NCBI GenBank assembly: GCA_044227805.1
Contig: JBGAWA010000002.1
Span: 16,654 to 80,653, forward strand
Length of the DNA stretch: 64,000 bases
Origin: Chitinophagales bacterium
GTDB taxonomy: Bacteria; Bacteroidota; Bacteroidia; Chitinophagales; UBA10324
Reading direction: 5' to 3'
In this document: piece by piece, positions 1-64,000 of the stretch
Numbering within the stretch: the first letter of the stretch is position 1
Layout: every line of letters begins with the position of its first letter
Notes under the pieces: model-generated
Told to the model about the DNA's origin: nothing
The model's database searches: none
What the model saw: the letters and a program-made list of their open reading frames with translations, nothing else
Program-made: the position numbers and the translations under genes

Positions 1-5
1 CAGTA

Positions 6-401
6 GTGTTGCTGGGCGGTTCAGGGGATAACAAGCGCGTGATGTTTTCCACGTTGAGTTTCTCTACCAGTGACACCACCATGATGAGGGATTCCATCCT
101 CGCTATGCTTAATGGTTCAACCGGCATTAACGATTTGCCAGGCAGTGTTGCTTCGTTCAAGGTGTTTCCCAACCCGGCAAGTGACAATGTTTTTATCAAT
201 ATTGATTTGAAAGAAACAACGAACATGCAGATTGATGTTACTGATATCACCGGAAAGCAGATTGCCGTTATCATGAATGAAATTCAAGGTGGACTGGTAT
301 CCAGGCAATACAGCCTTGCTATGTTACCCAGTGGAAATTATTTCATCCGCTTACTGGCAAACGGCAAAACCGCAACACAGAAAATCACCGTTACACATTA
401 A
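6..401 (+). CDS. T9SS C-terminal sorting-domain protein, 3' fragment (gene continues upstream of the window)
   Basis: The frame is open to the left window edge. The C-terminal ~80 aa (FKVFPNPASDNVFINIDL...GNYFIRLLANGKTATQKITVTH) looks like a Por/T9SS type-A CTD. Confidence 0.8.
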   Translation: MLLGGSGDNKRVMFSTLSFSTSDTTMMRDSILAMLNGSTGINDLPGSVASFKVFPNPASDNVFINIDLKETTNMQIDVTDITGKQIAVIMNEIQGGLVSRQYSLAMLPSGNYFIRLLANGKTATQKITVTH

Positions 402-403
402 CC

Positions 404-1114
404 GTGAATAAATTGATCATCCGCCAATCGGTTTTATCAGCAGTCATCTCCATGACGACTGTTGTCACCACTCATGCTCAGCCATATTCCATACTACCCA
501 ACGACAGCATTGTGCTGACCGGCGCATTGGATGATTTACAGACACTCAGTATCCAACAGCAAAACATTTCATCTGATACGTTGCATTTGAAATGGGAAAA
601 GGTTGCTGAGAGTTTACCTGAATTATGGGATGCTGAAGTATGCGATAATACTGTGTGCAACACAACATTGGTGGACAGCGGTATGATGAATCCTGTTGCT
701 CCGGCGGAATATGGATTGTTGTTACTTCATATTACACCTCATGAAAATGGCGGAACTGCCGTTATTCGATACGCTGTCTGGGAAACCGCAACGTCCGACT
801 TAAAAGATACACTCACTTACATACTGTCAGTTTATAACACTTCAGCAATGGCGGAGGCAGGAATTGAAAAGTCTTTCAACTTTTCCCCCAACCCTGCCGA
901 AAATTTTATTAGCCTCTACACCGGTTCAACAGAAGAATATTCTGTGGAAATTTTCAACACCGTTGGTGAACGCATATATTATAGACTTCTCAAAACCCAA
1001 AGGGCCGTTCACAGTTCTTCAATAAACATACAGGACTTACCAATGGGCATATACACTATTTGCATTAAGCAGCAACAGATGACTTTCAGCAGAAAATTAA
1101 TAATTCAGCATTAG
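404..1114 (+). CDS. Hypothetical secreted protein with T9SS C-terminal sorting domain
   Basis: GTG start 3 nt after the previous stop. Signal-like N-terminus (VISMTTVVTTHAQ). C-terminus FNFSPNPAENFISLY...GIYTICIKQQQMTFSRKLIIQH matches the T9SS CTD pattern. Confidence 0.8.
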   Translation: MNKLIIRQSVLSAVISMTTVVTTHAQPYSILPNDSIVLTGALDDLQTLSIQQQNISSDTLHLKWEKVAESLPELWDAEVCDNTVCNTTLVDSGMMNPVAPAEYGLLLLHITPHENGGTAVIRYAVWETATSDLKDTLTYILSVYNTSAMAEAGIEKSFNFSPNPAENFISLYTGSTEEYSVEIFNTVGERIYYRLLKTQRAVHSSSINIQDLPMGIYTICIKQQQMTFSRKLIIQH

Positions 1115-1347
1115 AATGAAACTGCTCATTTTTTTCAGGAGCTTTTTTGTGATTTCACTACTAAATGGCGAGAAGGATAAATATTTTATACATGGTGGAA
1201 ATAGATTCTTCACTGAAAAATCCAGTAACAGAAGAGTAGTTTAAGATATTGATAAAAGTGAAATGTAAACGGTACATGGATGTGCCAATTGCCATACGAC
1301 ACAGAATTTTTTGTTTTGTTCATTCAGGAGAAATATCAATTAGGACC

Positions 1348-3066
1348 ATGAAAGGCATAGCAGGCACCTGGCTGTGTTTCATTATGCTTACTGCAAACGC
1401 GCAATTTATCAATCAACTTGCCATACCGCCAGCACTCACCGGAACAACCTTTAATCTCAACATTCAGAATGGGATCACCCAGTTCTGTGCTGGTATCAAT
1501 ACGCCGACTTATGGAATCAATGGAAATATTCTTGGCCCGACACTAATTGTAAACAAATGGGATAGCATTACCCTTACTGTTACCAACTCACTCACAGGGT
1601 TTGGAAACAGCACAACCATCCATTGGCATGGTTTGCATGTTCCGGCAATGTATGACGGAGGCCCGCATCAGGTGATTTTACAAGCGGCAACATGGAGTCC
1701 TCATTTCAGGATGCTGAATAACGCCGGAACCTATTGGTACCATCCCCATGGTGACAATAAAACCGATTTGCATGTAAGCAAAGGAATTGCCGGAATGATT
1801 ATCGTGAAGGATAGTGCCGAGGCTGCCCTGAACCTGCCAGGTACTTATGGAACGGATGATTTCCCCATCATCGTGCAGAGCAAGGCATTTGACATTTTAC
1901 ATCAGATTGCAATAGCAACAGAGGAGGATACTTTGATGATGGTCAATGGAACTCCTCATGCCTACCTTAATGCACCTGCACAAGTGGTGCGCATGCGTTT
2001 GCTGAATGGAAGCAGCAGCCGCAGTTACAATTTTGGTTTTACTGCCAATCATACTTTCAAAATGATAGCCAGTGATGGTGGTTTATTGGAGAATGCTATC
2101 ACCTTAACCCGGATTTTGCTAAGCCCGGGTGAAAGGGCAGAAATATTACTGGACTTGCAAGGTGAGCAAGGGGACACCGTTTTTCTAATGGCCTTCAACA
2201 GCGAATTACCCAATGGAATTTACGGAGCGGCAACCGTTACCGGTATGATGGGTGGCAACATTCCTGGCTACCAGCTCAATCCCTTGAACGGCTCCGACTT
2301 CGGAATACTTCAGATCAATGTTGTCGCGCAATCAAGTAATCCCGTTACCAGTTTGCCTACCTATCTGGTTGCGCAATCTCCGTTCAACAATTATACAACA
2401 ACAAGAACATTCACATTCTCGCCTGATACGATGATGAGTGCGGTTGGACAAGTTGCCGGACCGTTTAACATTAACGGAGCTCATTTCGACATGAACACGA
2501 TTAATGTAACCACTTACCTTAACAATGGTGAGAAGTGGCACATTAAAAACAACACCGGCATTGCACATCCTTTCCATATTCATGATGTGCAATTCAATAT
2601 TCTTAACGTGAATGGCGGAACGGTTCCTGAGTATTTGAAGGGTAAAAAGGATGTTGTACTGGTCATGCCGCAGCAATATGTGGAGATTGTAACCAGGTTT
2701 GAAGATTTTGCCGATGATAATATTCCCTACATGTATCACTGTCATTTGTTGCACCATGAAGATGACGGGATGATGGGAAGTTTCAGGGTGATGGATACCA
2801 CAAACAACGGGATTTCTGCCCTTTCATTGGGAATTGATGGATTGAAGATTTATCCCAACCCTGCATCCGAAACGCTCAACATCACGATTCCTTCGACCGA
2901 AAAATATTCAGTTGAAATCTTTAACATATTAGGTGAAATGGTGCTTTCATCTGCTTACAACATTCAGCATTCAGTATTATTCATTCAACAGCTGCAAATC
3001 GGTTTATATTTTGTGCGGGTGAAAACGGACAAGGCCATTTCAACGCAAAAATTAATAAAGCAATAA
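1348..3066 (+). CDS. Multicopper oxidase (CueO/CotA-like) with T9SS C-terminal sorting domain
   Basis: Copper-site motifs HWHGLHVP, WYHPH, HPFHIHDVQF and HCHLLHHEDDGMMG. C-terminal LKIYPNPASETLNITI...GLYFVRV CTD. Start moved from the TTG at 1249 to the ATG at 1348 (MKGIAGTWLCFIMLTANAQ signal peptide). Confidence 0.9.
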   Translation: MKGIAGTWLCFIMLTANAQFINQLAIPPALTGTTFNLNIQNGITQFCAGINTPTYGINGNILGPTLIVNKWDSITLTVTNSLTGFGNSTTIHWHGLHVPAMYDGGPHQVILQAATWSPHFRMLNNAGTYWYHPHGDNKTDLHVSKGIAGMIIVKDSAEAALNLPGTYGTDDFPIIVQSKAFDILHQIAIATEEDTLMMVNGTPHAYLNAPAQVVRMRLLNGSSSRSYNFGFTANHTFKMIASDGGLLENAITLTRILLSPGERAEILLDLQGEQGDTVFLMAFNSELPNGIYGAATVTGMMGGNIPGYQLNPLNGSDFGILQINVVAQSSNPVTSLPTYLVAQSPFNNYTTTRTFTFSPDTMMSAVGQVAGPFNINGAHFDMNTINVTTYLNNGEKWHIKNNTGIAHPFHIHDVQFNILNVNGGTVPEYLKGKKDVVLVMPQQYVEIVTRFEDFADDNIPYMYHCHLLHHEDDGMMGSFRVMDTTNNGISALSLGIDGLKIYPNPASETLNITIPSTEKYSVEIFNILGEMVLSSAYNIQHSVLFIQQLQIGLYFVRVKTDKAISTQKLIKQ

Positions 3067-3405
3067 TCAGGATGTTCTATCCAGGTATTTTTTTTTGGAT
3101 GGGCTCAAAGCAAATAAAGGGTATTTGAGCTGATTGGGGAATCGAATATTGGCATCGTGTATTAATGCGCTCCCTTGCGTGTTGAGGTTAACCAGAAAAA
3201 GTTATGAAAGAGGATAATCGTTCTATGCTGGGATTAAGCCTCTGTCTGATGCTAACTGCAAAAATTAGGCTCGGAAGATCATAGATAAATTCACAAGAAA
3301 GTATCTTTGCTCTGTTTATTATTTTTCATCTTACCTTTTTACCTACTCTTCTTCTATGTGTACTGCCATCTCAGTATCAGCATCCGGAGTCAATGTTGTT
3401 TCCCA

Positions 3406-4257
3406 ATGATCTGGCAACCATCAAATCTAAAGGGTCTTGTACTATTGCTGTTCATTTCATTCAGCCTCATGCTGCCACTCTGTTGCCATGCACAGCAATC
3501 ATCCTCCTGCAACTGTGCCGGCATGGCTCCTGCCGGAAAAGGAACCCTTTACATCACCGCAGGGTATAACCTTGACTGGTACACAGCCAGCGATATACAT
3601 TTTAAAGATCTTACCACGGATAACTACGATTTCACCCTTTACAAGGTGAAAGCCGAAGATCGCCCGGGCCTGCAGGATGTTTTACATGAAGACATTACCA
3701 TTCCGCAGTATTCTTTTCGTGGCGGCTATTGGTTCAACGATAAAAGAGACCTGGCCATTGAGATTAATTACGACCATGCAAAATATGTGATGATCCAGGA
3801 TCAACGGGTACACATGACCGGTAATTTCCGCGGTGAATATTATGATCGTGACACCACCCTGGGTACTGATTTCATACGCTATGAACATACTAACGGTGCA
3901 AATTATGCCATGCTGGATCTTGTTAAGCGATGTAACTTCTGGCATGCTGCTAATCAGCGGCATTGGATCAGCGCCGTGGCAAAAGCAGGAGTGGGGTTCG
4001 TGTTGCCCCGCACTGAATCATATATTGCCGGCAGCCACCGTAACGACACCTATCATGTGGCCGGATATGTTGCCGGCATGGAAGCGGGTTTGCGGTATGA
4101 TTTTCTGAAATACTTTTTTCTCGAAACTACGATGAAAGGATGTTTCGCTAATTATTCCAATGTGCTTTTATATGGTGATGGCATTGCCAGCCAGCATTGG
4201 TGGTCGGCTCAATATATTTTCACACTCGGGCTGCAAGCCCCGGTCAAAATTTTCTGA
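3406..4257 (+). CDS. Hypothetical outer-membrane beta-barrel-like protein
   Basis: Signal peptide (LVLLLFISFSLMLPLCCHAQ), alternating aromatic/polar pattern, terminal ...LGLQAPVKIF ending in Phe. Start moved to the ATG at 3406. No family recognised. Confidence 0.6.
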   Translation: MIWQPSNLKGLVLLLFISFSLMLPLCCHAQQSSSCNCAGMAPAGKGTLYITAGYNLDWYTASDIHFKDLTTDNYDFTLYKVKAEDRPGLQDVLHEDITIPQYSFRGGYWFNDKRDLAIEINYDHAKYVMIQDQRVHMTGNFRGEYYDRDTTLGTDFIRYEHTNGANYAMLDLVKRCNFWHAANQRHWISAVAKAGVGFVLPRTESYIAGSHRNDTYHVAGYVAGMEAGLRYDFLKYFFLETTMKGCFANYSNVLLYGDGIASQHWWSAQYIFTLGLQAPVKIF

Positions 4258-4347
4258 GTACAGTAAATACACTGTCTTATGAGTGCCTTCAGATGCGCAG
4301 CTGCAATCACGGCTGATGAAGTGTTGTGTGTAATGATTAAAAATAAT

Positions 4348-4381
4348 GAACCCGGATTTTTCCATTGAAGTATCCGGGTTC
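4348..4381. repeat. Solo hairpin related to module A of the repeat family (GAACCCGGAT-N14-ATCCGGGTTC)
   Basis: Perfect 10-bp inverted repeat. The loop and left arm (cccggatttttccattgaa) match module A of the ~160-bp repeat. Lies 36 bp left of the full copy at 4417-4577. Confidence 0.7.
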
Positions 4382-4416
4382 ATGATCAGCATCGGCACGC
4401 ATTCAGTATTTCTGCG

Positions 4417-4577
4417 TTAAACCCACTTTTTGCAGTTCAAAACGGCAACGGGTTTAACCCCGACGTAGAACTGCTTAGGGTTTGTGAAACATTTTCTTTT
4501 CTTGACAAATTGAGCAAACCCTTAGCAGTTTTATGTCGCAGCGAAGCGGGATTTTTCCATTGAAAAATCCGGGTTAA
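4417..4577 (-). repeat. Structured ~160-bp intergenic repeat, full copy (sub-family I), reverse orientation
   Basis: Its reverse complement aligns almost base-for-base with 62616-62778. Followed at 4578-4599 by a partial extra copy of the gaagcgggattt segment. Sits between convergent genes. Confidence 0.9.
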
Positions 4578-4611
4578 AATGAAGCGGGATTTATGATTCA
4601 AAGATTCAAAT

Positions 4612-5175
4612 TTAATTGGCGGCAGGTGGAGGCAACAGCACCTTATCAATTACATACACAATACCGTTTGATGCCCGCACGGATCCTACAATGTTCGCAT
4701 CGCCAATCATAAATTTCCCATCCTTCCCATGTAACGTAACATTGTCGCCATTCACCATATTCAGTACCTGTCCGTCCTTCATCATGTCCACATTCAGAAC
4801 ACCAACCCATACATGGTATTGAAGTACATTTTGCAAATCGGCTTTCTTCTCCGGCTTTAACAAAGCGTCAACCGTTCCGGCGGGTAATTGACTGAATGCA
4901 TCATTGGTAGGTGCAAATACCGTAAACGGTCCGGCATTCGAAAGGGCATCTACCAGTTCAGCAGCTTTCACCGCTGTTACCAGGGTAGAATGATCCTTGG
5001 AGCCGACCGCCACTTTTACAATATTGGGCATCGATGCATCATCCTGCACGGCCGATTGCCCGGCAGGCGCTTCCGTTGCCGCAGTGGCATTGTCGGTTGT
5101 GGTAGTTGAACTATTCTGGCAACTGTTCAGGGTTAATAGTCCTCCGACGAGAAGGGTAAACAAAAATGGTTTCAT
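4612..5175 (-). CDS. Fasciclin (FAS1) domain lipoprotein
   Basis: Lipobox LTLNSC. FAS1 motifs TVFAPTNDAF, YHV and NGIVYVIDKVLLP. Confidence 0.9.
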   Translation of the reverse strand: MKPFLFTLLVGGLLTLNSCQNSSTTTTDNATAATEAPAGQSAVQDDASMPNIVKVAVGSKDHSTLVTAVKAAELVDALSNAGPFTVFAPTNDAFSQLPAGTVDALLKPEKKADLQNVLQYHVWVGVLNVDMMKDGQVLNMVNGDNVTLHGKDGKFMIGDANIVGSVRASNGIVYVIDKVLLPPPAAN

Positions 5176-5418
5176 CAGGTGTGATTTTTTGTTGGCCGAA
5201 AATGCTGCACAGCGTCAACCTATAATATGATATAAATCAGGTTAAAAAATGATTATTATCATATTTAATAAATTCGTGTAAAAACAAGGATTGTCAAAAG
5301 GGTTATCTTCATCCCCTGAAATTTAATGGCTGTATGGTATCCGTTTACTGCACCCGGCAAAGCCCGTAGCATAAACCGCAGGTCAATACGCCAGTTCACC
5401 TTTCATTCAAACGCTGCT

Positions 5419-7518
5419 ATGAAATTAACCGCTTCATTACTTCTCAGTTGCTTTACCATCCTGCAGGTGTCTGCGCAATTCGCCTACATCAACCCGAAAC
5501 CTGGCTCTCAGTATAGCCATCCGCAGACGAGTATCATACTTAAAAACGGAAGTCTGCTGGACAGAACTTCTTTATCCGGCAAAAACCTGCTGGAAATCTC
5601 CGGATCATCCAGCGGAAGGCATGCATGGACAGCACGTTTATCGGACGATGATAAGACCGTGGTGATTAAACCTGCCACCGCTTTTGATTTTGGAGAAACC
5701 GTCACCGTTACAGTTCACCCTCAGTTGAGAAAAATCAGCGGAGAGAAAATGGAAGGCGCTACTTTCTCTTTTCAGATCAGGAACAAACCAACACCGGAAG
5801 ACGAGATCGCTTACGCAGAAATGAGAAAGCAGTCACTGCGGGAGGTGAGGGGATACGATCCGGCAGAAAAAAATCCGGATGATATCACCTATCCGCTGGA
5901 TTCGATGCCTGCTTATGTAATCAATGTCAATACTAATCCGGCGCCGGGCCAGATCTTTTACCGCAATAAGGAAGATCAGACTTCGGAAGTACCCAATACG
6001 AATTCATTTGCCACGATTATTGAGAACGATGGCACCATACTGTGGGCAAGGGATTTGGGACAATTTGGGGCTGACTTTAAACTGAATGCCAATGGCTACA
6101 TGACCTATTTTGCGGATACCGCGCAATGGATGGTGCTGGACTCCAACTATAATCTTATTGATTCGGTGCGGTGCAAGAATGGATATGAACTTGAGACACA
6201 GGGGCATGATGTCATGATGTATCCGGATGGCCATGTATTCCTGATGGCCTATAATCTTCAAACAATTGACATGACTGCATACGGTGGCATTCCAAATGCA
6301 AAAGTGCAGGGATTTGTGGTGCAGGAGCTTGATGCTAATCGTGACGTAGTGTTTGAATGGACAAGCTGGGATCATTTTCTTTTCACAGATGCTAATTCGC
6401 ATACCCCACTCACCAATTCACAGGTTGATTATGTACATGGAAATTCTATAGAGCGCGACTATGATGGTAACATCATCATTTCTTCCCGTAACATGGATGA
6501 GATAACAAAAATCAGCCATGAAACAGGTGATATCATCTGGCGACTGGGTGGTGAAAACAATCAATTCACTTTTGTGAATGACAATATCCCCCAGCATTTT
6601 TCCTCACAGCATGATGCCCGCCGTTTGCCGAATGGCAATATTATCCTGTTCAATAATGGAAATTACCTCTCGCCGTTGATTTCAAGTGCCAAAGAGTATA
6701 AGCTGGATGAGGTGAATAAAGTGGCAACATTGGTTTGGTTCTATGAACATCCCGATGTAAACGGATTTAAGGTTTATGGGGCGGCAACCGGCAATGCGCA
6801 ACGCCTGCCCAATGGCAACACCATCATTAACTGGGGATTGATTGCACCGAATGTTGGACTGCCCAATCATACGGAAGTAGATTCCAATAAAAATATTGTG
6901 TGGGAGATGAGATTCGAATCATCGAAACAGAAATGTTATCGCATACATAAGTACGAATGGAATCCCTGCAGCCGGATTACTGGTTATACCATGAAAGTAA
7001 AAAAGATCACGCCCAATACAGCGACGGTAAGCTGGGGCGATGCGACAGGCGCCACTTCCTACAAAGTGCAGCGTCGTGTGGCAGGAACAACGGAATGGAA
7101 ATCCAAAACCACTTCCTCCGGAAAATTAAAACTGAACAACCTATTGCCGGCTACTGCCTATGAGTGGCGGGTACTCACCAAATGCACAGGGTTACCGGAA
7201 AATACTTCCGCTTATTCAGTAATGGATACATTCACTACCCTTCCGTTAAAGAGTACTGAATTTTTTATGGCTGAACCACTTCAGTTAACTGTCTATCCTG
7301 TTCCGGCTACCGATCAGATTACTATTGCGGTGAGTAATGCTGAACCCTCTTCACTTACCATCCGCAATATGATCGGAGAAGTTGTTTACTTCCGAAAGAT
7401 CCTGGCGGCAGAGGATGGCCCCATTCAGATTGATGTGCAGGAGTGGCCAGCCGGAGTTTATATTGTTGAAATCAATAATGGTGCGCAGTCCGCTGTGCGA
7501 AAGATGGTGAAAGAGTAA
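5419..7518 (+). CDS. Arylsulfotransferase (ASST)-like beta-propeller protein with FN3-like domain and T9SS CTD
   Basis: YVHGNSIERDYDGNIIISSRN and QHDARRLPNGNIILFNNGN resemble ASST-family propeller motifs. An FN3-like segment (ATVSWGDATGATSYKVQRR) is present. C-terminal LTVYPVPATDQITIAV...GVYIVEI CTD. Start moved to the ATG at 5419 (MKLTASLLLSCFTILQVSAQ). Confidence 0.7.
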   Translation: MKLTASLLLSCFTILQVSAQFAYINPKPGSQYSHPQTSIILKNGSLLDRTSLSGKNLLEISGSSSGRHAWTARLSDDDKTVVIKPATAFDFGETVTVTVHPQLRKISGEKMEGATFSFQIRNKPTPEDEIAYAEMRKQSLREVRGYDPAEKNPDDITYPLDSMPAYVINVNTNPAPGQIFYRNKEDQTSEVPNTNSFATIIENDGTILWARDLGQFGADFKLNANGYMTYFADTAQWMVLDSNYNLIDSVRCKNGYELETQGHDVMMYPDGHVFLMAYNLQTIDMTAYGGIPNAKVQGFVVQELDANRDVVFEWTSWDHFLFTDANSHTPLTNSQVDYVHGNSIERDYDGNIIISSRNMDEITKISHETGDIIWRLGGENNQFTFVNDNIPQHFSSQHDARRLPNGNIILFNNGNYLSPLISSAKEYKLDEVNKVATLVWFYEHPDVNGFKVYGAATGNAQRLPNGNTIINWGLIAPNVGLPNHTEVDSNKNIVWEMRFESSKQKCYRIHKYEWNPCSRITGYTMKVKKITPNTATVSWGDATGATSYKVQRRVAGTTEWKSKTTSSGKLKLNNLLPATAYEWRVLTKCTGLPENTSAYSVMDTFTTLPLKSTEFFMAEPLQLTVYPVPATDQITIAVSNAEPSSLTIRNMIGEVVYFRKILAAEDGPIQIDVQEWPAGVYIVEINNGAQSAVRKMVKE

Positions 7519-7626
7519 GTGGAAACTGGGGCTTTCAGTTGAATGAAAAAAAGAGAGTTGCCTCAAGTAGTGCGACTTGTAGCAAAGAGGTATCATTCAA
7601 TCGAGTAGTCCGGTTACATATAAGGA

Positions 7627-7668
7627 TAAAAAAACCTGCATTACCATAAGGCAATGCAGGTTTTTTTT
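7627..7668. terminator. Bidirectional rho-independent terminator
   Basis: A8-CCTGCATTACC-ATAA-GGCAATGCAGG-T8. The hairpin is flanked by an A-run and a T-run, between convergent genes ending at 7518 and 7740. Confidence 0.85.
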
Positions 7669-7739
7669 GGAGGTTGCACTAATGTTGCCATCCTGAACAG
7701 TGGCACCATAAAAAAACGGGTGTTCTTACCTCATTGTTT

Positions 7740-9365
7740 TTAGAGCGGCATTTTTCCAAACCAAAGTGTTTTACCGCCGGACGATTCACCAAAAAACACG
7801 ACAGATGTTTCTAACTCAATCGGTAAAAAGGGAAACTTGTTGTTGAGATAATACTTGCCTTGCTTGCTTACGCCGAATACGGCAGGGTCATTGATTTTGC
7901 CATTGCTGACATCTAACTTGGCCACCACCGGATACATCAGCAATTTGTATTTTGAATTGCCCAGTTCTTTCTCCGTGCGCATGCCATCTACTTCACCAAT
8001 CAGCCAGTCCATGTCTTTGCCGTCTGCGGTATGAAGCATCGTTTGCATGGCAGGTGCCACTTCACTGAATTTATTTCCTTCCTGCTTATCATATCCGTAT
8101 TGCGCCTTAAGCGATCCGTCGGGAGAAAACTGAAAGCACAGGAGGTCGCGGTATTGCCGTGACCCGTCGCCCTTAAGGGTGAAGTTCTGGCCAAACAGAA
8201 AAATATTTCCTTTGGGATCCACATCAAAATCACTGAGGTAGAATTTCTTGCCCTTGTAGGACGGTGACTTTTTCTGTGAGGGAGGTGTTTGCAGCTTTGC
8301 TTCGAATTCATCAAGGCTTGGCGCGCTGATAAAATCTAATTTACCGTTGCTGATCTTCGCCAGCTGAAAGCTCTCCCATTTCATGGCATCAGGATCATCA
8401 GAAGGGTTCACCACCTGGTTGAGGTATTTATCATCGCCTTTCGATGGCCCGAAGATGAAATAATCTTTATCTACCATCGCAATGCTGTTGATACTCCATA
8501 CTGTATTCGGACTTTTTATACTAATCCGGTCCTTCTGTGAAGCATCATTCCCGAAACGCATGAAGGTATAATTGTTAGGAGCAGGATCGGCAACTTTGCC
8601 AAGGCCGGGTCCACCCATGGGAGCAAACAGGATGGCGAGATCGTTATTGGACAGATCATCGGCATCGGCGTCAAATTCAAGATTGGGATTCCAGACGAGT
8701 TGCGCCTGTGCCACAGTCTGAGGATACTGAAATTCAAAATCCGTTTTGTTAACCATGTCCAGATCCTTGTTAAAAACTGCCGCCAGGTATTTTTTATTAA
8801 CCAGGTTGGGGTCATCGCCCTTTTGTGCTTTGGTGCCCGCTACTAACAATACACTGCCATCCACATCATTTTCCGCTTTTGTCACAAGGGAGTATTTGTT
8901 GCCTTCATCTGATTTAGGTTTTAGTTTTTCCAGCAGTTTCACGTCTTTGTCGTAACCGCCCCAAAACCAGCTCCAGTTATAGTTGATCTGCTTGCGTTTG
9001 AGTACCAGCGTTCCGGTAAGATTGTTTTCTACCGAAACAGCTTCCACCACATAATTCTCGCCCCGGTATTTGAACCACTTGTATTTTTGGCGGGCTTTCT
9101 CAAAATCAATCTGATCAGTTATCAGATTTTTGTAATTGAATTCAAGGTCAAACTGATAGGTTTCAAACTTCACCTGTTTATCGTTTGCCTTGGTAACAAA
9201 GGTGAGCTCAAGCAGGTTTTTGGGTTCTTCAATGTTGATGTTGCCGAGATAACCGCGATTGGCTTTTCCGGTGATCTCATAAGTCTTTTCAATGGAGAGT
9301 TTCTGCGCCTTTGCCTGCCATCCGAAAAGGAGGAGCGCAAGAAACAGTAATGAATATAATTTCAT
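7740..9365 (-). CDS. Hypothetical secreted protein (541 aa)
   Basis: Long ORF with a clear signal peptide (MKLYSLLFLALLLFGWQAKAQ). No motif I can assign to a family. Confidence 0.75.
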   Translation of the reverse strand: MKLYSLLFLALLLFGWQAKAQKLSIEKTYEITGKANRGYLGNINIEEPKNLLELTFVTKANDKQVKFETYQFDLEFNYKNLITDQIDFEKARQKYKWFKYRGENYVVEAVSVENNLTGTLVLKRKQINYNWSWFWGGYDKDVKLLEKLKPKSDEGNKYSLVTKAENDVDGSVLLVAGTKAQKGDDPNLVNKKYLAAVFNKDLDMVNKTDFEFQYPQTVAQAQLVWNPNLEFDADADDLSNNDLAILFAPMGGPGLGKVADPAPNNYTFMRFGNDASQKDRISIKSPNTVWSINSIAMVDKDYFIFGPSKGDDKYLNQVVNPSDDPDAMKWESFQLAKISNGKLDFISAPSLDEFEAKLQTPPSQKKSPSYKGKKFYLSDFDVDPKGNIFLFGQNFTLKGDGSRQYRDLLCFQFSPDGSLKAQYGYDKQEGNKFSEVAPAMQTMLHTADGKDMDWLIGEVDGMRTEKELGNSKYKLLMYPVVAKLDVSNGKINDPAVFGVSKQGKYYLNNKFPFLPIELETSVVFFGESSGGKTLWFGKMPL

Positions 9366-9449
9366 GGTCTTGGTTTTTCTGCGAAGTTAATCCAATATCA
9401 TTATGATCAAAATGATGAAAATGGTTTAGATAGCTTTCAGTCGTGGATG

Positions 9450-9827
9450 CTACCGGTTCATCAGCTCATCCAGTGCCCGCCGGTCTCTTTTAGTGGGCCG
9501 GCCTTCACCGCGTTGTTGCATAAGCCTCGCTTGCGCTGCCTGCTCCTGTATATTTTTCAATACATCTTCGGCAGTTATATTTCTGCAATATTCCATCACA
9601 AGTTTTGCATTCAGCCTGTTGGTGGTTACTTGTAACACTTCATATTGTTGTGTGAAGGCGCCGGAGCGGATGGCGATGATTGTTCCGGCCGTTACCAATC
9701 GCGACGCTTTTACCGGTTGACCTTCGATACTGACGTTGCCCTTTTCACATGCCTCAGCAGCCTGTGTACGGGTTTTAAAAATTCTTACTGTCCAAAGCCA
9801 TTTGTCAACACGCATTTTATCTTCCAT
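9450..9827 (-). CDS. hslR: RNA-binding S4 domain protein (Hsp15/HslR-like)
   Basis: MRVDKWLWTVRIFKTRTQAAEACEKGNVSIEGQPVKASRLV is a typical S4/Hsp15 N-terminus. The start could instead be the internal ATG at 9815. Confidence 0.8.
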   Translation of the reverse strand: MEDKMRVDKWLWTVRIFKTRTQAAEACEKGNVSIEGQPVKASRLVTAGTIIAIRSGAFTQQYEVLQVTTNRLNAKLVMEYCRNITAEDVLKNIQEQAAQARLMQQRGEGRPTKRDRRALDELMNR

Positions 9828-10043
9828 TGATTTACTCGATTGAATTAAGTATTTGTAATTATCATATAGGGCAAGCCGGCAGGTGCCTGTTCCTGTTTAC
9901 CGGCCAGTAATGTATGAGCATGAAATAGCCATCCGCTCGAGTTGTTTTTGTTCATCATTCTGAAAGGTGATCAATATCATTGTATGAAAGTAAATGGATC
10001 AATAGTTTTACAGCAGTTGATTCATTGTAAACAGTCTTGTAAA

Positions 10044-10451
10044 ATGAATACCATAGGTCGCCACCGGAACGCTGCTCATGTTATCCGCAATATTGCCGGT
10101 ATCCTGTGCCTGTCAGCTATTCTCTTCATTAGCATTTTTGCGCTTGATGCATTTGATCCGTCACTTACCATCCTTCAACAGACCGAAGCTTTTTTAATTC
10201 ACCTGCTTCCGTCATTTGTTTTGTTGGCAATGCTGTTGCTGGCATGGAAGAAAGCATTCATAGGCGGCAGCATTTTTTTGTTGACTGGTCTGTTGTTATC
10301 ACCATTCATCTACACCCACAATTACAGCATGAATCAAAGTGTAGGGATGAGCTTGGGGATTGTTGCCATGATCAATCTGCCGTTCATTTTGGTGGGAATG
10401 CTTTTTTTGGTGAGCGCTTACCTGCAGCAGGAAGGGCATCAGCAACCATAG
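10044..10451 (+). CDS. Hypothetical integral membrane protein
   Basis: Four hydrophobic segments. Start moved to the ATG at 10044. No family recognised. Confidence 0.55.
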   Translation: MNTIGRHRNAAHVIRNIAGILCLSAILFISIFALDAFDPSLTILQQTEAFLIHLLPSFVLLAMLLLAWKKAFIGGSIFLLTGLLLSPFIYTHNYSMNQSVGMSLGIVAMINLPFILVGMLFLVSAYLQQEGHQQP

Positions 10452-10499
10452 TTTCAGTCAGAAGAACATGCTGACAGAAGCAAGGGCTGAAGGAGAATT

Positions 10500-10537
10500 T
10501 TCAACGCGGATTTTAGCATCGAAAAATCCGCGTTGAA
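10500..10537. terminator. Perfect 15-bp hairpin between convergent genes (sequence related to repeat module A)
   Basis: TTCAACGCGGATTTT-agcatcga-AAAATCCGCGTTGAA. Lies between the stops at 10451 (+) and 10558 (-). The core CGGATTTT/AAAATCCG resembles module A. Confidence 0.7.
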
Positions 10538-10557
10538 CGGATTGTCGTGAAGCAGGT

Positions 10558-13500
10558 TTATGGATGTGCGACAAACAAGCCGTAACTGACATTCACTTCC
10601 AGCAGGTTGAAGTCGGCGCCATCAGTCGGACCTTCTCCTGTTATGTCGCTCACATTATATCCGAAAGCTTGACCGGTCACATCCGCTTCCACCTGGTTGA
10701 TGTCATCGCCGGCCACTTGTCCGTCCTGGTTCACATCACCACTGTAAATCGACCAGACACTAGCCACCAGTATCATCTGCGGATTCGGGTTGTTTACATC
10801 CGGATATGCCTGGGAAATATCGGTGGAGAAATCAAAACTCCCCTGTGTCATCGGTACCGGTGCAGCGCTCCATGTTTCCAGCGTGTTTTTGCTTTTAATA
10901 GAGATGAAATACGAATTGGTGCCGACAGCATTATTGAAGATACAATGGATCATACCATCCGTATGCAACACCCCACGGAATGTGTCAATGTCAGCAAAAG
11001 TCATATCATCATGCAAGATCACCAAGATGGTATCCACTTCATTCGGATCTGATCCTACTCCCTGGTTAAGCAATACAGATTTCATAAATCCGGGATTGAA
11101 CTCATCCATGTATCCCTGCATAAAGCATTTTACATCTAAAGCAACCGTAGCGGAACACCCTTCATCCACCTGGTTATTACAGTTATCATCAATGCCATTG
11201 GAGCAGATTTCACTCATGCCCGGATGAACGGCTGCCAGTGTATCATTGCAATCGGTATCAAAGAGTGAGGTATTGGCAGGTTGAATACAAGCCTGAATGG
11301 GAGCGCCTGCTCCGTATCCGTCACCATCGCCATCGGCGTAGTAGGTAGTGCTGATATCAATAGTGACATTCGCCGTTACTATACTATCGCAACCCACTGC
11401 ATTGGAATAAGTATGCTGGTATGGCCCGCTCACATTCACGGATCCTCCCCAGGGCAAGGTGTAGCTGTCGCAACCTGTTGCACTAAATGAAGTAGGCTGA
11501 CTGGAATGGTTGATCATTACAGTCGCAGTTACCATGCTATCGCAGCCTGCCTGACTGATATAGGTATGATGGTAGGCGCCTGAAACCGTTGCAGTTTCTC
11601 CCCAGGGCAGTAAATAACTGTCACAGGCAATTGTATCGAAAGAAGTGGGCGGCGTTGAATTGTTGAGCTGAATGGAGTCTGACGCCGTGCAGCCATTAAG
11701 ATCCGTAACTACTACGGAATAATTACCGGCAACAGATATGATGATCCCACTTGATGTTTGTTCCGGTATGGTGTTCCAGGAGTAGCTCACCGGAAAGGCA
11801 GTGGATGATGCCAATGCAAGCGCCAGGCCGGGGTTACCTTCGATGCCACCGTTACAGCTTGGCCCATACCCGGCTACTGAAACTTTTACCGTGTTCAGTG
11901 GCGCGCTGCTGTTTTGAATGGTGGCTACGCTGCGGCGCGTGATGGTGGTGGTATTGCCGCCTGCATTCCAGTTACCTGTTGCACTTGTATCAAATGATGC
12001 AATGGAATTATCTGCATAACGGGCTTCAATTCTTCTTACCCCGTTTGAATTATTTGCACCAATGGGAATAACGGCCGGAAAATCTCCGGTTGCTGAGGTT
12101 CCTGCCTGTAAATAAATATCATTGATGGCAACTGGTAATTGTGATTGCGTTGTCTGTGTGGGGATAGCAGTGCGGGCCATATAAGAAAATAATGGGTCAC
12201 CGCTTCCTGCTGTGTTATCATAGATCAGGATATATTTCCCGCTGATACAGGCATTCGCTGATCCTTTCAAAAAGGCACCATCATCAGCCGTGGACACTGT
12301 TCGTGCAGTAGTGGCAATGTCAAGCGCAGTCATCTGCTTCAACCCCACAAAATTAGGCACTGATGGAGGGAAATTTCCGCTTCCATTGATGGCGTATCCG
12401 ACTCTGATATTATGCGTCTGCCCGGCATCGAACCTTGTAGCATTCCCGGTAGGTTGAACATATATCCAAACCGGTCCGCTGCTGCCCGATCCATCTGTGG
12501 TGAAATAGTTGGAAAGCGTATTGGTATTAAAAGCAGTTTGATTCCATATGTTGCATGCACCATATGAGGTTGCGGCATCCGGTGTAGCGCCATTGGTTAC
12601 ACCAATGCCTAATCTAAGATCATAACTGGTATTCGGAACAAGGTTGTCTATCCTGAAACAAATAGCAAATGGAGTACGCGTATCATTGCTGCTGCCGGCC
12701 GATTTACTTCCAAAATATTTGGGAACCACCAGCTCGGTGAATACGGCGGGAATACTGATGTAAATATTGATGCTTACATCAAGGCTGACTCCCGGAGCAG
12801 TAGCCTGCAAAGCAAAATAGCCTGGCTGATCTATTTGCAGATCCGCAAAGGTGGAAACTCCGGCAACGGCTTTTTTCTTTACAGTGCCGGTGAGTGTTCC
12901 TGATCCGCTATACAGTGAAATAGTAATCGTATCTGTGAACAGGTTGTCAACGGTATTGTCAGGCCTTCTCGCTTCCACGGTAAAACTGGAAAGGTTGGTA
13001 TTCGTAACGCCTGAAGAGGGAACGCCGGTAAATCGCAGGAAGGTTGCTTTCGCCAGCACATTGAATGGCGCACTGTTGCCGAAAGCAAGGGTATCACCTT
13101 TTGTTCGTGTGGCCCTGATCACAACCTGATCTTCTGCCGGGCTGTAGGTAACATTGGTAAAGGTTACGCTATTGGTGCCCGAAAGTATTGAATCCGTAAG
13201 CACTCCTCCGAGGCTTCCGCCTCCTGTTACCAGGGAGAGCGTGACCACCGTGTTGGTGGAAACATTCTGTGCGACATTGAGATTGTCCTGCGCCTGCACC
13301 ACGACGCTGAACGGATAAGTTTCCTCTGCATCCGCATCGCCATTCACATGGGTGATCACCAGCTTGGTTGGAGCGTTACTGGCGAGTCCGGTACCGCTCA
13401 CCGGGATGAATTGTGTTTGAGCGCCCGTGCTTGCGCAGGAAATATTACCATTGAAACCAATCGCTGAGGTGGGGGTGAAGCGGACATCAATATTGGTGGA

Positions 13501-14499
13501 AGATACTGTTCCCCCGGTATGTGCAAGAGCAATGTGACTGGTTGAAAATGGATTGGCACCGGTTCTTATTTCGAAACCAGCGGGTGGTGTGATAATGATG
13601 CTGTCGGTAAGGTTGGCACCGGAAACGGAGAATGTAGAACTGCTGCTGCTGTTGCCAACGAATACATTTCCGAAATTATTGGTGAAGGAAGTGGTGACCA
13701 CAGATACCGTAGGTGGCGCAGCAAATCCCTCGAAGGAAAAATCATCAATGGCGAGTCCATCGTCGGCGCCGGTATCATCCACATCTCTCCAGCGAAGCAC
13801 GAGAGTTGTTCCGCTTGCCCACACGATATTGGAAACCGTAGCGGTAATAGTGGTGAAGTTGCCGCTGGCATTACCATCCAGCGTGGCCGCTGTACCGGAA
13901 GTCTTCAGCGAACTGAAATCAAGAAGCGGTTCTGTGGAATATCCTGTTAACCCGGAAATATCGGCGCCAAGCTTGTATTCGAATGTAAGCTTGTTTACGT
14001 TGTTGCTGCCACCATTTCTCCATTGTTCTCCCCGGAAAGTAATGGTGAATGATCCTATGGCAGAGCTTGTATTATTGGTGAGTACAATTCCTATGGCGGA
14101 TCTAACCGCTGAAGACGCGAGTGAGCCTGCTGCGCGATCTGTGGACGCTGTGGATCCAAAGCTGTACGTCGCTCCCCCATTGCCACTTCCTGTTCCAACC
14201 AGAAAAATTGCATTGGAACCTGATCCGTCCACCTTGGCAAACTGCCAGCCGGTCATGGTGGCTACGCTCAACGGAACGGCTGTAAAATTAAATGGTCCGG
14301 CTCCGGTAAATGTGTAGGTTCCGCTATTAGGCATACCGTTAAAATTCTGTGAATAAACACCACCGGTATAGGAAAGCTGCCCCACACTGCTCAGGCTGAA
14401 TAGCATAAAAATCAGCCATACTGAAAAACGTTCAGGGAATGTAAAACTAAGAGCGGTGAAGGATGGCTGCAGGCAATGAGGGTAGAATTTTTTGTTCAT
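10558..14499 (-). CDS. Large secreted multi-domain surface/adhesin-like protein (1313 aa)
   Basis: N-terminal signal/TM segment. Ig-like repetitive S/T/G/N-rich body. Two tandem ~50-aa Cys-containing repeats (CDSYxLPWG...GCDSxVTA) at 11347-11649. MopE-like putative metal-binding motif (YYADGDGDGYG...CNDTLAAVHPG..EICSNGIDDNCNNQVDEG) at 11152-11346. Dockerin/EF-hand-like DVNQDGQVAGDDIN repeats at 10579-10740. Confidence 0.85.
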   Translation of the reverse strand: MNKKFYPHCLQPSFTALSFTFPERFSVWLIFMLFSLSSVGQLSYTGGVYSQNFNGMPNSGTYTFTGAGPFNFTAVPLSVATMTGWQFAKVDGSGSNAIFLVGTGSGNGGATYSFGSTASTDRAAGSLASSAVRSAIGIVLTNNTSSAIGSFTITFRGEQWRNGGSNNVNKLTFEYKLGADISGLTGYSTEPLLDFSSLKTSGTAATLDGNASGNFTTITATVSNIVWASGTTLVLRWRDVDDTGADDGLAIDDFSFEGFAAPPTVSVVTTSFTNNFGNVFVGNSSSSSTFSVSGANLTDSIIITPPAGFEIRTGANPFSTSHIALAHTGGTVSSTNIDVRFTPTSAIGFNGNISCASTGAQTQFIPVSGTGLASNAPTKLVITHVNGDADAEETYPFSVVVQAQDNLNVAQNVSTNTVVTLSLVTGGGSLGGVLTDSILSGTNSVTFTNVTYSPAEDQVVIRATRTKGDTLAFGNSAPFNVLAKATFLRFTGVPSSGVTNTNLSSFTVEARRPDNTVDNLFTDTITISLYSGSGTLTGTVKKKAVAGVSTFADLQIDQPGYFALQATAPGVSLDVSINIYISIPAVFTELVVPKYFGSKSAGSSNDTRTPFAICFRIDNLVPNTSYDLRLGIGVTNGATPDAATSYGACNIWNQTAFNTNTLSNYFTTDGSGSSGPVWIYVQPTGNATRFDAGQTHNIRVGYAINGSGNFPPSVPNFVGLKQMTALDIATTARTVSTADDGAFLKGSANACISGKYILIYDNTAGSGDPLFSYMARTAIPTQTTQSQLPVAINDIYLQAGTSATGDFPAVIPIGANNSNGVRRIEARYADNSIASFDTSATGNWNAGGNTTTITRRSVATIQNSSAPLNTVKVSVAGYGPSCNGGIEGNPGLALALASSTAFPVSYSWNTIPEQTSSGIIISVAGNYSVVVTDLNGCTASDSIQLNNSTPPTSFDTIACDSYLLPWGETATVSGAYHHTYISQAGCDSMVTATVMINHSSQPTSFSATGCDSYTLPWGGSVNVSGPYQHTYSNAVGCDSIVTANVTIDISTTYYADGDGDGYGAGAPIQACIQPANTSLFDTDCNDTLAAVHPGMSEICSNGIDDNCNNQVDEGCSATVALDVKCFMQGYMDEFNPGFMKSVLLNQGVGSDPNEVDTILVILHDDMTFADIDTFRGVLHTDGMIHCIFNNAVGTNSYFISIKSKNTLETWSAAPVPMTQGSFDFSTDISQAYPDVNNPNPQMILVASVWSIYSGDVNQDGQVAGDDINQVEADVTGQAFGYNVSDITGEGPTDGADFNLLEVNVSYGLFVAHP

Positions 14500-14738
14500 G
14501 AGTGGGAAATTAGAAGCGTAAAAAATGATAGTAAAAATGATGCGTAAAAGCGGATGTAAAGGAAGCTAAAGATGAAGCCATAAAGCTATATGATTCGTTA
14601 AACAATTCTTATATTTTCTTTGGTGAATGCTAACTTTTTTTGCCTTCGGTAAAAACGGATAACTTCCGCGGAATGCTGCTATGCTGCAGGTCGTCTTGCA
14701 GGGTTATTAAACCATACCTTGGGTATCATCACTGCCTT

Positions 14739-15566
14739 TCAATAGGTCAGAGTGGCCATAACCGGCAAATGATCGGAAGGGTACTTAAAATCATAGAAGT
14801 CATCAATTGTGATGTATTTGCCGATTTGCATGACTGCCGTATCGGCCACAAAAATATAGTCAATCTGGCCATTGGGTTTTTCCTTAAAATTAAATCCGTT
14901 CCAGGTGTCCTTTTCACCATAGGGTTTAGACCGGCAATGGCTCCTCGCTTCTGCCAGGTGCTGCGATAAAAATGCCACGGGAGCCTCTTCCGGCCTTGCA
15001 TTCAGATCGCCTGTAAAGATCACCTCGCAGTTATTGATTTTTTTTAATGCTGCTATTTGCGCAACAATCAGTTTGGCGGATTCCAGCCTTGCAAGCGCTC
15101 CAACATGATCGAAATGTGCGTTGATTACCCATATAAATTGCTTGCCTTCCAGTGATCTGAATAACCCATAAGTGGCAATGCGCGGAAGCGCCGCATCCCA
15201 TCCGATTGAAATGGTATCCGGTGTTGGTGATAGCCATAGCGTATGCTGTTGTATCAGCTTAAACCTGTTCTTGTTGTAAAAAATATTGGAATATTCTGCG
15301 TCAGGCTCATTCGTCCTCGGGTTGCCGATAGAGGCATATTGAGGCATTTGCTGCAATAGGAAATCCTGTTGAAACTTCTGCGCTTCCTGCATGCCAATAA
15401 AATCAGGAGCATAATAATTCATTAAATCAGCCACCTTGTTTTTGCGCTTTTCCCAATGATTTTCACCATCATCTGCCGTTCCATATCTGATGTTGTAACT
15501 CATTATTTTTATCTCTTGCCCCATAGAGAAATGGCTCATGAGCAGGGTGATGAGTAGCAATTTCAT
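14739..15566 (-). CDS. Endonuclease/exonuclease/phosphatase (EEP) family protein, secreted
   Basis: IMSYNIRYGTADDGENHW at the N-terminus and SDHLPVMATLTY at the C-terminus are EEP hallmarks. Signal peptide present. Confidence 0.85.
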   Translation of the reverse strand: MKLLLITLLMSHFSMGQEIKIMSYNIRYGTADDGENHWEKRKNKVADLMNYYAPDFIGMQEAQKFQQDFLLQQMPQYASIGNPRTNEPDAEYSNIFYNKNRFKLIQQHTLWLSPTPDTISIGWDAALPRIATYGLFRSLEGKQFIWVINAHFDHVGALARLESAKLIVAQIAALKKINNCEVIFTGDLNARPEEAPVAFLSQHLAEARSHCRSKPYGEKDTWNGFNFKEKPNGQIDYIFVADTAVMQIGKYITIDDFYDFKYPSDHLPVMATLTY

Positions 15567-15795
15567 AGATCGATTTTACTGTTTGAGTCATGAACGGAGA
15601 TCGTGCATTTTTTTGGAAAGATCCAGGTCGGTTGCAACCGGCAACCGCTCAGGCAGCCTATACTCCGCCGGGGAATCAGCCAGCATAAAGTGAATGGCAG
15701 CAGTGATGCGGTAACTGCCATGCGTTTCCAACAAATCTTACTAACAGGGTTTCCTTTGCTGCCTGTTAATTATGCGAAGCAGGAATACCCTTTTC

Positions 15796-18381
15796 TTACC
15801 CACACTTGCTGCTTCCGCAGCTTTTGCAGACCAGGCAACCCTCTTCATACACCAATCCAGTCAGGTCACCACATTCGGGGCATTGCTTGTCGACGGCAGG
15901 TGTTCCGTCTTCGATGTATTTTTTAAGCGCACGTTCCACTCCGGCTTTCCAGGTATTGAGTGATTCGGCTTTTAAGTCGAGGTTTTCAATGAGGTCAACT
16001 ACATGCTGTAAAGGCATACCATGCCGCAACACACCGGAGATCAGCTTCGCATAATTCCAGAATTCCTGTTCGAATGAACGGGAGAGTCCTTCAATGGTTA
16101 CTTTGTACCCTGCGCGATCGATATATTGAAAATCATATCGGGTGGTTTTATCTTCAAGGCGTGTTTTGATCACCCAGCCTTTGTCAACGTAGTTAGGTAA
16201 CAGGATGGAATCTTCATTCACCACGCCCGTAAATATTTCATACGGCTTTCCTTTCAGCAGGCCCACCACGGCGCTCCATTTTTCATTCCCGTTCATAAAC
16301 CGTAACACATCAGCCTCCAGAACCTTGGGTCGCTTGGGTGCATTGGATGTAAGCACCTCATCTGCTGCTACTTTTTTCTTCTGTGCGTCATTTCCAATCA
16401 ACACTCCGGAGCGTGAGCCATCACGATACACGGTGATGCCTTTCAAGCCGTGTTTCCACGCTGCCAGATAAATCTCCCCTACTTTATCAACGCCTACATC
16501 ATTCGGTAAATTGATGGTGGAAGAAATGGAATGCGTGATATATTTCTGTACGGCGCTCTGAATTTCCACGCGTTTGATCCAGTCAATCTCTGGTGCCGTG
16601 CTGCCGTAATAAGGTGATTTTTTGAGGTCTTTCTCGCCGGTAATTTCCATCCACATTTTGAGTTTGGGATGATATACTTCAAATTCCTGCCAGGGATCGC
16701 CCATCGCATCCACAAAATCTACGCGCTGGTTTTTGTCATTTGGATTCACTTTCCGGCGGCGTTTGTAACTAAGCATGTAAACCGGTTCAATGCCGGATGA
16801 AGTTTGCGCCAGAATGCTGAGGGTACCGGTAGGTGCCACGGTACTTAATGAAATATTTCTTCTGCCAAAGCGCATCATACGATCATATACAGCCGGCATT
16901 TCCAGCTGCATCATCTGCACAAATTCAGAAGTGTTTTCAATATCCTTATCGAATCCTTCAAAGGCACCGCGCTCAATAGACATATCCACTGAACTGTCGA
17001 ATTCCGCCATGCATTTTGTTTTCTGCATTTCACTAATCACCTGCAAAGCGGCGGTTGAATCGAAAGGTAATCCCAAGGCAGCAACAGCATCACCCAGTGC
17101 CGTAAATCCGAGTCCGGTGCGGCGGCCTTTTCTTCCCTGCTCCTGCAACAGTTTCCAGGTACGTACCTCCACCTCTTTGATATAATCAGGTTCGGGATCA
17201 TTGGCCACTTTTTCCAGTATGCGGTCGATATGTTGCAGTTCCAGTTCTACCAAATCATCACTCAGCCGTTGCGCTTCATAGGTTACTTCATACAGTTTTT
17301 TGTAATTGAACGCGGCCTGTGGTGTGAACGGCTGATCTACGAAAGAGAAAAGATTGAGTGCAATCAAACGGCAACTGTCGCCTCCCTGCATGGCAATTTC
17401 GCTGCAGGGATTGGTGGAAACATTTTTATAACCGGGATAAACGGAAGAAGTGGAATACTTATGCTGGCGATCCCAGAAAATCAATCCAGGCTCTGCCGTT
17501 TTATGTGCGCAGTTGATGATGGTGTCCCACAGTTCACGTGCACGAACGGTTTTGGTATACTTAGGATTCGGCGATTCAATGGGCCAGCGGTGCGTGAATT
17601 CACCGTCCTGTGCTACGGCTTCCATAAATTCATCACTCAGCCGCACTGAAACATTTGCGCCGGTAATTTTGGAAAGATCCTGCTTGGCGGTAATAAAAAA
17701 TTCAACATCAGGGTGCGTGATGTCCATGGTTATCATCAAGGCCCCACGGCGGCCATGCTGTGCAACTTCTCTTGTCGTGTTGGAGAATCTTTCCATGAAA
17801 GAAACGGCTCCTGTGGTTGTACCGGCCGCGTTCAATACCGGAGCACCGGCAGGACGGATGGTGGAAATATCTATCCCCACACCACAGCGGCGCTTAAACA
17901 ATTGCGCCAGTTGCTGATCGGTAAAGAAAATGCCACCGTAAGAGTCATAAATTTCAGGAAGCACCACGCAGTTACTCAGTGAGGCCACCATGGTTTGATT
18001 GCCTAAGACACCCATTACGCTTCCCTGCGGAATGATATAACTGAAGCGCCGAAAGTATTCATAAATTTTTTCCTCATTCAGCAATTCACGTTGCTGCCCG
18101 TAGGCGGAAAGATGTTTCACGATCTTGTTGGGTATCGTATTTTCCGCAAACTGCATTTCTATTTTCCCAAACTCGCGCGCCATCCGCCGGTGCATATCAT
18201 CAGGTGTCAGTTCGTAGTAGTGCCCTTTCGCGTCCTTCACCGCATATTTATTCATCCAGGTAGTGGCGGCTAATTCATCGCCATGGAAATATTCAATAGC
18301 GGCCTGTAATACTTCATCATAGGTATATACTGTGCGGGCGATCGTGTTTTCTCCTTTGTTCAAGGTGAGGGTTGAAGACAT
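15796..18381 (-). CDS. nrdJ: Adenosylcobalamin-dependent (class II) ribonucleotide reductase
   Basis: STNPCSEI active-site loop, overall RNR signature and C-terminal Cys cluster CPECG...CLVCKSCGSSKCG. Start moved to the ATG at 18381 (MSSTLTLNKGEN). Confidence 0.85.
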   Translation of the reverse strand: MSSTLTLNKGENTIARTVYTYDEVLQAAIEYFHGDELAATTWMNKYAVKDAKGHYYELTPDDMHRRMAREFGKIEMQFAENTIPNKIVKHLSAYGQQRELLNEEKIYEYFRRFSYIIPQGSVMGVLGNQTMVASLSNCVVLPEIYDSYGGIFFTDQQLAQLFKRRCGVGIDISTIRPAGAPVLNAAGTTTGAVSFMERFSNTTREVAQHGRRGALMITMDITHPDVEFFITAKQDLSKITGANVSVRLSDEFMEAVAQDGEFTHRWPIESPNPKYTKTVRARELWDTIINCAHKTAEPGLIFWDRQHKYSTSSVYPGYKNVSTNPCSEIAMQGGDSCRLIALNLFSFVDQPFTPQAAFNYKKLYEVTYEAQRLSDDLVELELQHIDRILEKVANDPEPDYIKEVEVRTWKLLQEQGRKGRRTGLGFTALGDAVAALGLPFDSTAALQVISEMQKTKCMAEFDSSVDMSIERGAFEGFDKDIENTSEFVQMMQLEMPAVYDRMMRFGRRNISLSTVAPTGTLSILAQTSSGIEPVYMLSYKRRRKVNPNDKNQRVDFVDAMGDPWQEFEVYHPKLKMWMEITGEKDLKKSPYYGSTAPEIDWIKRVEIQSAVQKYITHSISSTINLPNDVGVDKVGEIYLAAWKHGLKGITVYRDGSRSGVLIGNDAQKKKVAADEVLTSNAPKRPKVLEADVLRFMNGNEKWSAVVGLLKGKPYEIFTGVVNEDSILLPNYVDKGWVIKTRLEDKTTRYDFQYIDRAGYKVTIEGLSRSFEQEFWNYAKLISGVLRHGMPLQHVVDLIENLDLKAESLNTWKAGVERALKKYIEDGTPAVDKQCPECGDLTGLVYEEGCLVCKSCGSSKCG

Positions 18382-18790
18382 AGCGTAATAACTTTTGATG
18401 GTTGGAAAAAATAGGGGACACGAAAGTAGATCAAACATGATTTGCCACGCCTGAATTTTATACACACTCTGTTGACAGTACATAATGATCCTGTAATGAG
18501 TAATTTACGGTTAACAGCCTTGAAAAACAATCTCATTTTATGGTAGCAAGGTGGATAAACTACTGTACGGCCGATCGCAATCTTTCCCTTTAAAGCATTG
18601 CAACCATATAAATGAAAGGATGTGGGAAAGGTTTTTTTTAAAAAATTAGTACTTTTTATAACCGAGTACTGAATTTTTATTCCTTATAAATCAATATGTT
18701 ATGATAAAATTTCAAAAATAAATGGTACTATGTGATACAAAATACCAAAGACTGCATATATCTTTGCTATGTCAAAAACAAGTTAATACC

Positions 18791-19171
18791 ATGAACATCG
18801 AGAACACACAAGCCCAAATGCGAAAAGGCATCCTCGAGTTTTGCATTCTTTCCATCATAGGCAATGATGAAGAATGCTATGCTTCGGAGATACTTGATCG
18901 GATGAAGAGGGCTAAACTGATCGTGGTGGAAGGAACGCTGTATCCACTGCTCACCCGTCTGAAGAACGACGGCTACCTCAGCTATCAATGGGTTGAATCC
19001 AAATCCGGACCACCCAGGAAGTACTACAAGCTCACCGGTCTCGGGGAAAAATTTCTCGAGGAGCTCAGAAAAACCTGGGATGAGCTCGTACTGGCTGTAG
19101 ACCTCACCACCAAAAAAACTGAAACTGCCCCATCTTCTCAAACCTCTCAAATCGAATCAAACAATGAATAA
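18791..19171 (+). CDS. PadR family transcriptional regulator
   Basis: MRKGILEFCILSII...YASEILDRM...VVEGTLYPLLTRLKNDGYLSYQW...PPRKYYKLT is the PadR winged-helix signature. Start moved to the ATG at 18791. Confidence 0.9.
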   Translation: MNIENTQAQMRKGILEFCILSIIGNDEECYASEILDRMKRAKLIVVEGTLYPLLTRLKNDGYLSYQWVESKSGPPRKYYKLTGLGEKFLEELRKTWDELVLAVDLTTKKTETAPSSQTSQIESNNE

Positions 19172-20828
19172 AACCGTAACCATCAACCTCAGTGGAATAG
19201 TATTCCACATTGATGAAAATGCCTATGAGCAATTGAAAAAATACCTGGAGAAACTCAAAGCTCATTTCTCCACCACACAAGGCAAAGAAGAAATCATTGC
19301 CGACATCGAAAGCCGCCTTGCCGAAATGTTTGCAGAGCGCAATGCGGATGCTAACAAAGTAATCATGGTAGCTGATGTGGATGAAGTGATACTGGCTATG
19401 GGTAAACCGGAAGAACTTCCCGGCAATGAAGAAGAAGAGCAGAAAACCAGTCCAAGAGCCGAACAAACCATCTATTATGAAAATGGCCGTAAACGCTTCT
19501 TTCGTAATCCCGAAGACAAAGTATTGGGTGGCGTTTGTTCCGGTATCAGTGCTTACTTCGACATTGACCCTATCTATCTGCGCCTTGTATTCGGCCTGTC
19601 GATCATTTTTGCCGGCACGGGTGTTTTGTTGTACATCATCCTCTGGTTCATTATCCCGGAAGCAAAAACCACTTCCGATAAATTGCTCATGCGTGGTGAA
19701 CGCGTAAATGTTGCCACTATTGAAAAGAATGTACGCGAAGAAATGGAAAGCCTGAAAAAGCGGGGGGAGGCCTTCGCCGGCGAACTTTCATCGGATGAAA
19801 TGAAGCACCGTGTGAGATCATCATCACAAAAAGTAGGTGATTTTATTGGTGACGTCTTAAAGGCATTCGGAAAATTTATCGCCGGCGTATTCGGTATTGT
19901 TATTACCATCTTCAGCATTGCGGTATTGGTTGGATTAACCATCGTCATCTTCAGTGGTGTGGGTGTTTTCAGTTTCGCCGTACCGCATGAACTCACTAAT
20001 ATGGTACTGACGAACTCACAGTTATGGTGGTTAGTCTTCGGCGGTATCCTGGCTATCGGTATTCCTTTCACCTTGTTATTGCTGAATGGCCTGAAAATCC
20101 TGTTTAAGGTGAGGTTGAACCTGCGTATGATTGGTGCCGTGATGGCAGGCTTGTGGCTGGTGGGAATTGCCATCTGTGTACTTACCGGAATAAGAATCGC
20201 AAGCGAGTTTCAGCGTTCCGCCACTATAAAAAAGAGTTATAAAATCAGTAGTGTTACCGGTAACCGGTTGGTGCTTAAATCAACTCCGGAATCAGTGGAC
20301 TATGATTTCAGGCATAATGAGGTGGTGAGGTTTGGAGATCTGTTTATCATGGATGAAAGTGCCGACTCGGTGATGAACCGTATGGTGCATATCGATATTG
20401 AGCAGAGCGAGAATGATTCCGTTTACCTGGTTTCCACGCTCTACTCACGCGGCAAAACGTTTGATGAAGCTAAGCACCTCGCTGATGACATTAACTACCA
20501 ATACCGCGTCACCGATTCAGTGATCCTGTTGCCAAAGTACTTCAACCTCAGCACCGCTTCCAAATTCCGCGGCCAGCATGTGAAGATGATTTTGAAAGTA
20601 CCGGTTGGCAAATCGGTCGTGCTCGACAAATCGCTGGATAATATGCTCGACGATGTTTCGAATGTTACCGACACCTGGGACTGGGATATGCTCGGACATG
20701 AATGGAAAATGACAAAAGATGGGTTGGAGTGTAACCAATGTCCCGGAATCAGCGACAAAGAGGAGAAATCGCAAATAGAAAAAGAGATCAAAATCGACTC
20801 CAGCGGAATTGAAATCAAAACCCTTTGA
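19164..20828 (+). CDS. PspC domain-containing membrane protein
   Basis: VLGGVCSGISAYFDIDPIYLRLVFGLSIIFAGTGVLLYIILWFIIPEA is a PspC domain. Several TM segments. Overlaps the padR stop by 8 nt, which suggests an operon. Confidence 0.9.
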   Translation: MNKTVTINLSGIVFHIDENAYEQLKKYLEKLKAHFSTTQGKEEIIADIESRLAEMFAERNADANKVIMVADVDEVILAMGKPEELPGNEEEEQKTSPRAEQTIYYENGRKRFFRNPEDKVLGGVCSGISAYFDIDPIYLRLVFGLSIIFAGTGVLLYIILWFIIPEAKTTSDKLLMRGERVNVATIEKNVREEMESLKKRGEAFAGELSSDEMKHRVRSSSQKVGDFIGDVLKAFGKFIAGVFGIVITIFSIAVLVGLTIVIFSGVGVFSFAVPHELTNMVLTNSQLWWLVFGGILAIGIPFTLLLLNGLKILFKVRLNLRMIGAVMAGLWLVGIAICVLTGIRIASEFQRSATIKKSYKISSVTGNRLVLKSTPESVDYDFRHNEVVRFGDLFIMDESADSVMNRMVHIDIEQSENDSVYLVSTLYSRGKTFDEAKHLADDINYQYRVTDSVILLPKYFNLSTASKFRGQHVKMILKVPVGKSVVLDKSLDNMLDDVSNVTDTWDWDMLGHEWKMTKDGLECNQCPGISDKEEKSQIEKEIKIDSSGIEIKTL

Positions 20829-20876
20829 TCAACCATTTCATTCACCGGAAATTTTCATCGCAAATAAACCAAGATC

Positions 20877-21239
20877 ATGAAAACCATAACCATCCTTTTC
20901 GCAGGTTTCCTGGCCATCGGCACGCAAAATGTTTTTGCAGATTCCATGGATCAAACCGCTAACTGTTGTCCAGTCATTGAACAGATCAGTGCAGCAACCA
21001 TTCAAAGCCAGCAGCTGCTGCTGGATCAGCTGCAGGCTGAAAGTGAAACGATGCAGGCACATTCCGTCAAGACCGTGCATGAGCAGGTGCAAAAGAAGGT
21101 GGCGCTGGAAAGCGATTTACATGCAGCTATGACGGATATGCAGCATGAAACCGAAAGCATTCCGGTGGAGGCGCTACAGGCGATTTCAGCCAAAGCAGCA
21201 GCCTTTGTAAAGGGAGTGACTTATAATAGCAGTAAATAA
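20877..21239 (+). CDS. Small hypothetical secreted protein (Q/E-rich helical)
   Basis: Signal peptide MKTITILFAGFLAIGTQNVFA. Lies 49 nt after pspC. No family recognised. Confidence 0.6.
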   Translation: MKTITILFAGFLAIGTQNVFADSMDQTANCCPVIEQISAATIQSQQLLLDQLQAESETMQAHSVKTVHEQVQKKVALESDLHAAMTDMQHETESIPVEALQAISAKAAAFVKGVTYNSSK

Positions 21240-21278
21240 CCGCAGCAGATTCTCACAAAGCATTTAATTCAACACAAA

Positions 21279-21569
21279 ATGAAAACGATATTCATTTTCA
21301 CCGTAGGGCTGCTGCTGGCAGGAATAGCCCATGCGCAGGATATAAATCATCCGCAGCCAAAAAACAAGACCACTGAAACGGAAACACAATCAACAGCTAT
21401 GGCAACGGATGCCGGAACGCTCGACCGCCTGCAAAGAGAAACAGAAGATATTTCCGTGATGAAACCCATTCTCTTTCTTGCCACCATCATTGACGAGAGA
21501 CTGGCACTTCGCCGGTTGGAAAAAGAATCAATTGCATCCGCTAAATCCCGTGAGACGGGTAGCAAGTAA
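21279..21569 (+). CDS. Small hypothetical secreted protein
   Basis: Signal peptide MKTIFIFTVGLLLAGIAHAQ, similar to the N-terminus of the preceding ORF. Followed by a terminator. Confidence 0.55.
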   Translation: MKTIFIFTVGLLLAGIAHAQDINHPQPKNKTTETETQSTAMATDAGTLDRLQRETEDISVMKPILFLATIIDERLALRRLEKESIASAKSRETGSK

Positions 21570-21588
21570 GGCTGCGATTGCCTGGGGA

Positions 21589-21623
21589 GAAGGCGGGAAT
21601 GGAAGAGCCCGCCTTCCTTTTTT
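21589..21623 (+). terminator. Rho-independent terminator
   Basis: GAAGGCGGG-aatggaagag-CCCGCCTTC followed by CTTTTTT. Confidence 0.8.
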
Positions 21624-21741
21624 CCGATGTCTTCCTAAGAAAACAGTGGTTAAATAGTTAATATATAGTTAATTTTACGGTCACCTCATTCAATAACTGT
21701 AACTTTTCAACGTTTTCATGCGTCTTCAAGAAAATGCATTT

Positions 21742-22020
21742 ATGAAATTCGCGAAATTACTTTTCTTCACTGCGTTCTTCACGGTCGCTCTCACCGCAGT
21801 CAGTCTGCCAATATTCATAAGCAACCAGGCTACGGCTGCTTGCCTGAGGGTAAGAACAGTGCCGCCTGCTTCCGATCAGAAGAAGAAGGAATCGGAGCAG
21901 GAAGCAACTCCAAAATCACCGGATAAAAACACGACAAAGCCCGCAACCGGATTCAACAGCAACGACCCAAACATTATGAAAGCCACGCTCGCCATAGCAG
22001 CCGGCGGCACTCCTAAATAA
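21742..22020 (+). CDS. Small hypothetical secreted/membrane-anchored protein
   Basis: MKFAKLLFFTAFFTVALTAVSLPIF N-terminus with a low-complexity K/E/P-rich tail. Followed by a terminator. Confidence 0.5.
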   Translation: MKFAKLLFFTAFFTVALTAVSLPIFISNQATAACLRVRTVPPASDQKKKESEQEATPKSPDKNTTKPATGFNSNDPNIMKATLAIAAGGTPK

Positions 22021-22043
22021 ATCATCAGCTATTTGCTGATAAT

Positions 22044-22078
22044 AAATCCTCCCAGCTTTTGCAGGAGGATTTTTTTTT
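22044..22078 (+). terminator. Rho-independent terminator
   Basis: AAATCCTCC-cagcttttgca-GGAGGATTT running into a T-run that ends at 22078. Confidence 0.85.
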
Positions 22079-22205
22079 GAGCCAGCAAATTGCATTTGGA
22101 TTTTCCTATTAAGCTCATTGCTGTTTTTAACCCACATCCAGATATTCAAAACATTATCGAGTTTTACCCGGCATGGAGAAGCATTTACTTCTTTGCAGAT
22201 AAGAA

Positions 22206-22366
22206 TTAAACCCACATTTTGCATTTCAAAAACGCATGGGGTTTAACCCCGACGCAGCACTGCTTAGGGTTTGCGAAACATTTTCTTTTCTTGAAAAAAT
22301 GAGTAAACTCTTAGCAGTGCTAAGTCGTAGCGAAGCGGGATTTTTCTACTGAAAAATCCGGGTTAA
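22206..22366 (-). repeat. Structured ~160-bp intergenic repeat, full copy (sub-family II), reverse orientation
   Basis: Near-exact reverse complement of 45052-45211, roughly 93% identity by eye. Followed by a partial re-duplication (ttaagtcgtagc at 22380-22391). Confidence 0.9.
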
Positions 22367-22486
22367 TAGGTTAGGGGGATTAAGTCGTAGCCTGGCCTAC
22401 ATAATGTGGTTGGCCATTGCAGAAAGAAAAACGGTTGACCCACTGGGATCAACCGTTAAAGGTGTGGTTATGAAAGAATCTTTCCG

Positions 22487-24061
22487 TTATTCAAAAAGTA
22501 TTTTGCCCTGAATTTCCTTTTTGTCCAATCCGATTTTCACCAGGTACAGTCCATTAACAAGACCTTCGCGGGGGATGCTTACTTCCATACTGTTGATGTT
22601 CTTTGTTTCACTTACCAGCCGTCCTGTCATATCAAACATCTGTACATATTTAATTTTTTGTTTCGGATCATCCAGTCGCAGCAGAAACGAAGTAATGGCA
22701 GGGTTGGGGAACATTTTAACATCCGATGCAAATACATCAGGCGTATGAACACCGCTGATGAAACCGGGAAGCTGCATGGACTGAACAACGCGTGGCGCCA
22801 GGTATCCCTGAATGGAATCAATGTAAGCGAGGCCTTTTGCTTTTGATGCATCAGGATTGGTGAGGAAAGAGTTCTGATAAATCACCGCAACGTTGGCCGC
22901 CGGCACTCCATAAGCAGGGGCAACAGTTTGCAGCGCAATGGAATCCCACCATTCCCACGGACCGGCCTGGCCATGGAAAGGATTGCCGGGAATAATGATG
23001 GACGGATCCGGCAAAATGAAGGGGAATAATCCTTCAAAGCCTTCGTTCACCTGATTGGCGCGGGTGGTATAGGGATCATTGTAAGGAATATCAAAGACAT
23101 CATTGTTTCCGAACTGATTGGCAAGCCGCACCACTTCGCGGCTGCCGCTTACATATACCACAAACTGTCCTGTAGTAGGAACAATTACATTACCATTGCC
23201 ATAAGGAGCAAACGGATCATTGGTAACATGAAAACAAACCATCGGAACGTCACCGGCTTCGAGCCAGCTGGAGTCGCCGATAGCACCGCCCATATTCACC
23301 ACCATGTTTACATCGTTACCATACTGTGGCCAGTTACCCTGGTTAAATCCGGTCAAGCCACCTAGGCCGTCATAGTCACCCCACAGTGCCTGGTTCACAT
23401 AGGGCTGTCCGGCAACAAATCCGTAACTCAGATCGGTCTCAGCAGCAATAAACTTCAGCAATTGAATTTCAGCCGTCTTATCGAGTGTAGCATACGCCAG
23501 GCAAACGTAACCGCCGGAACCCTGGCCCACCAGCATAATTCTGTTGGTGTCAACCTTAAAGGTGTTGCCCTGTACTTTTGCATCCATTCTAAAATAACGC
23601 ACGCATGTTTTGGCATCCTGAATTGCGCGATACACCGCCATCAGCAGTGTGCCTGTGCGAATATCCTGGGTGGCACCAACCGGATTCCATCCCAGGCGGT
23701 AATCCATTGAAGCGGCCACGTAACCGCGGCGTGCAAACTGTTTGCACATTTCCACCGTGGCACTGTCGTGTCGGTCACCGGTGGCTGTTCCATTAATCAA
23801 TAATGGCAGAAAGCTTCCGGTATGAAGATAGATCACCAACGGACGGGCTTGTGCCGTATCACCAGCCGGCTGGTAAACATCCATGACTAATGGCTGCAGG
23901 GCAGGCGTACCTGTTAACACGCCATAATTTTGTCCATACACAACAGGACCGGTAAAAGTGGTGGATGAAAATACTTCTTCAAAATAACGCTGCGCGGAAG
24001 TAGGTTGCGCAACCAGCAGCACAGCGAGAATTATGACAATAGATAGTAATGTTCTTTTCAT
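22487..24061 (-). CDS. Alpha/beta-hydrolase (esterase/lipase-like) with T9SS CTD
   Basis: Signal peptide. Hydrolase-like core (LVIYLHTGSF, MLVGQGSGGYV nucleophile-elbow-like). C-terminal VKMFPNPAITSFLLRL...GLYLVKI CTD. The catalytic assignment is tentative. Confidence 0.65.
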   Translation of the reverse strand: MKRTLLSIVIILAVLLVAQPTSAQRYFEEVFSSTTFTGPVVYGQNYGVLTGTPALQPLVMDVYQPAGDTAQARPLVIYLHTGSFLPLLINGTATGDRHDSATVEMCKQFARRGYVAASMDYRLGWNPVGATQDIRTGTLLMAVYRAIQDAKTCVRYFRMDAKVQGNTFKVDTNRIMLVGQGSGGYVCLAYATLDKTAEIQLLKFIAAETDLSYGFVAGQPYVNQALWGDYDGLGGLTGFNQGNWPQYGNDVNMVVNMGGAIGDSSWLEAGDVPMVCFHVTNDPFAPYGNGNVIVPTTGQFVVYVSGSREVVRLANQFGNNDVFDIPYNDPYTTRANQVNEGFEGLFPFILPDPSIIIPGNPFHGQAGPWEWWDSIALQTVAPAYGVPAANVAVIYQNSFLTNPDASKAKGLAYIDSIQGYLAPRVVQSMQLPGFISGVHTPDVFASDVKMFPNPAITSFLLRLDDPKQKIKYVQMFDMTGRLVSETKNINSMEVSIPREGLVNGLYLVKIGLDKKEIQGKILFE

Positions 24062-24276
24062 GTTGAGTGGTTTTTGGATTTATTTAATTCAACTAATGTA
24101 GGATAATTTTATTTAGGATTTGCAATAGTGCCGGTTCAAAAGTACCGGCGAAAGACAAGTGGAGGATTCACCAGTGAAGCAGTTGTATGCCAGGATGAAA
24201 CCTGCTGCAGGTTATGACGCTAACATGCGGGTTGAGATAGACTCCGTGTAATCCGTCAAATGAGACAGGAATAAAA

Positions 24277-25548
24277 TCAATCGATCATTTCCCAGCCTGT
24301 ATAGGGAATCAGTGCTGCCGGTATTTTAATGCCAGCGGCAGTCTGATTATTTTCCAGCAAGGTTGCCACAATGCGCGGTAAAGCGAGCGCACTGCCATTG
24401 AGCGTATGTGCCAATTGTATTTTGCCGTCTTTGTCTTTAAACCGGAGTTTCATGCGGCTTGATTGAAATGTTTCGAAATTGGAAACACTGCTCACTTCCA
24501 GCCATTTTTTCTGTGCTGCGCAGTACACTTCAAAATCATAGGTAAGGGCAGAGGCAAAGCTCATGTCGCCACCACACAGCCGTAAGATACGGTAAGGCAG
24601 TTCCAGTTTCTTTACAAGCCCTTCTACGTGTTTAACCATTTCATCTAATGCTGCATAGGAAGATTCCGGATGATTTATGCGTACGATCTCCACTTTATCA
24701 AACTGGTGTAACCGGTTCAGGCCGCGTACATCTTTGCCATAGGAACCTGCTTCGCGGCGAAAACACTGTGAATAGGCCGTCATCTTAACAGGCAACTGTT
24801 CTTCTTTCAGCAACATATCGCGATAGATATTGGTGACAGGGACTTCGGCGGTAGGGATCAGGTATAATCCATCTTCATTCACAAAGTACATTTGCCCGTC
24901 TTTATCAGGCAATTGGCCGGTACCAAAACCCGTATCGGCATTTACCAACAGTGGCGGCTGATATTCAGTGTAGCCGGCTGTCGTGGCATGGTCGAGGAAA
25001 AAGGAAATCAAGGCGCGCTGCAATTTCGCGCCTTTGCCTTTATAAAAAGGAAAGCCCGCGCCGGTTACTTTATTCCCTGTTTCAAAATCAATGATGTCGT
25101 ATTTGGCAGCCAGTTCCCAGTGCGGTTGTGCATTTTGCGGTAATGCGGGCATCGTGCCGCCTTCACGAACCACTACATTGTCTTCAGGCGATTTTCCATC
25201 CGGCACGAGCTCATTCGGCAGGTTGGGAAGACGGACGAGCAATTGCTGCAGCTGCTCTTCATGTGCTTTCAGTTTTTCTTCCAGTTTTTTTGCCTCATCG
25301 CGGTACTGAATGGACAGGGTGCGTTTTTCTTCGGCTGCTTCCTTTTTGCCTTGTGAGAAAAGTTGCCCTATTTCTTTCGATAATGCATTGGATTGACCAA
25401 GCAGCTGATCTAATTGCGCCTGCGTTTGCCTGCGCTCTGCGTCCAGGGAAATAATTTTTTCAATGGAATCTTTCGCATCAAAGTGTTTTTTTGCCAGGCG
25501 TGTAATGGCTGATTCTGTATTGCTCCTGAGATATTGAAGGGTAAGCAT
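24277..25548 (-). CDS. serS: Seryl-tRNA synthetase
   Basis: N-terminal coiled-coil arm plus class II core (FRREAGSYGKDVRGLNRLHQFDKVE, GSALALPR). Start moved to the ATG at 25548. Confidence 0.95.
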   Translation of the reverse strand: MLTLQYLRSNTESAITRLAKKHFDAKDSIEKIISLDAERRQTQAQLDQLLGQSNALSKEIGQLFSQGKKEAAEEKRTLSIQYRDEAKKLEEKLKAHEEQLQQLLVRLPNLPNELVPDGKSPEDNVVVREGGTMPALPQNAQPHWELAAKYDIIDFETGNKVTGAGFPFYKGKGAKLQRALISFFLDHATTAGYTEYQPPLLVNADTGFGTGQLPDKDGQMYFVNEDGLYLIPTAEVPVTNIYRDMLLKEEQLPVKMTAYSQCFRREAGSYGKDVRGLNRLHQFDKVEIVRINHPESSYAALDEMVKHVEGLVKKLELPYRILRLCGGDMSFASALTYDFEVYCAAQKKWLEVSSVSNFETFQSSRMKLRFKDKDGKIQLAHTLNGSALALPRIVATLLENNQTAAGIKIPAALIPYTGWEMID

Positions 25549-25590
25549 GCGGTAATTTTTTTGTAAAGATAGCACTACAGGGTCATGATA

Positions 25591-25748
25591 TACCCGGATT
25601 TTTCAATGGAAAAATCCCGCTTCACTACGATACAGCACTGTATAGGGGGTACTCATTTCTGTCAGAAAAGAAAATGTTTAAAAACCCAAGCAGTGCTGCT
25701 TCGGGGTTAAACACGTAGCAGTTTTGTACGGTACTGTGCGGGTTCAAA
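25591..25748 (+). repeat. Structured ~160-bp intergenic repeat, diverged full copy, forward orientation
   Basis: Module A is intact (cccggatttttcaatggaaaaatcccgcttc). The long stem and tail are recognisable but diverged (cagcactg...cagtgctg core retained). Confidence 0.8.
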
Positions 25749-25808
25749 CGCTGCTCAATACTAAGTCAGGGGTTGAAGCCTAGCTGCTGTAAAGTGCAAT
25801 CTCGGAGG

Positions 25809-26210
25809 TTACTTAATCTCCTCACACAATTCCATCAAAACACCATGGGTATTTTTAGGATGAACGAAGCAAACAAGCTTATTATCCGCGCCTCGTTTAG
25901 GCTCTTCGTTCAGCAATACAAATCCTTCCGATTTAAGCCGTCTCATTTCTTCGAGGATGTTATCCACAGCATAAGCCACGTGATGAATGCCTTCTCCTTT
26001 CTTTTCAATAAATCTTGCGATCACTCCATCCGGATCGCTTGATTCAAGCAGTTCGATTTTGTTATCGCCAATCCGGAAAAAGGAAGTGGTGACTTTTTCG
26101 CTGATCACTGCCTCAGTCTTGTAGTGCTGAACGCCCAATAATTTCCTATACGTTTCATTCGCCGTTGCGAGGTCTTTCACTGCAATGCCGATATGTTCTA
26201 TTTTTTCCAT
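25809..26210 (-). CDS. mce: Methylmalonyl-CoA epimerase (VOC/glyoxalase family)
   Basis: IEHIGIAVKDL...IELLE...GEGIHHVAYAV...HPK...GVLMELCE is the typical epimerase pattern. Confidence 0.85.
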   Translation of the reverse strand: MEKIEHIGIAVKDLATANETYRKLLGVQHYKTEAVISEKVTTSFFRIGDNKIELLESSDPDGVIARFIEKKGEGIHHVAYAVDNILEEMRRLKSEGFVLLNEEPKRGADNKLVCFVHPKNTHGVLMELCEEIK

Positions 26211-26294
26211 GAAAAAGAAGTGTTGCTGTAAACTTTTTGACTAATTTCGCGTTTAGATTAAGTCTAAATAAACAAAGACTGCTGCCTGAAATTT

Positions 26295-27512
26295 ATGTTA
26301 AAACTACCGATTTACCTCGATAACAGTGCCACCACACCCGTTGATCCAAGGGTATTGGAGCAGATGATTCCTTATTTCACGGAGAAATTCGGCAATGCGG
26401 CAAGCCGCAGTCATCCTTTCGGCTGGGTAGCGGAAGAAGCAGTGGATTATGCGCGGGAGCAAGTGGCCAAACTCATCAATGCCGATCCCAAGGAAATCAT
26501 TTTTACCTCCGGCGCTACCGAATCAAATAACCTCGCGTTGAAGGGTGTTTTTGAGATGTATGCATCCAAAGGAAACCACATCATTACCGTTACTACGGAA
26601 CATAAAGCAATTCTCGATACCTGCAAGCATATTGAAAAACTAGGCGGGCAGATCACCTATCTGCCGGTAAATGATAAAGGAGAAATTGACCTGCAGGCAC
26701 TGGAATCGGCGATCACGGATAAAACTATTCTTATTTCTGTCATGTATGCCAACAATGAAATTGGCGTCATGCATCCGGTGCGGGAGATTGCGGCAATAGC
26801 GAAAAAGCACGGGGTATTGTTTCACACGGATGCCACACAGGCAGTGGGAAAAGTGCCGGTGGATGTGCAGGCAGATGGAATTCACCTGCTGTCGTTTACG
26901 GCGCATAAGCTGTATGGTCCTAAGGGAATTGGTGCATTGTATGTGCGCCGTAAAAACCCACGGGTGAAAGTGACAGCGCAGATGGACGGTGGCGGGCATG
27001 AGCGCGCTATGCGTTCAGGCACCATGAATGTGCCCGGCATTGTTGGTTTTGGTGCGGCCTGTGAAATTTGCCGTCGGGAAATGGAACAGGAAGCCGCTCG
27101 GCTTTCCGCCTTGCGTGATAAACTGGAAACTGCTTTACTGAAGCTGGAAGAGGCCTATGTGAATGGTAACCCATCACGGAGGCTTCCTCATATCACCAAC
27201 ATCTCCTTTAAGTATGTGGAAGGAGAAGGGCTGATGATGGCGTTCAATAAGGACATTGCCGTTTCATCAGGAAGCGCCTGTACTTCAGCCTCCCTGGAAC
27301 CATCTTACGTGCTTAAAGCGCTGGGATTAGGGGATGACCTTGCGCATTCTTCCATCCGATTTTCGTTGGGACGATTTACTACGGAAGAACAGGTTGATTA
27401 CACCATACAGCGATTAACGGATGCGGTGAACAAGCTGCGGGAATTGAGTCCTCTTTGGGAGATGTTTAAGGAAGGAATTGATGTAAACAAGATCGAGTGG
27501 GCGGCACATTAA
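26295..27512 (+). CDS. iscS: Cysteine desulfurase IscS
   Basis: [39 protein letters not shown] (PLP lysine) and [17 protein letters not shown] (active-site Cys loop). Confidence 0.95.
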
Positions 27513-27566
27513 AAGGCACCACTCCATAAAAAAATAACTATTCACGAACAATTAATCAATAATCAC

Positions 27567-27986
27567 ATGGCTTATTCAGAAAAAGTGCTGGAACATTATG
27601 AGCATCCTAAAAACGTAGGAACGCTCGATAAAAGCAAGAATACCGTTGGAACAGGATTAGTGGGTGCACCTGAATGTGGTGATGTGATGCGGTTGCAGAT
27701 TGAGGTAGATCCCTCTACGCAAACGATTATTGATGCGAAATTTAAAACGTTTGGCTGCGGCTCCGCCATTGCCTCTTCTTCTTTAGCCACTGAATGGTTG
27801 AAGGGAAGAACCCTGGATGATGCCGCAACACTGGATAATATGGACATTGTGGAAGAACTTGCATTGCCTCCTGTGAAAATACACTGTTCTGTGCTGGCCG
27901 AAGATGCCGTTAAAGCGGCTATTAACGATTATCGTGTTAAGAATGGCATGGAGCCGATTAAGCTAAAAGAAAGTGTTGTTCATTAA
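27567..27986 (+). CDS. iscU: Fe-S cluster scaffold IscU
   Basis: GAPECGDVMRLQI, FKTFGCGSAIASSS and KIHCSVLAEDA contain the three conserved Cys. Confidence 0.95.
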   Translation: MAYSEKVLEHYEHPKNVGTLDKSKNTVGTGLVGAPECGDVMRLQIEVDPSTQTIIDAKFKTFGCGSAIASSSLATEWLKGRTLDDAATLDNMDIVEELALPPVKIHCSVLAEDAVKAAINDYRVKNGMEPIKLKESVVH

Positions 27987-28067
27987 TTCGTACTGTAATC
28001 AGGTGTTGGACAAAAGATCTGCAGGGTTTAATTTTCTTTCAGTCTTCCTTCATCAATTTCTATTACC

Positions 28068-28394
28068 ATGATTTCAATAAGTGAAAAGGCAAAAACAAAA
28101 GTAGAAGCGCTGTCACATGAGGCAGGGCTTGACAAAGATTATTTTGTACGGGTGTCTGTAGTAGGCGGAGGATGTTCCGGCCTTTCCTACAAGATGGATT
28201 TTGACAATGAATCGAAGAAAGACGATCAGGTCTTTGAAGACAAAGGACTGAAACTGGTTTGCGACCTCAAGAGCTTTCTCTATCTGTGTGGAACAGAGCT
28301 GGATTTTTCTGACGGGCTGAATGGCAAAGGGTTTCATTTTGTGAATCCAAATGCAACAAGAACCTGCGGATGCGGGGAGAGTTTTGCTGTGTGA
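28068..28394 (+). CDS. iscA: IscA/HesB-family Fe-S cluster insertion protein
   Basis: VSVVGGGCSGLSY...NPNATRTCGCGESF is the HesB/IscA signature. Confidence 0.9.
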   Translation: MISISEKAKTKVEALSHEAGLDKDYFVRVSVVGGGCSGLSYKMDFDNESKKDDQVFEDKGLKLVCDLKSFLYLCGTELDFSDGLNGKGFHFVNPNATRTCGCGESFAV

Positions 28395-28410
28395 TTGCTG
28401 AAAAATTATA

Positions 28411-28450
28411 ACAGGAAAGTCTCTTCATTTTTGTGAAGGGACTTTCCTGT
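28411..28450. terminator. Bidirectional terminator hairpin
   Basis: ACAGGAAAGTC-N18-GACTTTCCTGT followed by TTATTAT. Lies between the convergent stops at 28394 and 28474. Confidence 0.75.
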
Positions 28451-28473
28451 TTATTATACCTTCTGTTATGCGG

Positions 28474-30480
28474 TCAATTCTTCAAATGTCCGTCAAACCA
28501 ATCCTTTCTTCTTTCATAGCGGTCGCGAAGATAACTGGGGACACTGAGGCCGTGATATTGGTTTGGATAGATCACAAGCTGTGTTTCAACACCAAGGCTT
28601 TTTAATGCCTGGTACATTTGTTCTGAGTTGAGCAGCGGAACATTAAAATCTTTCGCTCCACACATAAAGAGTGTAGGTGTTTTGATTCTGTCAGCATGCA
28701 GAAAAGGCATGGAATTTTTCACATACGTATCGAAGTTTGCCCAGGGCGTTCCCAATTCCGCTTCATACTCACGGATATACATGTCGGTTCCATATCCTGC
28801 CAATGCATTACCAATGCTTGCTCCGCTGATGGCGCATTTAAACCGCTGATCGCGGGCGATTACATAATCGGTGGCGATGCCGCCATAACTCCAGCCTTCC
28901 ACTGCTAATCTGCCGGCATCGGCGATACCGTTTTTCACGAGGTAGTCAACACCTGATAAATCATCTTCAATATCTACCGATCCCCATGCCGCAAAAATCG
29001 CAGTGGCGAATTTTTCACCTTTGGTGGTGCTGCCACGGGGATTCATGGAAACGGTTACATAACCCCATGCCGCATACAACTGCCAGTCAAAGGCCCATTC
29101 ATTTTGATTCTGGCTGGTGGGGCCACCATGTATCTGCAGAATAGTGGGGTATTTTTTCCCTTCCACATAATCAGCGGGTAAAACCATGAAGCCGCTAATC
29201 ATTGTTCCGTCTTTGCTTTTTGACTGGAACTCTTTAGTGGTTGCCAGCTGATGCCGCGAGAGCCAGCCATCGTTCTGGTGAGAGAGTTTTCTGAAACCAT
29301 TTTCATCCTGCACAAAGATTTCTTCGGGTATCATCGGTGTCGTGTACTGCAGTGCTATTTTATTTTCCGCCAGCAAATGATAATTATAAACGGTATGCCG
29401 GCCGGTGATTACCTTTTTGATTTCCCCTCCATCAGCGGAAATTTTGTTCAGATCAAGATTTTGGTCGTCCTCAGCGATGAAGTAAATTTCCTTGCCATCC
29501 GGCGACCATTGCGGATTCCAGATATTGCGGTCATAGGAAGCCGTGATGATTTTTGCAGCACCGCCGGCTACCGGTACAACGGCCAGGTGTTGTGTGGCAT
29601 AATAAATTAATTTCAGCGGCCCGCCTGCTGTGTATGCGATGTATTTGCCATCCGGACTCCAGGAAGGGGGTGATTCATAAGAAGGATCATTATCATTACC
29701 GGTGTTCGTGGTGAGTTGACGTGGCACAGCATGCGGCCTGGCATCCACCACATATACATCATAATTATCATCGCGGTCCCAGTCTGAACGTGCGCGCTTG
29801 CTCACAAAGGCAATCTGTTTCCCATCCGGGCTCCAGGAGGGAAGCTGTTCTTCAAAATCGCCATCCACGATCCTGGCAGTATCGCCCGTCAATACATCCA
29901 TGACGAATAAATGTTTTCGTGAAGTGGTCAGATATCCTGCATAATCTTCCTTGAAATAAAAACGGTCGATCACGATCGGAACAGGTGTTTCGGTTCCTTC
30001 AATATATTTCGTAGTGTCGGTGACATTCACTATCAGTGCAATTTTTTTCCCATCGGGACTCCAGGCATAATCTTCCACACCACCGGCGAATGATGTCATT
30101 CTTTTAGCTTCGCCGCCATTGCGGTTCAACAGCCAAAGCTGATTGTTTTCATTACTGTCGGACCTGGAGGAAAGAAAGGCGAGGTAGTTATTGCCGGGCG
30201 ACCAGCGGGGCGTGGATTCACTTTCTTCTTTTGTATAGGTGAGCTGCAGTGTGGTTTTCCCATCCCACGCCGACATCCAGATATCGGTGGTGAAATCATC
30301 TGTATCAAAGTTGGTGGATGAAACGGTATAGGCCACCCAGTTGCCATCAGGAGAAATGCATGGTTCCGTGACGTCATGAATACTGTCGGCATCGGCGATG
30401 GTGACCGGTTTTTTTGGCGATTGTGCAAAGCAAAAAGTACAGGCAGTTACTGTGAGCAGTGTGAGCAGTGTAGGACGCAT
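28474..30480 (-). CDS. S9 family serine peptidase (prolyl oligopeptidase/DPP-like, N-terminal beta-propeller)
   Basis: TolB-like WSPDG repeats, GWSYGG nucleophile motif, C-terminal hydrolase domain. Signal peptide present. Confidence 0.9.
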   Translation of the reverse strand: MRPTLLTLLTVTACTFCFAQSPKKPVTIADADSIHDVTEPCISPDGNWVAYTVSSTNFDTDDFTTDIWMSAWDGKTTLQLTYTKEESESTPRWSPGNNYLAFLSSRSDSNENNQLWLLNRNGGEAKRMTSFAGGVEDYAWSPDGKKIALIVNVTDTTKYIEGTETPVPIVIDRFYFKEDYAGYLTTSRKHLFVMDVLTGDTARIVDGDFEEQLPSWSPDGKQIAFVSKRARSDWDRDDNYDVYVVDARPHAVPRQLTTNTGNDNDPSYESPPSWSPDGKYIAYTAGGPLKLIYYATQHLAVVPVAGGAAKIITASYDRNIWNPQWSPDGKEIYFIAEDDQNLDLNKISADGGEIKKVITGRHTVYNYHLLAENKIALQYTTPMIPEEIFVQDENGFRKLSHQNDGWLSRHQLATTKEFQSKSKDGTMISGFMVLPADYVEGKKYPTILQIHGGPTSQNQNEWAFDWQLYAAWGYVTVSMNPRGSTTKGEKFATAIFAAWGSVDIEDDLSGVDYLVKNGIADAGRLAVEGWSYGGIATDYVIARDQRFKCAISGASIGNALAGYGTDMYIREYEAELGTPWANFDTYVKNSMPFLHADRIKTPTLFMCGAKDFNVPLLNSEQMYQALKSLGVETQLVIYPNQYHGLSVPSYLRDRYERRKDWFDGHLKN

Positions 30481-30693
30481 GGTGATGATTTGTGTTGAAA
30501 GAACTTTGAAGTTATTCCTGTTTGTAAACTATGTTGACCTTATCGGTTGTCCGGTACAGTTGCCGGTTTTCCTGTATCAGCAGTTTGTTGCATCGAAATG
30601 CGAGCGGTGCATAAGCGTGGTTATCTTCTCTTATCTACTCTTCTTTCGCAGCTACGGCAATTATTTCCATCAATGGTTTTTGCAAAGAATCAA

Positions 30694-30737
30694 GCGAAAC
30701 CCAAATAGTGACTGCAAAAAATGGTTTGGGAAAAACC
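30694..30737 (+). repeat. Possible diverged solo tail module of the repeat family
   Basis: gcgAAACCCAAAtagtgaCTGCAAAAaATGgTTTGGGaaaa has the same stem-loop layout and CTGCAAAA-ATG loop core as the 3' hairpin of the repeat. Weak similarity. Confidence 0.35.
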
Positions 30738-30752
30738 AACTGCACATCACCC

Positions 30753-32079
30753 TTAATATCCCGGGTTCTGTACCAGGTTTTTATTTACTTGCAGTTCGCG
30801 TTGCGGAATAGGAAACACCAGCTTATCATCATTATAAGGCATTGTGCCCACTACTCCATGCAATCGTTTTATATCGTGGTACCTGAATCCTTCATGGGCA
30901 AGCTCGAGTCTTCTTTCCATCAATATATCATCCAATGTGACGGATGTAACGGCGGGAAGTGCAGCTCTTACATGCACCATGTTGTAGTCATCTGCCGGAT
31001 TGGCTCCGGTTGATGTGCCAAGCCGCAGGTTGCATTCCGCCCTCACAAGATACATTTCGGCGAGGCGGATGACGGCGATATTCGCATACTGGTTTTTCCA
31101 CTTACCGGAAAGGTAATCGCCGGAGCTGGTGTAAAAGAGGGATTTTCTCACATCACCATCCGGATAGAGGGCAAGGTGCGCATCTTCAATCAGTATATCA
31201 CGGCGGCCTCCGTTAGAAGCATTCGCGAAAAACTCATTCATCGAATTCTCACCATCCTGTTCAGAGATCTCTATTGAAAAAACTGATTCCTTGGTATCTT
31301 CCAATTGATTGAATACATCTTTATAAGCCGGTATAAGGCTGTATTTTCCCGATTCAATTACACGGTCAGCGGCATCGCGCGCATTGGCATAGTCGCCTTG
31401 CTGCAAATAAATTCTTGCCAGCACCGCTGCCGCCACAAATTTATCGGCATACACATTATTGCTTTCCGGCAACAGGCTCTCCGCCGAAGTAAGATCAGCG
31501 ATGGCCTGTGCATAACACTGCTCTACTGTGTTTCTTGCCGGAGTGGAGGATGCATCAATTACAATGGTTGGTGTAAGCACTATCGGTACCCCTAACTGAT
31601 TGTTAACCTGGCCGGGTTCATACTGCTGCCCGAAATAACGGGCCAACTCAAAATACATCCATCCGCGCAGGCATCTTGCTTCGCCTTCTACTTTTGCGCG
31701 GTCTTCTTCATTGACAACCGATAAGGCAGACAGCACGTTGTTACAGATGTTGATGCAGTTGTAGGCATCTGACCAAAGCGCTTCCACATCTGAATTCGTG
31801 ACGAGTATCTGCCGGTTAAAAATTTCACGCGGCGCTTCGAAAGTACCCACCCATAGCAACTCGCCTTCGCCGGCATAGAGTTCCGCGTTTCTGAGGATGT
31901 TGCCGCCAAACAGATCATCCTGCGACAATTCATCATACGCACCGGTCAACACTTGTTTTACGCTTGCATCGTTGCTGAGTGCTGTGGCGTTGGTAGAGAT
32001 CCTGTGCAGGTTGCAGATCGAAGGTGTCGGCACAGCCATTAAAAATCTAAAGCGCGGTGAGTATGGCTGCGGCCCGCAT
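30753..32079 (-). pseudogene. susD: SusD/RagB-family outer-membrane lipoprotein, 5' end disrupted (in-frame TAG plus frameshift)
   Basis: The 428-aa ORF has a SusD-like body and C-terminus (...FPIPQRELQVNKNLVQNPGY) but lacks a signal peptide. Upstream, another frame reads MRAAAILTAL-TAG-IFNGCADTFDLQPAQD (signal plus lipobox). This is broken by a TAG at 32047-32049 and a 1-nt frame change near 31995-32010. Confidence 0.8.
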
Positions 32080-32209
32080 TATTTTTTTTACCGCATCGAA
32101 TGGAAGACAGGTGTGAGGTGAAATCGTTCTCATGGAAGGAATATTATCTGGGGTAAGTTTTTTCATTTTATTTCATTGACGGGTTAGAAAATTGTTTCAA
32201 TAAAACAAA

Positions 32210-35200
32210 TCACAATCCGATGGTAAGTCCAAACACAATGGTTTTAGGTTGCGGCGCACTGTAGAAATCGATTCCGGCGATCACGTTAGCTTCTTCCGGC
32301 AGTACATAATCAGAAGTAACTTCAGGATCCCATCCGCGATAGCTGGTAATGGTTAACAGGTTATACGCCGACATATAAACACGGAGGCTGGAGAATTTTA
32401 TTTTTTATAATAGCCGGTCGAAAGAGTCATAGCCCAGCGTCACCGATTTAAGCCGTATATAGGATCCGTCGTCAATGTAACGGCCTGGAGCGTGTCTGAT
32501 CACCGTTATCAAATCCCAACCGGGCCTGTGGAACATCTGTAATATCGCCCGGATGCTGCCATGCGTTAAGCATGGCTATCGTCTGGTTGTCATAGACTGC
32601 ACCATTGGCTTCCATCCAGTGATCACCATTCAGATTGATTTGATTGCCATAGACACTTTGTGTTGCAATATCCAATGAAAAACCTTTGTAAGAAAAACTG
32701 TTGGTGAAGCCGGCAATGAAATCGGGATTGGGGTCGCCGAGCACAACGAAGTTGGCAAGATTAAAATCGTTGGTTGTTTCCGCTGAACCTTCCGGACCAT
32801 TCACATACCAAAGCGCATCACCGTTATCCGGATCTACGCCTGCATATTCGGCACCATAGAAGACGCCCAGTGGTTCGCCCACCTTCACGACATTCAGAAT
32901 ATCGGAACCGCCGTTGTCGATCAGGTCCTGGCCGGGTGCCAGTTCTACCACTTCGTTTTTATTGGCGGCAAAATTTACGCTGGCTGTCCATTTAAATTCA
33001 TTCACAAGGATATCGCCATTGACTACGATCTCGATGCCATTGTTTTTCATCTTACCGATGTTCTGTGTTTGCAGCAGGATACCGGTGGTGGCAGGAATAG
33101 GTACGTCCAGCAAGAGATTGGAGGTGTTCTTTATGTAATAATCCAGTTCACCGTTTAAGCGGTCGCCAAAGAATCCAAAGTCAATGCCTGCATCAAACTG
33201 AAAAGTTCTTTCCCAGGTGAGATCAGGATTTTCGATAGTGGAAGGGTAGAGCGCAGGGTTGCCATTGTAGGAAGCGACACCATATTTGCCGATGTAATCA
33301 AAATCTCCGATTTCCGCATTACCTATTTCACCGGCGCTGGCTCTTACTTTCAGGAAGCTGATGGCCGGGATGCCTGCTAAGAATTCTTCCCTGCTAAGAA
33401 TCCAGCCGGCGGAAGCGGACGGAAAAAATCCATAACGCTTATTCTCCCCAAATCGGGAAGATCCATCAATTCGACCGGTGAGTGAAAAAAGGTACTTCTC
33501 GTTATAATTGTAGTTGGCTCTTGCGAAATAAGAGATGAAGCGATACTGTGTAAAGTTGCTGGTGCCATACACAATTTGCGAGGCGCTTGCCAGTGTCTTC
33601 AGGTCATCATTCGGAAATCCCTGGCCGTCCACTTTTTGATAGAACTGGGTGTAAGGCTGGTATTCAATACCACCAGTCGCCTCCAGGTTATGCATTTTGT
33701 TTAAGCTGGTGAGATAGGTTAGCAGCAGCTTTGTATCATAATTTTCAACGCGTGCTGAGTAGGCTTCACCGTATCCGCCCACCGACTGTCCGAAGTTGGA
33801 ACGGCTGCCGGAATAGCGGTCGGACGTGAAGTTGGTAAAATCGCCACCCACTTCACCCCGGAGGGTTAGTGAGGGCAGTATGTGAAAGTTTGCATAGATG
33901 TTCCCCACTGTCCGAAATGTGTAATTGTTGGATTGCGTGTATTCCGCTTCGAGCAGTGGATTAAAGTACAGCGTGACGGGCTGATCATTAAGTTGTCCTA
34001 AGGTATCGTAAGGTGGCGTAAGAGGCGACTGTGCAACAATTTGCATGGGTGATTCAAAATAATCATCGTTAGGAACATCATTGTTCAGGCTGCGGCTTAG
34101 TTGCAGCGATGTGCCGAGATCAAATTTATCCGACAACTTGCTGTCAAGATTGATCTGGATATTTGCGCGGTTCATATAGTTATTGATCAGGATGCCATCC
34201 TGTTGCGAATAACCGCCTGCAATGAAATACTGCAGTTTGTCGGTGCCTCCGGAAACGGACGCATTCACATCCCTTGAGGTAGCTTTCTGAAAGGCAAGTG
34301 ACTGCCAGTCGGTACTCACTTCTCTTGTGGTCCAGTCAGCCCAACCTGAATTCCTGTCGAACTGCTTGTGCACATCTTCCAGGAAATCGTCAATGGCTTC
34401 CTGTTCGTTATCATAGCCGCTGATGTTATTCGCGAAATCATATTGGCCGGCGTTAACCGCGGCCTGTTCAAAGTAATTAATGTATTGATCACTGTTCATG
34501 AATTCGCGCAGGCGGGTAGGTTTGCTCCAGCCTTGCTGATAGTCAATGGTAACTTTTGATTTTCCTTCCTTTCCTCTTTTGGTGGTGATCAGCACTACGC
34601 CGTTTGCGCCACGCGAACCATAGATAGCGGATGCCGCGGCATCTTTCAATATGCTTACGGACTCTATATTATTGAAATCAATATCATTCAGCGGGTTGAT
34701 GGAAAGATTGACTTCATCATTCACTGCCTTTGTATTGATCGGCACGCCATCCACAACATACAAGGGCTCATTGTTGGCGGTGATGGAAGAAGAGCCGCGC
34801 ACCCTTACCTTGATGGCGCTTCCCACCTTTCCGTTATTCGTTTCCACGAATACGCCGGCTGCTTTGCCTTGCAGCGCCTGCTCAATTGAAGTAACCGGTG
34901 TACGGGCGATGGCATCACCTTTTACCTCGGCAATGCTTCCGGTCACTTCCGTTTTTATCTGTGTTCCATATCCAACCACCACCACTTCTTTCAGGAGCTG
35001 CTCTGTATTAGAAAGCGCCACATCCACAACAGCTTCCTTTGAAAAGGCAACCTCCCGGGTTTCATAACCAACATAAGAAAAGATGAGTGATCCTCCGGCG
35101 ACGGGAACATCTATCGCATATTTCCCCTTTTCATTGGTGATGGTGGCCGTTTGCGTTCCTTTAATTACAACGGTCACACCATCGAGCGGTTCACTGTTTG

Positions 35201-35294
35201 ATTTGTCAGTGACGGTGCCGGTCAGTGAACGGTATTGCGCAAACAGGGGAGCATAGACAAGCAGACTTATCGCCAGCAGTAAAATTTTTCTCAT
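32210..35294 (-). pseudogene. susC: SusC/RagA-family TonB-dependent outer-membrane transporter, 3' end disrupted (frameshift plus in-frame TAA)
   Basis: Carboxypeptidase-regulatory-like N-terminal domain, plug and barrel are intact for 940 aa. The frame then breaks near 32480. The conserved C-terminal motifs continue in another frame (RYIDDGSYIRLKSVTLGYDSFDRLL-TAA-KIKFSSLRVYMSAYNLLTITSYRGWDPEV...FGLTIGL), with an in-frame TAA at 32405-32407 and a natural stop at 32210. Confidence 0.8.
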
Positions 35295-35408
35295 GGTTCA
35301 AATGCTTTGTGCTGTGGTTCAGAAATGATTCATAAACGTAATAATTTCCATTTGAATTAGGAATCCGGATGAAGCATGGATAAAAGCAGCATGCCTATTG
35401 GCGAGCTG

Positions 35409-37640
35409 CTATTGCTTCATGACGGTGGCAAAATAATTTTCAGATCCGTCAAATAACTTGACGAGGTAGAGACCGGCCGGCAGCAGGGTTGTGTGCAAGG
35501 TGAATGACGGGCCGGCGGTTAATGTTTGCTCGTAGACTATTTCACCAAGGTTGTTAATCAATGATAGCCGGCCGCTGGTGACCATGTCAGTCATGAGGAC
35601 AGTCAGCTGATCAGAAAATGGGGAAGGGAAAATATCGAAGTGGTTGAACGAGGGTTGATCCATTCCGCTGATTACGGTTGCATCCAGTGATGTATCCGTT
35701 GTTGCCGTACAACCGTAATACTGATAAACAGTGAGGGTAACCGTGTAGGTGCCGGTGTTAGCGTAAACATGCACCGGCAGTTGTTCGGTTGAAAAGGTAC
35801 CATCCCCAAAGTCCCAGTAATAATCTGCGCCGTTGATGGCCGGTGTAAATTGAAAGATAGCCGGTGCAATTTGATTGGTTGTAAATGTAGCGTCAGGAGC
35901 CGCCACATAATCCAAAGCGATGGCATCATCCAGCCAGTCAAAACGGTTGCTGATAAAGTTTTTCAGTTCATCCACAAAAAAAGGAGGATTGGTGACTCCC
36001 AGCTCCGCCCATTTTTTAAAGTTACGTTGTGCCGGTTGTTCCAGCAGTGTCTGCAGGGAGTCGATGATTTTATAAATTGATTCATTTTCTAATATTTCCT
36101 GCCGTAAGGAGGTGTACCGGCAATACACTTCCTTCACCCATTCAGGATCTTCCCGGAATTTACTCCACCAAAAAGGAAAGGGCCAGTAGGGATGTGTGAT
36201 TTCCCAAACCCATCCCTGCTCTGTGCCGGGCGCATAGGCACGGTCGTAATCCCATGGCGGACCAATATGGAGCTGCCCGCCGTCCGTAATTTTTTCTTTA
36301 TACAAAAAAGTACTGCGGCCATAGCTGTCGTAGTTGGCACTGAACTCATTCACGATCATGAAGTCGATGAAGGATTTTACGGCGATAAATTTTCTGTACC
36401 CCTGCGCACTATCCAGAAACAGGTTGCCATGCAGTGAATTTTCAAAGCTATCCACATAACTATGGATGTAATCAAATTGTGCGGGTTGAATTTCTTCTAT
36501 GCGAGGCTCTACCATTTTATAAGCAACGGGTAACTGGCAGGTAGCATAATTAACCGGAAGATAAATGCTGTTCCAGTCATTCGGATACCCGTTTTCATTG
36601 ATTTCAATAATATAGCCTCCTGTTAGTTCATCGCCGGTAATGTCTTCCGGTTTCAAGTCCGCAATATCAACCCTGTTCTCATCGCGTTTTACTTTTTCTG
36701 TCAGCGTGTAAACGCCTAAGTATTCACCATTCAGCATCAGCTCACAAAACATTGTGCGTGGTGCATAATGGCCCATTCTCCTGCTCATTTCATACGTGAT
36801 GGTGTTTTTCATGAGGCTTAAGTCCAGGTATTCAGCTTTCAGAATAAAATCATTTTCAGCAGGAAGCCCCAACAGTACAGTATCTATCTCCACGCTATCG
36901 TTATCCACCACGTCGAAGTCATAGTTTTTCTTGGGATAATAGGGCCCGGTAAAACCCTGCAGCTCCGTCATTATTTTCCCCGAAAAAGCATAATCCGTAT
37001 CTGACGGATGGTTCAGGAAGCCAGTTCCGTGATCGATGATTTTTATGTCTGCTGCCACTTTGGGTTCCGTAAAAATTTCCTGTCCGTGTGTATCGAGCAA
37101 TAGGATGGGAAGGTTTGATTCGGCGAAGACGAATGGCAATGCAGGTTCGTCACCAAAGGTGATTTGAAAATTGTGCAATGTTCCCTCATCCTGCGGATAC
37201 GTATCATTGCATTGCAGTTTCCAGGTGCCATTTGGATTTTGTCCGTTATTGATCAATCCAAGATCGCCCATGGCGGCAAACATGCCCGTGAAGGGTGCTG
37301 ATCCTCCGCTCACCGGATTGGGCGAGAAATCATTGAGGCAGGTGAAGAAAAAATTATCGCCATCGCCGCCTACTCCCGAAATCAGCAGCACCGCCGTTCC
37401 ATCGGGCGCGATCAGTTTCAGTTGAAGGTCGGAATCCCAGCTATGCGTGATATTGAAACAGACACTTTCCAGTCCGAATGTGGTATCAATAACAGCAGGC
37501 AGCCCGCTAACGTCGAGATCGAAAGTGACAATGGTGCCATTATCCGGAATCACCTGGTTAACGACGGTATAATAGGTTTGTGCCCATGACGGAAGGCTTG
37601 TCATCACCCAAAAAACCAGGTATATGGTTTTTATTTTCAT
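35409..37640 (-). CDS. CotH kinase-family protein with N-terminal proprotein-convertase P-domain, PKD domain and T9SS CTD
   Basis: P-domain (ITHSWDSDLQLKLIAPDGT...GTWKLQCNDTYPQDEGTLHNFQITF). CotH core (KAEYLDLSLMKNTITYEMSRRMGHYAPRT...LNGEYLGVYTLTEKVKRD). PKD (YYWDFGDGTFS...YANTGTYTVTLTV). CTD (FDIFPSPFSDQLTV...GLYLVKL). Confidence 0.85.
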   Translation of the reverse strand: MKIKTIYLVFWVMTSLPSWAQTYYTVVNQVIPDNGTIVTFDLDVSGLPAVIDTTFGLESVCFNITHSWDSDLQLKLIAPDGTAVLLISGVGGDGDNFFFTCLNDFSPNPVSGGSAPFTGMFAAMGDLGLINNGQNPNGTWKLQCNDTYPQDEGTLHNFQITFGDEPALPFVFAESNLPILLLDTHGQEIFTEPKVAADIKIIDHGTGFLNHPSDTDYAFSGKIMTELQGFTGPYYPKKNYDFDVVDNDSVEIDTVLLGLPAENDFILKAEYLDLSLMKNTITYEMSRRMGHYAPRTMFCELMLNGEYLGVYTLTEKVKRDENRVDIADLKPEDITGDELTGGYIIEINENGYPNDWNSIYLPVNYATCQLPVAYKMVEPRIEEIQPAQFDYIHSYVDSFENSLHGNLFLDSAQGYRKFIAVKSFIDFMIVNEFSANYDSYGRSTFLYKEKITDGGQLHIGPPWDYDRAYAPGTEQGWVWEITHPYWPFPFWWSKFREDPEWVKEVYCRYTSLRQEILENESIYKIIDSLQTLLEQPAQRNFKKWAELGVTNPPFFVDELKNFISNRFDWLDDAIALDYVAAPDATFTTNQIAPAIFQFTPAINGADYYWDFGDGTFSTEQLPVHVYANTGTYTVTLTVYQYYGCTATTDTSLDATVISGMDQPSFNHFDIFPSPFSDQLTVLMTDMVTSGRLSLINNLGEIVYEQTLTAGPSFTLHTTLLPAGLYLVKLFDGSENYFATVMKQ

Positions 37641-37884
37641 ACAGAAATCGCGGTTCGTTTCCGAAAAATGATACAGCGTTGAATGTTCATTCTTGCAAAA
37701 TAGTTATTTCCATTGGTGGTTATGATGAGGCCTGGTTGAAAATGGAGCGGATACCACCTGGCGTAAAGGAACGTGCTTGCATGTCAAAGGACGATTCGTG
37801 ACGCCATCGGGCGGCATCACCCGGCTGGCGTGTTACCTGTTTATTTCATTTTTCTTCACGTTCTTTGTCCCATACATCCATTTC

Positions 37885-38889
37885 ATGGCAACAGACGTAT
37901 TCGATAAGGCAGCCGCAATTTTGCAGCAACTGGAAGCGGAAGCAGTAGCAGACACTGCATCACTGGAGCAATTCCGGATACGATACCTGGGCAGCAAGAA
38001 TATTATCAAAGAGGTGTTTGCTGAAATGAAACAGGTGCCGAATGAACGGAAGAAGGAATTCGGGCAGGTAGTGAATGCATTAAAGCAGAAGGCGGAAGAA
38101 AAATTTCAATTGTTGAAGGATCAATTGTCGCTTGCCACGACCGTTGTTAAAACAGCATCCGTTGACCTGACAATGCCCGGCAGCCCGGTGGCGCTGGGAT
38201 CGAGGCATCCGGTGGCCGTTATCCGCAAAAAGGTGATTGACATCTTTGGCCGTATCGGTTTCCAGGTAGCGGAAGGACCTGAAATTGAAGATGAATGGCA
38301 CAACTTCACGGCACTGAATATTCCCGAAGATCATCCAGCCCGTGATATGACGGATTCTTTTTACATAGAAAACCCGGGCGTCATCCTTCGTTCACAAACC
38401 AGCAATGTGCAGATCCGTGTGATGGAAGGGCAACCACCACCCATCCGGATCATCGCGCCGGGACGGGTGTACCGCAACGAGACCATAACGTATAAACATC
38501 ATGTCATTTTTCACCAGCTGGAAGGGTTATACATTGACAAGCATGTTTCCTTCGCCGATCTGAAACAGACCATGTACTATTTCTTCAAAGAATTTTTCGG
38601 GGATGATTTTGAATGGCGGTTCAGGCCTTCTTATTTTCCTTTTACCGAGGTGTCTGCAGAACTGGATATCAGGAGGAAAGGAACTGAAAAATGGATGGAG
38701 ATACTGGGTTGCGGTATGGTGCATCCGGCGGTGCTGGAGAATTGCAAGATTGATCCGGAAATTTATACGGGCTATGCCTGGGGAATGGGAATAGAACGGC
38801 TCGTACTGCTCAAATATGACATACCTGATATCCGTATGTTGTTCGAAAATGATGTGCGTTTCCTGGAACAGTTCGAGGCTGCCTGGTGA
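37885..38889 (+). CDS. pheS: Phenylalanine-tRNA ligase alpha subunit
   Basis: HPARDMTDSFY, RSQTSNVQIR, PGRVYRNE, FHQLEGL and GCGMVHP..L...GWAFGMGIERL-type class II motifs. Start moved to the ATG at 37885. Confidence 0.95.
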   Translation: MATDVFDKAAAILQQLEAEAVADTASLEQFRIRYLGSKNIIKEVFAEMKQVPNERKKEFGQVVNALKQKAEEKFQLLKDQLSLATTVVKTASVDLTMPGSPVALGSRHPVAVIRKKVIDIFGRIGFQVAEGPEIEDEWHNFTALNIPEDHPARDMTDSFYIENPGVILRSQTSNVQIRVMEGQPPPIRIIAPGRVYRNETITYKHHVIFHQLEGLYIDKHVSFADLKQTMYYFFKEFFGDDFEWRFRPSYFPFTEVSAELDIRRKGTEKWMEILGCGMVHPAVLENCKIDPEIYTGYAWGMGIERLVLLKYDIPDIRMLFENDVRFLEQFEAAW

Positions 38890-38904
38890 GCGTGCCATGT
38901 ATGG

Positions 38905-38931
38905 ATCCGGGATTTTCCATGGAAAAATTCA
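38905..38931 (-). repeat. Solo module-A-like palindrome between convergent genes
   Basis: ccgggaTTTTCCATGGAAAAattc resembles gcgggatttttccattgaaaaatcc of the repeat. Lies between the pheS stop (38889) and the stop of the convergent gene (38968). Confidence 0.55.
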
Positions 38932-38967
38932 GACGCCTGCCTGCTGCTGCCATCCGGCAAGGCCATG

Positions 38968-40380
38968 TCAGAATACTAATTTATTCAGTGCCTTTACCAT
39001 ATTTCTGCGGCTGCTGTATTTCACTTTGAATTCGTTGGTGAGTGTTTTTGCCATAGCGACGCCGGCAGGAAGCGATTGTATTTTTCGCAGGGTGCTCACG
39101 ATATAATTGTAATGTTCGCGGCCCATATGCTGCTCGGCATAACGACGGAGGGCGACACGGTAAACAGCTACCAGTTCTTCCGGAAACCGGTCTTTGAGCA
39201 GATCATAAAAATCCTCCGCGAATTCAAGCGTGGCATTTTTTTGCAGCAGGGCGAGCAGCCGCTGCCAATATTGTTCTTCCACAAAAATGGTTGCCAGTGC
39301 TCGGATACCTTTCCATCCGAAATTTTTTTCGGCTTTCAGCGTACCAATGATCTTTTCAACTTCCGGCTTCCACTTGTCTGCCGTATAGGTGGCCTTCACT
39401 TTTCGATAATATTCGATGCGGAACTGATCATAAAATAATCGCAGTCCTGATTGCCTTACCTGGCGCACGTCGTTCTCTTCTTCTGCAATTTGTAAGAGTA
39501 ATTCATCCCATTCCGAACTTGCATACAGCCGTCCTTTCTGCTGATCGCTTCGCTTGCTTTCCTTAATGAGTTCTTTGGCAGCTTCAAATTGGTGTTGCTG
39601 GATGTGTTCATCAATCAGTTGCCGGCGGAAAGTGCGTATGCGAAGATTATCCGCCAGCACTTTCTTCGCCTCCTCCGGTCTTCCCAGGCGATGGAGGATC
39701 AGCATTTTTTTTCGTAAAAAAAATTCTTCGTACCGCTCATTCATGATATCCTGGTGGCGGCTGCCCGTTGCAAGAATCAACTGATCAAGCAGTGTTACCA
39801 GGCGAAGCTGTTGTTCTTCATTCATGACGGCTGCCAGGAGTACATCAATCCAGTATTCTTCCAATCCTTTATCCCGGTAGGCGGGCCGGAGCGCTTCCTG
39901 CAAAGCCGTTTCAAAAATGAGTTCCTTCAGTTGCGGTCCGGCATCTGTATGGAGGATGGCATCCAGTATGGAAAAAGCGGTTACAATTTTCCCGTGCAAT
40001 AGTGCATCCGGATCATCAGCGCGGCCCACCAGCGGATGAACTAATCCGATCAACCCAACGGCGAGGTAAAAGGGATCGAGGTAATTTTTGATGGCCAGCT
40101 GGCCGGCTGCCTGCCCCAACAAGGCATCGAGGCGCTTTGCCACTGTTGGCGCGTAATGGGACTGCGGAGGTGGATAGCCAATGATCTGCTGCAGCAGCAG
40201 CAGGTATTTTTCTCTGCCTGTCATCTTTAACCTGTCGGCAAAGTGCAGCAGGAATTCAGTTGCCAATTCAGGGTTTTCTGCGGCATATATTTCTATGAAT
40301 TCACGTAATTCTTTATCTCTTACCCGCTTGAGTAAGGATGTCATCACAGTGGACGCAGCGGGATTTTGTGCCGTATCCAT
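38968..40380 (-). CDS. Hypothetical all-alpha protein (470 aa)
   Basis: Long uninterrupted ORF with helical-repeat-like composition. No recognisable motif. Confidence 0.7.
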   Translation of the reverse strand: MDTAQNPAASTVMTSLLKRVRDKELREFIEIYAAENPELATEFLLHFADRLKMTGREKYLLLLQQIIGYPPPQSHYAPTVAKRLDALLGQAAGQLAIKNYLDPFYLAVGLIGLVHPLVGRADDPDALLHGKIVTAFSILDAILHTDAGPQLKELIFETALQEALRPAYRDKGLEEYWIDVLLAAVMNEEQQLRLVTLLDQLILATGSRHQDIMNERYEEFFLRKKMLILHRLGRPEEAKKVLADNLRIRTFRRQLIDEHIQQHQFEAAKELIKESKRSDQQKGRLYASSEWDELLLQIAEEENDVRQVRQSGLRLFYDQFRIEYYRKVKATYTADKWKPEVEKIIGTLKAEKNFGWKGIRALATIFVEEQYWQRLLALLQKNATLEFAEDFYDLLKDRFPEELVAVYRVALRRYAEQHMGREHYNYIVSTLRKIQSLPAGVAMAKTLTNEFKVKYSSRRNMVKALNKLVF

Positions 40381-40451
40381 TTTCAGTGGGAGATGAGAGA
40401 CTTCAAAGTCATAGGCATGCCGGCAAATCTGAAGCAGTGGTTATTCATTTT

Positions 40452-40497
40452 GCGTTAAGCCCGGTTCTGCTTTGAAAGGTAAAATGCGGGATTAACC
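40452..40497 (+). repeat. Solo tail module (3' hairpin) of the repeat family
   Basis: gcgTTAAGCCCGgttctgCTTTGAAaggtAAAATGCGGGATTAAcc aligns with GTTAAACCCgttgccgCTTTGAACTGCAAAATGTGGGTTTAA. The stem bases differ but pairing is kept (TTAAGCCCG/CGGGATTAA). Confidence 0.7.
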
Positions 40498-40758
40498 TGT
40501 AAAGATAACAAGTGATCAGCAGGAAATGTCCTTCATGAAAAGAACTTTCGAATTAAAGTCATTGCAATTCTATTTATTGATTTTTTTGAAATCGTATTCG
40601 CCTTTTGGTATGTTTCGCACTATCTCTTCACTAATATTGGAGCTGACTCCATCACAGCGTTATTGGGCAGCGTTCTTCGCAAAGTGAATCGCTATCATTT
40701 CTGATGAAACAGCGGTAAATTGCTTTCCGGTTTTTCAATGGAGGCCATTGCACTGCTG

Positions 40759-41619
40759 ATGAAAACGATAACACAAATACATACCATTGCCGTGGCAGGG
40801 GCTGGCACGATGGGCGCCGGCATAGCGCAGCTTGCCGCACAGGCCGGTTATAAAACTATACTGTATGATGTATCAGCTACCGCTGTTCGCCAGGGAATTT
40901 CCGGTATCGAAAGCAACCTGGCAGTAGCAGTAGAAAAGAAAAAGATAACGGCTGCAGATAAGGAGGAGATATTATCCCGCATTCATCCATCCGGAAAAAT
41001 AGAGGAGCTGGTGGCTGATGTGGTGATTGAAGCAATAGTGGAACGGCTGGAAATTAAATCAGCCTTCTTCCGTGAATTGACGACCATCACCGGCGACGAG
41101 GAAACAATTTTTTGTTCCAACACCTCTTCCATTCCCATCACACTGTTAGCCGGGGAAATCCCACATCCGGAGCGGGTAGCCGGTATGCATTTTTTTAATC
41201 CCGCACACCTGATGAAACTGGTGGAAGTTGTTTCGGGAGAAAAAACAGCGGAGGCCTGCGCACAAACAATCTGTGCGCTGGCCGTCAAGATGGGCAAGCA
41301 GCCGGTTATGACGAAGGATAAACCGGGCTTTATCGTGAACCGCATTGGCAAGTTATATCATACGGAAGCCATCCGGTTGCTGGAAGAAAAGATCGCCACA
41401 GTTGAAACAATTGACCGGCTGCTGGAAGCGAGCGGATTCAGAATGGGGCCCTTCCGGCTGATTGACCTGATTGGTGTGGATGCGAACCTGAATGTTACCC
41501 GATCGCTATATGAATTAATGCAGCACGAACCGCGTTTCAGGCCCAGTGCTCTTCAACAAAAAATGGTAGATGACGGGCACCTGGGAAAAAAGTCGGGCCG
41601 CGGATTCTACCAGTATTGA
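40759..41619 (+). CDS. hbd: 3-hydroxyacyl/3-hydroxybutyryl-CoA dehydrogenase
   Basis: IAVAGAGTMGAGIAQ NAD-binding fold, SNTSS, HFFNPA..MKLVEV and PGFIVNR motifs. Start moved to the ATG at 40759. Confidence 0.9.
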   Translation: MKTITQIHTIAVAGAGTMGAGIAQLAAQAGYKTILYDVSATAVRQGISGIESNLAVAVEKKKITAADKEEILSRIHPSGKIEELVADVVIEAIVERLEIKSAFFRELTTITGDEETIFCSNTSSIPITLLAGEIPHPERVAGMHFFNPAHLMKLVEVVSGEKTAEACAQTICALAVKMGKQPVMTKDKPGFIVNRIGKLYHTEAIRLLEEKIATVETIDRLLEASGFRMGPFRLIDLIGVDANLNVTRSLYELMQHEPRFRPSALQQKMVDDGHLGKKSGRGFYQY

Positions 41620-41648
41620 TTTTTTTCTGCAGCAAAACTGCCACCTGT

Positions 41649-42029
41649 ATGGACAAGATCAATTTGGTTGAAAAATTAGCACTGTTAAGTGACCACTGGC
41701 ATCCGCATATCATCGGCGACCTGAATGAGCATCATATCAAGTTGGCCAAGCTGCAGGGTGATTTTATCTGGCACAGCCACGCGGAGGAAGATGAATTGTT
41801 TATCGTATTGAAAGGAAAACTGCTGATGGATTTCAGGGATGAAGCAAGTCCTTCTGGAATACGAACCGTGGAAGTAATTCCGGGAGAGATTATTATTGTG
41901 CCAAAGGGAGTGGAACATCGCCCGCATGGTGATGAGGAAGTACACATCCTGCTGATTGAACCCCAAACAGTGGTTAATACCGGTGCTACAGAAAATGAAC
42001 TGACACGCAAGGAGCTGTACAGGATTTAG
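41649..42029 (+). CDS. Cupin domain protein
   Basis: WHSHAEEDELFIVLKGKLLMDF...IIVPKGVEHRP is the two-motif cupin signature. Start moved to the ATG at 41649. Confidence 0.75.
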   Translation: MDKINLVEKLALLSDHWHPHIIGDLNEHHIKLAKLQGDFIWHSHAEEDELFIVLKGKLLMDFRDEASPSGIRTVEVIPGEIIIVPKGVEHRPHGDEEVHILLIEPQTVVNTGATENELTRKELYRI

Positions 42030-42218
42030 CCGTTATACCGGTATTAGCACCTTTGGTCAGCGGAAGGGCATTCGGCTTCATTATTCTGCATGTACTTTTT
42101 GTGGAGATGGTGCAGACAATGGATAATCCGGAACATGAGCTTATGCCTGCTTCAGTAATGCACGCACCGCACAAGGCATAAGCAAGAGTAGAATGTCTGA
42201 ATATACACGCTGCTGTAT

Positions 42219-42243
42219 GGAACTGCAAAATGTGGGATAAAAT
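42219..42243 (+). repeat. Solo fragment of the repeat tail motif, 40 nt upstream of gcvT
   Basis: ggAACTGCAAAATGTGGGataaa matches the invariant tail core GAACTGCAAAATGTGGGTTTAAA. Confidence 0.6.
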
Positions 42244-42282
42244 CTATCTTTGCGCAAACAGGAAACATCAGCACGGCTGTTT

Positions 42283-43365
42283 ATGAAAACAACTCTCTTA
42301 ACCGATACACATATTAAACTGGGCGCGAAGATGGCCGAGTTTGCAGGTTATAATATGCCCATCTCCTATGCCGGCATCAATACCGAGCATCAATGTGTTC
42401 GTGAAAATGTAGGGGTGTTTGATGTTTCTCACATGGGCGAGTTTGTAATCAAAGGATCACGTGCCCTGGAGCTGATACAACTGGTCACCTCCAACGATGC
42501 ATCAAAGCTTAAGATTGGCGATGTACAGTATTCCTGCCTTCCCAATGATCAAGGTGGTATCGTGGACGATTTGTTGGTTTATCACCTGCAGGAAAATTCC
42601 TACATGCTGGTGGTGAATGCCTCCAATATTGATAAAGACTGGAACTGGATCTTGAAGCACAACACATTTGATGTGGAGATGAATAACATCAGTGACCGTG
42701 CGGGATTGCTGGCCGTGCAGGGACCGAATGCGATAAAGGTGTTGCAAAAACTTACGGCAACTAACCTGGCTGAGATCCCTTATTATAAATTTGCGCGCGG
42801 TGTTTTTGGCGGAGTAAAAAATGTGTTGATGTCGAACACCGGCTATACGGGTGCCGGCGGCTTTGAAATTTATTTTGACACCGCTGATGCGGGAGATCTG
42901 TGGTATAAAATATTTGAAGCGGGCAAAGAGTTTGGTATTCAGCCCATCGGACTGGGCGCAAGAGATACCTTACGGCTTGAAATGGGTTTTTGCCTGTACG
43001 GCAACGACATTGACGATACCACTTCCCCGATCGAAGCCGGGCTCGGCTGGATCACCAAGTTCACCAAAGATTTTGTTGCCAGGGATATAATTGAAGCACA
43101 AAAAAAGAATGGCGTATCCCGCAAACTGGTCGGATTTGAAATGGTTGATAAAGGCATTGCGCGCCATGGTCACAACATTGTCGATGACAATGGCAATGTG
43201 ATAGGTACTGTAACAAGCGGAACGCAATCACTGACCTTGCAAAAAGCGATCGGAATGGGATATGTGCCTTCAGCACTGGCTGCTGAGGGAAGCACCATTT
43301 ATGTTTCCATCCGCGACAGGCAGTTGAAAGCCAGGGTGGTCAAGATGCCTTTTTTGAAAAAGTAA
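42283..43365 (+). CDS. gcvT: Glycine cleavage system aminomethyltransferase (T protein)
   Basis: [39 protein letters not shown] and [11 protein letters not shown] motifs. Start moved to the ATG at 42283. Confidence 0.95.
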
Positions 43366-43707
43366 CCCGGAGCACCGTATTTCCGCTGCTGGCAGCCTGC
43401 ATCCTTCCTATGTGACGCACCTGAAATAGTTCAGCCGCTTTACCAGGTTTTGAGACTGATAAACATGTTCTGAGGTAATGCCAATGATGTATAAGCGTTA
43501 CCATTAGTCGCCGATTACTTTCCATGCAAGTCAGCAGGGCCAGCTGCAGGTACCACATTTAGCCGGACAGGATTTGAAGGATCTGTGTTTTCATCATATA
43601 CGCTGTTGATCACTGCTGAATGCACAGCATTTTAATCAAAAATGCTGCGTATATAAAATGCCGGATAAAAAAATCTGGCTACCTTTCCTGAAATTAAACA
43701 GCAGCTT

Positions 43708-44475
43708 TTGCCTGATAAATCAACCCTTGAAGTTTGCCTTACACCTGGCCTGTTACCACTGTATCCTATCAACGGAAAAGTAGTGGTGGTGATAGATGTG
43801 TTGCGGGCTACCACCACTATGTGCGTGGCTTTGGATCAGGGCGCCGAAAAAGTTATTCCTGTTGAAACAATTGATGAATGCCTGAGTTACAAAGGAAGGG
43901 AAGGTTACATCCTGGCCGGTGAGCGCAATGGCCGAAAAGTAGAAGGATTTCATTTTGGGAATTCGCCCTTTGAGTTTATGAATGGCGTAGTGAAGGGCAA
44001 GATACTGGTGCTGACAACGACCAATGGAACGCGGGCCATCAAGATGACGGAATCGTCTCACCAGGTGGTGATTGGCGGATTCCTGAATTTTTCCGCACTG
44101 GCTAAATGGCTGATCAGTGAAGGGAAGGACACGCTGTTGCTGTGCTCAGGCTGGCGTGATAAGTTTAACCTCGAAGACACGGTGTTTGCCGGCGCCTTGA
44201 TTCATCATATCAAAGAATTTTTCCTGGTGGATTCCGATTCCGCCTTTGCCGCGGAAAAGTTGTACCTGAATTCAAGGAGAAACATGTTTCATTTCATGAA
44301 ACAATCTTCACATTACCGGCGTCTCGCACACCTCGGTGTCATTAACGATATTAAGTATTGCCTGCGTCCCGATTTAACCGACGTGGTGCCGGTACTGAAA
44401 AATGGGGAACTTGTACGCGCCGATTTCCGAAAGGATATGGAAGGAGAATTTTTTTCACTGAATGACCTGGATTGA
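43708..44475 (+). CDS. 2-phosphosulfolactate phosphatase (ComB) family protein
   Basis: VVVIDVLRATTTM and TTTNGTRA motifs resemble the ComB family. TTG start as given by the ORF track. Confidence 0.7.
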   Translation: MPDKSTLEVCLTPGLLPLYPINGKVVVVIDVLRATTTMCVALDQGAEKVIPVETIDECLSYKGREGYILAGERNGRKVEGFHFGNSPFEFMNGVVKGKILVLTTTNGTRAIKMTESSHQVVIGGFLNFSALAKWLISEGKDTLLLCSGWRDKFNLEDTVFAGALIHHIKEFFLVDSDSAFAAEKLYLNSRRNMFHFMKQSSHYRRLAHLGVINDIKYCLRPDLTDVVPVLKNGELVRADFRKDMEGEFFSLNDLD

Positions 44476-44543
44476 AAATTTACCGATACGATTTGAAAAC
44501 TGTAACCTATTTATTCAATTGCAACTAAACAGATTTTCGTTGA

Positions 44544-44924
44544 GTGAATAAACTTGTTCTTCTTGTCGGCCTGGGCGGCTTCATCGGTACAGTGGCACGT
44601 TTTCTCTCACAGCAACTCGTGTATAAGATGTATCCTGTCGTTTTCCCATACGGAACTTTCTCTGTTAACATGGCCGGTTGCTTCCTCATCGGCGTTTTCT
44701 ATGCGGTCTTTGAAAAATACAATGTGCTCTCCCCTGAGTGGCGGTTGTTTCTCACCACAGGATTCTGCGGCGGTTTTACCACATTCTCTGCCTTTACTTA
44801 TGAGGGAGTGCAAATGATTGAGAACAAAGATTACTTCTACCTGGTATTGTATTCGTCCATCAGCATAGTGGCAGGAATAGCGGCCACTTATTTTGGAATA
44901 TGGCTGACAAAAACAATTGCCTGA
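44544..44924 (+). CDS. crcB: Fluoride ion channel CrcB/FluC
   Basis: GGFIGTVARF...GTFSVNMAGCFLIG...GFCGGFTTFSAF is the CrcB signature. GTG start. Confidence 0.9.
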   Translation: MNKLVLLVGLGGFIGTVARFLSQQLVYKMYPVVFPYGTFSVNMAGCFLIGVFYAVFEKYNVLSPEWRLFLTTGFCGGFTTFSAFTYEGVQMIENKDYFYLVLYSSISIVAGIAATYFGIWLTKTIA

Positions 44925-45051
44925 GATTTACTCCTGCACCTGTTTTTGCTTAGCACCGAAAAAGCAGGTTCATCATCTGCGCGATATGCGAAGGATGATT
45001 TCCGCTGCATTTTTTGATAGTTGTCTTCCTTCCTTTTGCAGGATATTGTTT

Positions 45052-45211
45052 GAACCCGGATTTTTCAGTAGAAAAATCCCGCTTCGCTACGAATTAGCAC
45101 TGCTAAGGGGTTGCTCATTTTTTCAAGAAAAGAAAATGTTTCGCAAACCCTAAGCAGTGCTGTGTCGGGGTTAAACCCCATGCGTTTTTGAAATGCAAAA
45201 TGTGGGTTGAA
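45052..45211 (+). repeat. Structured ~160-bp intergenic repeat, full copy (sub-family II), forward orientation, directly upstream of nuoA
   Basis: gaacccggatttttcagtagaaaaatcccgcttcgctacgaattagcactgctaagg...caaaccctaagcagtgctgtgtcggggttaaaccccatgcgtttttgaaatgcaaaatgtgggttgaa. Ends 34 nt before the nuoA ATG. Confidence 0.9.
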
Positions 45212-45244
45212 CACACTATATTCGTCCAACACAAAATTAATCAC

Positions 45245-45595
45245 ATGGGTGCTTCATCACTGATTGTTCTTATCTGCGCTGCGGTGGCTTTTTCCGCAGG
45301 TGGCATGGCTGTGGCGAAGCTGCTCGTAAGAGGAAGCAGAAATCCAGCTAAGGGACAAGCCTATGAATGCGGCATCCCTTCGAAAGGAACACCCTGGGAT
45401 CAGTTTAATGTGGGCTATTATCTCTTCGCCCTCATCTTTTTAATTTTTGATGTGGAACTGATCTTTATGTATCCTTGGGCGGTGGTGGTGAAGCAGGTCG
45501 GATGGCCGGCCATGGTGGAGATCATCATTTTTTTGTTCATCCTGTTCCTCGGATTTCTTTATGCACATAAAAAGGGAGCATTGAAATGGATGTAA
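45245..45595 (+). CDS. nuoA: NADH-quinone oxidoreductase subunit A
   Basis: YECGI...FDVELIFMYPWA is the NuoA signature. The track start at 45188 lies inside the repeat, so the start was moved to the ATG at 45245. Confidence 0.9.
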   Translation: MGASSLIVLICAAVAFSAGGMAVAKLLVRGSRNPAKGQAYECGIPSKGTPWDQFNVGYYLFALIFLIFDVELIFMYPWAVVVKQVGWPAMVEIIIFLFILFLGFLYAHKKGALKWM

Positions 45596-45673
45596 TGGAA
45601 TTGATTAAAATAAATGCTTGCCGGCAAAAACTTTAACAATCAACAGTTTAACTTTCAAACACTCAGCTAACAC

Positions 45674-46213
45674 TTGGAAGAAATCGTCCCATTGACAGAG
45701 AAAAAATCGTTTCCCGGGCAGATTCACGAAACGCCGGGAGGTGGTATTGCGCTGAGCACGCTGGATGAGGTGATCAACTGGGCACGATCGAATTCGTTGT
45801 GGCCACTCACTTTTGCCACCAGTTGCTGCGGCATCGAAATGATGTCGGTGGCCGGGGCGAAATATGATTTCTCCCGGTTTGGTTTTGAAGTGGCACGCGC
45901 CACACCACGACAAGCTGATGTGATCATTATTGCCGGCACCATCGTGAACAAGATGGCGCCTGTACTCAAAAGATTATATGATCAGATGGCAGAACCCAAA
46001 TACGTGATTGCCATGGGTGCCTGCGCTATCAGCGGCGGACCGTTTTTTTATAACACGTATTCCGTCGTGAAAGGGGCTGACCATGTGATTCCGGTGGATG
46101 TTTACGTCGCCGGCTGCCCGCCACGACCTGAAGCATTGCTCAACGCCCTCATTACATTGCAGGAGAAAATCAGAAGCGGCGCCACAAGAGAACAGATCAG
46201 GAGCGGCAGTTAA
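45674..46213 (+). CDS. nuoB: NADH-quinone oxidoreductase subunit B
   Basis: WPLTFATSCCGIEMM...GACAISGG...GCPPRPEAL carries the N2 cluster Cys ligands. The TTG start is uncertain. Confidence 0.9.
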   Translation: MEEIVPLTEKKSFPGQIHETPGGGIALSTLDEVINWARSNSLWPLTFATSCCGIEMMSVAGAKYDFSRFGFEVARATPRQADVIIIAGTIVNKMAPVLKRLYDQMAEPKYVIAMGACAISGGPFFYNTYSVVKGADHVIPVDVYVAGCPPRPEALLNALITLQEKIRSGATREQIRSGS

Positions 46214-46279
46214 GATTTGAAAGCACAACAACCTGTACCGGCCTGTGCATAGCAGGCCATAAAATGCGAGGTAAAAAAA

Positions 46280-46735
46280 TTGACCAACGAAGAATTAAAG
46301 GCCAAAATCAGCTCGTTGTTACCTTCCGCCACTTTTGAAGAAGGTGGTGAATGGTTGACCGTGTTGATCGGCCCGCTGGATTGGAAGATGCTGTCAGCAC
46401 TTCTTCGCCAGGATGAATCACTGAAGTGCGACTACTTGTTTTGCCTCACCTGTATTGACTGGAAATCACATTTGACAGTGGTATATCATCTTACTTCCAC
46501 CACGTATCGTCACCATGTAGTGGTGAAAGCAAAACTGGATCGCGGCAAGCCGGAGATCGAAACTGTGAGCGACACCTGGCGCACGGCAGAATTTCATGAG
46601 CGGGAAGTATTTGAATTGTTCGGTGTGGTTTTTCTGAATCATCCTGATCTGAGGCGATTGATTCTTACGGATGACTTTGAAGGATTCCCCTTGCGCAAAG
46701 ATTTTGAGGATCCTGTGAACATGATAAAACTATAG
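46280..46735 (+). CDS. nuoC: NADH-quinone oxidoreductase subunit C
   Basis: TAEFHEREVFELFGVVFLNHPDLRRLIL...FEGFPLRKDF is the NuoC signature. TTG start. Confidence 0.9.
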   Translation: MTNEELKAKISSLLPSATFEEGGEWLTVLIGPLDWKMLSALLRQDESLKCDYLFCLTCIDWKSHLTVVYHLTSTTYRHHVVVKAKLDRGKPEIETVSDTWRTAEFHEREVFELFGVVFLNHPDLRRLILTDDFEGFPLRKDFEDPVNMIKL

Positions 46736-46804
46736 CCGGAAATTTGGGAAAGGCCACGCCGCCGTGCAACAGGTTCAGCCATCCCGCTCCATAAACAAAC
46801 AACA

Positions 46805-47920
46805 ATGATTGAAGAAGTAGGCACCACCCAAGAAGGCGATCTGATCATCAATATCGGGCCGCAACATCCTTCCACCCATGGTGTGCTTCATCTTGTTGTT
46901 ACGCTGCGAGGTGAAACCATCCTTAAGGTGGAGCCGCACCTCGGCTATATCCACCGCTCGATTGAAAAGATGTGCGAGTCACTCACTTACCGGCAGTTCA
47001 TTTATGTAACGAGCCGGATGGATTATCTCTCCGCACACATCAACAATCACGGTTGTGCTTTATGTGTGGAGAAAGGAATGCAAATTGAAATTCCACCGCG
47101 TGCGCAGGTTATAAGGGTGCTGATGGATGAGCTTACGCGAATTGCTTCACATGAGTTGTGGTGGGGTGCGATGTCGATGGATCTTGGCGCGTTCACCCCG
47201 TTCTTTCATGCTTTCCGCGAACGCGAAACAATCAACGACATCATGGAAGAGACCTGTGGCGCCCGTTTGACGATGAATTATATGGTGCCTGGCGGTGTGA
47301 TGTATGATCTGCATCCCAACTTCGTGAAACGGGTGAAGGAGTTCCTGAAACTTTACAAATTGAAAATCGGTGAATATGATGACCTGATCACCGGCAATGT
47401 TATTTTTCAAAACAGGATGAAAAAGGTTGGCATACTGTCAAAAGATGATGCGATATCCTATGGATGTTCCGGTCCGGTGGCGAGAGGCAGTGGCGTGAAG
47501 TGCGACATCCGGAAACTTTATCCTTATGAAGTGTATGACAAACTGCAATTCGATGAGGTGCTTGAACAGGAAGGTGATTCTTTTTCAAGATACCTGGTAC
47601 GGCTGGGGGAGATGAATCAGTCCATCCGTATTATTGAACAACTCATCGACAATATTCCGGAAGGAGAGTTCCAGGCCAAAACAAAAGCCGTTTTAAAATT
47701 ACCGAAAGGAGAGTTCTATACAAGAGTGGAAACCGCGCGTGGTGAGTTGGGTGTTTATATTGTGAGCGAAGGAGGAACCACACCCTACCGCATCAAGTTC
47801 CGCTCACCCGGGTTCTCTAATCTTTCCGCGCTGGACCACATGGTGAGGGGCAGCAAGATTGGAGACCTGGTAGCTACCATGGGAACATTGGACCTTGTAA
47901 TTCCGGATATTGACAGATGA
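46805..47920 (+). CDS. nuoD: NADH-quinone oxidoreductase subunit D
   Basis: NIGPQHPSTHGVLHL, LGYIHRSIEK and FRSPGFSNL...DIDR are NuoD signatures. Confidence 0.95.
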   Translation: MIEEVGTTQEGDLIINIGPQHPSTHGVLHLVVTLRGETILKVEPHLGYIHRSIEKMCESLTYRQFIYVTSRMDYLSAHINNHGCALCVEKGMQIEIPPRAQVIRVLMDELTRIASHELWWGAMSMDLGAFTPFFHAFRERETINDIMEETCGARLTMNYMVPGGVMYDLHPNFVKRVKEFLKLYKLKIGEYDDLITGNVIFQNRMKKVGILSKDDAISYGCSGPVARGSGVKCDIRKLYPYEVYDKLQFDEVLEQEGDSFSRYLVRLGEMNQSIRIIEQLIDNIPEGEFQAKTKAVLKLPKGEFYTRVETARGELGVYIVSEGGTTPYRIKFRSPGFSNLSALDHMVRGSKIGDLVATMGTLDLVIPDIDR

Positions 47921-47972
47921 TGAAGTACCGTAGTTGCACGATACATGAAAGTTAAACAACGAATAAAGAAAG

Positions 47973-49049
47973 ATGCTGAGTCTTGAGGGAATTACCATCT
48001 GGGTGAATAACTGGCTGAATGCAACATTCAATCCTGCCGTCGCATTATTGATTCAGTTTTTGATAGTTGGTTTACTGGCGATCATATTGTTTGCCATACT
48101 GGGATTGGTTTTGGTTTTTATGGAAAGAAAAGTTTCCGCCTTCATGCAGATCCGGTTAGGCCCGAACCGTGTTGGCCCGCAGGGAATTTTTCAGACATTG
48201 GCCGATACCCTGAAACTGGTGATGAAAGAAGGCCTGACTCCTGATGGCGCCGACAAATTTCTCTTTAATCTTGCTCCGTACGTAGTCATGATCGTTGCGA
48301 TGCTGATTCTGGCGCCGATCGCCTTTGCCAAAGGATTTCAGATGTGGGACATCAATATCGGTGTACTGTATATTTCCGCCGTTTCATCCATTTCCGTTAT
48401 CGGTATTTTAATGGCAGGCTGGGCAAGCAACAACAAATATTCGCTGCTGGGCGCCATGCGCAGCGGTGCGCAGATTGTGAGTTATGAATTGTCGGCAGGT
48501 CTTGCCATTCTGTCTGTGGTGATTCTCTCCGGCAGCCTGAGCATTTCCGATATCATCGCCTCACAGCAAAACGGGTGGTGGATTTTTAAAGGACACATTC
48601 CTGCCGTCATCTCCTTCGTGATTTTTATGATAGCGGTTACTGCCGAAACGAACAGGGCACCTTTTGATCTTGCGGAAGCCGAGTCGGAACTTACCGCAGG
48701 TTTCCACACGGAATATTCGGGAATGAAGTTCGCTTTGTTTTTCCTGGCAGAGTATGTCAATATCTTCATCGTATGTGGTATTGGCGCAACACTTTTTTTC
48801 GGGGGCTGGATGCCTTTTCATATTGGACACTGGGACGCTTTTAATCATATCATGGATTACATTCCGTCATCCGTTTGGTTTTTTGGCAAAACATTTTTTC
48901 TCATTTTCCTGATCATGTGGTTCCGGTGGACTTTTCCGCGGCTGCGTATCGATCAGTTGCTGAACCTCGAATGGAAATACCTCCTCCCTATTTCCATGTT
49001 CAATTTATTACTGATGACCTTCATCGCCATCATGGGTTGGTATTTCTAG
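47973..49049 (+). CDS. nuoH: NADH-quinone oxidoreductase subunit H
   Basis: ERKVSAFMQIRLGPNRVGP, AETNRAPFDLAEAESEL and GFHTEYSGMKFALFFLAEY are NuoH signatures. Confidence 0.95.
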   Translation: MLSLEGITIWVNNWLNATFNPAVALLIQFLIVGLLAIILFAILGLVLVFMERKVSAFMQIRLGPNRVGPQGIFQTLADTLKLVMKEGLTPDGADKFLFNLAPYVVMIVAMLILAPIAFAKGFQMWDINIGVLYISAVSSISVIGILMAGWASNNKYSLLGAMRSGAQIVSYELSAGLAILSVVILSGSLSISDIIASQQNGWWIFKGHIPAVISFVIFMIAVTAETNRAPFDLAEAESELTAGFHTEYSGMKFALFFLAEYVNIFIVCGIGATLFFGGWMPFHIGHWDAFNHIMDYIPSSVWFFGKTFFLIFLIMWFRWTFPRLRIDQLLNLEWKYLLPISMFNLLLMTFIAIMGWYF

Positions 49050-49055
49050 ATTAGT

Positions 49056-49157
49056 TTCAACCCGTAGTTTTCTATTGAACCTGCGTTTGGCAGTTCAAAA
49101 CAGCAGCTCTACACGGTGGTGAAGCGGGATTTCTCCATTGAAAAAATCCTGATTGAA
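49056..49157 (-). repeat. Internally deleted copy of the repeat (tail plus module A, central long stem missing) inside the nuoH-nuoI spacer
   Basis: ttcaacccgtagttttc/tgaacctgcgtttggcagttcaaaa (tail, partly duplicated) joins directly to gaagcgggatttctccattgaaaaaatcctgattgaaaatg (module A). Confidence 0.75.
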
Positions 49158-49220
49158 AATGGCAGCTTGATTGTGTTGACGTGCCATTAAGCAGTCGATC
49201 ATTTTTTTTCAGTGAAGGAA

Positions 49221-49250
49221 CCTGCTGTAAACTGCAAAATGCAGGGGTAT
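49221..49250 (+). repeat. Solo tail-module fragment, forward orientation, in the nuoH-nuoI spacer
   Basis: CCTGCtgtaAACTGCAAAATGCAGGggtat has a 5-bp stem CCTGC/GCAGG around the AACTGCAAAAT core. It is inverted relative to the tail at 49056-49100. Confidence 0.6.
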
Positions 49251-49356
49251 ACAATTCTATGATGTGAATATTATCCTTTCTGACTCGAAGGGTAAAATAT
49301 CGGTTGAATAATTGAATTCACTGAAATAACCGCGCAAGTTTCACTAAAATTGCTCT

Positions 49357-49830
49357 GTGTTTCTGATCAACTACATAAAGGAAGTTTTCCATACCATTCA
49401 ATCTCTTCTCACCGGTATGCGTATGACCGGTTACTATTTTTTCCATCCGCGAAAGGAAATCATCACGCAGCTTTACCCTGAAGCGCCGCCACAATTACCG
49501 GAACGGTTCAAAGGAGAAGTGGTGCTGACGCATGATGAGCAGAATGAACATGCCTGCACAGGTTGCACAGCCTGTGAACTGGCATGCCCGAACGGAACCA
49601 TTAAGATCATCACCAAATTTGAAGTGGGCGCTGATGGCAAAAAGAAAAAGGCACTCGACACTTTTGTTTATCACCTTGAATTGTGTACGATGTGTAATTT
49701 GTGCATTGTAGCCTGTCCGACCGATGCCATTAAAATGGCACAGACCTTTGAGCACAGTGTTTATGACAGGAACCAACTCATCAAAAAGCTGAATCAGCCC
49801 GGATCAAAAATCAGGGCGGGAATCGAGTAA
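49357..49830 (+). CDS. nuoI: NADH-quinone oxidoreductase subunit I
   Basis: Two 4Fe-4S ferredoxin motifs (CTGCTACELACP and CTMCNLCIVACP). GTG start. Confidence 0.9.
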   Translation: MFLINYIKEVFHTIQSLLTGMRMTGYYFFHPRKEIITQLYPEAPPQLPERFKGEVVLTHDEQNEHACTGCTACELACPNGTIKIITKFEVGADGKKKKALDTFVYHLELCTMCNLCIVACPTDAIKMAQTFEHSVYDRNQLIKKLNQPGSKIRAGIE

Positions 49831-49835
49831 TTATC

Positions 49836-50372
49836 ATGACGGCATCACAAATCATATTTTACCTCATTGCTGCTTTTATCCTCGGCTGCGGACTGCTGGC
49901 AGTTACCACACATAAAGTTTTTCGTGCCGCCATCTGGCTTCTTTTTTCTTTGATTGGGATAGCGGCCCTCTATTTCTGGATGGAAGTGGAGTTTATTGCG
50001 GCGGTGCAGATCATCGTGTATGTCGGAGGCATTGTAGTACTTATCATCTTTTCCATTTTTCTTACACAACATGCCGGCGGTGAGATGCGCAAGCCAACGC
50101 TTATGCGAACGATCGCTTCGGCCTGCGCGGCTTTGTCAGGCTTTGCATTAACGTATTTGCTGATTGAACAATACGGATTCCGGGAAACCGGTAAAAGTTT
50201 TGACTGGAATATGGGAATGATCGGTACGCAAATGCTGGGTACGGGCAGCAATGGCTTCGCTTTACCGTTTGAAGTAGTGAGCCTGTTGTTACTGGCGGCA
50301 ATGGTGGGATGCATAGTGATAGCCATAAAAAGCAAACGCAAGACAGATCAGCAGGAACCCACGGCATCGTAG
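49836..50372 (+). CDS. nuoJ: NADH-quinone oxidoreductase subunit J
   Basis: Five TM segments, operon position, VQIIVYVGGIVVL motif. Confidence 0.85.
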   Translation: MTASQIIFYLIAAFILGCGLLAVTTHKVFRAAIWLLFSLIGIAALYFWMEVEFIAAVQIIVYVGGIVVLIIFSIFLTQHAGGEMRKPTLMRTIASACAALSGFALTYLLIEQYGFRETGKSFDWNMGMIGTQMLGTGSNGFALPFEVVSLLLLAAMVGCIVIAIKSKRKTDQQEPTAS

Positions 50373-50428
50373 TACAGGCAAGTTAAATTCATAGACATCA
50401 ATTATTTAAACACGGATAACCCGCTATC

Positions 50429-50749
50429 ATGAGCCTCAGTGAAGTACCCTTAGAGCATATTTTATTTGTGAGCACCGCCTTGTTTTTTATAGGTGTTTAC
50501 GGGTTTTTAACCCGTCGCAACATGATTACCATGCTGATGTCGATTGAGCTGATCCTGAACAGCGTGAACATAAATTTCATCACCTTCAATAAATACCTCT
50601 ACCCGGAAAAGATGGATGGAGTTTTCTTCACTGTCTTCATTGTTGCCATTGCCGCGGCGGAAGCTGCCGTTGCCATCGCCATCATCATTAATCTTTACAG
50701 GAGCCATCAATCCATTGATGTGGAAGATGCTTCAGAGATGAAGTTTTAA
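50429..50749 (+). CDS. nuoK: NADH-quinone oxidoreductase subunit K
   Basis: MLMSIELILNSVNINF...VAIAAAEAAVAIAII is the NuoK signature. Confidence 0.9.
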   Translation: MSLSEVPLEHILFVSTALFFIGVYGFLTRRNMITMLMSIELILNSVNINFITFNKYLYPEKMDGVFFTVFIVAIAAAEAAVAIAIIINLYRSHQSIDVEDASEMKF

Positions 50750-50823
50750 ATCAGTTAATTGTCTGAGCGCTTCGGGACGTTCGCTGTTGCGTTTTTAACC
50801 CGAAGACTCAAATCCGAAAAGCA

Positions 50824-52770
50824 ATGAACTATCAATACACCATCCTGATCCCGCTGTTGCCGCTGGCAGGGTTTATTGTGCTTGGTTTATTTGGAAGAAA
50901 ATATACCGGTAAAGCTTCTGGTCTCATTGCCACTGTCTTACTCCTTCTTTCCACGGCGCTTGCGCTGCTGACTGCCTACGCTTATTTTTTTGTGAATGGA
51001 AAGTCAGATGGCATTTATCAGGCTATTGTTCCGGTGAATGTAACATGGCTGCGGTTCACGGATGCACTCAGCATCAATATGGGCATCACGCTCGATCCCA
51101 TCGCAGTGATGATGCTTGTTGTCGTCACCTTCATTTCGCTGATGGTGCACCTTTATTCGATTGGCTATATGAAAGGGGAAGAGCGATTCAGCACTTATTT
51201 TTCATTCCTGCAATTGTTTACTTTTTCCATGCTCGGGTTGGTGATGGCCAGTAATATATTCCAGATCTATGTTTTCTGGGAACTGGTAGGCGTTTCATCA
51301 TACCTGCTCATCGGTTTTTACTACGACAGGCCTTCCGCTGTTGCAGCTTCCAAGAAGGCATTCATCGTTACCCGCTTCGCCGACCTGGGTTTCCTGGTGG
51401 GCATACTGATTCTTGCCTTCTATTCCGAAACGCTGGACTTCGGCATACTCCTGCAGCGGCTCAGCACTCCAACGCCGCAACTGGCTTCCATCATTTCCGC
51501 CTCCTTCATGGGTATTTCCGCGCTGAGCTGGGGATTGGTGCTGGTATTCATTGGTGGAGCCGGCAAATCAGCCATGTTTCCTCTGCATATCTGGTTGCCT
51601 GATGCCATGGAAGGCCCGACGCCGGTTTCGGCTTTGATACACGCTGCCACTATGGTGGTGGCAGGTGTTTTCCTGGTGGCGAGATTGTTTCCTGTGTTCG
51701 CGATGTCGGATCCGGTTGCCTTAAACATCGTGGCGGATGTTGGTGTGTTTTCTGCTTTGCTCGCGGCGGTAATTGCCTGTACACAAACCGATATCAAAAG
51801 AGTGCTGGCCTATTCCACCATGTCGCAGATTGGGTTTATGATGTTTTCATTAGGTGTGGCCGGCTATGGAGGCGAACACGGACTGGGTTATATGGCTTCC
51901 ATGTTTCACCTGTTTACACATGCTTTCTTCAAGTCGTTGTTGTTTCTTGGCGCAGGTGCTGTTATTCACCTGGTGCACAGTAATGAAATGAAGGATATGG
52001 GCGGACTGAGAAAAAAAATGCCGCTTACACATATCACTTTTTTGATTGCCTGCCTGGCGATTTCAGGTGTTCCGCCATTTGCCGGATTCTTCAGCAAAGA
52101 AGAGATACTGCATGCCGCCCATCATTCCAACATGACGATTTATTGGATAGCACTGCTCACTTCAGGCATCACGGCTTTCTATATGTTCAGGTTGTACTTT
52201 TCTGTTTTCTGGAATAAGCCGGACACTGCCATAGCGGCGCATGATCCGGCGGCGGAAGAATCGTCGCATGGAGAAGGCACACTGACCATGAAGATTCCTT
52301 TGTTACTGCTGGCTGGTTGCACGCTCTTAGCTGGCTTCGTACCATTTTCTTCGTTGGTAACTTCCGATGGTGTTCCGTTTCTTACACACATCGACCTGCT
52401 TTTTTCCGTACTGCCGGTGCTCTTTGCCTTATCAGGAATTTTGATTGCCGTCTTGCTTTATCTCAAGCAAAACACACGGGCGGAAAGAATAGCCGACACC
52501 CTTGGCGGCTTCTACAGAGCGGCCTATCATAAATTTTATATTGATGAAATTTATCTGTTCATTACCAAAAAGATAGTCTTCAATTTGGCAGGGAGGCCGG
52601 CTGCCTGGTTCGACCGTCATATTGTAGATGGAACCATGAATGGCATGGCACGGGCTACCGGCTTTGTTGCTGCTTCCATCAAAGGATGGCAATCGGGCAA
52701 GGTGCAGGCCTATGCTATTTATTTCTTCGGCGGTGTGATGATGCTGATTTTGATTTTTGTTTATTGGTAG
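50824..52770 (+). CDS. nuoL: NADH-quinone oxidoreductase subunit L
   Basis: WELVGVSSYLLIGF, GKSAMFPLHIWLPDAMEGPTPVSALIHAATMV and HAFFKSLLFLGAG, plus a long C-terminal amphipathic/TM extension typical of NuoL. Confidence 0.95.
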   Translation: MNYQYTILIPLLPLAGFIVLGLFGRKYTGKASGLIATVLLLLSTALALLTAYAYFFVNGKSDGIYQAIVPVNVTWLRFTDALSINMGITLDPIAVMMLVVVTFISLMVHLYSIGYMKGEERFSTYFSFLQLFTFSMLGLVMASNIFQIYVFWELVGVSSYLLIGFYYDRPSAVAASKKAFIVTRFADLGFLVGILILAFYSETLDFGILLQRLSTPTPQLASIISASFMGISALSWGLVLVFIGGAGKSAMFPLHIWLPDAMEGPTPVSALIHAATMVVAGVFLVARLFPVFAMSDPVALNIVADVGVFSALLAAVIACTQTDIKRVLAYSTMSQIGFMMFSLGVAGYGGEHGLGYMASMFHLFTHAFFKSLLFLGAGAVIHLVHSNEMKDMGGLRKKMPLTHITFLIACLAISGVPPFAGFFSKEEILHAAHHSNMTIYWIALLTSGITAFYMFRLYFSVFWNKPDTAIAAHDPAAEESSHGEGTLTMKIPLLLLAGCTLLAGFVPFSSLVTSDGVPFLTHIDLLFSVLPVLFALSGILIAVLLYLKQNTRAERIADTLGGFYRAAYHKFYIDEIYLFITKKIVFNLAGRPAAWFDRHIVDGTMNGMARATGFVAASIKGWQSGKVQAYAIYFFGGVMMLILIFVYW

Positions 52771-52807
52771 AAATGAAATTGGCAGGACATTCATTATTTC
52801 TAAAAAA

Positions 52808-52839
52808 AGGGCGCAATGAAATAAGTTTCATTGCGCCCT
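52808..52839 (-). terminator. Rho-independent terminator (for the minus-strand BNR gene; may also stop nuoL transcripts)
   Basis: AGGGCGCAATGAAA-taag-TTTCATTGCGCCCT is a perfect 14-bp stem. The A7 run on the + strand at 52802-52808 gives a U-run on the minus-strand transcript. Confidence 0.85.
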
Positions 52840-52903
52840 GATAAGCTGAAAGAATAACCCGGCTAGTATTGAAAGCACGGTAATCCAAATTTAAAAGCTC
52901 AAA

Positions 52904-52947
52904 GTTGTAACGAAGCGGGATTTTTCAATGGAAAAATCCGGGTTAAA
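52904..52947 (-). repeat. Solo module A of the repeat, abutting a stop codon
   Basis: gttgtaacgaagcgggatttttcaatggaaaaatccgggttaaa ends 1 nt before the TAG (52948-52950) of the minus-strand gene. Confidence 0.85.
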
Positions 52948-54303
52948 CTATTGAACAATCAATTTCTGCATCGTTTCATAACCATTATTTTCCACCGTCA
53001 AAAAGTAAACACCATTGCTGAAACCACTCATGTCTATCGCTTTCAGCCAGAGTTGTGATTTGTCTTTGAAACTGGTCTTCATCACTAACTTTCCCATGGC
53101 ATCGGTGATCTGAATATTGACAGGCTGATTGTTTTCAGCGTCAAAAGAAAGATAGAACAAGCCGTTGGATGGATTGGGATAGAGATTCATTTTGTAGGCA
53201 GCTGCTGCAGGTGCGATGCCGGTGGCTACGAATCCTCCGTCGTATTTGAAAACGCCGCCTGTAGTGGCATCCAAATTAAATCCACCTGCCCAACCGGTAA
53301 TGTTATCGTAAAACTTTACGGTAGTATATTGAATGCCATCATCAATAGTCTCCCACGTATCACCACCGTCAAGGCTGTAAGAGGAGCCGATATCAGGCAG
53401 CGTATAATCTACGCCGGTAGAAACCAGTGTCATGTCCGTTTTGGGTACATAACAGAATGAACCTTTGTACATGGTTCCTGAAGGATTGACCTGTGTCCAG
53501 GTTGCGCCGCCATCAGTAGTACGCATAAAGGTGACATTAGAACTTGCATCAAGATATTTTGCCCATCCGAGGTTCTCATCTTTATAGTCAATTTGTATAA
53601 GGTCGGTCAGTCCGGTTACCTGCACGACAGTCCATGTAGCACCATGATCCGTTGTTTTGAAGATCCTGCCTTTATTGGTGCCGAACCAGAAAATGTCGCC
53701 TGACACGGCAAAAACACGGGTGTATCCATATTCACCTGCAATGGGATCAGGAATATTCGCGCCGCTAACGGCAGTCCATGTTGTACCACCATCTGCTGTG
53801 GTATAAATTTCAAATTCACCACTCACCGGATCACCAACGGCAAGGCCGGTATTTTCATCCCAGAAATGAAGCACATCGGGAAAGGAAGTGTTGGCCGTAG
53901 CGAAAATTACGCCTGCACCCTGTTGTGTCCAGGTGGCGCCTCCGTCTGTTGTTTTGAAAATGCCACCGGTAGCCGCAGCCGTATTTTTAAAGAACATGGC
54001 CCATGCTGTATTTTCATCAATGGCAGCCAGGCATGACCAGCTGTAGTTGGCGGGAGCAACGGTAATAGTTCCGGCAGTCCAGGTATTTCCACCATCTGTC
54101 GTCCTTGAAAAATCCCGGACATTAGCACTGCCGGTTCCGGAGCCGTTATAGGCTGTAACCCATGCATTGTCGTGGCTGGTAATCACAATCTGGTTAACGC
54201 CGCGGCTTGCCGTTGTGAAGCCGGTGGACTCTTCTATCCATTGTGCGAGCACCGGCGCGGTAAGCAAGGAAATAGAAAATAAAGTAAGTAAGGTTTTTTT
54301 CAT
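52948..54303 (-). CDS. BNR/Asp-box repeat (Ycf48/sortilin-like beta-propeller) protein with T9SS CTD
   Basis: Six Asp-boxes (TTDGGNTW, TTDGGATW, TADGGTTW, TTDHGATW, TTDGGATW, SLDGGDTW). C-terminal MNLYPNPSNGLFYLSF...GVYFLTV CTD. Confidence 0.85.
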   Translation of the reverse strand: MKKTLLTLFSISLLTAPVLAQWIEESTGFTTASRGVNQIVITSHDNAWVTAYNGSGTGSANVRDFSRTTDGGNTWTAGTITVAPANYSWSCLAAIDENTAWAMFFKNTAAATGGIFKTTDGGATWTQQGAGVIFATANTSFPDVLHFWDENTGLAVGDPVSGEFEIYTTADGGTTWTAVSGANIPDPIAGEYGYTRVFAVSGDIFWFGTNKGRIFKTTDHGATWTVVQVTGLTDLIQIDYKDENLGWAKYLDASSNVTFMRTTDGGATWTQVNPSGTMYKGSFCYVPKTDMTLVSTGVDYTLPDIGSSYSLDGGDTWETIDDGIQYTTVKFYDNITGWAGGFNLDATTGGVFKYDGGFVATGIAPAAAAYKMNLYPNPSNGLFYLSFDAENNQPVNIQITDAMGKLVMKTSFKDKSQLWLKAIDMSGFSNGVYFLTVENNGYETMQKLIVQ

Positions 54304-54430
54304 GGTTTTGGATTTAGTTTCTCAAATCTAAATTATATCTGTGAAATGAAGCAGGCATATAGAAAGATTATTGTTGAAGGGTCTCCAACGGTGGACGGGC
54401 ATTGGCGGAGAAGTTCTATTTTTGCCCACC

Positions 54431-55057
54431 ATGAATTTCCCGTCAAAGTTGATTGAGCAAGCGGTTACGGAGTTTGAAAAACTGCCGGGCATCGGTAAAA
54501 AAACAGCCCTGCGGCTGGTATTGCACCTGCTCAAACAGGATGTAGCCACGGTAGATCATTTCGGCGATGCGATCATACGCATGCGCAGGGAGATTCGTTT
54601 CTGTAAAAACTGTCATAACATTTCAGACCATGAGCTGTGCAGCATCTGTGAAAATCCTAAGCGCAACCACTCCTTGCTGTGTGTAGTGGAGAATATACGT
54701 GATGTGATTGCCATTGAATCAACCAATCAATACAATGGCTTGTATCATGTGCTGGGTGGAGTCATCAGTCCGCTGGAAGGCATCGGGCCGGAAGAATTAA
54801 ATATTGAATCGTTAGCTGAACGCTGCCGGCACGGTGAAATAAAAGAAGTGATTATGGCATTGAATCCAACGATTGAAGGTGACACCACTATTTTCTATCT
54901 GTCTAAGAAATTACAGTCACTTCCGGTGAAGATCACCAGCATTGCGCGTGGCATTTCTTTCGGCGGTGAACTGGAATATGTAGATGATATAACCCTCGCG
55001 AGGTCTATTGCAACACGAATGCCGTATGAGAATTACCTGGTGAACAGGAATGAGTAG
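54431..55057 (+). CDS. recR: Recombination protein RecR
   Basis: [12 protein letters not shown] HhH motif, C4 zinc finger ([16 protein letters not shown]) and Toprim ([10 protein letters not shown]). Start moved to the ATG at 54431. Confidence 0.95.
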
Positions 55058-55115
55058 TGCAGGAAGCATCAAGGTTTACCTTCCGCAGCGTAACCGCTAT
55101 CCTGCCACTATCAAT

Positions 55116-55157
55116 CTTAGGGCAATGGCATTTTTCAATTGAAAAATTCGGGACTAA
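55116..55157 (-). repeat. Degenerate solo module A of the repeat
   Basis: cttagggcaatggcatttttcaattgaaaaattcgggactaa aligns with cttagcag...gcgggatttttccattgaaaaatccgggttaa. Confidence 0.55.
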
Positions 55158-55203
55158 CCACCATTCCATTGTGTATGGAAAAGTTTCCTGCTAACTTTCG
55201 CCG

Positions 55204-56232
55204 ATGCTTCAGCTTTCTGTAATCATTGTCAACTACAATGTGCGTTTCTTCCTGGAGCAGGCATTGCTGTCGGCCAGGAAAGCCATGCAGCAGTTATCCG
55301 CTGAAATAATTGTGGTGGATAATAATTCCGTTGACGGCACCAGCGAAATGATGCGCGAAAAGTTTCCGGAAGTAATTTACCTGTATAACAAAGAGAATGT
55401 GGGCTTCGCGAAAGCCAATAACCAGGGAATCGCCATAGCCAAAGGCAAGTATGTCTTATTGCTCAATCCGGATACAATAGTCGAAGAAGACACCTTTGAG
55501 AAGTGCCTTCGGTTTATGGAGACGCATGAGGATGCCGGGGCAGTTGGCGTGAAGATGCTGGATGGCAAAGGAAATTTTCTTCCCGAATCAAAACGTGGAT
55601 TTCCATCTCCCAGGGTAGCCTTCTACAAAGCATTCGGACTGGCACGGCTGTTTCCGACATCAAAAATTTTCGGCGGTTATCACCTCGGTTATCTTTCTGA
55701 AAATGAAACGCATGAAGTGGATGTGCTGGCAGGCGCTTTTATGTTTATCAGGAAAACGGCGCTGGACAAGGCAGGCTGGCTCGATGAGTCTTTCTTCATG
55801 TATGGCGAAGACATCGATCTTTCCTACCGTATCGTAAAAGCGGGATTTAAAAATTATTACTTCCCCGATACGCGCATCATTCACTATAAAGGAGAAAGCA
55901 GCAAGAAAGGCACGATGAATTATGTGCGCATGTTTTACCAGGCCATGATCATCTTTGCGCAAAAACATTTCAGCAGCAATGCCGGATTTTATATCCTGAT
56001 GCTGAAGGCGGCCATTTATCTGCGCGCGCTGTTATCTGTTGTCTATTCTTTCCTGCGGCGCTGGAGCTTGCCCATTGCAGATGCACTCACCCTGTACGGT
56101 GGTATGCTGCTGCTCAAGAATTACTGGCAGTACAATGTGAAGGTGGCTGAAGGACTGACATATCCCGAAGAATACATCTACTTCATTATTCCCTTCCATG
56201 ATTGGGATCCGGCTCCTGCTCCATTTTGTTAA
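55204..56232 (+). CDS. Glycosyltransferase family 2 protein (with C-terminal TM segments)
   Basis: LSVIIVNYNVRFFLEQAL, VVDNNSVDGT, LLNPDT and YGEDIDLSYR are GT2 (GT-A) signatures. Confidence 0.9.
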   Translation: MLQLSVIIVNYNVRFFLEQALLSARKAMQQLSAEIIVVDNNSVDGTSEMMREKFPEVIYLYNKENVGFAKANNQGIAIAKGKYVLLLNPDTIVEEDTFEKCLRFMETHEDAGAVGVKMLDGKGNFLPESKRGFPSPRVAFYKAFGLARLFPTSKIFGGYHLGYLSENETHEVDVLAGAFMFIRKTALDKAGWLDESFFMYGEDIDLSYRIVKAGFKNYYFPDTRIIHYKGESSKKGTMNYVRMFYQAMIIFAQKHFSSNAGFYILMLKAAIYLRALLSVVYSFLRRWSLPIADALTLYGGMLLLKNYWQYNVKVAEGLTYPEEYIYFIIPFHDWDPAPAPFC

Positions 56233-57016
56233 ATTCAAAAATTTGCGGCTCGGTGAAGCAAGGGAGAAGAAACTGGTTATCGTGGGAAACAGGGAAGAAT
56301 CCTCGCGCGTGGAAATGCTGCTCAACCAGGCTAAAGTAAAAAACGATTTTATCGGTTATGTATCCACGCAGGCGGAAACACAGCACAGCGCACATCATCT
56401 CGGCGAAGTGGAACAGCTTACTGAAATTGCCCGCATCTATAAAATTGATGAGGTGATCTTTTGCTCCAAAGACATTGCTTCGCAAAAAATTATTGAATGG
56501 ATGACCCAACTCGGGACAGACCTGGAGTACAAAATTGTTCCGGAAGATTCACTCAGCATCATTGGCAGCAATTCAAAAGATGCGCCCGGTGAATTATATA
56601 CCATTGAAATTAAACTGGCCATTGCAACACCGTTTAACAAGAGAAGCAAGCGCCTGTTTGACCTGGCGGCGGCATTTTTCCTGCTACTCACGTTGCCGTT
56701 GAATATTTTTATAATCAAAAGTCCGGCGGGATTGATAGCCAATATTTTCAAAGTATTTGCCGGAAGAAAAAGCTGGGTTGGCTATGCTGGTGGCATACAA
56801 CAGCAATATCAGCTTCCACCCTTGCGGGAAGGCGTGCTCACCCCTCTTGATGAACTGAAAAATATGCAACTGGATGATGCCGCCGTTTCCCGTATCAACC
56901 TGCTCTATGCAAAAGATTACACGGCATCGCATGACGCAGAATTGTGGTTGAAATGCTTCCGGCTGCTGGGATCGGTTTCTGTACCACCATCATCAGCTCC
57001 GCGTGCCACCGGTTAA
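56198..57016 (+). CDS. WbaP/sugar-transferase-like protein lacking an obvious catalytic core (possibly the 3' part of a fused or frameshifted gene)
   Basis: Rossmann-like KKLVIVGNREES segment, then KRLFDLAAAFFLLLTLPL (start of a bacterial sugar-transferase domain) and a ...SWVGY.../...LLYAKDYTASHDAELWLK tail. The central catalytic stretch seems absent. Overlaps the GT2 ORF by 35 nt in another frame. Confidence 0.6.
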   Translation: MIGIRLLLHFVKFKNLRLGEAREKKLVIVGNREESSRVEMLLNQAKVKNDFIGYVSTQAETQHSAHHLGEVEQLTEIARIYKIDEVIFCSKDIASQKIIEWMTQLGTDLEYKIVPEDSLSIIGSNSKDAPGELYTIEIKLAIATPFNKRSKRLFDLAAAFFLLLTLPLNIFIIKSPAGLIANIFKVFAGRKSWVGYAGGIQQQYQLPPLREGVLTPLDELKNMQLDDAAVSRINLLYAKDYTASHDAELWLKCFRLLGSVSVPPSSAPRATG

Positions 57017-57052
57017 CCCTTGTTTACCATTGGTTGCAGCCCACCGGGCTTT

Positions 57053-57172
57053 GACATAGAACCTATGTAGGGTTGTTCATTTTTTTCATCACGAAAATGT
57101 TACACAAGCCCTAAGCAGCTTAAGCCAGTGGTATGCCCGTTGCTGTTATGAACCACAAAATGCGGGTTTATG
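57053..57172 (+). repeat. Diverged copy of the repeat lacking module A (long stem plus tail), 30 nt upstream of the decarboxylase ATG
   Basis: gacatagaacctatgtagggttgttcatttttttcatcacgaaaatgttacacaagccctaagcagcttaagccagtggtatgcccgttgctgttatgaaccacaaaatgcgggtttatgaa is collinear with 62653-62778. Confidence 0.75.
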
Positions 57173-57201
57173 AATATTTTTATGAGCACAATTTTTTAAT
57201 C

Positions 57202-58698
57202 ATGCAACAGGATAAGCGTATAGAGACAGAAGAAACACTTGATCCGGTTGACTGGGAGGCCAGTCTGCAGTTGGGCGCTGAGATGGTATCCGACATGATG
57301 CGGTTTCTGCAAACGGTCCGTCTCCGTGCTGCCTGGCAACCGCCGTCACCGCAGGCTAAGGCCCATTTCAACGCCGCTGTTCCCCTGGAGGGAATTGCAC
57401 TTGAAAAAGTGTACGACGAATTCAAACAACATATACTGCCTTATCCAACCGGCAATATTCACCCGCGTTTCTGGGGCTGGGTGATGGGCAATGGATCTTC
57501 TTCCGCTATGCTGGCAGACATGCTGGCAGCGGGCATTAACCTGAACCAGGGTGGTGGTAATCAGATTGGCGGCTGGGTGGAGACACAGGTGATTAACTGG
57601 TTCAAGCAGCTTTTCGGATTTCCGGATGAAGCCAGTGGGCTTGTTGTCAGCGGAGGATCCATGGCTAACCTGATCGGCCTTACGGTGGCACGGTATGCCA
57701 AAGCAGATTTTGATATAAGAAAGGAAGGCCTTTATGGCGCCCAGAAAAGAATGATGGTGTATGCCTCCTCGGAAGTGCATAACTGTTCGAACAAAGCGGT
57801 GGAACTGTTGGGCCTGGGCAGCGATTCACTGCGGCTGATTCCGGTGAATGATCGATATGAAATGGACTTGTCCGCCCTTTCACTTCAAATAAAAATAGAC
57901 CGCGAAGCAGGCAGGCAACCGTTCTGCATTATTGGCAATGCCGTAACCGTCAATACCGGTGCAGTGGATGACCTGCAGGCACTGGCGGATCTGTGCGAAA
58001 AGGAAAATCTATGGTTTCATGTGGATGGCGCTATTGGCGCGATGCTGGCCTTATCAGGAAAATACAGTCATTTAATCAAGGGAATGGAACGCGCTGATTC
58101 CATTGCGTTTGATCTGCACAAATGGATGTACATTCCGTATGAGGCAGGATGCACGCTGGTGAGAAAAGGAATGCAACACTACAAAGCCTTTTCTATGCAT
58201 GCCGATTATCTTGCCCATGAAGAAAGAGGGGTTGCTGCTGGCGATATCTGGTTCAGCGACTATGGAGTGGAGCTGTCCCGCGGATTCAAAGCCCTGAAGA
58301 TATGGATGAGCATGAAGGAGCATGGAGTGCGTAAATTAGGTAGGCTGGTAACACAAAATGTTGAACAGGTACAATACCTCCGGTCACTGGTTGAATCGAA
58401 CGGTAAACTGGAACTGCTTGCCCCTGCGCCCGTTAATATTCTTTGCTTCCGATACATTGTTCCTTCACTTGACGATGAGTCGCTGAATAAGCTTAACAAG
58501 GAGTTGTTGCTGCGGTTGCATGAAAGTGGCGTGGCAGTGCCGTCTTACACTGTTTTACAGGGAAGATATGCATTGCGTGTTGCCAATACTAATCACCGGA
58601 CCAAGAAGGAAGATTTTGATTTGCTCATCAGCAAAGTGATTGAATTGGGCGATGCCCTGACAAGAGAATTTCTCAACGAAAAGAAGGAAACAGCATAA
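57202..58698 (+). CDS. Group II PLP-dependent amino-acid decarboxylase (aromatic-L-amino-acid/glutamate decarboxylase family)
   Basis: SGGSMANL, HVDGAIGA and the DLHKWMYIPYEAGC PLP-lysine motif. Start moved to the ATG at 57202 because the upstream part of the track ORF lies in the repeat. Confidence 0.85.
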   Translation: MQQDKRIETEETLDPVDWEASLQLGAEMVSDMMRFLQTVRLRAAWQPPSPQAKAHFNAAVPLEGIALEKVYDEFKQHILPYPTGNIHPRFWGWVMGNGSSSAMLADMLAAGINLNQGGGNQIGGWVETQVINWFKQLFGFPDEASGLVVSGGSMANLIGLTVARYAKADFDIRKEGLYGAQKRMMVYASSEVHNCSNKAVELLGLGSDSLRLIPVNDRYEMDLSALSLQIKIDREAGRQPFCIIGNAVTVNTGAVDDLQALADLCEKENLWFHVDGAIGAMLALSGKYSHLIKGMERADSIAFDLHKWMYIPYEAGCTLVRKGMQHYKAFSMHADYLAHEERGVAAGDIWFSDYGVELSRGFKALKIWMSMKEHGVRKLGRLVTQNVEQVQYLRSLVESNGKLELLAPAPVNILCFRYIVPSLDDESLNKLNKELLLRLHESGVAVPSYTVLQGRYALRVANTNHRTKKEDFDLLISKVIELGDALTREFLNEKKETA

Positions 58699-58736
58699 CG
58701 GCAGATCCAACAACTGGCGATACGTTTACTAACAAC

Positions 58737-59684
58737 ATGAAAAAAAACATCACCATCGCGGGTTGCGGCGTTATCGGGCTCACCACCGGTTTGCGGTTGC
58801 TCGAAGAGGGATATGCGGTCACGATCGTGACGCGTGACTTTCCGCAACAAACAACATCCAACAAAGCGGCCGCTTTCTGGTTTCCCTACCATGTGCGCGA
58901 TAGTGCGAAAATTCTTGACTGGAGCATGTTATCGTATCAGAAGTTTGAATCGCTGTCGAGCGTCCCCAACAGTGGTGTTCATATGATTCCCGCTATCAAA
59001 CTGGGCAATGAGGTAAATGAAATTGAACATCGCATCCGCGCCACGCTGCGTGCCGGGCGGTTTCGCCCATTACGGAAAGAAGAATTAACCGCTGGCTTCG
59101 ATGGCGGATGGTGCGTGCAGGTTCCGCTGATTGAGACACCGGTGTATCTGCCGTATTTATTGGATGAATTTATTTCCGCGGGAGGAATGATTGTTCAACG
59201 CACCATACAATCACTCGACGAGTTGATGACGGATACAACACTGCTGATCAACTGCACCGGTCTTGCTTCGCGCGAGTTGGCGAATGATCAGGAAGTGATT
59301 CCTGTACGCGGACAAATTGTTTTGCTGAAGGCAGCAAACAAACACCGTATTGTGCTGGAAGACCTTGCTCCCACCTATATCGTTTACCGCACTGATGGTT
59401 GCATTTGCGGCGGCACCTATGAAATAAACTGCGATGAATCCGTGACTGAACCCGAAACGCTGCGAAATATTATCGACAGGTGTATTGCACTGGATCCTAC
59501 GTTAAAGGAGGCACCTGTTATGGATAGCTGGGCCGGGTTGCGGCCATTCAGGGCAGATATGCGGGTGGAAATGGAAGCCGGAAAGGCACTCATTCACAAC
59601 TACGGGCATGGCGGTTCAGGTTTTACCGTTTCTTGGGGATGTGCTGAAGAGGTGTTGAAGCTGGTAAGCAGCCGGCAGCCATGA
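58737..59684 (+). CDS. FAD-dependent D-amino-acid oxidase (DAAO)-like oxidoreductase
   Basis: N-terminal ITIAGCGVIGLTTGLRLLEEGYAVTIV dinucleotide fold. C-terminal HNYGHGGSGFTVSWGCAEEV closely resembles the DAAO signature (HNYGHGGYG...WGCA). Confidence 0.8.
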   Translation: MKKNITIAGCGVIGLTTGLRLLEEGYAVTIVTRDFPQQTTSNKAAAFWFPYHVRDSAKILDWSMLSYQKFESLSSVPNSGVHMIPAIKLGNEVNEIEHRIRATLRAGRFRPLRKEELTAGFDGGWCVQVPLIETPVYLPYLLDEFISAGGMIVQRTIQSLDELMTDTTLLINCTGLASRELANDQEVIPVRGQIVLLKAANKHRIVLEDLAPTYIVYRTDGCICGGTYEINCDESVTEPETLRNIIDRCIALDPTLKEAPVMDSWAGLRPFRADMRVEMEAGKALIHNYGHGGSGFTVSWGCAEEVLKLVSSRQP

Positions 59685-59693
59685 ATGCAATGA

Positions 59694-62531
59694 TCACCTC
59701 TCAAATGCTTTGTCAATAATCTCCACCTGTTCTTTTGCATGCAGTTTTGAAAAACCAGTGGCCGGTGAAGCACTCGCTTTACGGGTGATGTTGAACAGCT
59801 CCCCGTTTTTCCAGTTCATTTTCATAAATGCATAAGCACCCATGTTGTTAGGTTCTTCTTGCACCCAGATGAAACGGGCCGTTTTATACCTTGCGGAAAT
59901 CGCGTCTAATTGTTTTTGCGGAAACGGATACAACTGTTCCATCCGTACTATTGCCACATCCTCCCGTTTAACTTTTTCCTGCCGTTCGAGCAGATCGTAA
60001 TAAATTTTCCCGGTACAAAGCAACACACGGCGCACTTTGGCAGCATCTGTAATAGTGGTATCATCCATCACTTCCCGAAATCCGCCTTGGGTCATTTCCT
60101 GTAAGTCGCTCACGCACTTAGGATGACGCAACAAGCTCTTCGGGCTCATCACGATCAGCGGTTTGCGAAACGGACGATACAGCTGACGCCGTAATACGTG
60201 AAAGAAATTGGCGGGCGTCGTAATATTCACTACCGACATATTGTATTCCGCCGACTGCTGCAAAAATCTCTCAAGCCTTGCACTGGAATGCTCAGGACCT
60301 TGTCCTTCATACCCGTGCGGTAACAGCATCGTCAGGCCGCTCATGCGCTGCCACTTGCTTTCGGAAGCAATGATAAACTGATCAATAATAGTTTGCGCGC
60401 CATTGCTGAAATCGCCGAACTGCGCTTCCCAGATGGTGAGTGTTTGCGGATTGGCTAATGCATAGCCGAATTCAAAACCCAGCACGGCGAATTCAGAAAG
60501 GAGTGAATTGTAAATCATGAACTTGCCCTGCCTGTCACTCAACGCGCTCAGCCTGTTGTACCCTTTATTGTTCGACTCATCATAAATGACTGCATGCCGG
60601 TGAGAAAAGGTACCCCTGATAGCATCCTGCCCGCTAAGCCGCACATCATGGCCTTCGAGCAGCAAGGAACCATACGCCATCAATTCGCCCCATGCCCAAT
60701 CCACCTTCTTTTCTTTCTCGAAAAAATCTTTGCCTCTCTGCAGTATTTGTTCAATTTTCTTTAACGGATCAAACCCTTCGGGAATAGTGGTGATTTTCCT
60801 GGCGATCAGCGAAAGTGTTTCAGCCGGAACCGCTGTTTCCGGCGAGGCATCAAAATCCTCCGGGTTCGATTTGCGTAATTTTTTCCAGGCCAGCTCAGGT
60901 TCCTGATAGGTATAGGGCAAAGGGTTTTGCTTTACAAAATCCAGTCGGTCCTGCAGTTGTTTCCAAAAGCTCTTATCCATTTCCTTCGCCAGCTCGGCAT
61001 CAATATCACCTCGATCCATCAGAATTTTTGAATACACCTCCCGCGGATTTTGATGTTTGGATATAGCATCATACAACTTCGGTTGCGTGAACTTCGGATC
61101 ATCGCCTTCATTATGTCCATAACGCCGGTAACAAACCATGTCCACGAAAATATCTTTGTTAAAACGCTGCCGGTATTCCACTGCCAGCTCCACGGCAAAT
61201 ACCACCGCTTCCGGATCATCGCCATTCACATGCATCACCGGTGCCATCACCGTGGAGGCGTAACTCGTGCAGTAGTTGGAGGTGCGTGCATCATCAAAAT
61301 CAGTGGTGAACCCGATCTGGTTATTGATGACAAAATGAAGGGTGCCGCCGGTGGAATAGCCATGAAGCTGCGACATCTGCAGGCATTCATACACTACGCC
61401 CTGTCCGGCCACCGCCGCATCGCCGTGAATGATTACCGGCAGAATGGAGTCATATTCACCGCCATACAGCGTGTCGGCTTTTGCCCGGGTGAACCCGCTC
61501 ACCACCGGATTGACGGCCTCGAGGTGTGATGGATTAGGAGAGAGCTTGAGATAGATTTTCCTGGAAGAGGTCGTCTCCAGTTCCGATGAATAACCAAGGT
61601 GATATTTTACGTCACCGTCGCCCATCGTGGTATCAGGATTTACATTGCCTTCAAATTCATTAAAAATATTCTCATACGTTTTGCCCATGATATTGGCGAG
61701 CACATTCAGTCTTCCGCGGTGTGCCATGCCCATGGTGATCTCCTGCACACCGGACGCTGCCGCTTTATTAATGATAGCATCCAGTGCGGCAATCGTGGTT
61801 TCGCCGCCTTCCAGCGAAAACCGTTTCTGGCCAATGTATTTCGTGCCCAGAAATTTTTCAAACACCACGGCATCATTCAGCTTCGAGAGGATCCTTTTTT
61901 TCTGATCGAGCGAAAATTGCATGTTGGCATAACCATTCTCAAACCGTTCTTTCAGCCACTGCAACTCTTCAGGCTCCACTAAGTAGGTGTATTCAATACC
62001 AATAGACCGGCAATAAATTTTCTGTAAGCGGTCAAGTATCTGATGCAGCGTAGTTTTTCCGAGCCCCAGGAAGTTGCCGGCATAAAATTCCTGTTGCAGG
62101 TCGGTATCCGACAATCCAAAAAACGACAGGTCGAGATTCGCATGCCGGTCTTTGCGCTGACGGATTGGGTTGGTATGGCTGACCAGGTGTCCTTTTTCCC
62201 GGTAGGCACAGATGAGCTGATACACGCCGGATTCACGTGCCAGGTCAACCTGCACCTGAACCTCCGGTGCCGCAACGGCGGAAAGATTATCCTGTTTATC
62301 CGAATCCGTTTCCGCAACGATGATTTTATCGGTGCCGGCATCCGTGAATGTTGCGGTCACCTGGTTTCCGTTCGCGGAAAGATTGCTCACCGCAAAATCA
62401 AACCCTTCAAAAAATTTCTTCCATTCCACCTCCACGGTGGTTGGATCATTTTTGAATTGCTGATAGAGAGATTCAATATAGGCAGGTTCTGCGTTGGATA
62501 GGTAAGAGAAGGTGTTCATGGCTGTAGTCAA
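59694..62531 (-). CDS. sucA: 2-oxoglutarate dehydrogenase E1 component
   Basis: FSYLSNAEPAYIESLY N-terminus, GMAHRGRLNVL, HGDAAVAGQGVV and LPHGYEGQGPEHSSARLERFLQ motifs. The start could instead be the ATG at 62519. Confidence 0.95.
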   Translation of the reverse strand: MTTAMNTFSYLSNAEPAYIESLYQQFKNDPTTVEVEWKKFFEGFDFAVSNLSANGNQVTATFTDAGTDKIIVAETDSDKQDNLSAVAAPEVQVQVDLARESGVYQLICAYREKGHLVSHTNPIRQRKDRHANLDLSFFGLSDTDLQQEFYAGNFLGLGKTTLHQILDRLQKIYCRSIGIEYTYLVEPEELQWLKERFENGYANMQFSLDQKKRILSKLNDAVVFEKFLGTKYIGQKRFSLEGGETTIAALDAIINKAAASGVQEITMGMAHRGRLNVLANIMGKTYENIFNEFEGNVNPDTTMGDGDVKYHLGYSSELETTSSRKIYLKLSPNPSHLEAVNPVVSGFTRAKADTLYGGEYDSILPVIIHGDAAVAGQGVVYECLQMSQLHGYSTGGTLHFVINNQIGFTTDFDDARTSNYCTSYASTVMAPVMHVNGDDPEAVVFAVELAVEYRQRFNKDIFVDMVCYRRYGHNEGDDPKFTQPKLYDAISKHQNPREVYSKILMDRGDIDAELAKEMDKSFWKQLQDRLDFVKQNPLPYTYQEPELAWKKLRKSNPEDFDASPETAVPAETLSLIARKITTIPEGFDPLKKIEQILQRGKDFFEKEKKVDWAWGELMAYGSLLLEGHDVRLSGQDAIRGTFSHRHAVIYDESNNKGYNRLSALSDRQGKFMIYNSLLSEFAVLGFEFGYALANPQTLTIWEAQFGDFSNGAQTIIDQFIIASESKWQRMSGLTMLLPHGYEGQGPEHSSARLERFLQQSAEYNMSVVNITTPANFFHVLRRQLYRPFRKPLIVMSPKSLLRHPKCVSDLQEMTQGGFREVMDDTTITDAAKVRRVLLCTGKIYYDLLERQEKVKREDVAIVRMEQLYPFPQKQLDAISARYKTARFIWVQEEPNNMGAYAFMKMNWKNGELFNITRKASASPATGFSKLHAKEQVEIIDKAFER

Positions 62532-62615
62532 TCGGTAAAGTTAGTGTTTCAGGTAGGAAATGCTTCCAACCCGTCAATGGCAGTATTCAATCATGGCATG
62601 GTGGAATTTTTCAAT

Positions 62616-62778
62616 TTAACCCGGATTTTTCAATGGAAAAATCCCGCTTCGCTGCGACTTAGAACTGCTAAGGGTTTGCTCATCTTTTTCAAGATAAGAA
62701 AATGTTTCACAAACCCTAAGCAGTTCTACGTCGGGGTTAAACCCGTTGCCGCTTTGAACTGCAAAATGTGGGTTTAAA
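62616..62778 (+). repeat. Structured ~160-bp intergenic repeat, full copy (sub-family I), forward orientation (reference copy)
   Basis: ttaacccggatttttcaatggaaaaatcccgcttcgctgcgacttagaactgctaagggtttgctcatctttttcaagataagaaaatgtttcacaaaccctaagcagttctacgtcggggttaaacccgttgccgctttgaactgcaaaatgtgggtttaaa. Preceded at 62603-62615 by a partial duplicate (ggaatttttcaat). Confidence 0.9.
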
Positions 62779-62886
62779 AGTCCGGATTCCATCCAGCCAT
62801 TTGTCATAACAGTACCGTTCAAATGTGCCGGACAGTTCCTGTTATTTATTAATCCTATTCATATCATGCGGTGAAATGCAAAGGCT

Positions 62887-63807
62887 TTACACGGGCTGAA
62901 CCGTCTTTCCCTTCACATAATAACCTGAACCGTCATACCTTCTTTTGCGTGGATGCTGCCGGCAGGCATCGCTGCAGGTGCCTTCATATTTCCATCCGCA
63001 TGCTTCGCACATGGCAAAATGATTATTGCATTCCGGGTTGGCACAATTCACCATCCTGGCGGAGGCGGTTCCGCAACGAAGACAATGAGAAATGATGGTG
63101 GGATTCACTGCATTCACGTCAACAGTGATGCGTTCATCAAACACATAGCATTTGCCGTCGAAGTCTTTGCCTCCTGTTTGTTTGCCGTATTCGATGATGC
63201 CGCCATGAAGGTGATAAACATCCCGGAAGCCGTTTTCCAGCAAGAAAGCGGTAGCTTTCTCGCAACGAATGCCACCGGTGCAATAAGCGAGGATCTTTTT
63301 GTTTTTGAATTTTTCCAGTTCCGGCAACCATTGCGGCAGATCGCGGAAGTGATCAATCGGCAGCGCTACGGCATTATTAAATTTGCCCACTTCCCATTCA
63401 ATTTTGTTTCGTACATCCAGCACCACTGTATCAGGATCATCTTTCAACTGTTGAAAAACAGCAGGTTCCAGATATTTGCCGGAATGCTCCCATACATTCA
63501 CTTCCGGCCTGTTGAAATTGACGATTTCTTTCTTATACCTCACAAAGATTTTAGCCAGCGAGGGAGTGTCCTCTTCATCAATTTTAAAAACCATATCGGC
63601 AAAGCGAGGGTCGCTATGCAGGTGATCTATATATTGCAGGCATTGTTCCGATGTGCCGGAAGCGGTGCCGTTTAAGCCTTCGTCGGCAACGATGATTCTT
63701 CCTTTGATGCCAATGGACTTGCAGAATTGCAGATGATCGGTTGCGAATTTTTCAGCTTCAAGTATCCGTACGTACTTGTAGAAGAGCAGGGAGCAGTATG
63801 GTTTCAT
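62887..63807 (-). CDS. trhO: Rhodanese-domain tRNA uridine(34) hydroxylase (TrhO/YceA, UPF0176)
   Basis: LLFYKY...GRIIVADEGLNGT N-terminus, rhodanese CTGGIRCEKA active-site loop and a C-terminal Cys-rich tail. Confidence 0.85.
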   Translation of the reverse strand: MKPYCSLLFYKYVRILEAEKFATDHLQFCKSIGIKGRIIVADEGLNGTASGTSEQCLQYIDHLHSDPRFADMVFKIDEEDTPSLAKIFVRYKKEIVNFNRPEVNVWEHSGKYLEPAVFQQLKDDPDTVVLDVRNKIEWEVGKFNNAVALPIDHFRDLPQWLPELEKFKNKKILAYCTGGIRCEKATAFLLENGFRDVYHLHGGIIEYGKQTGGKDFDGKCYVFDERITVDVNAVNPTIISHCLRCGTASARMVNCANPECNNHFAMCEACGWKYEGTCSDACRQHPRKRRYDGSGYYVKGKTVQPV

Positions 63808-64000
63808 AACACTAAACCGGGTGTAAACCGGATTATTTGGTAATGTGCCGCAAAAATAATCAATGTTGCCAAGTTGTTGGCGCGGTGCGCTGAAAAGCAG
63901 CGGACAGCCCGCATTTCATGGCCTGATCAAGGTTATAGCGTTTACGAGAAGAGTACATTGTAGTCACGCTCTTCGATGTTTTATCTTGTAGTACAGTGGG

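Follow-up and report, generated by a model that had tools for sequence, protein, structure and literature searches.

Background

Miniature transposable elements (MITEs) are defined as repeats of about 50-1000 bp that lack a transposase gene, end in terminal inverted repeats, are flanked by a target-site duplication that becomes visible when filled and empty sites are compared, and occur as multiple dispersed, mostly intergenic copies, the transposase being provided by a related autonomous insertion sequence with the same ends (PMC4596501, PMC10969869). Amongst the bacterial representatives, Nezha of cyanobacteria and Correia of Neisseria measure about 100-170 bp, carry inverted repeats and are flanked by a target duplication (PMC3184786, PMC10969869). 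Lineage-level selection on hairpins has been proposed for REPINs (PMC3116915) and reported for bcr1 of Bacillus (PMC3184786). Amongst insertion sequences, the IS1031 group prefers 5'-TNA-3' targets and generates exclusively a 3-bp direct repeat (PMC12016507).

In this study, we describe a repeat of about 154 nt from a 64-kb stretch of DNA of an uncultured Chitinophagaceae bacterium, the whole of which is referred to here as the window. The identity of the repeat as a non-coding MITE is secure, because its size, its inverted repeats, its target duplication, the empty sites and the absence of coding capacity all agree with the definition of such elements. The explanation that best accounts for the observations jointly, and to which we assign a probability of about 0.85, is that this MITE has recently been jumping in its host, its hairpins being kept intact in the lineages that spread and decaying once a copy has been inserted. 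The element is of an ordinary kind, apart from a modestly interesting twist, and no new kind of system is revealed.

Copies of the element and their ends

Copies were located by sequence-profile (nhmmer) and covariance-model searches of the whole window, which yielded six full copies together with one short form and no fewer than five fragments (Table 1), corresponding to about one full copy per 9-10 kb. Two further full copies are found within 10 kb past the right edge of the window, on a scaffold from another sample (L038, positions 689-852 and 5650-5813). A covariance-model search performed without filters added no copies that combined kept structure with diverged sequence. The sample of full loci therefore numbers eight, six young and two old, and the young set was also read as ten alleles; the six young loci are 85-96 % identical. 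A preliminary description of this DNA had listed the copies without the sixth one (57016-57167) and without any of the fragments, and had placed the present locus at 45052-45211, whereas the target duplication sets the exact element at 45054-45207.

Table 1. Coordinates of the element copies in the window and of the parts of copy 45054-45207
Feature	Position	Strand	Basis or remark
MITE copy, sub-family II, 154 nt	45054..45207	+	boundaries from TGA/TGA flanks and empty sites in relatives; nhmmer 188 bits, covariance model 190 bits
MITE copy, sub-family II	22210..22363	-	TTA/TTA flanks (element orientation); profile and covariance models
MITE copy, sub-family I	62619..62773	+	TTA/TTA flanks; profile and covariance models
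MITE copy, sub-family I	4421..4574	-	TTA/TTA flanks; presence depends on strain
Older diverged MITE copy	25592..25743	+	flanks unmatched, TAT/TCA; stem partly decayed
Oldest full-length MITE copy	57016..57167	+	TTA/TTA flanks; nhmmer 54 bits, covariance model 120 bits; long stem lost
Short form, 75 nt, internal deletion	49079..49153	-	TCA/TCA flanks (element orientation); the two ends of the model joined directly
Truncated copy, left end only	52891..52947	-	immediately after nuoL, at a gene-order break relative to related taxa
Fragment, right half	40423..40496	+	profile and covariance models
Fragment, right end only	42202..42242	+	profile and covariance models
Fragment, right part	24177..24235	+	model positions 106-164
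Fragment	22124..22194		profile and covariance searches
Target-site duplication, left copy, TGA	45051..45053	.	single TGA in element-free relatives
Target-site duplication, right copy, TGA	45208..45210	.	single TGA in element-free relatives
Left terminal inverted repeat ACCCGGATTTTTCA	45054..45067	+	11/14 match to right end; motif over-representation
Right terminal inverted repeat TGCAAAATGTGGGT	45194..45207	+	motif count and end sequence
Left sub-terminal hairpin GGATTTTTC-AGTA-GAAAAATCC (helix 2)	45058..45079	+	nine pairs, invariant in ten young alleles
Long central stem, 5' arm	45094..45110	+	predicted folds; mismatch A at 45105
Long central stem, 3' arm	45148..45162	+	predicted folds; mismatch A at 45152
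Small hairpin GGGGTTAAACCCC (helix 6)	45167..45179	+	4-bp GGGG/CCCC; invariant
Right sub-terminal hairpin TGCGTTT-TTG-AAATGCA (helix 7)	45181..45197	+	overlaps right inverted repeat; predicted fold

The element begins with ACCCGGATTTT and ends with AAAATGTGGGT, and its full copies are 152-155 nt long. The terminal inverted repeats are imperfect: when the right end is reverse-complemented (ACCCACATTTTGCA), the left end ACCCGGATTTTTCA agrees with it at 11 of 14 positions. In the window, 20 occurrences of the end motif AACCCRSATTTT were counted where 2.4 would be expected, an 8-fold over-representation. Six-frame translation of the element gave only short open stretches, with stops in most frames, and a protein database search with all six frames of both sub-families returned no element-derived protein. 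No Rfam family matched anywhere in the window at the gathering threshold, and at the locus only chance-level hits appeared up to E = 10. Likewise, scans of JGI metagenomes with 24- and 25-mers gave no match, nor did a scan of viral contigs or a distant blastn search against plasmids, and an 18-mer scan of genome contigs returned 22 matches in unrelated taxa, against the ~17 expected by chance.

The window is ordinary chromosome with a GC content of 0.43-0.48, and the copies, at 0.41-0.44, are slightly AT-richer. The copies are dispersed, and all full ones are sited between the main gene ORFs, the oldest (57016-57167) overlapping the annotated ends of both of its neighbours. A nested insertion was considered as the source of the central stem and rejected, as an internal deletion between the short repeats GCTGC and GTTGC accounts better for the short form at 49079-49153.

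Some further observations concern the surroundings and alleles of individual copies. On the minus strand at 4578-4600, the polymorphic copy 4421-4574 is bordered on its left by AAATCCCGCTTCA, a sequence found unchanged inside the element; this copy therefore landed next to an older fragment. Palindromes of 30-38 nt also occur on their own at 4346-4383, 10503-10534, 38901-38931 and 55112-55154; they conform to CCGGATTTTTC-NNNN-GAAAAATCCGG and are similar to the left hairpin of the element. Most of them sit just past gene 3' ends, and they could be terminators, remnants of the element or the source of its end. For the old copy 25592-25743, the alleles L051 to L060 fall into four haplotypes that represent all combinations of two left-end and two right-end variants, pointing either to recombination between strains within 150 nt or to chimeric assemblies.

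Target duplication and recent mobility

Insertion of the element duplicates 3 bp of the form TNA. Nine elements have both ends intact, and eight of these, when read in element orientation, are bordered by the same trinucleotide on either side: TTA/TTA in six (62619, 4421, 22210, 57016, L038a and L038b), TGA/TGA in one (45054) and TCA/TCA in one (the short form 49079-49153). The sole element with unmatched flanks is the old copy 25592. The wider target is apparently palindromic, T-TNA-A, which fits a staggered cut.

Empty sites were found for two copies. Six independent assemblies of the same species (L043, L044, L045, L047, L048 and L050) lack copy 4421-4574 and have one TTA at its site, which there reads …CGCTTCATT-TTA-ACGCAG…, while the filled allele of the window and of L049 reads …CGCTTCATT-TTA-(element)-TTA-ACGCAG…. 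At the site of copy 45054-45207, the relatives L061 and L063 carry GATATTGAA-TGA-ACACACTATATTCG with the element absent, and the window carries GATATTGTT-TGA-(element)-TGA-ACACACTATATTCG. A further relative, L036, is also without the element at this site, and its flanks match exactly. The NuoD proteins of L061 and L063 are 92-93 % identical to that of the window. About 101 kb of sequence from four related taxa contained no copy, and the element is confined to this species lineage among the sampled taxa. Short-read contigs repeatedly break inside the young copies, at the starts of L026 and L027 and at the ends of L039 to L042 and L049, as assemblies do at high-copy repeats.

These flanks and ends bear on the kind of mobile unit involved. 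A HUH tyrosine transposase could move the element as single-stranded DNA, in the manner of REPINs or IS200/IS605, in which case hairpins and mismatches would serve as signals and TTA as a fixed target. Such a mechanism would be in keeping with the sub-terminal hairpins at both ends, the preferred short target and compensatory changes like those of REPINs (PMC3116915), and an empty site with one TTA would also be expected under it. However, the flank varies between TTA, TGA and TCA and yet matches on both sides, which is predicted by duplication and not by a fixed end. The ends are moreover inverted repeats of each other, the palindromic-looking target is that of a staggered double-strand cut, and the element carries neither a GTAG nor a CGTC head. 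We consider movement by a HUH enzyme extremely unlikely.

Several known classes were also compared and set aside. Membership of the REP/REPIN class disagrees with the presence of a target duplication and the absence of a GTAG/CGTC head, and derivation from IS200/IS605 as a palindromic element disagrees with the inverted repeats and with flanks that vary but match on both sides. An IS630/mariner type with TA duplication does not apply, as flanks of TGA and TCA are incompatible with a strict TA target, and a piggyBac-like TTAA target is at odds with a right flank of TTTA. An integron attC-like site was rejected, the copies being scattered among housekeeping genes with no array.

As a MITE, the element would be moved by a DDE transposase supplied in trans. 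Judged from the target only, the most likely driver is an IS5-family transposase of the IS1031 type: members of that group duplicate exclusively 3 bp at TNA targets, and here such a duplication is found with TTA six times and with TGA and TCA once each. One inverted repeat of the IS1031 group was compared, GAACCTGTCTAGTATCT (PMC12016507), and shows no resemblance to the element ends. No transposase or full-length insertion sequence with these ends was detected in the window or in the fetched loci.

Paired changes in the hairpins and decay after insertion

A strong fold is predicted for copy 45054-45207, with z = -7.15 for RNA of the plus strand, -6.12 for the minus strand and -6.49 for DNA, and none of 200 shuffled sequences was as stable. 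It includes a long central stem (helix 4), predicted to be capped by an apical hairpin; amongst the 22 pairs of this helix, three have changed on both sides.

On alignment of the copies, the repeat and its two sub-families were recovered as the preliminary description had drawn them. Sub-family I (copies listed there at 4417 and 62616) has the hairpin loop AATG and the tail GTTGCCG(C/T)TTTGAACTGCAAAA, and sub-family II (22206 and 45052) has the loop AGTA and the tail CATGCGTTTTTGAAATGCAAAA. The two sub-families are two source lineages. The exchange of an A-T for a C-G pair in the long stem, on which the earlier argument for compensation was built, is real (A4 columns 45/107, AU in 5 sequences and CG in 5). 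The pairing of TAGAACTG with CAGTTCTA given for it is however not clean in copy 4421-4574, where a transition in one arm has turned the pair into G·T on one strand, or A·C when the opposite strand is read.

This exchange had been presented with the caveat that it might be a single covariation event. The caveat can be lifted, as four pairs have changed on both sides among the six young loci (A4 columns 45/107, 46/106, 50/102 and 133/141), two of them also with G·U intermediates. Columns 46/106 pass from AU through GU to GC, being A-T in most copies, G·T in the allele of copy 62619 in L037, L039 and L040, and G-C in L038a, as confirmed by L039. Columns 50/102 are C-G everywhere except in L038b, where they are G-C with no wobble intermediate; this CG→GC double change is seen on a single scaffold, L038. 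In the right-end hairpin (helix 7), sub-family I has G-C at columns 133/141 where sub-family II has T-A, and L038b has G·T.

In the ten young alleles, the true register contains these four doubly changed pairs and six shifted registers contain none. Shuffled alignments reached four such pairs in 6 of 500 cases and the observed covariation score in 0 of 500. When the old copies are added to the alignment, the contrast is weaker and shifted registers reach 4-5 pairs. Some of the alleles come from short-read metagenome assemblies of a repeat, in which chimerism is possible. As judged from the aligned sequences, the view that pairing has been actively preserved is supported.

The fate of copies after insertion is different. 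Where alleles of one locus differ, so that a stem change has demonstrably arisen after insertion, compensation is seen in no case. In copy 22210-22363, the window allele has two uncompensated G→A changes that are absent from L051 and L052, and the L052 allele has one pair-breaking G→T, the L051 allele being intact. Six further pairs of the long stem show one uncompensated mismatch each, private to one locus or allele. Young copies have fold z-scores between -4.3 and -8; of the old copies, 25592 has kept about half of the stem (z = -3.8) and 57016 has a fold unlike that of the family (z = -2.8). Among the transition-derived non-Watson-Crick pairs, 5 events give wobbles on the plus strand of the element and 4 give wobbles on its minus strand. 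Relative to their neighbouring genes, two of the eight copies are forward, three are reversed and three lie between convergent genes. With wobbles on both strands and mixed orientations, neither strand stands out as a favoured RNA.

The A/A mismatch in the long stem had been described as present in every copy, with both arms reading CTAAG in the forward direction. It is indeed found in all six young loci and ten alleles (at 45105/45152 in copy 45054-45207), but both old copies are without it. The arms of 25592-25743 read TATAG and CCAAG and the left arm of 57016-57167 reads TGTAG; in the former, the equivalent position is a T-A pair that adjoins a different internal loop. Nor does the forward-direction reading apply throughout, as the minus-strand copies 4421-4574 and 22210-22363 read CTTAG on the plus strand of the window, with a T/T mismatch. 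As far as such a small sample allows, conservation of the mismatch beyond the young copies is refuted. Common descent is sufficient to explain the mismatch, because its carriers are 85-96 % identical. We conclude with moderate confidence that it was inherited from the founder of the young lineage, and see no evidence of selection on the mismatch.

The matched changes could also be a by-product of mutation, in which template switching, or repair of an extruded hairpin templated by the opposite arm, copies a change across in one step and selection is unneeded. Template switching is a documented mechanism by which perfect stems can arise or be restored (PMC8794818). A one-step origin is easy for the CG→GC change in L038b, which has no wobble intermediate, and the lack of a strand bias among the wobbles (5 versus 4 events) is in line with it. 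In the apical loop of copy 62619-62773, the window (62680-62705) has CTCATCTTTTTCAAGATAAG against CTCAATTTGTCAAGAAAAG in other strains; this cluster of changes, seen in comparison with L037 and L039, creates a new 8-bp hairpin and looks like a typical template-switch footprint. A process of this kind would nevertheless have left the A/A mismatch unrepaired in 10 of 10 young alleles and compensated none of the demonstrable post-insertion stem changes. The old copies are decayed and not homogenised, and columns 46/106 changed stepwise via G·T. We regard a purely mutational origin as possible but, on this evidence, rather unlikely.

The preliminary description took the conserved pairing to indicate selection on a folded form and on its recognition. 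The part that holds is that pairing has been kept by matched changes; the part that does not is each copy being a selected RNA or recognition site, given a mobile MITE, mismatches acquired after insertion and decayed old copies. A structured RNA or regulatory site serving the host, such as a terminator, an mRNA stabiliser or a small RNA, with fold and A/A asymmetry selected at each locus, would suit the strong predicted fold, the location of three of the eight copies between convergent gene ends and the similar small palindromes just past gene 3' ends, and MITE transcripts can form stable stem-loops and regulate (PMC10969869). It is difficult to reconcile, however, with the mixed orientations relative to genes (two forward, three reversed, three convergent), with a copy that is missing from most strains, with related taxa that are element-free at the same sites, and with post-insertion changes that break pairs and old copies that have lost the stem. 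Rfam also provides no match at the gathering threshold. A host function of this kind is thus very unlikely.

The signal, if it is one of selection, is best fitted by selection on the element lineage that is still copying itself, because matched changes are found in spreading copies and plain decay in settled ones. The folded form, whether single-stranded or cruciform DNA or RNA in either orientation, would then matter for the element's own propagation and not for the host at each site, which we infer with moderate confidence. Lineages that spread only while their fold is intact would explain both the matched changes and the decay. A point against such a benefit is that DDE transposases are not known to require internal hairpins. 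A doubtful proposal, which we offer tentatively, is that transposition requires the internal hairpins as cis signals, in particular the long central stem and its A/A mismatch. If true, an element with classic inverted-repeat ends and a 3-bp duplication would be recognised or processed in a folded form, single-stranded or cruciform.

Host and genomic context

The genes of the window include gcvT, crcB, the nuo operon, sucA, serS, pheS, SusC/SusD-like genes and many encoding proteins with a type IX secretion sorting domain. Its NuoD has its best named relatives in metagenome-assembled genomes of Chitinophagaceae. The same species is present in the metagenome-assembled genome GCA_964600605.1, in the 'MUNK22' assemblies of ENA and in many Logan runs, and its proteins occur only in NCBI, ENA and Logan sources.

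Fragments of the repeat are found at three of the breakpoints where gene order or strain content varies, which suggests that the repeat takes part in rearrangements. In relatives, the sucA-rhodanese pair adjoins gcvT-comB-crcB-nuoA…nuoN. In the window, the fragment 42202-42242 and unrelated genes precede gcvT, and at the other end the truncated copy 52891-52947 follows nuoL, nuoM and nuoN being missing. Homology to strain L023 starts at 40503, a few bases past the fragment 40423-40496.

The comparison with L023 also shows a strain-variable island. Upstream of the 3-hydroxyacyl-CoA dehydrogenase gene, L023 (1-2357) carries Vsr and helix-turn-helix genes where the window (38968-40502) instead encodes a 470-aa protein without a Pfam match. 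At the junction 56193/56194 (within window 55204-57016), 188 bp of L023 (18049-18236) are absent from inside a glycosyltransferase gene, which is an intact ORF of 666 aa in L023 and two ORFs in the window.

This study adds a well-bounded, recently active MITE family for a poorly studied, uncultured Chitinophagaceae of wastewater type, and the family accounts for the breaks that occur every few kilobases in short-read assemblies of this organism. It also offers a clean, small example in which paired changes in hairpins set selection on an element's own copying against a mutational mechanism.

Comparison with known systems

With bacterial MITEs such as Nezha and Correia, the element shares, beyond the features named at the outset, a position at intergenic AT-rich sites, a very stable predicted fold and filled and empty orthologous sites (PMC3184786, PMC10969869). 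It differs from other MITEs in showing no sequence similarity to anything searched in Rfam, plasmids, viral contigs or JGI metagenomes, in its uncultured Chitinophagaceae host, in its 3-bp TNA duplication with no known parent insertion sequence, and in folding into several separate hairpins instead of one long pairing of both ends. The MITEs of Porphyromonas gingivalis (BrickBuilt, MITE239 and others) are likewise non-coding elements of Bacteroidota, with IS5-family-like ends (PMC4596501). However, they end in GAGACCTTTGCA, contain internal tandem repeats, number 10-20 copies per genome, have variable duplications and bear no sequence relation to the present element.

In its target the element resembles the IS1031 group, whose TNA preference and exclusive 3-bp direct repeat (PMC12016507) are paralleled here by TTA, TGA and TCA; the likeness is one of working only, the repeat GAACCTGTCTAGTATCT of the one member compared being unlike ACCCGGATTTTTCA. 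REPINs are also high-copy extragenic hairpin repeats in which compensatory changes are common and have been read as selection on the replicating unit (PMC3116915). They are without target duplication and without terminal inverted repeats of this type, whereas the element has both.

A further parallel, in the summary given in PMC3184786, is bcr1 of the Bacillus cereus group. As summarised there, bcr1 differs in its 5-bp direct repeat, against 3 bp here, in its known transcription and in belonging to a different host phylum. According to the same summary, it is nevertheless a MITE-like repeat of about 155 bp with short direct-repeat flanks and an uneven distribution across strains, in which a cruciform-like structure is kept up by base-pair compensatory changes and has been lost from some copies, features that find their counterpart in the element described here.

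Follow-up and report, generated by a model that had tools for sequence, protein, structure and literature searches.

Bacterial MITEs (non-autonomous DNA transposons), for example the Correia elements of Neisseria, ERIC, and RUP, are short, intergenic, hairpin-forming elements that are present in many copies, insert into their own copies, and vary in presence between strains; Correia elements and ERIC use a TA target. In the IS1380 family, the termini start with CC and the target duplications are 4 to 5 bp long, as given in the ISfinder family summary. The MITEs described for the Bacteroidota are related to other insertion sequences: MITE239, MITE464, MITE700, and BrickBuilt of P. gingivalis are IS5 related, and MITECca01 of Cardinium is IS982 related (PMC4596501, PMC9769881, PMC5771137). 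Within the IS1380 family, ISEcp1 makes 5-bp AT-rich duplications without a fixed motif (ACTCA, TAATA, and TAAGA; PMC6061673), and the duplication of IS1247 is also 5 bp (PMC3281130). IS1380 transposases serve as the prokaryotic outgroup for piggyBac, whose termini are CCC and which duplicates TTAA (PMC10813416).

The repeat family described here is dispersed over a 64,000-nt stretch of DNA (the window) from a Chitinophagales bacterium (GCA_044227805.1; contig JBGAWA010000002.1, positions 16,654 to 80,653). Apart from a parental insertion sequence, it has the features by which MITEs are defined (PMC4596501), being short and non-coding, with terminal inverted repeats, a target duplication, and dispersed, polymorphic copies, and we consider it to be a non-autonomous DNA transposon of this type with a probability of about 0.88. 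The family is new, but the kind of element is ordinary and well known, and it constitutes no new class of RNA or mobile element. Like the bacterial MITEs named first, it is short, intergenic, multicopy, and hairpin forming, inserts into its own copies, and varies in presence between strains. Unlike Correia elements and ERIC with their TA target, it has a TTNAA target with an apparent 5-bp duplication, and it is not a single long palindrome, since the hairpin at its 5' end is set apart from a long stem in the interior and a module at the 3' end. It resembles the MITEs of P. gingivalis and Cardinium in belonging to the same phylum, in its intergenic position, in MITE-within-MITE insertion, and in breaking short-read assemblies, but those have unrelated inverted repeats (GAGACC... 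or ACGT...) and named parental insertion sequences, whereas this element starts with CCC (PMC4596501, PMC9769881, PMC5771137).

The repeat unit is 150 to 153 bp long (152 to 153 bp in young copies and 150 bp in older full-length ones). A profile built from the five best copies re-found each of them with E values of 1e-47 to 1e-55, and all five near-full copies of the original prediction align at the places where they had been reported. The seven places named originally can be aligned as a single family. Besides ~10 fragments, the same profile picked up one full-length but diverged copy (57014-57170; E = 1e-15). In all, the window contains six full-length copies, four of them young and two older, plus one with an internal deletion and about five fragments of element ends; these are listed here together with one empty target site.

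4422-4573, minus strand: young copy, 152 bp, TTTAA on both sides
22131-22172, minus strand: 3'-end fragment of an older copy, adjoining the young copy at 22211-22362
22211-22362, minus strand: young copy, 152 bp, CAGTAG subfamily, flanks ATTAA and TTTAA
24176-24231, plus strand: decayed 3'-end fragment
25593-25742, plus strand: older copy of 150 bp with 75% identity to the young ones, 14 of 21 pairs of stem B
40429-40490, plus strand: 3'-end fragment of a decayed copy, between a promoter-like box and the start of a 470-aa gene
42209-42236, plus strand: 3'-end fragment, just upstream of gcvT
45055-45206, plus strand: young copy, 152 bp, TTGAA on both sides, between crcB and nuoA
49080-49152, minus strand: internally deleted derivative, 73 bp, TTCAA on both sides
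52904-52942, minus strand: 5'-end fragment (inverted repeat and hairpin A), preceded by TTTAA
55127-55152, plus strand: empty target site, palindrome GGCATTTTTCAATTGAAAAATTCGGG; a related strain (contig L042) has a copy at its central TTCAA
57017-57166, plus strand: old copy of 150 bp with 65% identity to the young ones
62620-62772, plus strand: reference young copy, 153 bp, TTTAA at 62615-62619 and 62773-62777

The genes on either side of a copy are convergent or in tandem, and copies are found in both orientations relative to them. The positions of the copies had been predicted correctly, but their limits had wrongly included the target duplication (for example, 62616-62778 for the reference copy at 62620-62772). 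A copy thought to lack module A (57053-57172) is indeed a copy, but it is full length, at 57017-57166, and through decay only 4 of 9 pairs are left in its hairpin A and 12 of 21 in its stem B. The copy given as 49056-49157 is internally deleted, as had been said, but its true extent is the 73 bp at 49080-49152, in which approximately the first 50 nt of the element are fused to its last 22 nt.

The element begins with CCCGGATTTTTC... and finishes with ...GCAAAATGTGGG, which together form an imperfect inverted repeat, in agreement with the loosely inverted termini noted earlier. The 5' inverted repeat is CCCGGATTTTTCAATGG, and its 3' counterpart is the reverse complement of GAACTGCAAAATGTGGG; CCCGGATTTTTCAATGG and CCCACATTTTGCAGTTC are identical at 11 of 17 positions, and when the 5' end is compared with the 3' ends of older copies, 10 of the first 12 positions are identical. 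The motif of hairpin A, GGATTTTTC-N4-GAAAAATCC, occurs 11 times when three or fewer mismatches are allowed, against 0.1 occurrences expected by chance. The original description of hairpin A (9 bp) and of stem B, in which 21 of 23 pairs form, was confirmed. Helices C and D had been defined as parts of the unit, but the TTAA of C and the TTT of D are the duplicated target. Terminal CCC and GGG together with target TTAA/TTT pair with the internal GGGGTTAAACCC. Because this pairing uses target bases, the proposed three-way junction is built partly from flanking DNA and is to that extent an artefact of counting the duplicated target as unit. Lone short palindromes that resemble module A are found just 3' of genes at 4346-4383 and 10500-10537.

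The element is mobile and inserts at TTNAA, and it has undergone a recent burst in one Chitinophagales species cluster. The clearest case is the reference copy, for which a Logan contig of a closely related strain (L042; 93 to 95% nucleotide identity to the window) was available. Its alignment to the window extends to 62773 on one side and starts from 62619 on the other, with five bases common to both. The site is empty in L042 and in L043 (~95% identical), which have a single TTTAA there. In the three-way alignment, on the minus strand of the window, the empty site reads GGACT-ATTAAA-TTGAAAAAT and the filled one GGACT-T[TTAAA]CCCACATTTTGC...GAAAAATCCGGG[TTAAA]TTGAAAAAT, which delimits the element to 62620-62772 with TTTAA (plus strand) duplicated around it. 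The reverse case was also found: a copy in L042 ends with ...GCAAAATGTGGG-TTCAA-TTGAAAAATTCGGGG, or, in a shorter form of the same junction, ...GTGGG-TTCAA-TTGAAAAATTC, and the window is uninterrupted there (GGCATTTTTCAATTGAAAAATTCGGG at 55127-55152; ...TTTTTCAATTGAAAAATTC in the shorter form). In L042, the match to the family profile covers its 3' portion and lies at 11772-11833 (E = 5e-13). Such filled and empty orthologous sites with a target duplication, found by comparing relatives, support the MITE reading, which had been listed as one candidate explanation of the repeat.

Nested insertions and more distant comparisons complete this picture. In contig L045, a young copy with TTCAA on both sides is nested in the stem B loop of an older copy. 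The young copy at 22211-22362, which adjoins the 3' remnant of an older one, is also present in the same-species contigs L036, L037, and L041. Large parts of the window have syntenic counterparts in two relatives that are ~80% identical, GCA_019694975.1 (loci L033, L055, and L056) and GCA_016717285.1 (loci L031 and L054), and the orthologous spacers there contain no copies. The crcB-nuoA spacer of L031 is 115 bp long and lacks the copy; the older copy at 25593-25742, whose flanks no longer match (ATATA versus TTCAA), is missing from the orthologous glyoxalase-serS spacer of L055; and the fragment at 40429-40490 is missing from the syntenic site in L056. The old copy at 57017-57166 is common to the window and L042 and is missing from L033.

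The same 5-mer, TTNAA, is found on both sides of nine of the ten young copies (in one of them with one mismatch), and all four bases occur at N. The flanks are TTTAA in three copies, TTAAA in two, TTGAA in two, TTCAA in one, and ATTAA/TTTAA in the copy with the mismatch. Since N varies between copies yet matches within each, TTNAA is a genuine target duplication and no fixed part of the element. The tenth young copy (L048b) has TTAAA on its left and TTGAA on its right, followed by a duplicated 3' terminus and then TTAAA, an arrangement that fits a nested insertion resolved by recombination. Judged from the flanks, the duplication could be either 5 bp (TTNAA) or 3 bp (TNA, with element termini A...T); the two are not formally separable, and a 3-bp TNA duplication, if true, would indicate other transposon families. 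The flanks of two copies (ATTAA/TTTAA and GTTAA/TTTAT) suit the 3-bp reading better. The old copy at 57017-57166 directly abuts the stop codon of the upstream glycosyltransferase gene (TAA, 57014-57016), and the position of this codon is kept in a relative without the element, which suits the 5-bp reading better. That insertion sites are always hairpin loops was considered and rejected, as only ~4 of 12 reconstructed empty sites fold convincingly around the target; this was retained as a tendency only. A literature search for bacterial insertion sequences with a TTNAA target yielded nothing relevant.

Inverted ends together with a duplication of fixed length are what a DDE-type transposase leaves when it acts in trans (PMC4596501), and the enzyme that moves the element is therefore most readily taken to be a DDE transposase. 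Presumably encoded elsewhere in the genome, this transposase would bind both ends of the element and insert it at TTNAA by means of a 5-bp staggered cut, so that TTNAA would become duplicated on both sides.

The same observations bear on the possibility that the repeat is a REP/BIME-like or IS200/IS605-type palindromic element moved by an HUH enzyme (RAYT or TnpA). A hairpin at the 5' end and a short, specific target are shared with such elements, and some IS200/IS605 elements insert beside TTTAA-like sequences, which counts for this reading. However, the hairpins of IS200/IS605 elements are subterminal, their ends are not inverted repeats, and they insert 3' of a fixed tetra- or pentanucleotide without duplicating the target; HUH-mediated single-strand transposition gives no target duplication, whereas here the flanking 5-mer varies between copies and N is matched within each, which excludes insertion of the IS200/IS605 type, and the ends are inverted repeats. 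REPs, for their part, are clustered, with a RAYT gene in the genome, and no RAYT or TnpA gene was found in the window. REPs are palindromes of 20 to 40 bp, and in most of them one end carries the tag GTAG or CGTC (PMC3733652). The unit of ~150 bp, the inverted ends, and the target duplication rule out a REP/BIME, and the REP-like candidate of the original prediction was accordingly abandoned on the size of the unit. Movement by an HUH enzyme of either type is extremely improbable.

Another explanation that had been proposed is a family of structured small RNAs or cis-acting RNAs, in which the hairpins would be the selected feature. The predicted fold of the reference copy is very stable (z = -6.4 relative to shuffled sequence), 86% of the cells are paired across an alignment of 16 copies, and changes on both sides of a pair affect six pairs and 11 cells, against 4.6 cells expected. 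However, the reverse complement folds equally well (z = -6.4), and the 86% of paired cells compares with 84% in shuffles. A count of six pairs with both-side changes was reached by 46 of 500 shuffles and a count of 11 cells by none of 500; most of these changes represent one switch from A-T (10 copies) to C-G (5 copies) at alignment columns 44/106.

The age of the copies is also informative in this respect. Young copies are 87 to 98% identical (mean, 93%), with all 9 pairs of hairpin A and 19 to 21 of the 21 pairs of stem B. In six old copies, 65 to 75% identical to the young ones, 3 to 9 of 9 pairs remain in hairpin A and 9 to 16 of 21 in stem B, a quarter to over half of the long-stem pairs being gone. 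Where the window and L042 have an old copy in common, the two sequences of this copy are 88% identical, compared with ~95% for the aligned flanking DNA. Old copies thus decay as neutral DNA would, and the strong hairpins are intact only because the young copies are nearly identical. Stem and loop columns are equally variable among young copies (13 of 60 paired columns, or 22%, versus 22 of 94 unpaired ones, or 23%). Their non-Watson-Crick cells comprise five G.T, four A.C, and four others, a balance that favours neither strand. With the old copies included, RNAalifold did not recover helices A and B.

Searches for signals of transcription and for known RNAs were consistent with this. No -7 box of the Bacteroidota type was detected in the young copies, and these copies also lack a terminator; the reference copy has no terminator-like site and one promoter-like match, which is no more than shuffles give. 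At gathering scores, no Rfam family was found in the whole window; for the reference copy, a search with E values of up to 10 gave only weak matches, most of them to models of eukaryotic miRNAs and snoRNAs and all with scores well short of the gathering thresholds. The window contains no tRNA genes. The copies face both ways relative to neighbouring genes, and insertion polymorphism with a target duplication is foreign to RNA genes. A selected RNA structure is not supported, and we regard an RNA family as very unlikely. The simplest reading is that the hairpins were inherited from a master copy and have not been maintained after insertion or for an RNA function. They may include transposase-binding sequences, and in view of the few compensatory changes, the palindrome may be under some weak selection, either as DNA or as RNA.

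Another possibility is a MITE co-opted by the host, for example as a terminator, insulator, promoter donor, or protein-binding site, with hairpins that have thereby become useful to the cell. Copies and remnants are often located near gene ends and near promoter-like TAnnTTT(G/A) boxes (near 40499-40507 and 42245-42252 and upstream of serS); module-A-like palindromes stand alone 3' of genes; and stem B shows a few compensatory changes. On the other hand, neither in nor around the reference copy is there a terminator- or promoter-like site above chance level, the young copies are devoid of a -7 box, and both orientations occur. Moreover, old copies decay, the shared old one diverging faster than its flanks, and relatives do without copies at the same sites. 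We therefore consider co-option improbable.

With a MITE as the preferred reading, the question of its partner arises. The element encodes no protein, although two of its frames are fully open. When both open frames were compared with 5.8 billion proteins, the only matches were 14 small spurious ORFs, all of them belonging to this species cluster. Where their identities are lower, the cause is a 1-nt difference in loop length and not divergence. No recognizable transposase was detected in the window by Pfam and NCBIfam scans of unannotated ORFs or among the Pfam labels of overlapping or counterpart loci, which agrees with the original prediction. The window ORFs outside the loci that overlap or match in relatives are ordinary genes or hypothetical ones without a family. 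An autonomous element with the same ends was not found in the window, and pattern scans of a genome collection and of JGI metagenomes were uninformative on this point.

The IS1380 family is tentatively the likeliest source of the transposase, at somewhat less than an even chance. This assignment is drawn solely from the C-rich termini and the 5-bp AT-rich duplication, that is, from end sequence and duplication length. As in ISEcp1 and IS1247, the termini start with CC and the duplication appears to be 5 bp; unlike the duplications of ISEcp1, those of the MITE are strictly TTNAA. The left repeat of ISEcp1 (CCTAGATTCTAC) matches the 5' end of the MITE at 8 of 12 positions (9 of 17), and other comparisons gave 7 to 8 of 17, so that the resemblance is suggestive only. 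ISEcp1 from plasmid pC15-1a was used as the seed in searches for a partner transposase. In a tblastn search of plasmids, neither the 60 records that were listed nor the ten commonest genera included a relative from the Bacteroidota, and a protein search returned only ISEcp1-like proteins of at least 83% identity.

The CCC...GGG termini and the TTAA-like palindromic target also recall the eukaryotic piggyBac. Membership in the piggyBac superfamily was rejected: the termini alone fit, the duplication being a 5-bp TTNAA and not the 4-bp TTAA, and the element further differs in its bacterial host and in inverted repeats that are dissimilar beyond CCC. If the partner enzyme were found, the strict TTNAA target and the CCC...GGG ends would provide a data point on the link between IS1380 and piggyBac, and this combination is the only feature that specialists in mobile DNA might follow up. 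A more specific proposal, which we consider doubtful, is that an IS1380-type transposase combines strict TTNAA specificity with a tendency to enter AT-rich hairpin loops, including hairpins resembling the element's own 5' module and its own internal loops. If so, its target choice would be a bacterial parallel to the TTAA of piggyBac, and recent or ongoing activity would account for the insertions of copies into copies and for the sites that are filled in one and empty in the other of two strains with 95% identity.

The 470-aa ORF at 38968-40380 was examined as a possible autonomous element, since a palindrome resembling module A lies on one side of it and a 3'-end fragment on the other, collinear with the element and spanning ~1.59 kb in all. 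This candidate was rejected, as the ORF is single copy and has no Pfam or NCBIfam match. A search with it gave only 15 proteins, one of which was the query. Four of them have a source name, in every case "hypothetical protein," and of these four only the two NCBI entries name an organism (Chitinophagales). In GCA_019694975.1, its ortholog lies in the same pheS/3-hydroxyacyl-CoA dehydrogenase context without MITE-like flanks, which identifies the ORF as a syntenic host gene.

The family is apparently undescribed and apparently confined to one uncultured Chitinophagales lineage. Proteins of the window, which lies on a contig of 92.8 kb, occur in NCBI, ENA, and Logan assemblies, and their close relatives are labelled Chitinophagales or Chitinophagaceae metagenome-assembled genomes (MAGs). 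We examined the contigs for 4 of the 14 spurious ORFs, which come from samples and assemblies with the same species (for example, GCA_964600605.1); these contigs add six more young copies and several old ones. In ~51 kb sampled from GCA_019694975.1 and 42 kb from GCA_016717285.1, a single truncated and diverged copy was present (L031, 15961-16066). No match was obtained in JGI metagenome contigs with two exact patterns, in viral contigs with one pattern, or in plasmid and phage collections by BLASTN. In a genome collection, a degenerate 28-mer had no match listed, which is uninformative for that collection and not a negative result, and an 18-mer had 22 single matches in unrelated taxa, approximately the chance expectation and none with the element, which is likewise uninformative.

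With six full copies in 64 kb, a genome could hold a few hundred copies if the window is typical; this number is an extrapolation and not a count. In practice, the element has real effects, although modest ones. Spurious ORFs derived from it enter public protein databases, and its insertion polymorphisms could be usable as strain markers in metagenomes. It also fragments short-read assemblies of this Chitinophagales lineage: the short-read contigs that carry the neighbouring rhodanese gene all end inside the repeat, the effect of a high-copy repeat on the assembler.

Metagenome contigs assembled for this species from short reads break off within the repeat (L001 to L008, the end of L042, from a strain ~95% identical to the window, and the start of contig L048), and the element therefore fragments assemblies of this Chitinophagales lineage. 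Among public gene calls are "proteins" of 63 to 94 aa (P0043 to P0056) that result from translating the element's two open frames. They are spurious ORFs, examples being the following:
L045, 10001-10234, gene call on the element
L048, 5177-5413, gene call on the element

Inside the reference young copy at 62620, the sequence GGGG-TTAAA-CCC (62733-62744; element positions about 114-125) gives rise to the closing helix and the 3' hairpin described in the original prediction. It resembles a 3' end and a 5' end abutted across a 5-bp TTNAA spacer, the arrangement expected where two copies meet in tandem or in a circle, or where one copy inserted into another long ago. In L048 (13780-13810), the end of a copy reads ...GCAAAATGTGGG TTGAA TTGCAAAATGTGGG TTAAA. 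The 3' terminus is present twice, and the outer 5-mer is the same as the left-flank 5-mer. This would be consistent with an older copy having received an insertion at the TTGAA of its 3' module and having then recombined.

Four short, isolated palindromes, all outside the full copies, resemble the 5' hairpin of the element (GGATTTTTC...GAAAAATCC):
4346-4383, palindrome with a gene ending just upstream
10500-10537, palindrome with a gene ending just upstream
38907-38930, palindrome
55127-55152, palindrome, the insertion target for the element in strain L042

In two of the four, the arms run on into complementary TTNAA halves (ATGAA...TTCAT and TTCAA...TTGAA). This complementarity identifies them as extended palindromes and rules out that these two are elements with a flanking duplication. 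The isolated palindromes may be hairpins native to the genome, footprints, or what is left of old element ends. A similar 5'-hairpin-like motif is seen in the empty target of the 62620 copy.

The old copy at 57017 directly follows a split gene:
55204-57016, glycosyltransferase gene, broken at 56193/56194 into two overlapping ORFs (342 and 272 aa)

The orthologs in L042 and in a relative ~80% identical (L033; GCA_019694975.1) are intact at 666 aa; relative to them, the window lacks ~188 bp of this gene, which accounts for the frame shift. Either the gene has become a pseudogene or the assembly is wrong at this point, and the split has no relation to the repeat. The stop codon TAA (57014-57016) lies within the TTAA immediately preceding the old copy, and the stop is at the same position in a relative without the element.

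TATCTTT(A/G) boxes, which resemble the Bacteroidota -7 promoter motif, were found 8 to 25 bp from copies or remnants, which places these insertions in putative promoter regions or 5' leaders:
about 25560-25570, (-), box upstream of serS
about 40499-40507, (-), box upstream of the 470-aa gene
42245-42252, (+), box upstream of gcvT

Three ORFs had no family assignment:
3307-4257, (+), 316-aa ORF
7740-9365, (-), 541-aa ORF
38968-40380, (-), 470-aa protein, all-helical-looking

Neither the 316-aa nor the 541-aa ORF matched Pfam or NCBIfam at permissive thresholds, and no Pfam or NCBIfam match was obtained for the 470-aa protein. A search of 5.8 billion proteins retrieved only 15 for the latter, including the query itself; the four with source names were all "hypothetical protein," and the two from NCBI were labeled Chitinophagales. 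The 470-aa protein is 65% identical in a relative, compared with 87% to 94% for the neighboring proteins checked there, and therefore evolves fast.
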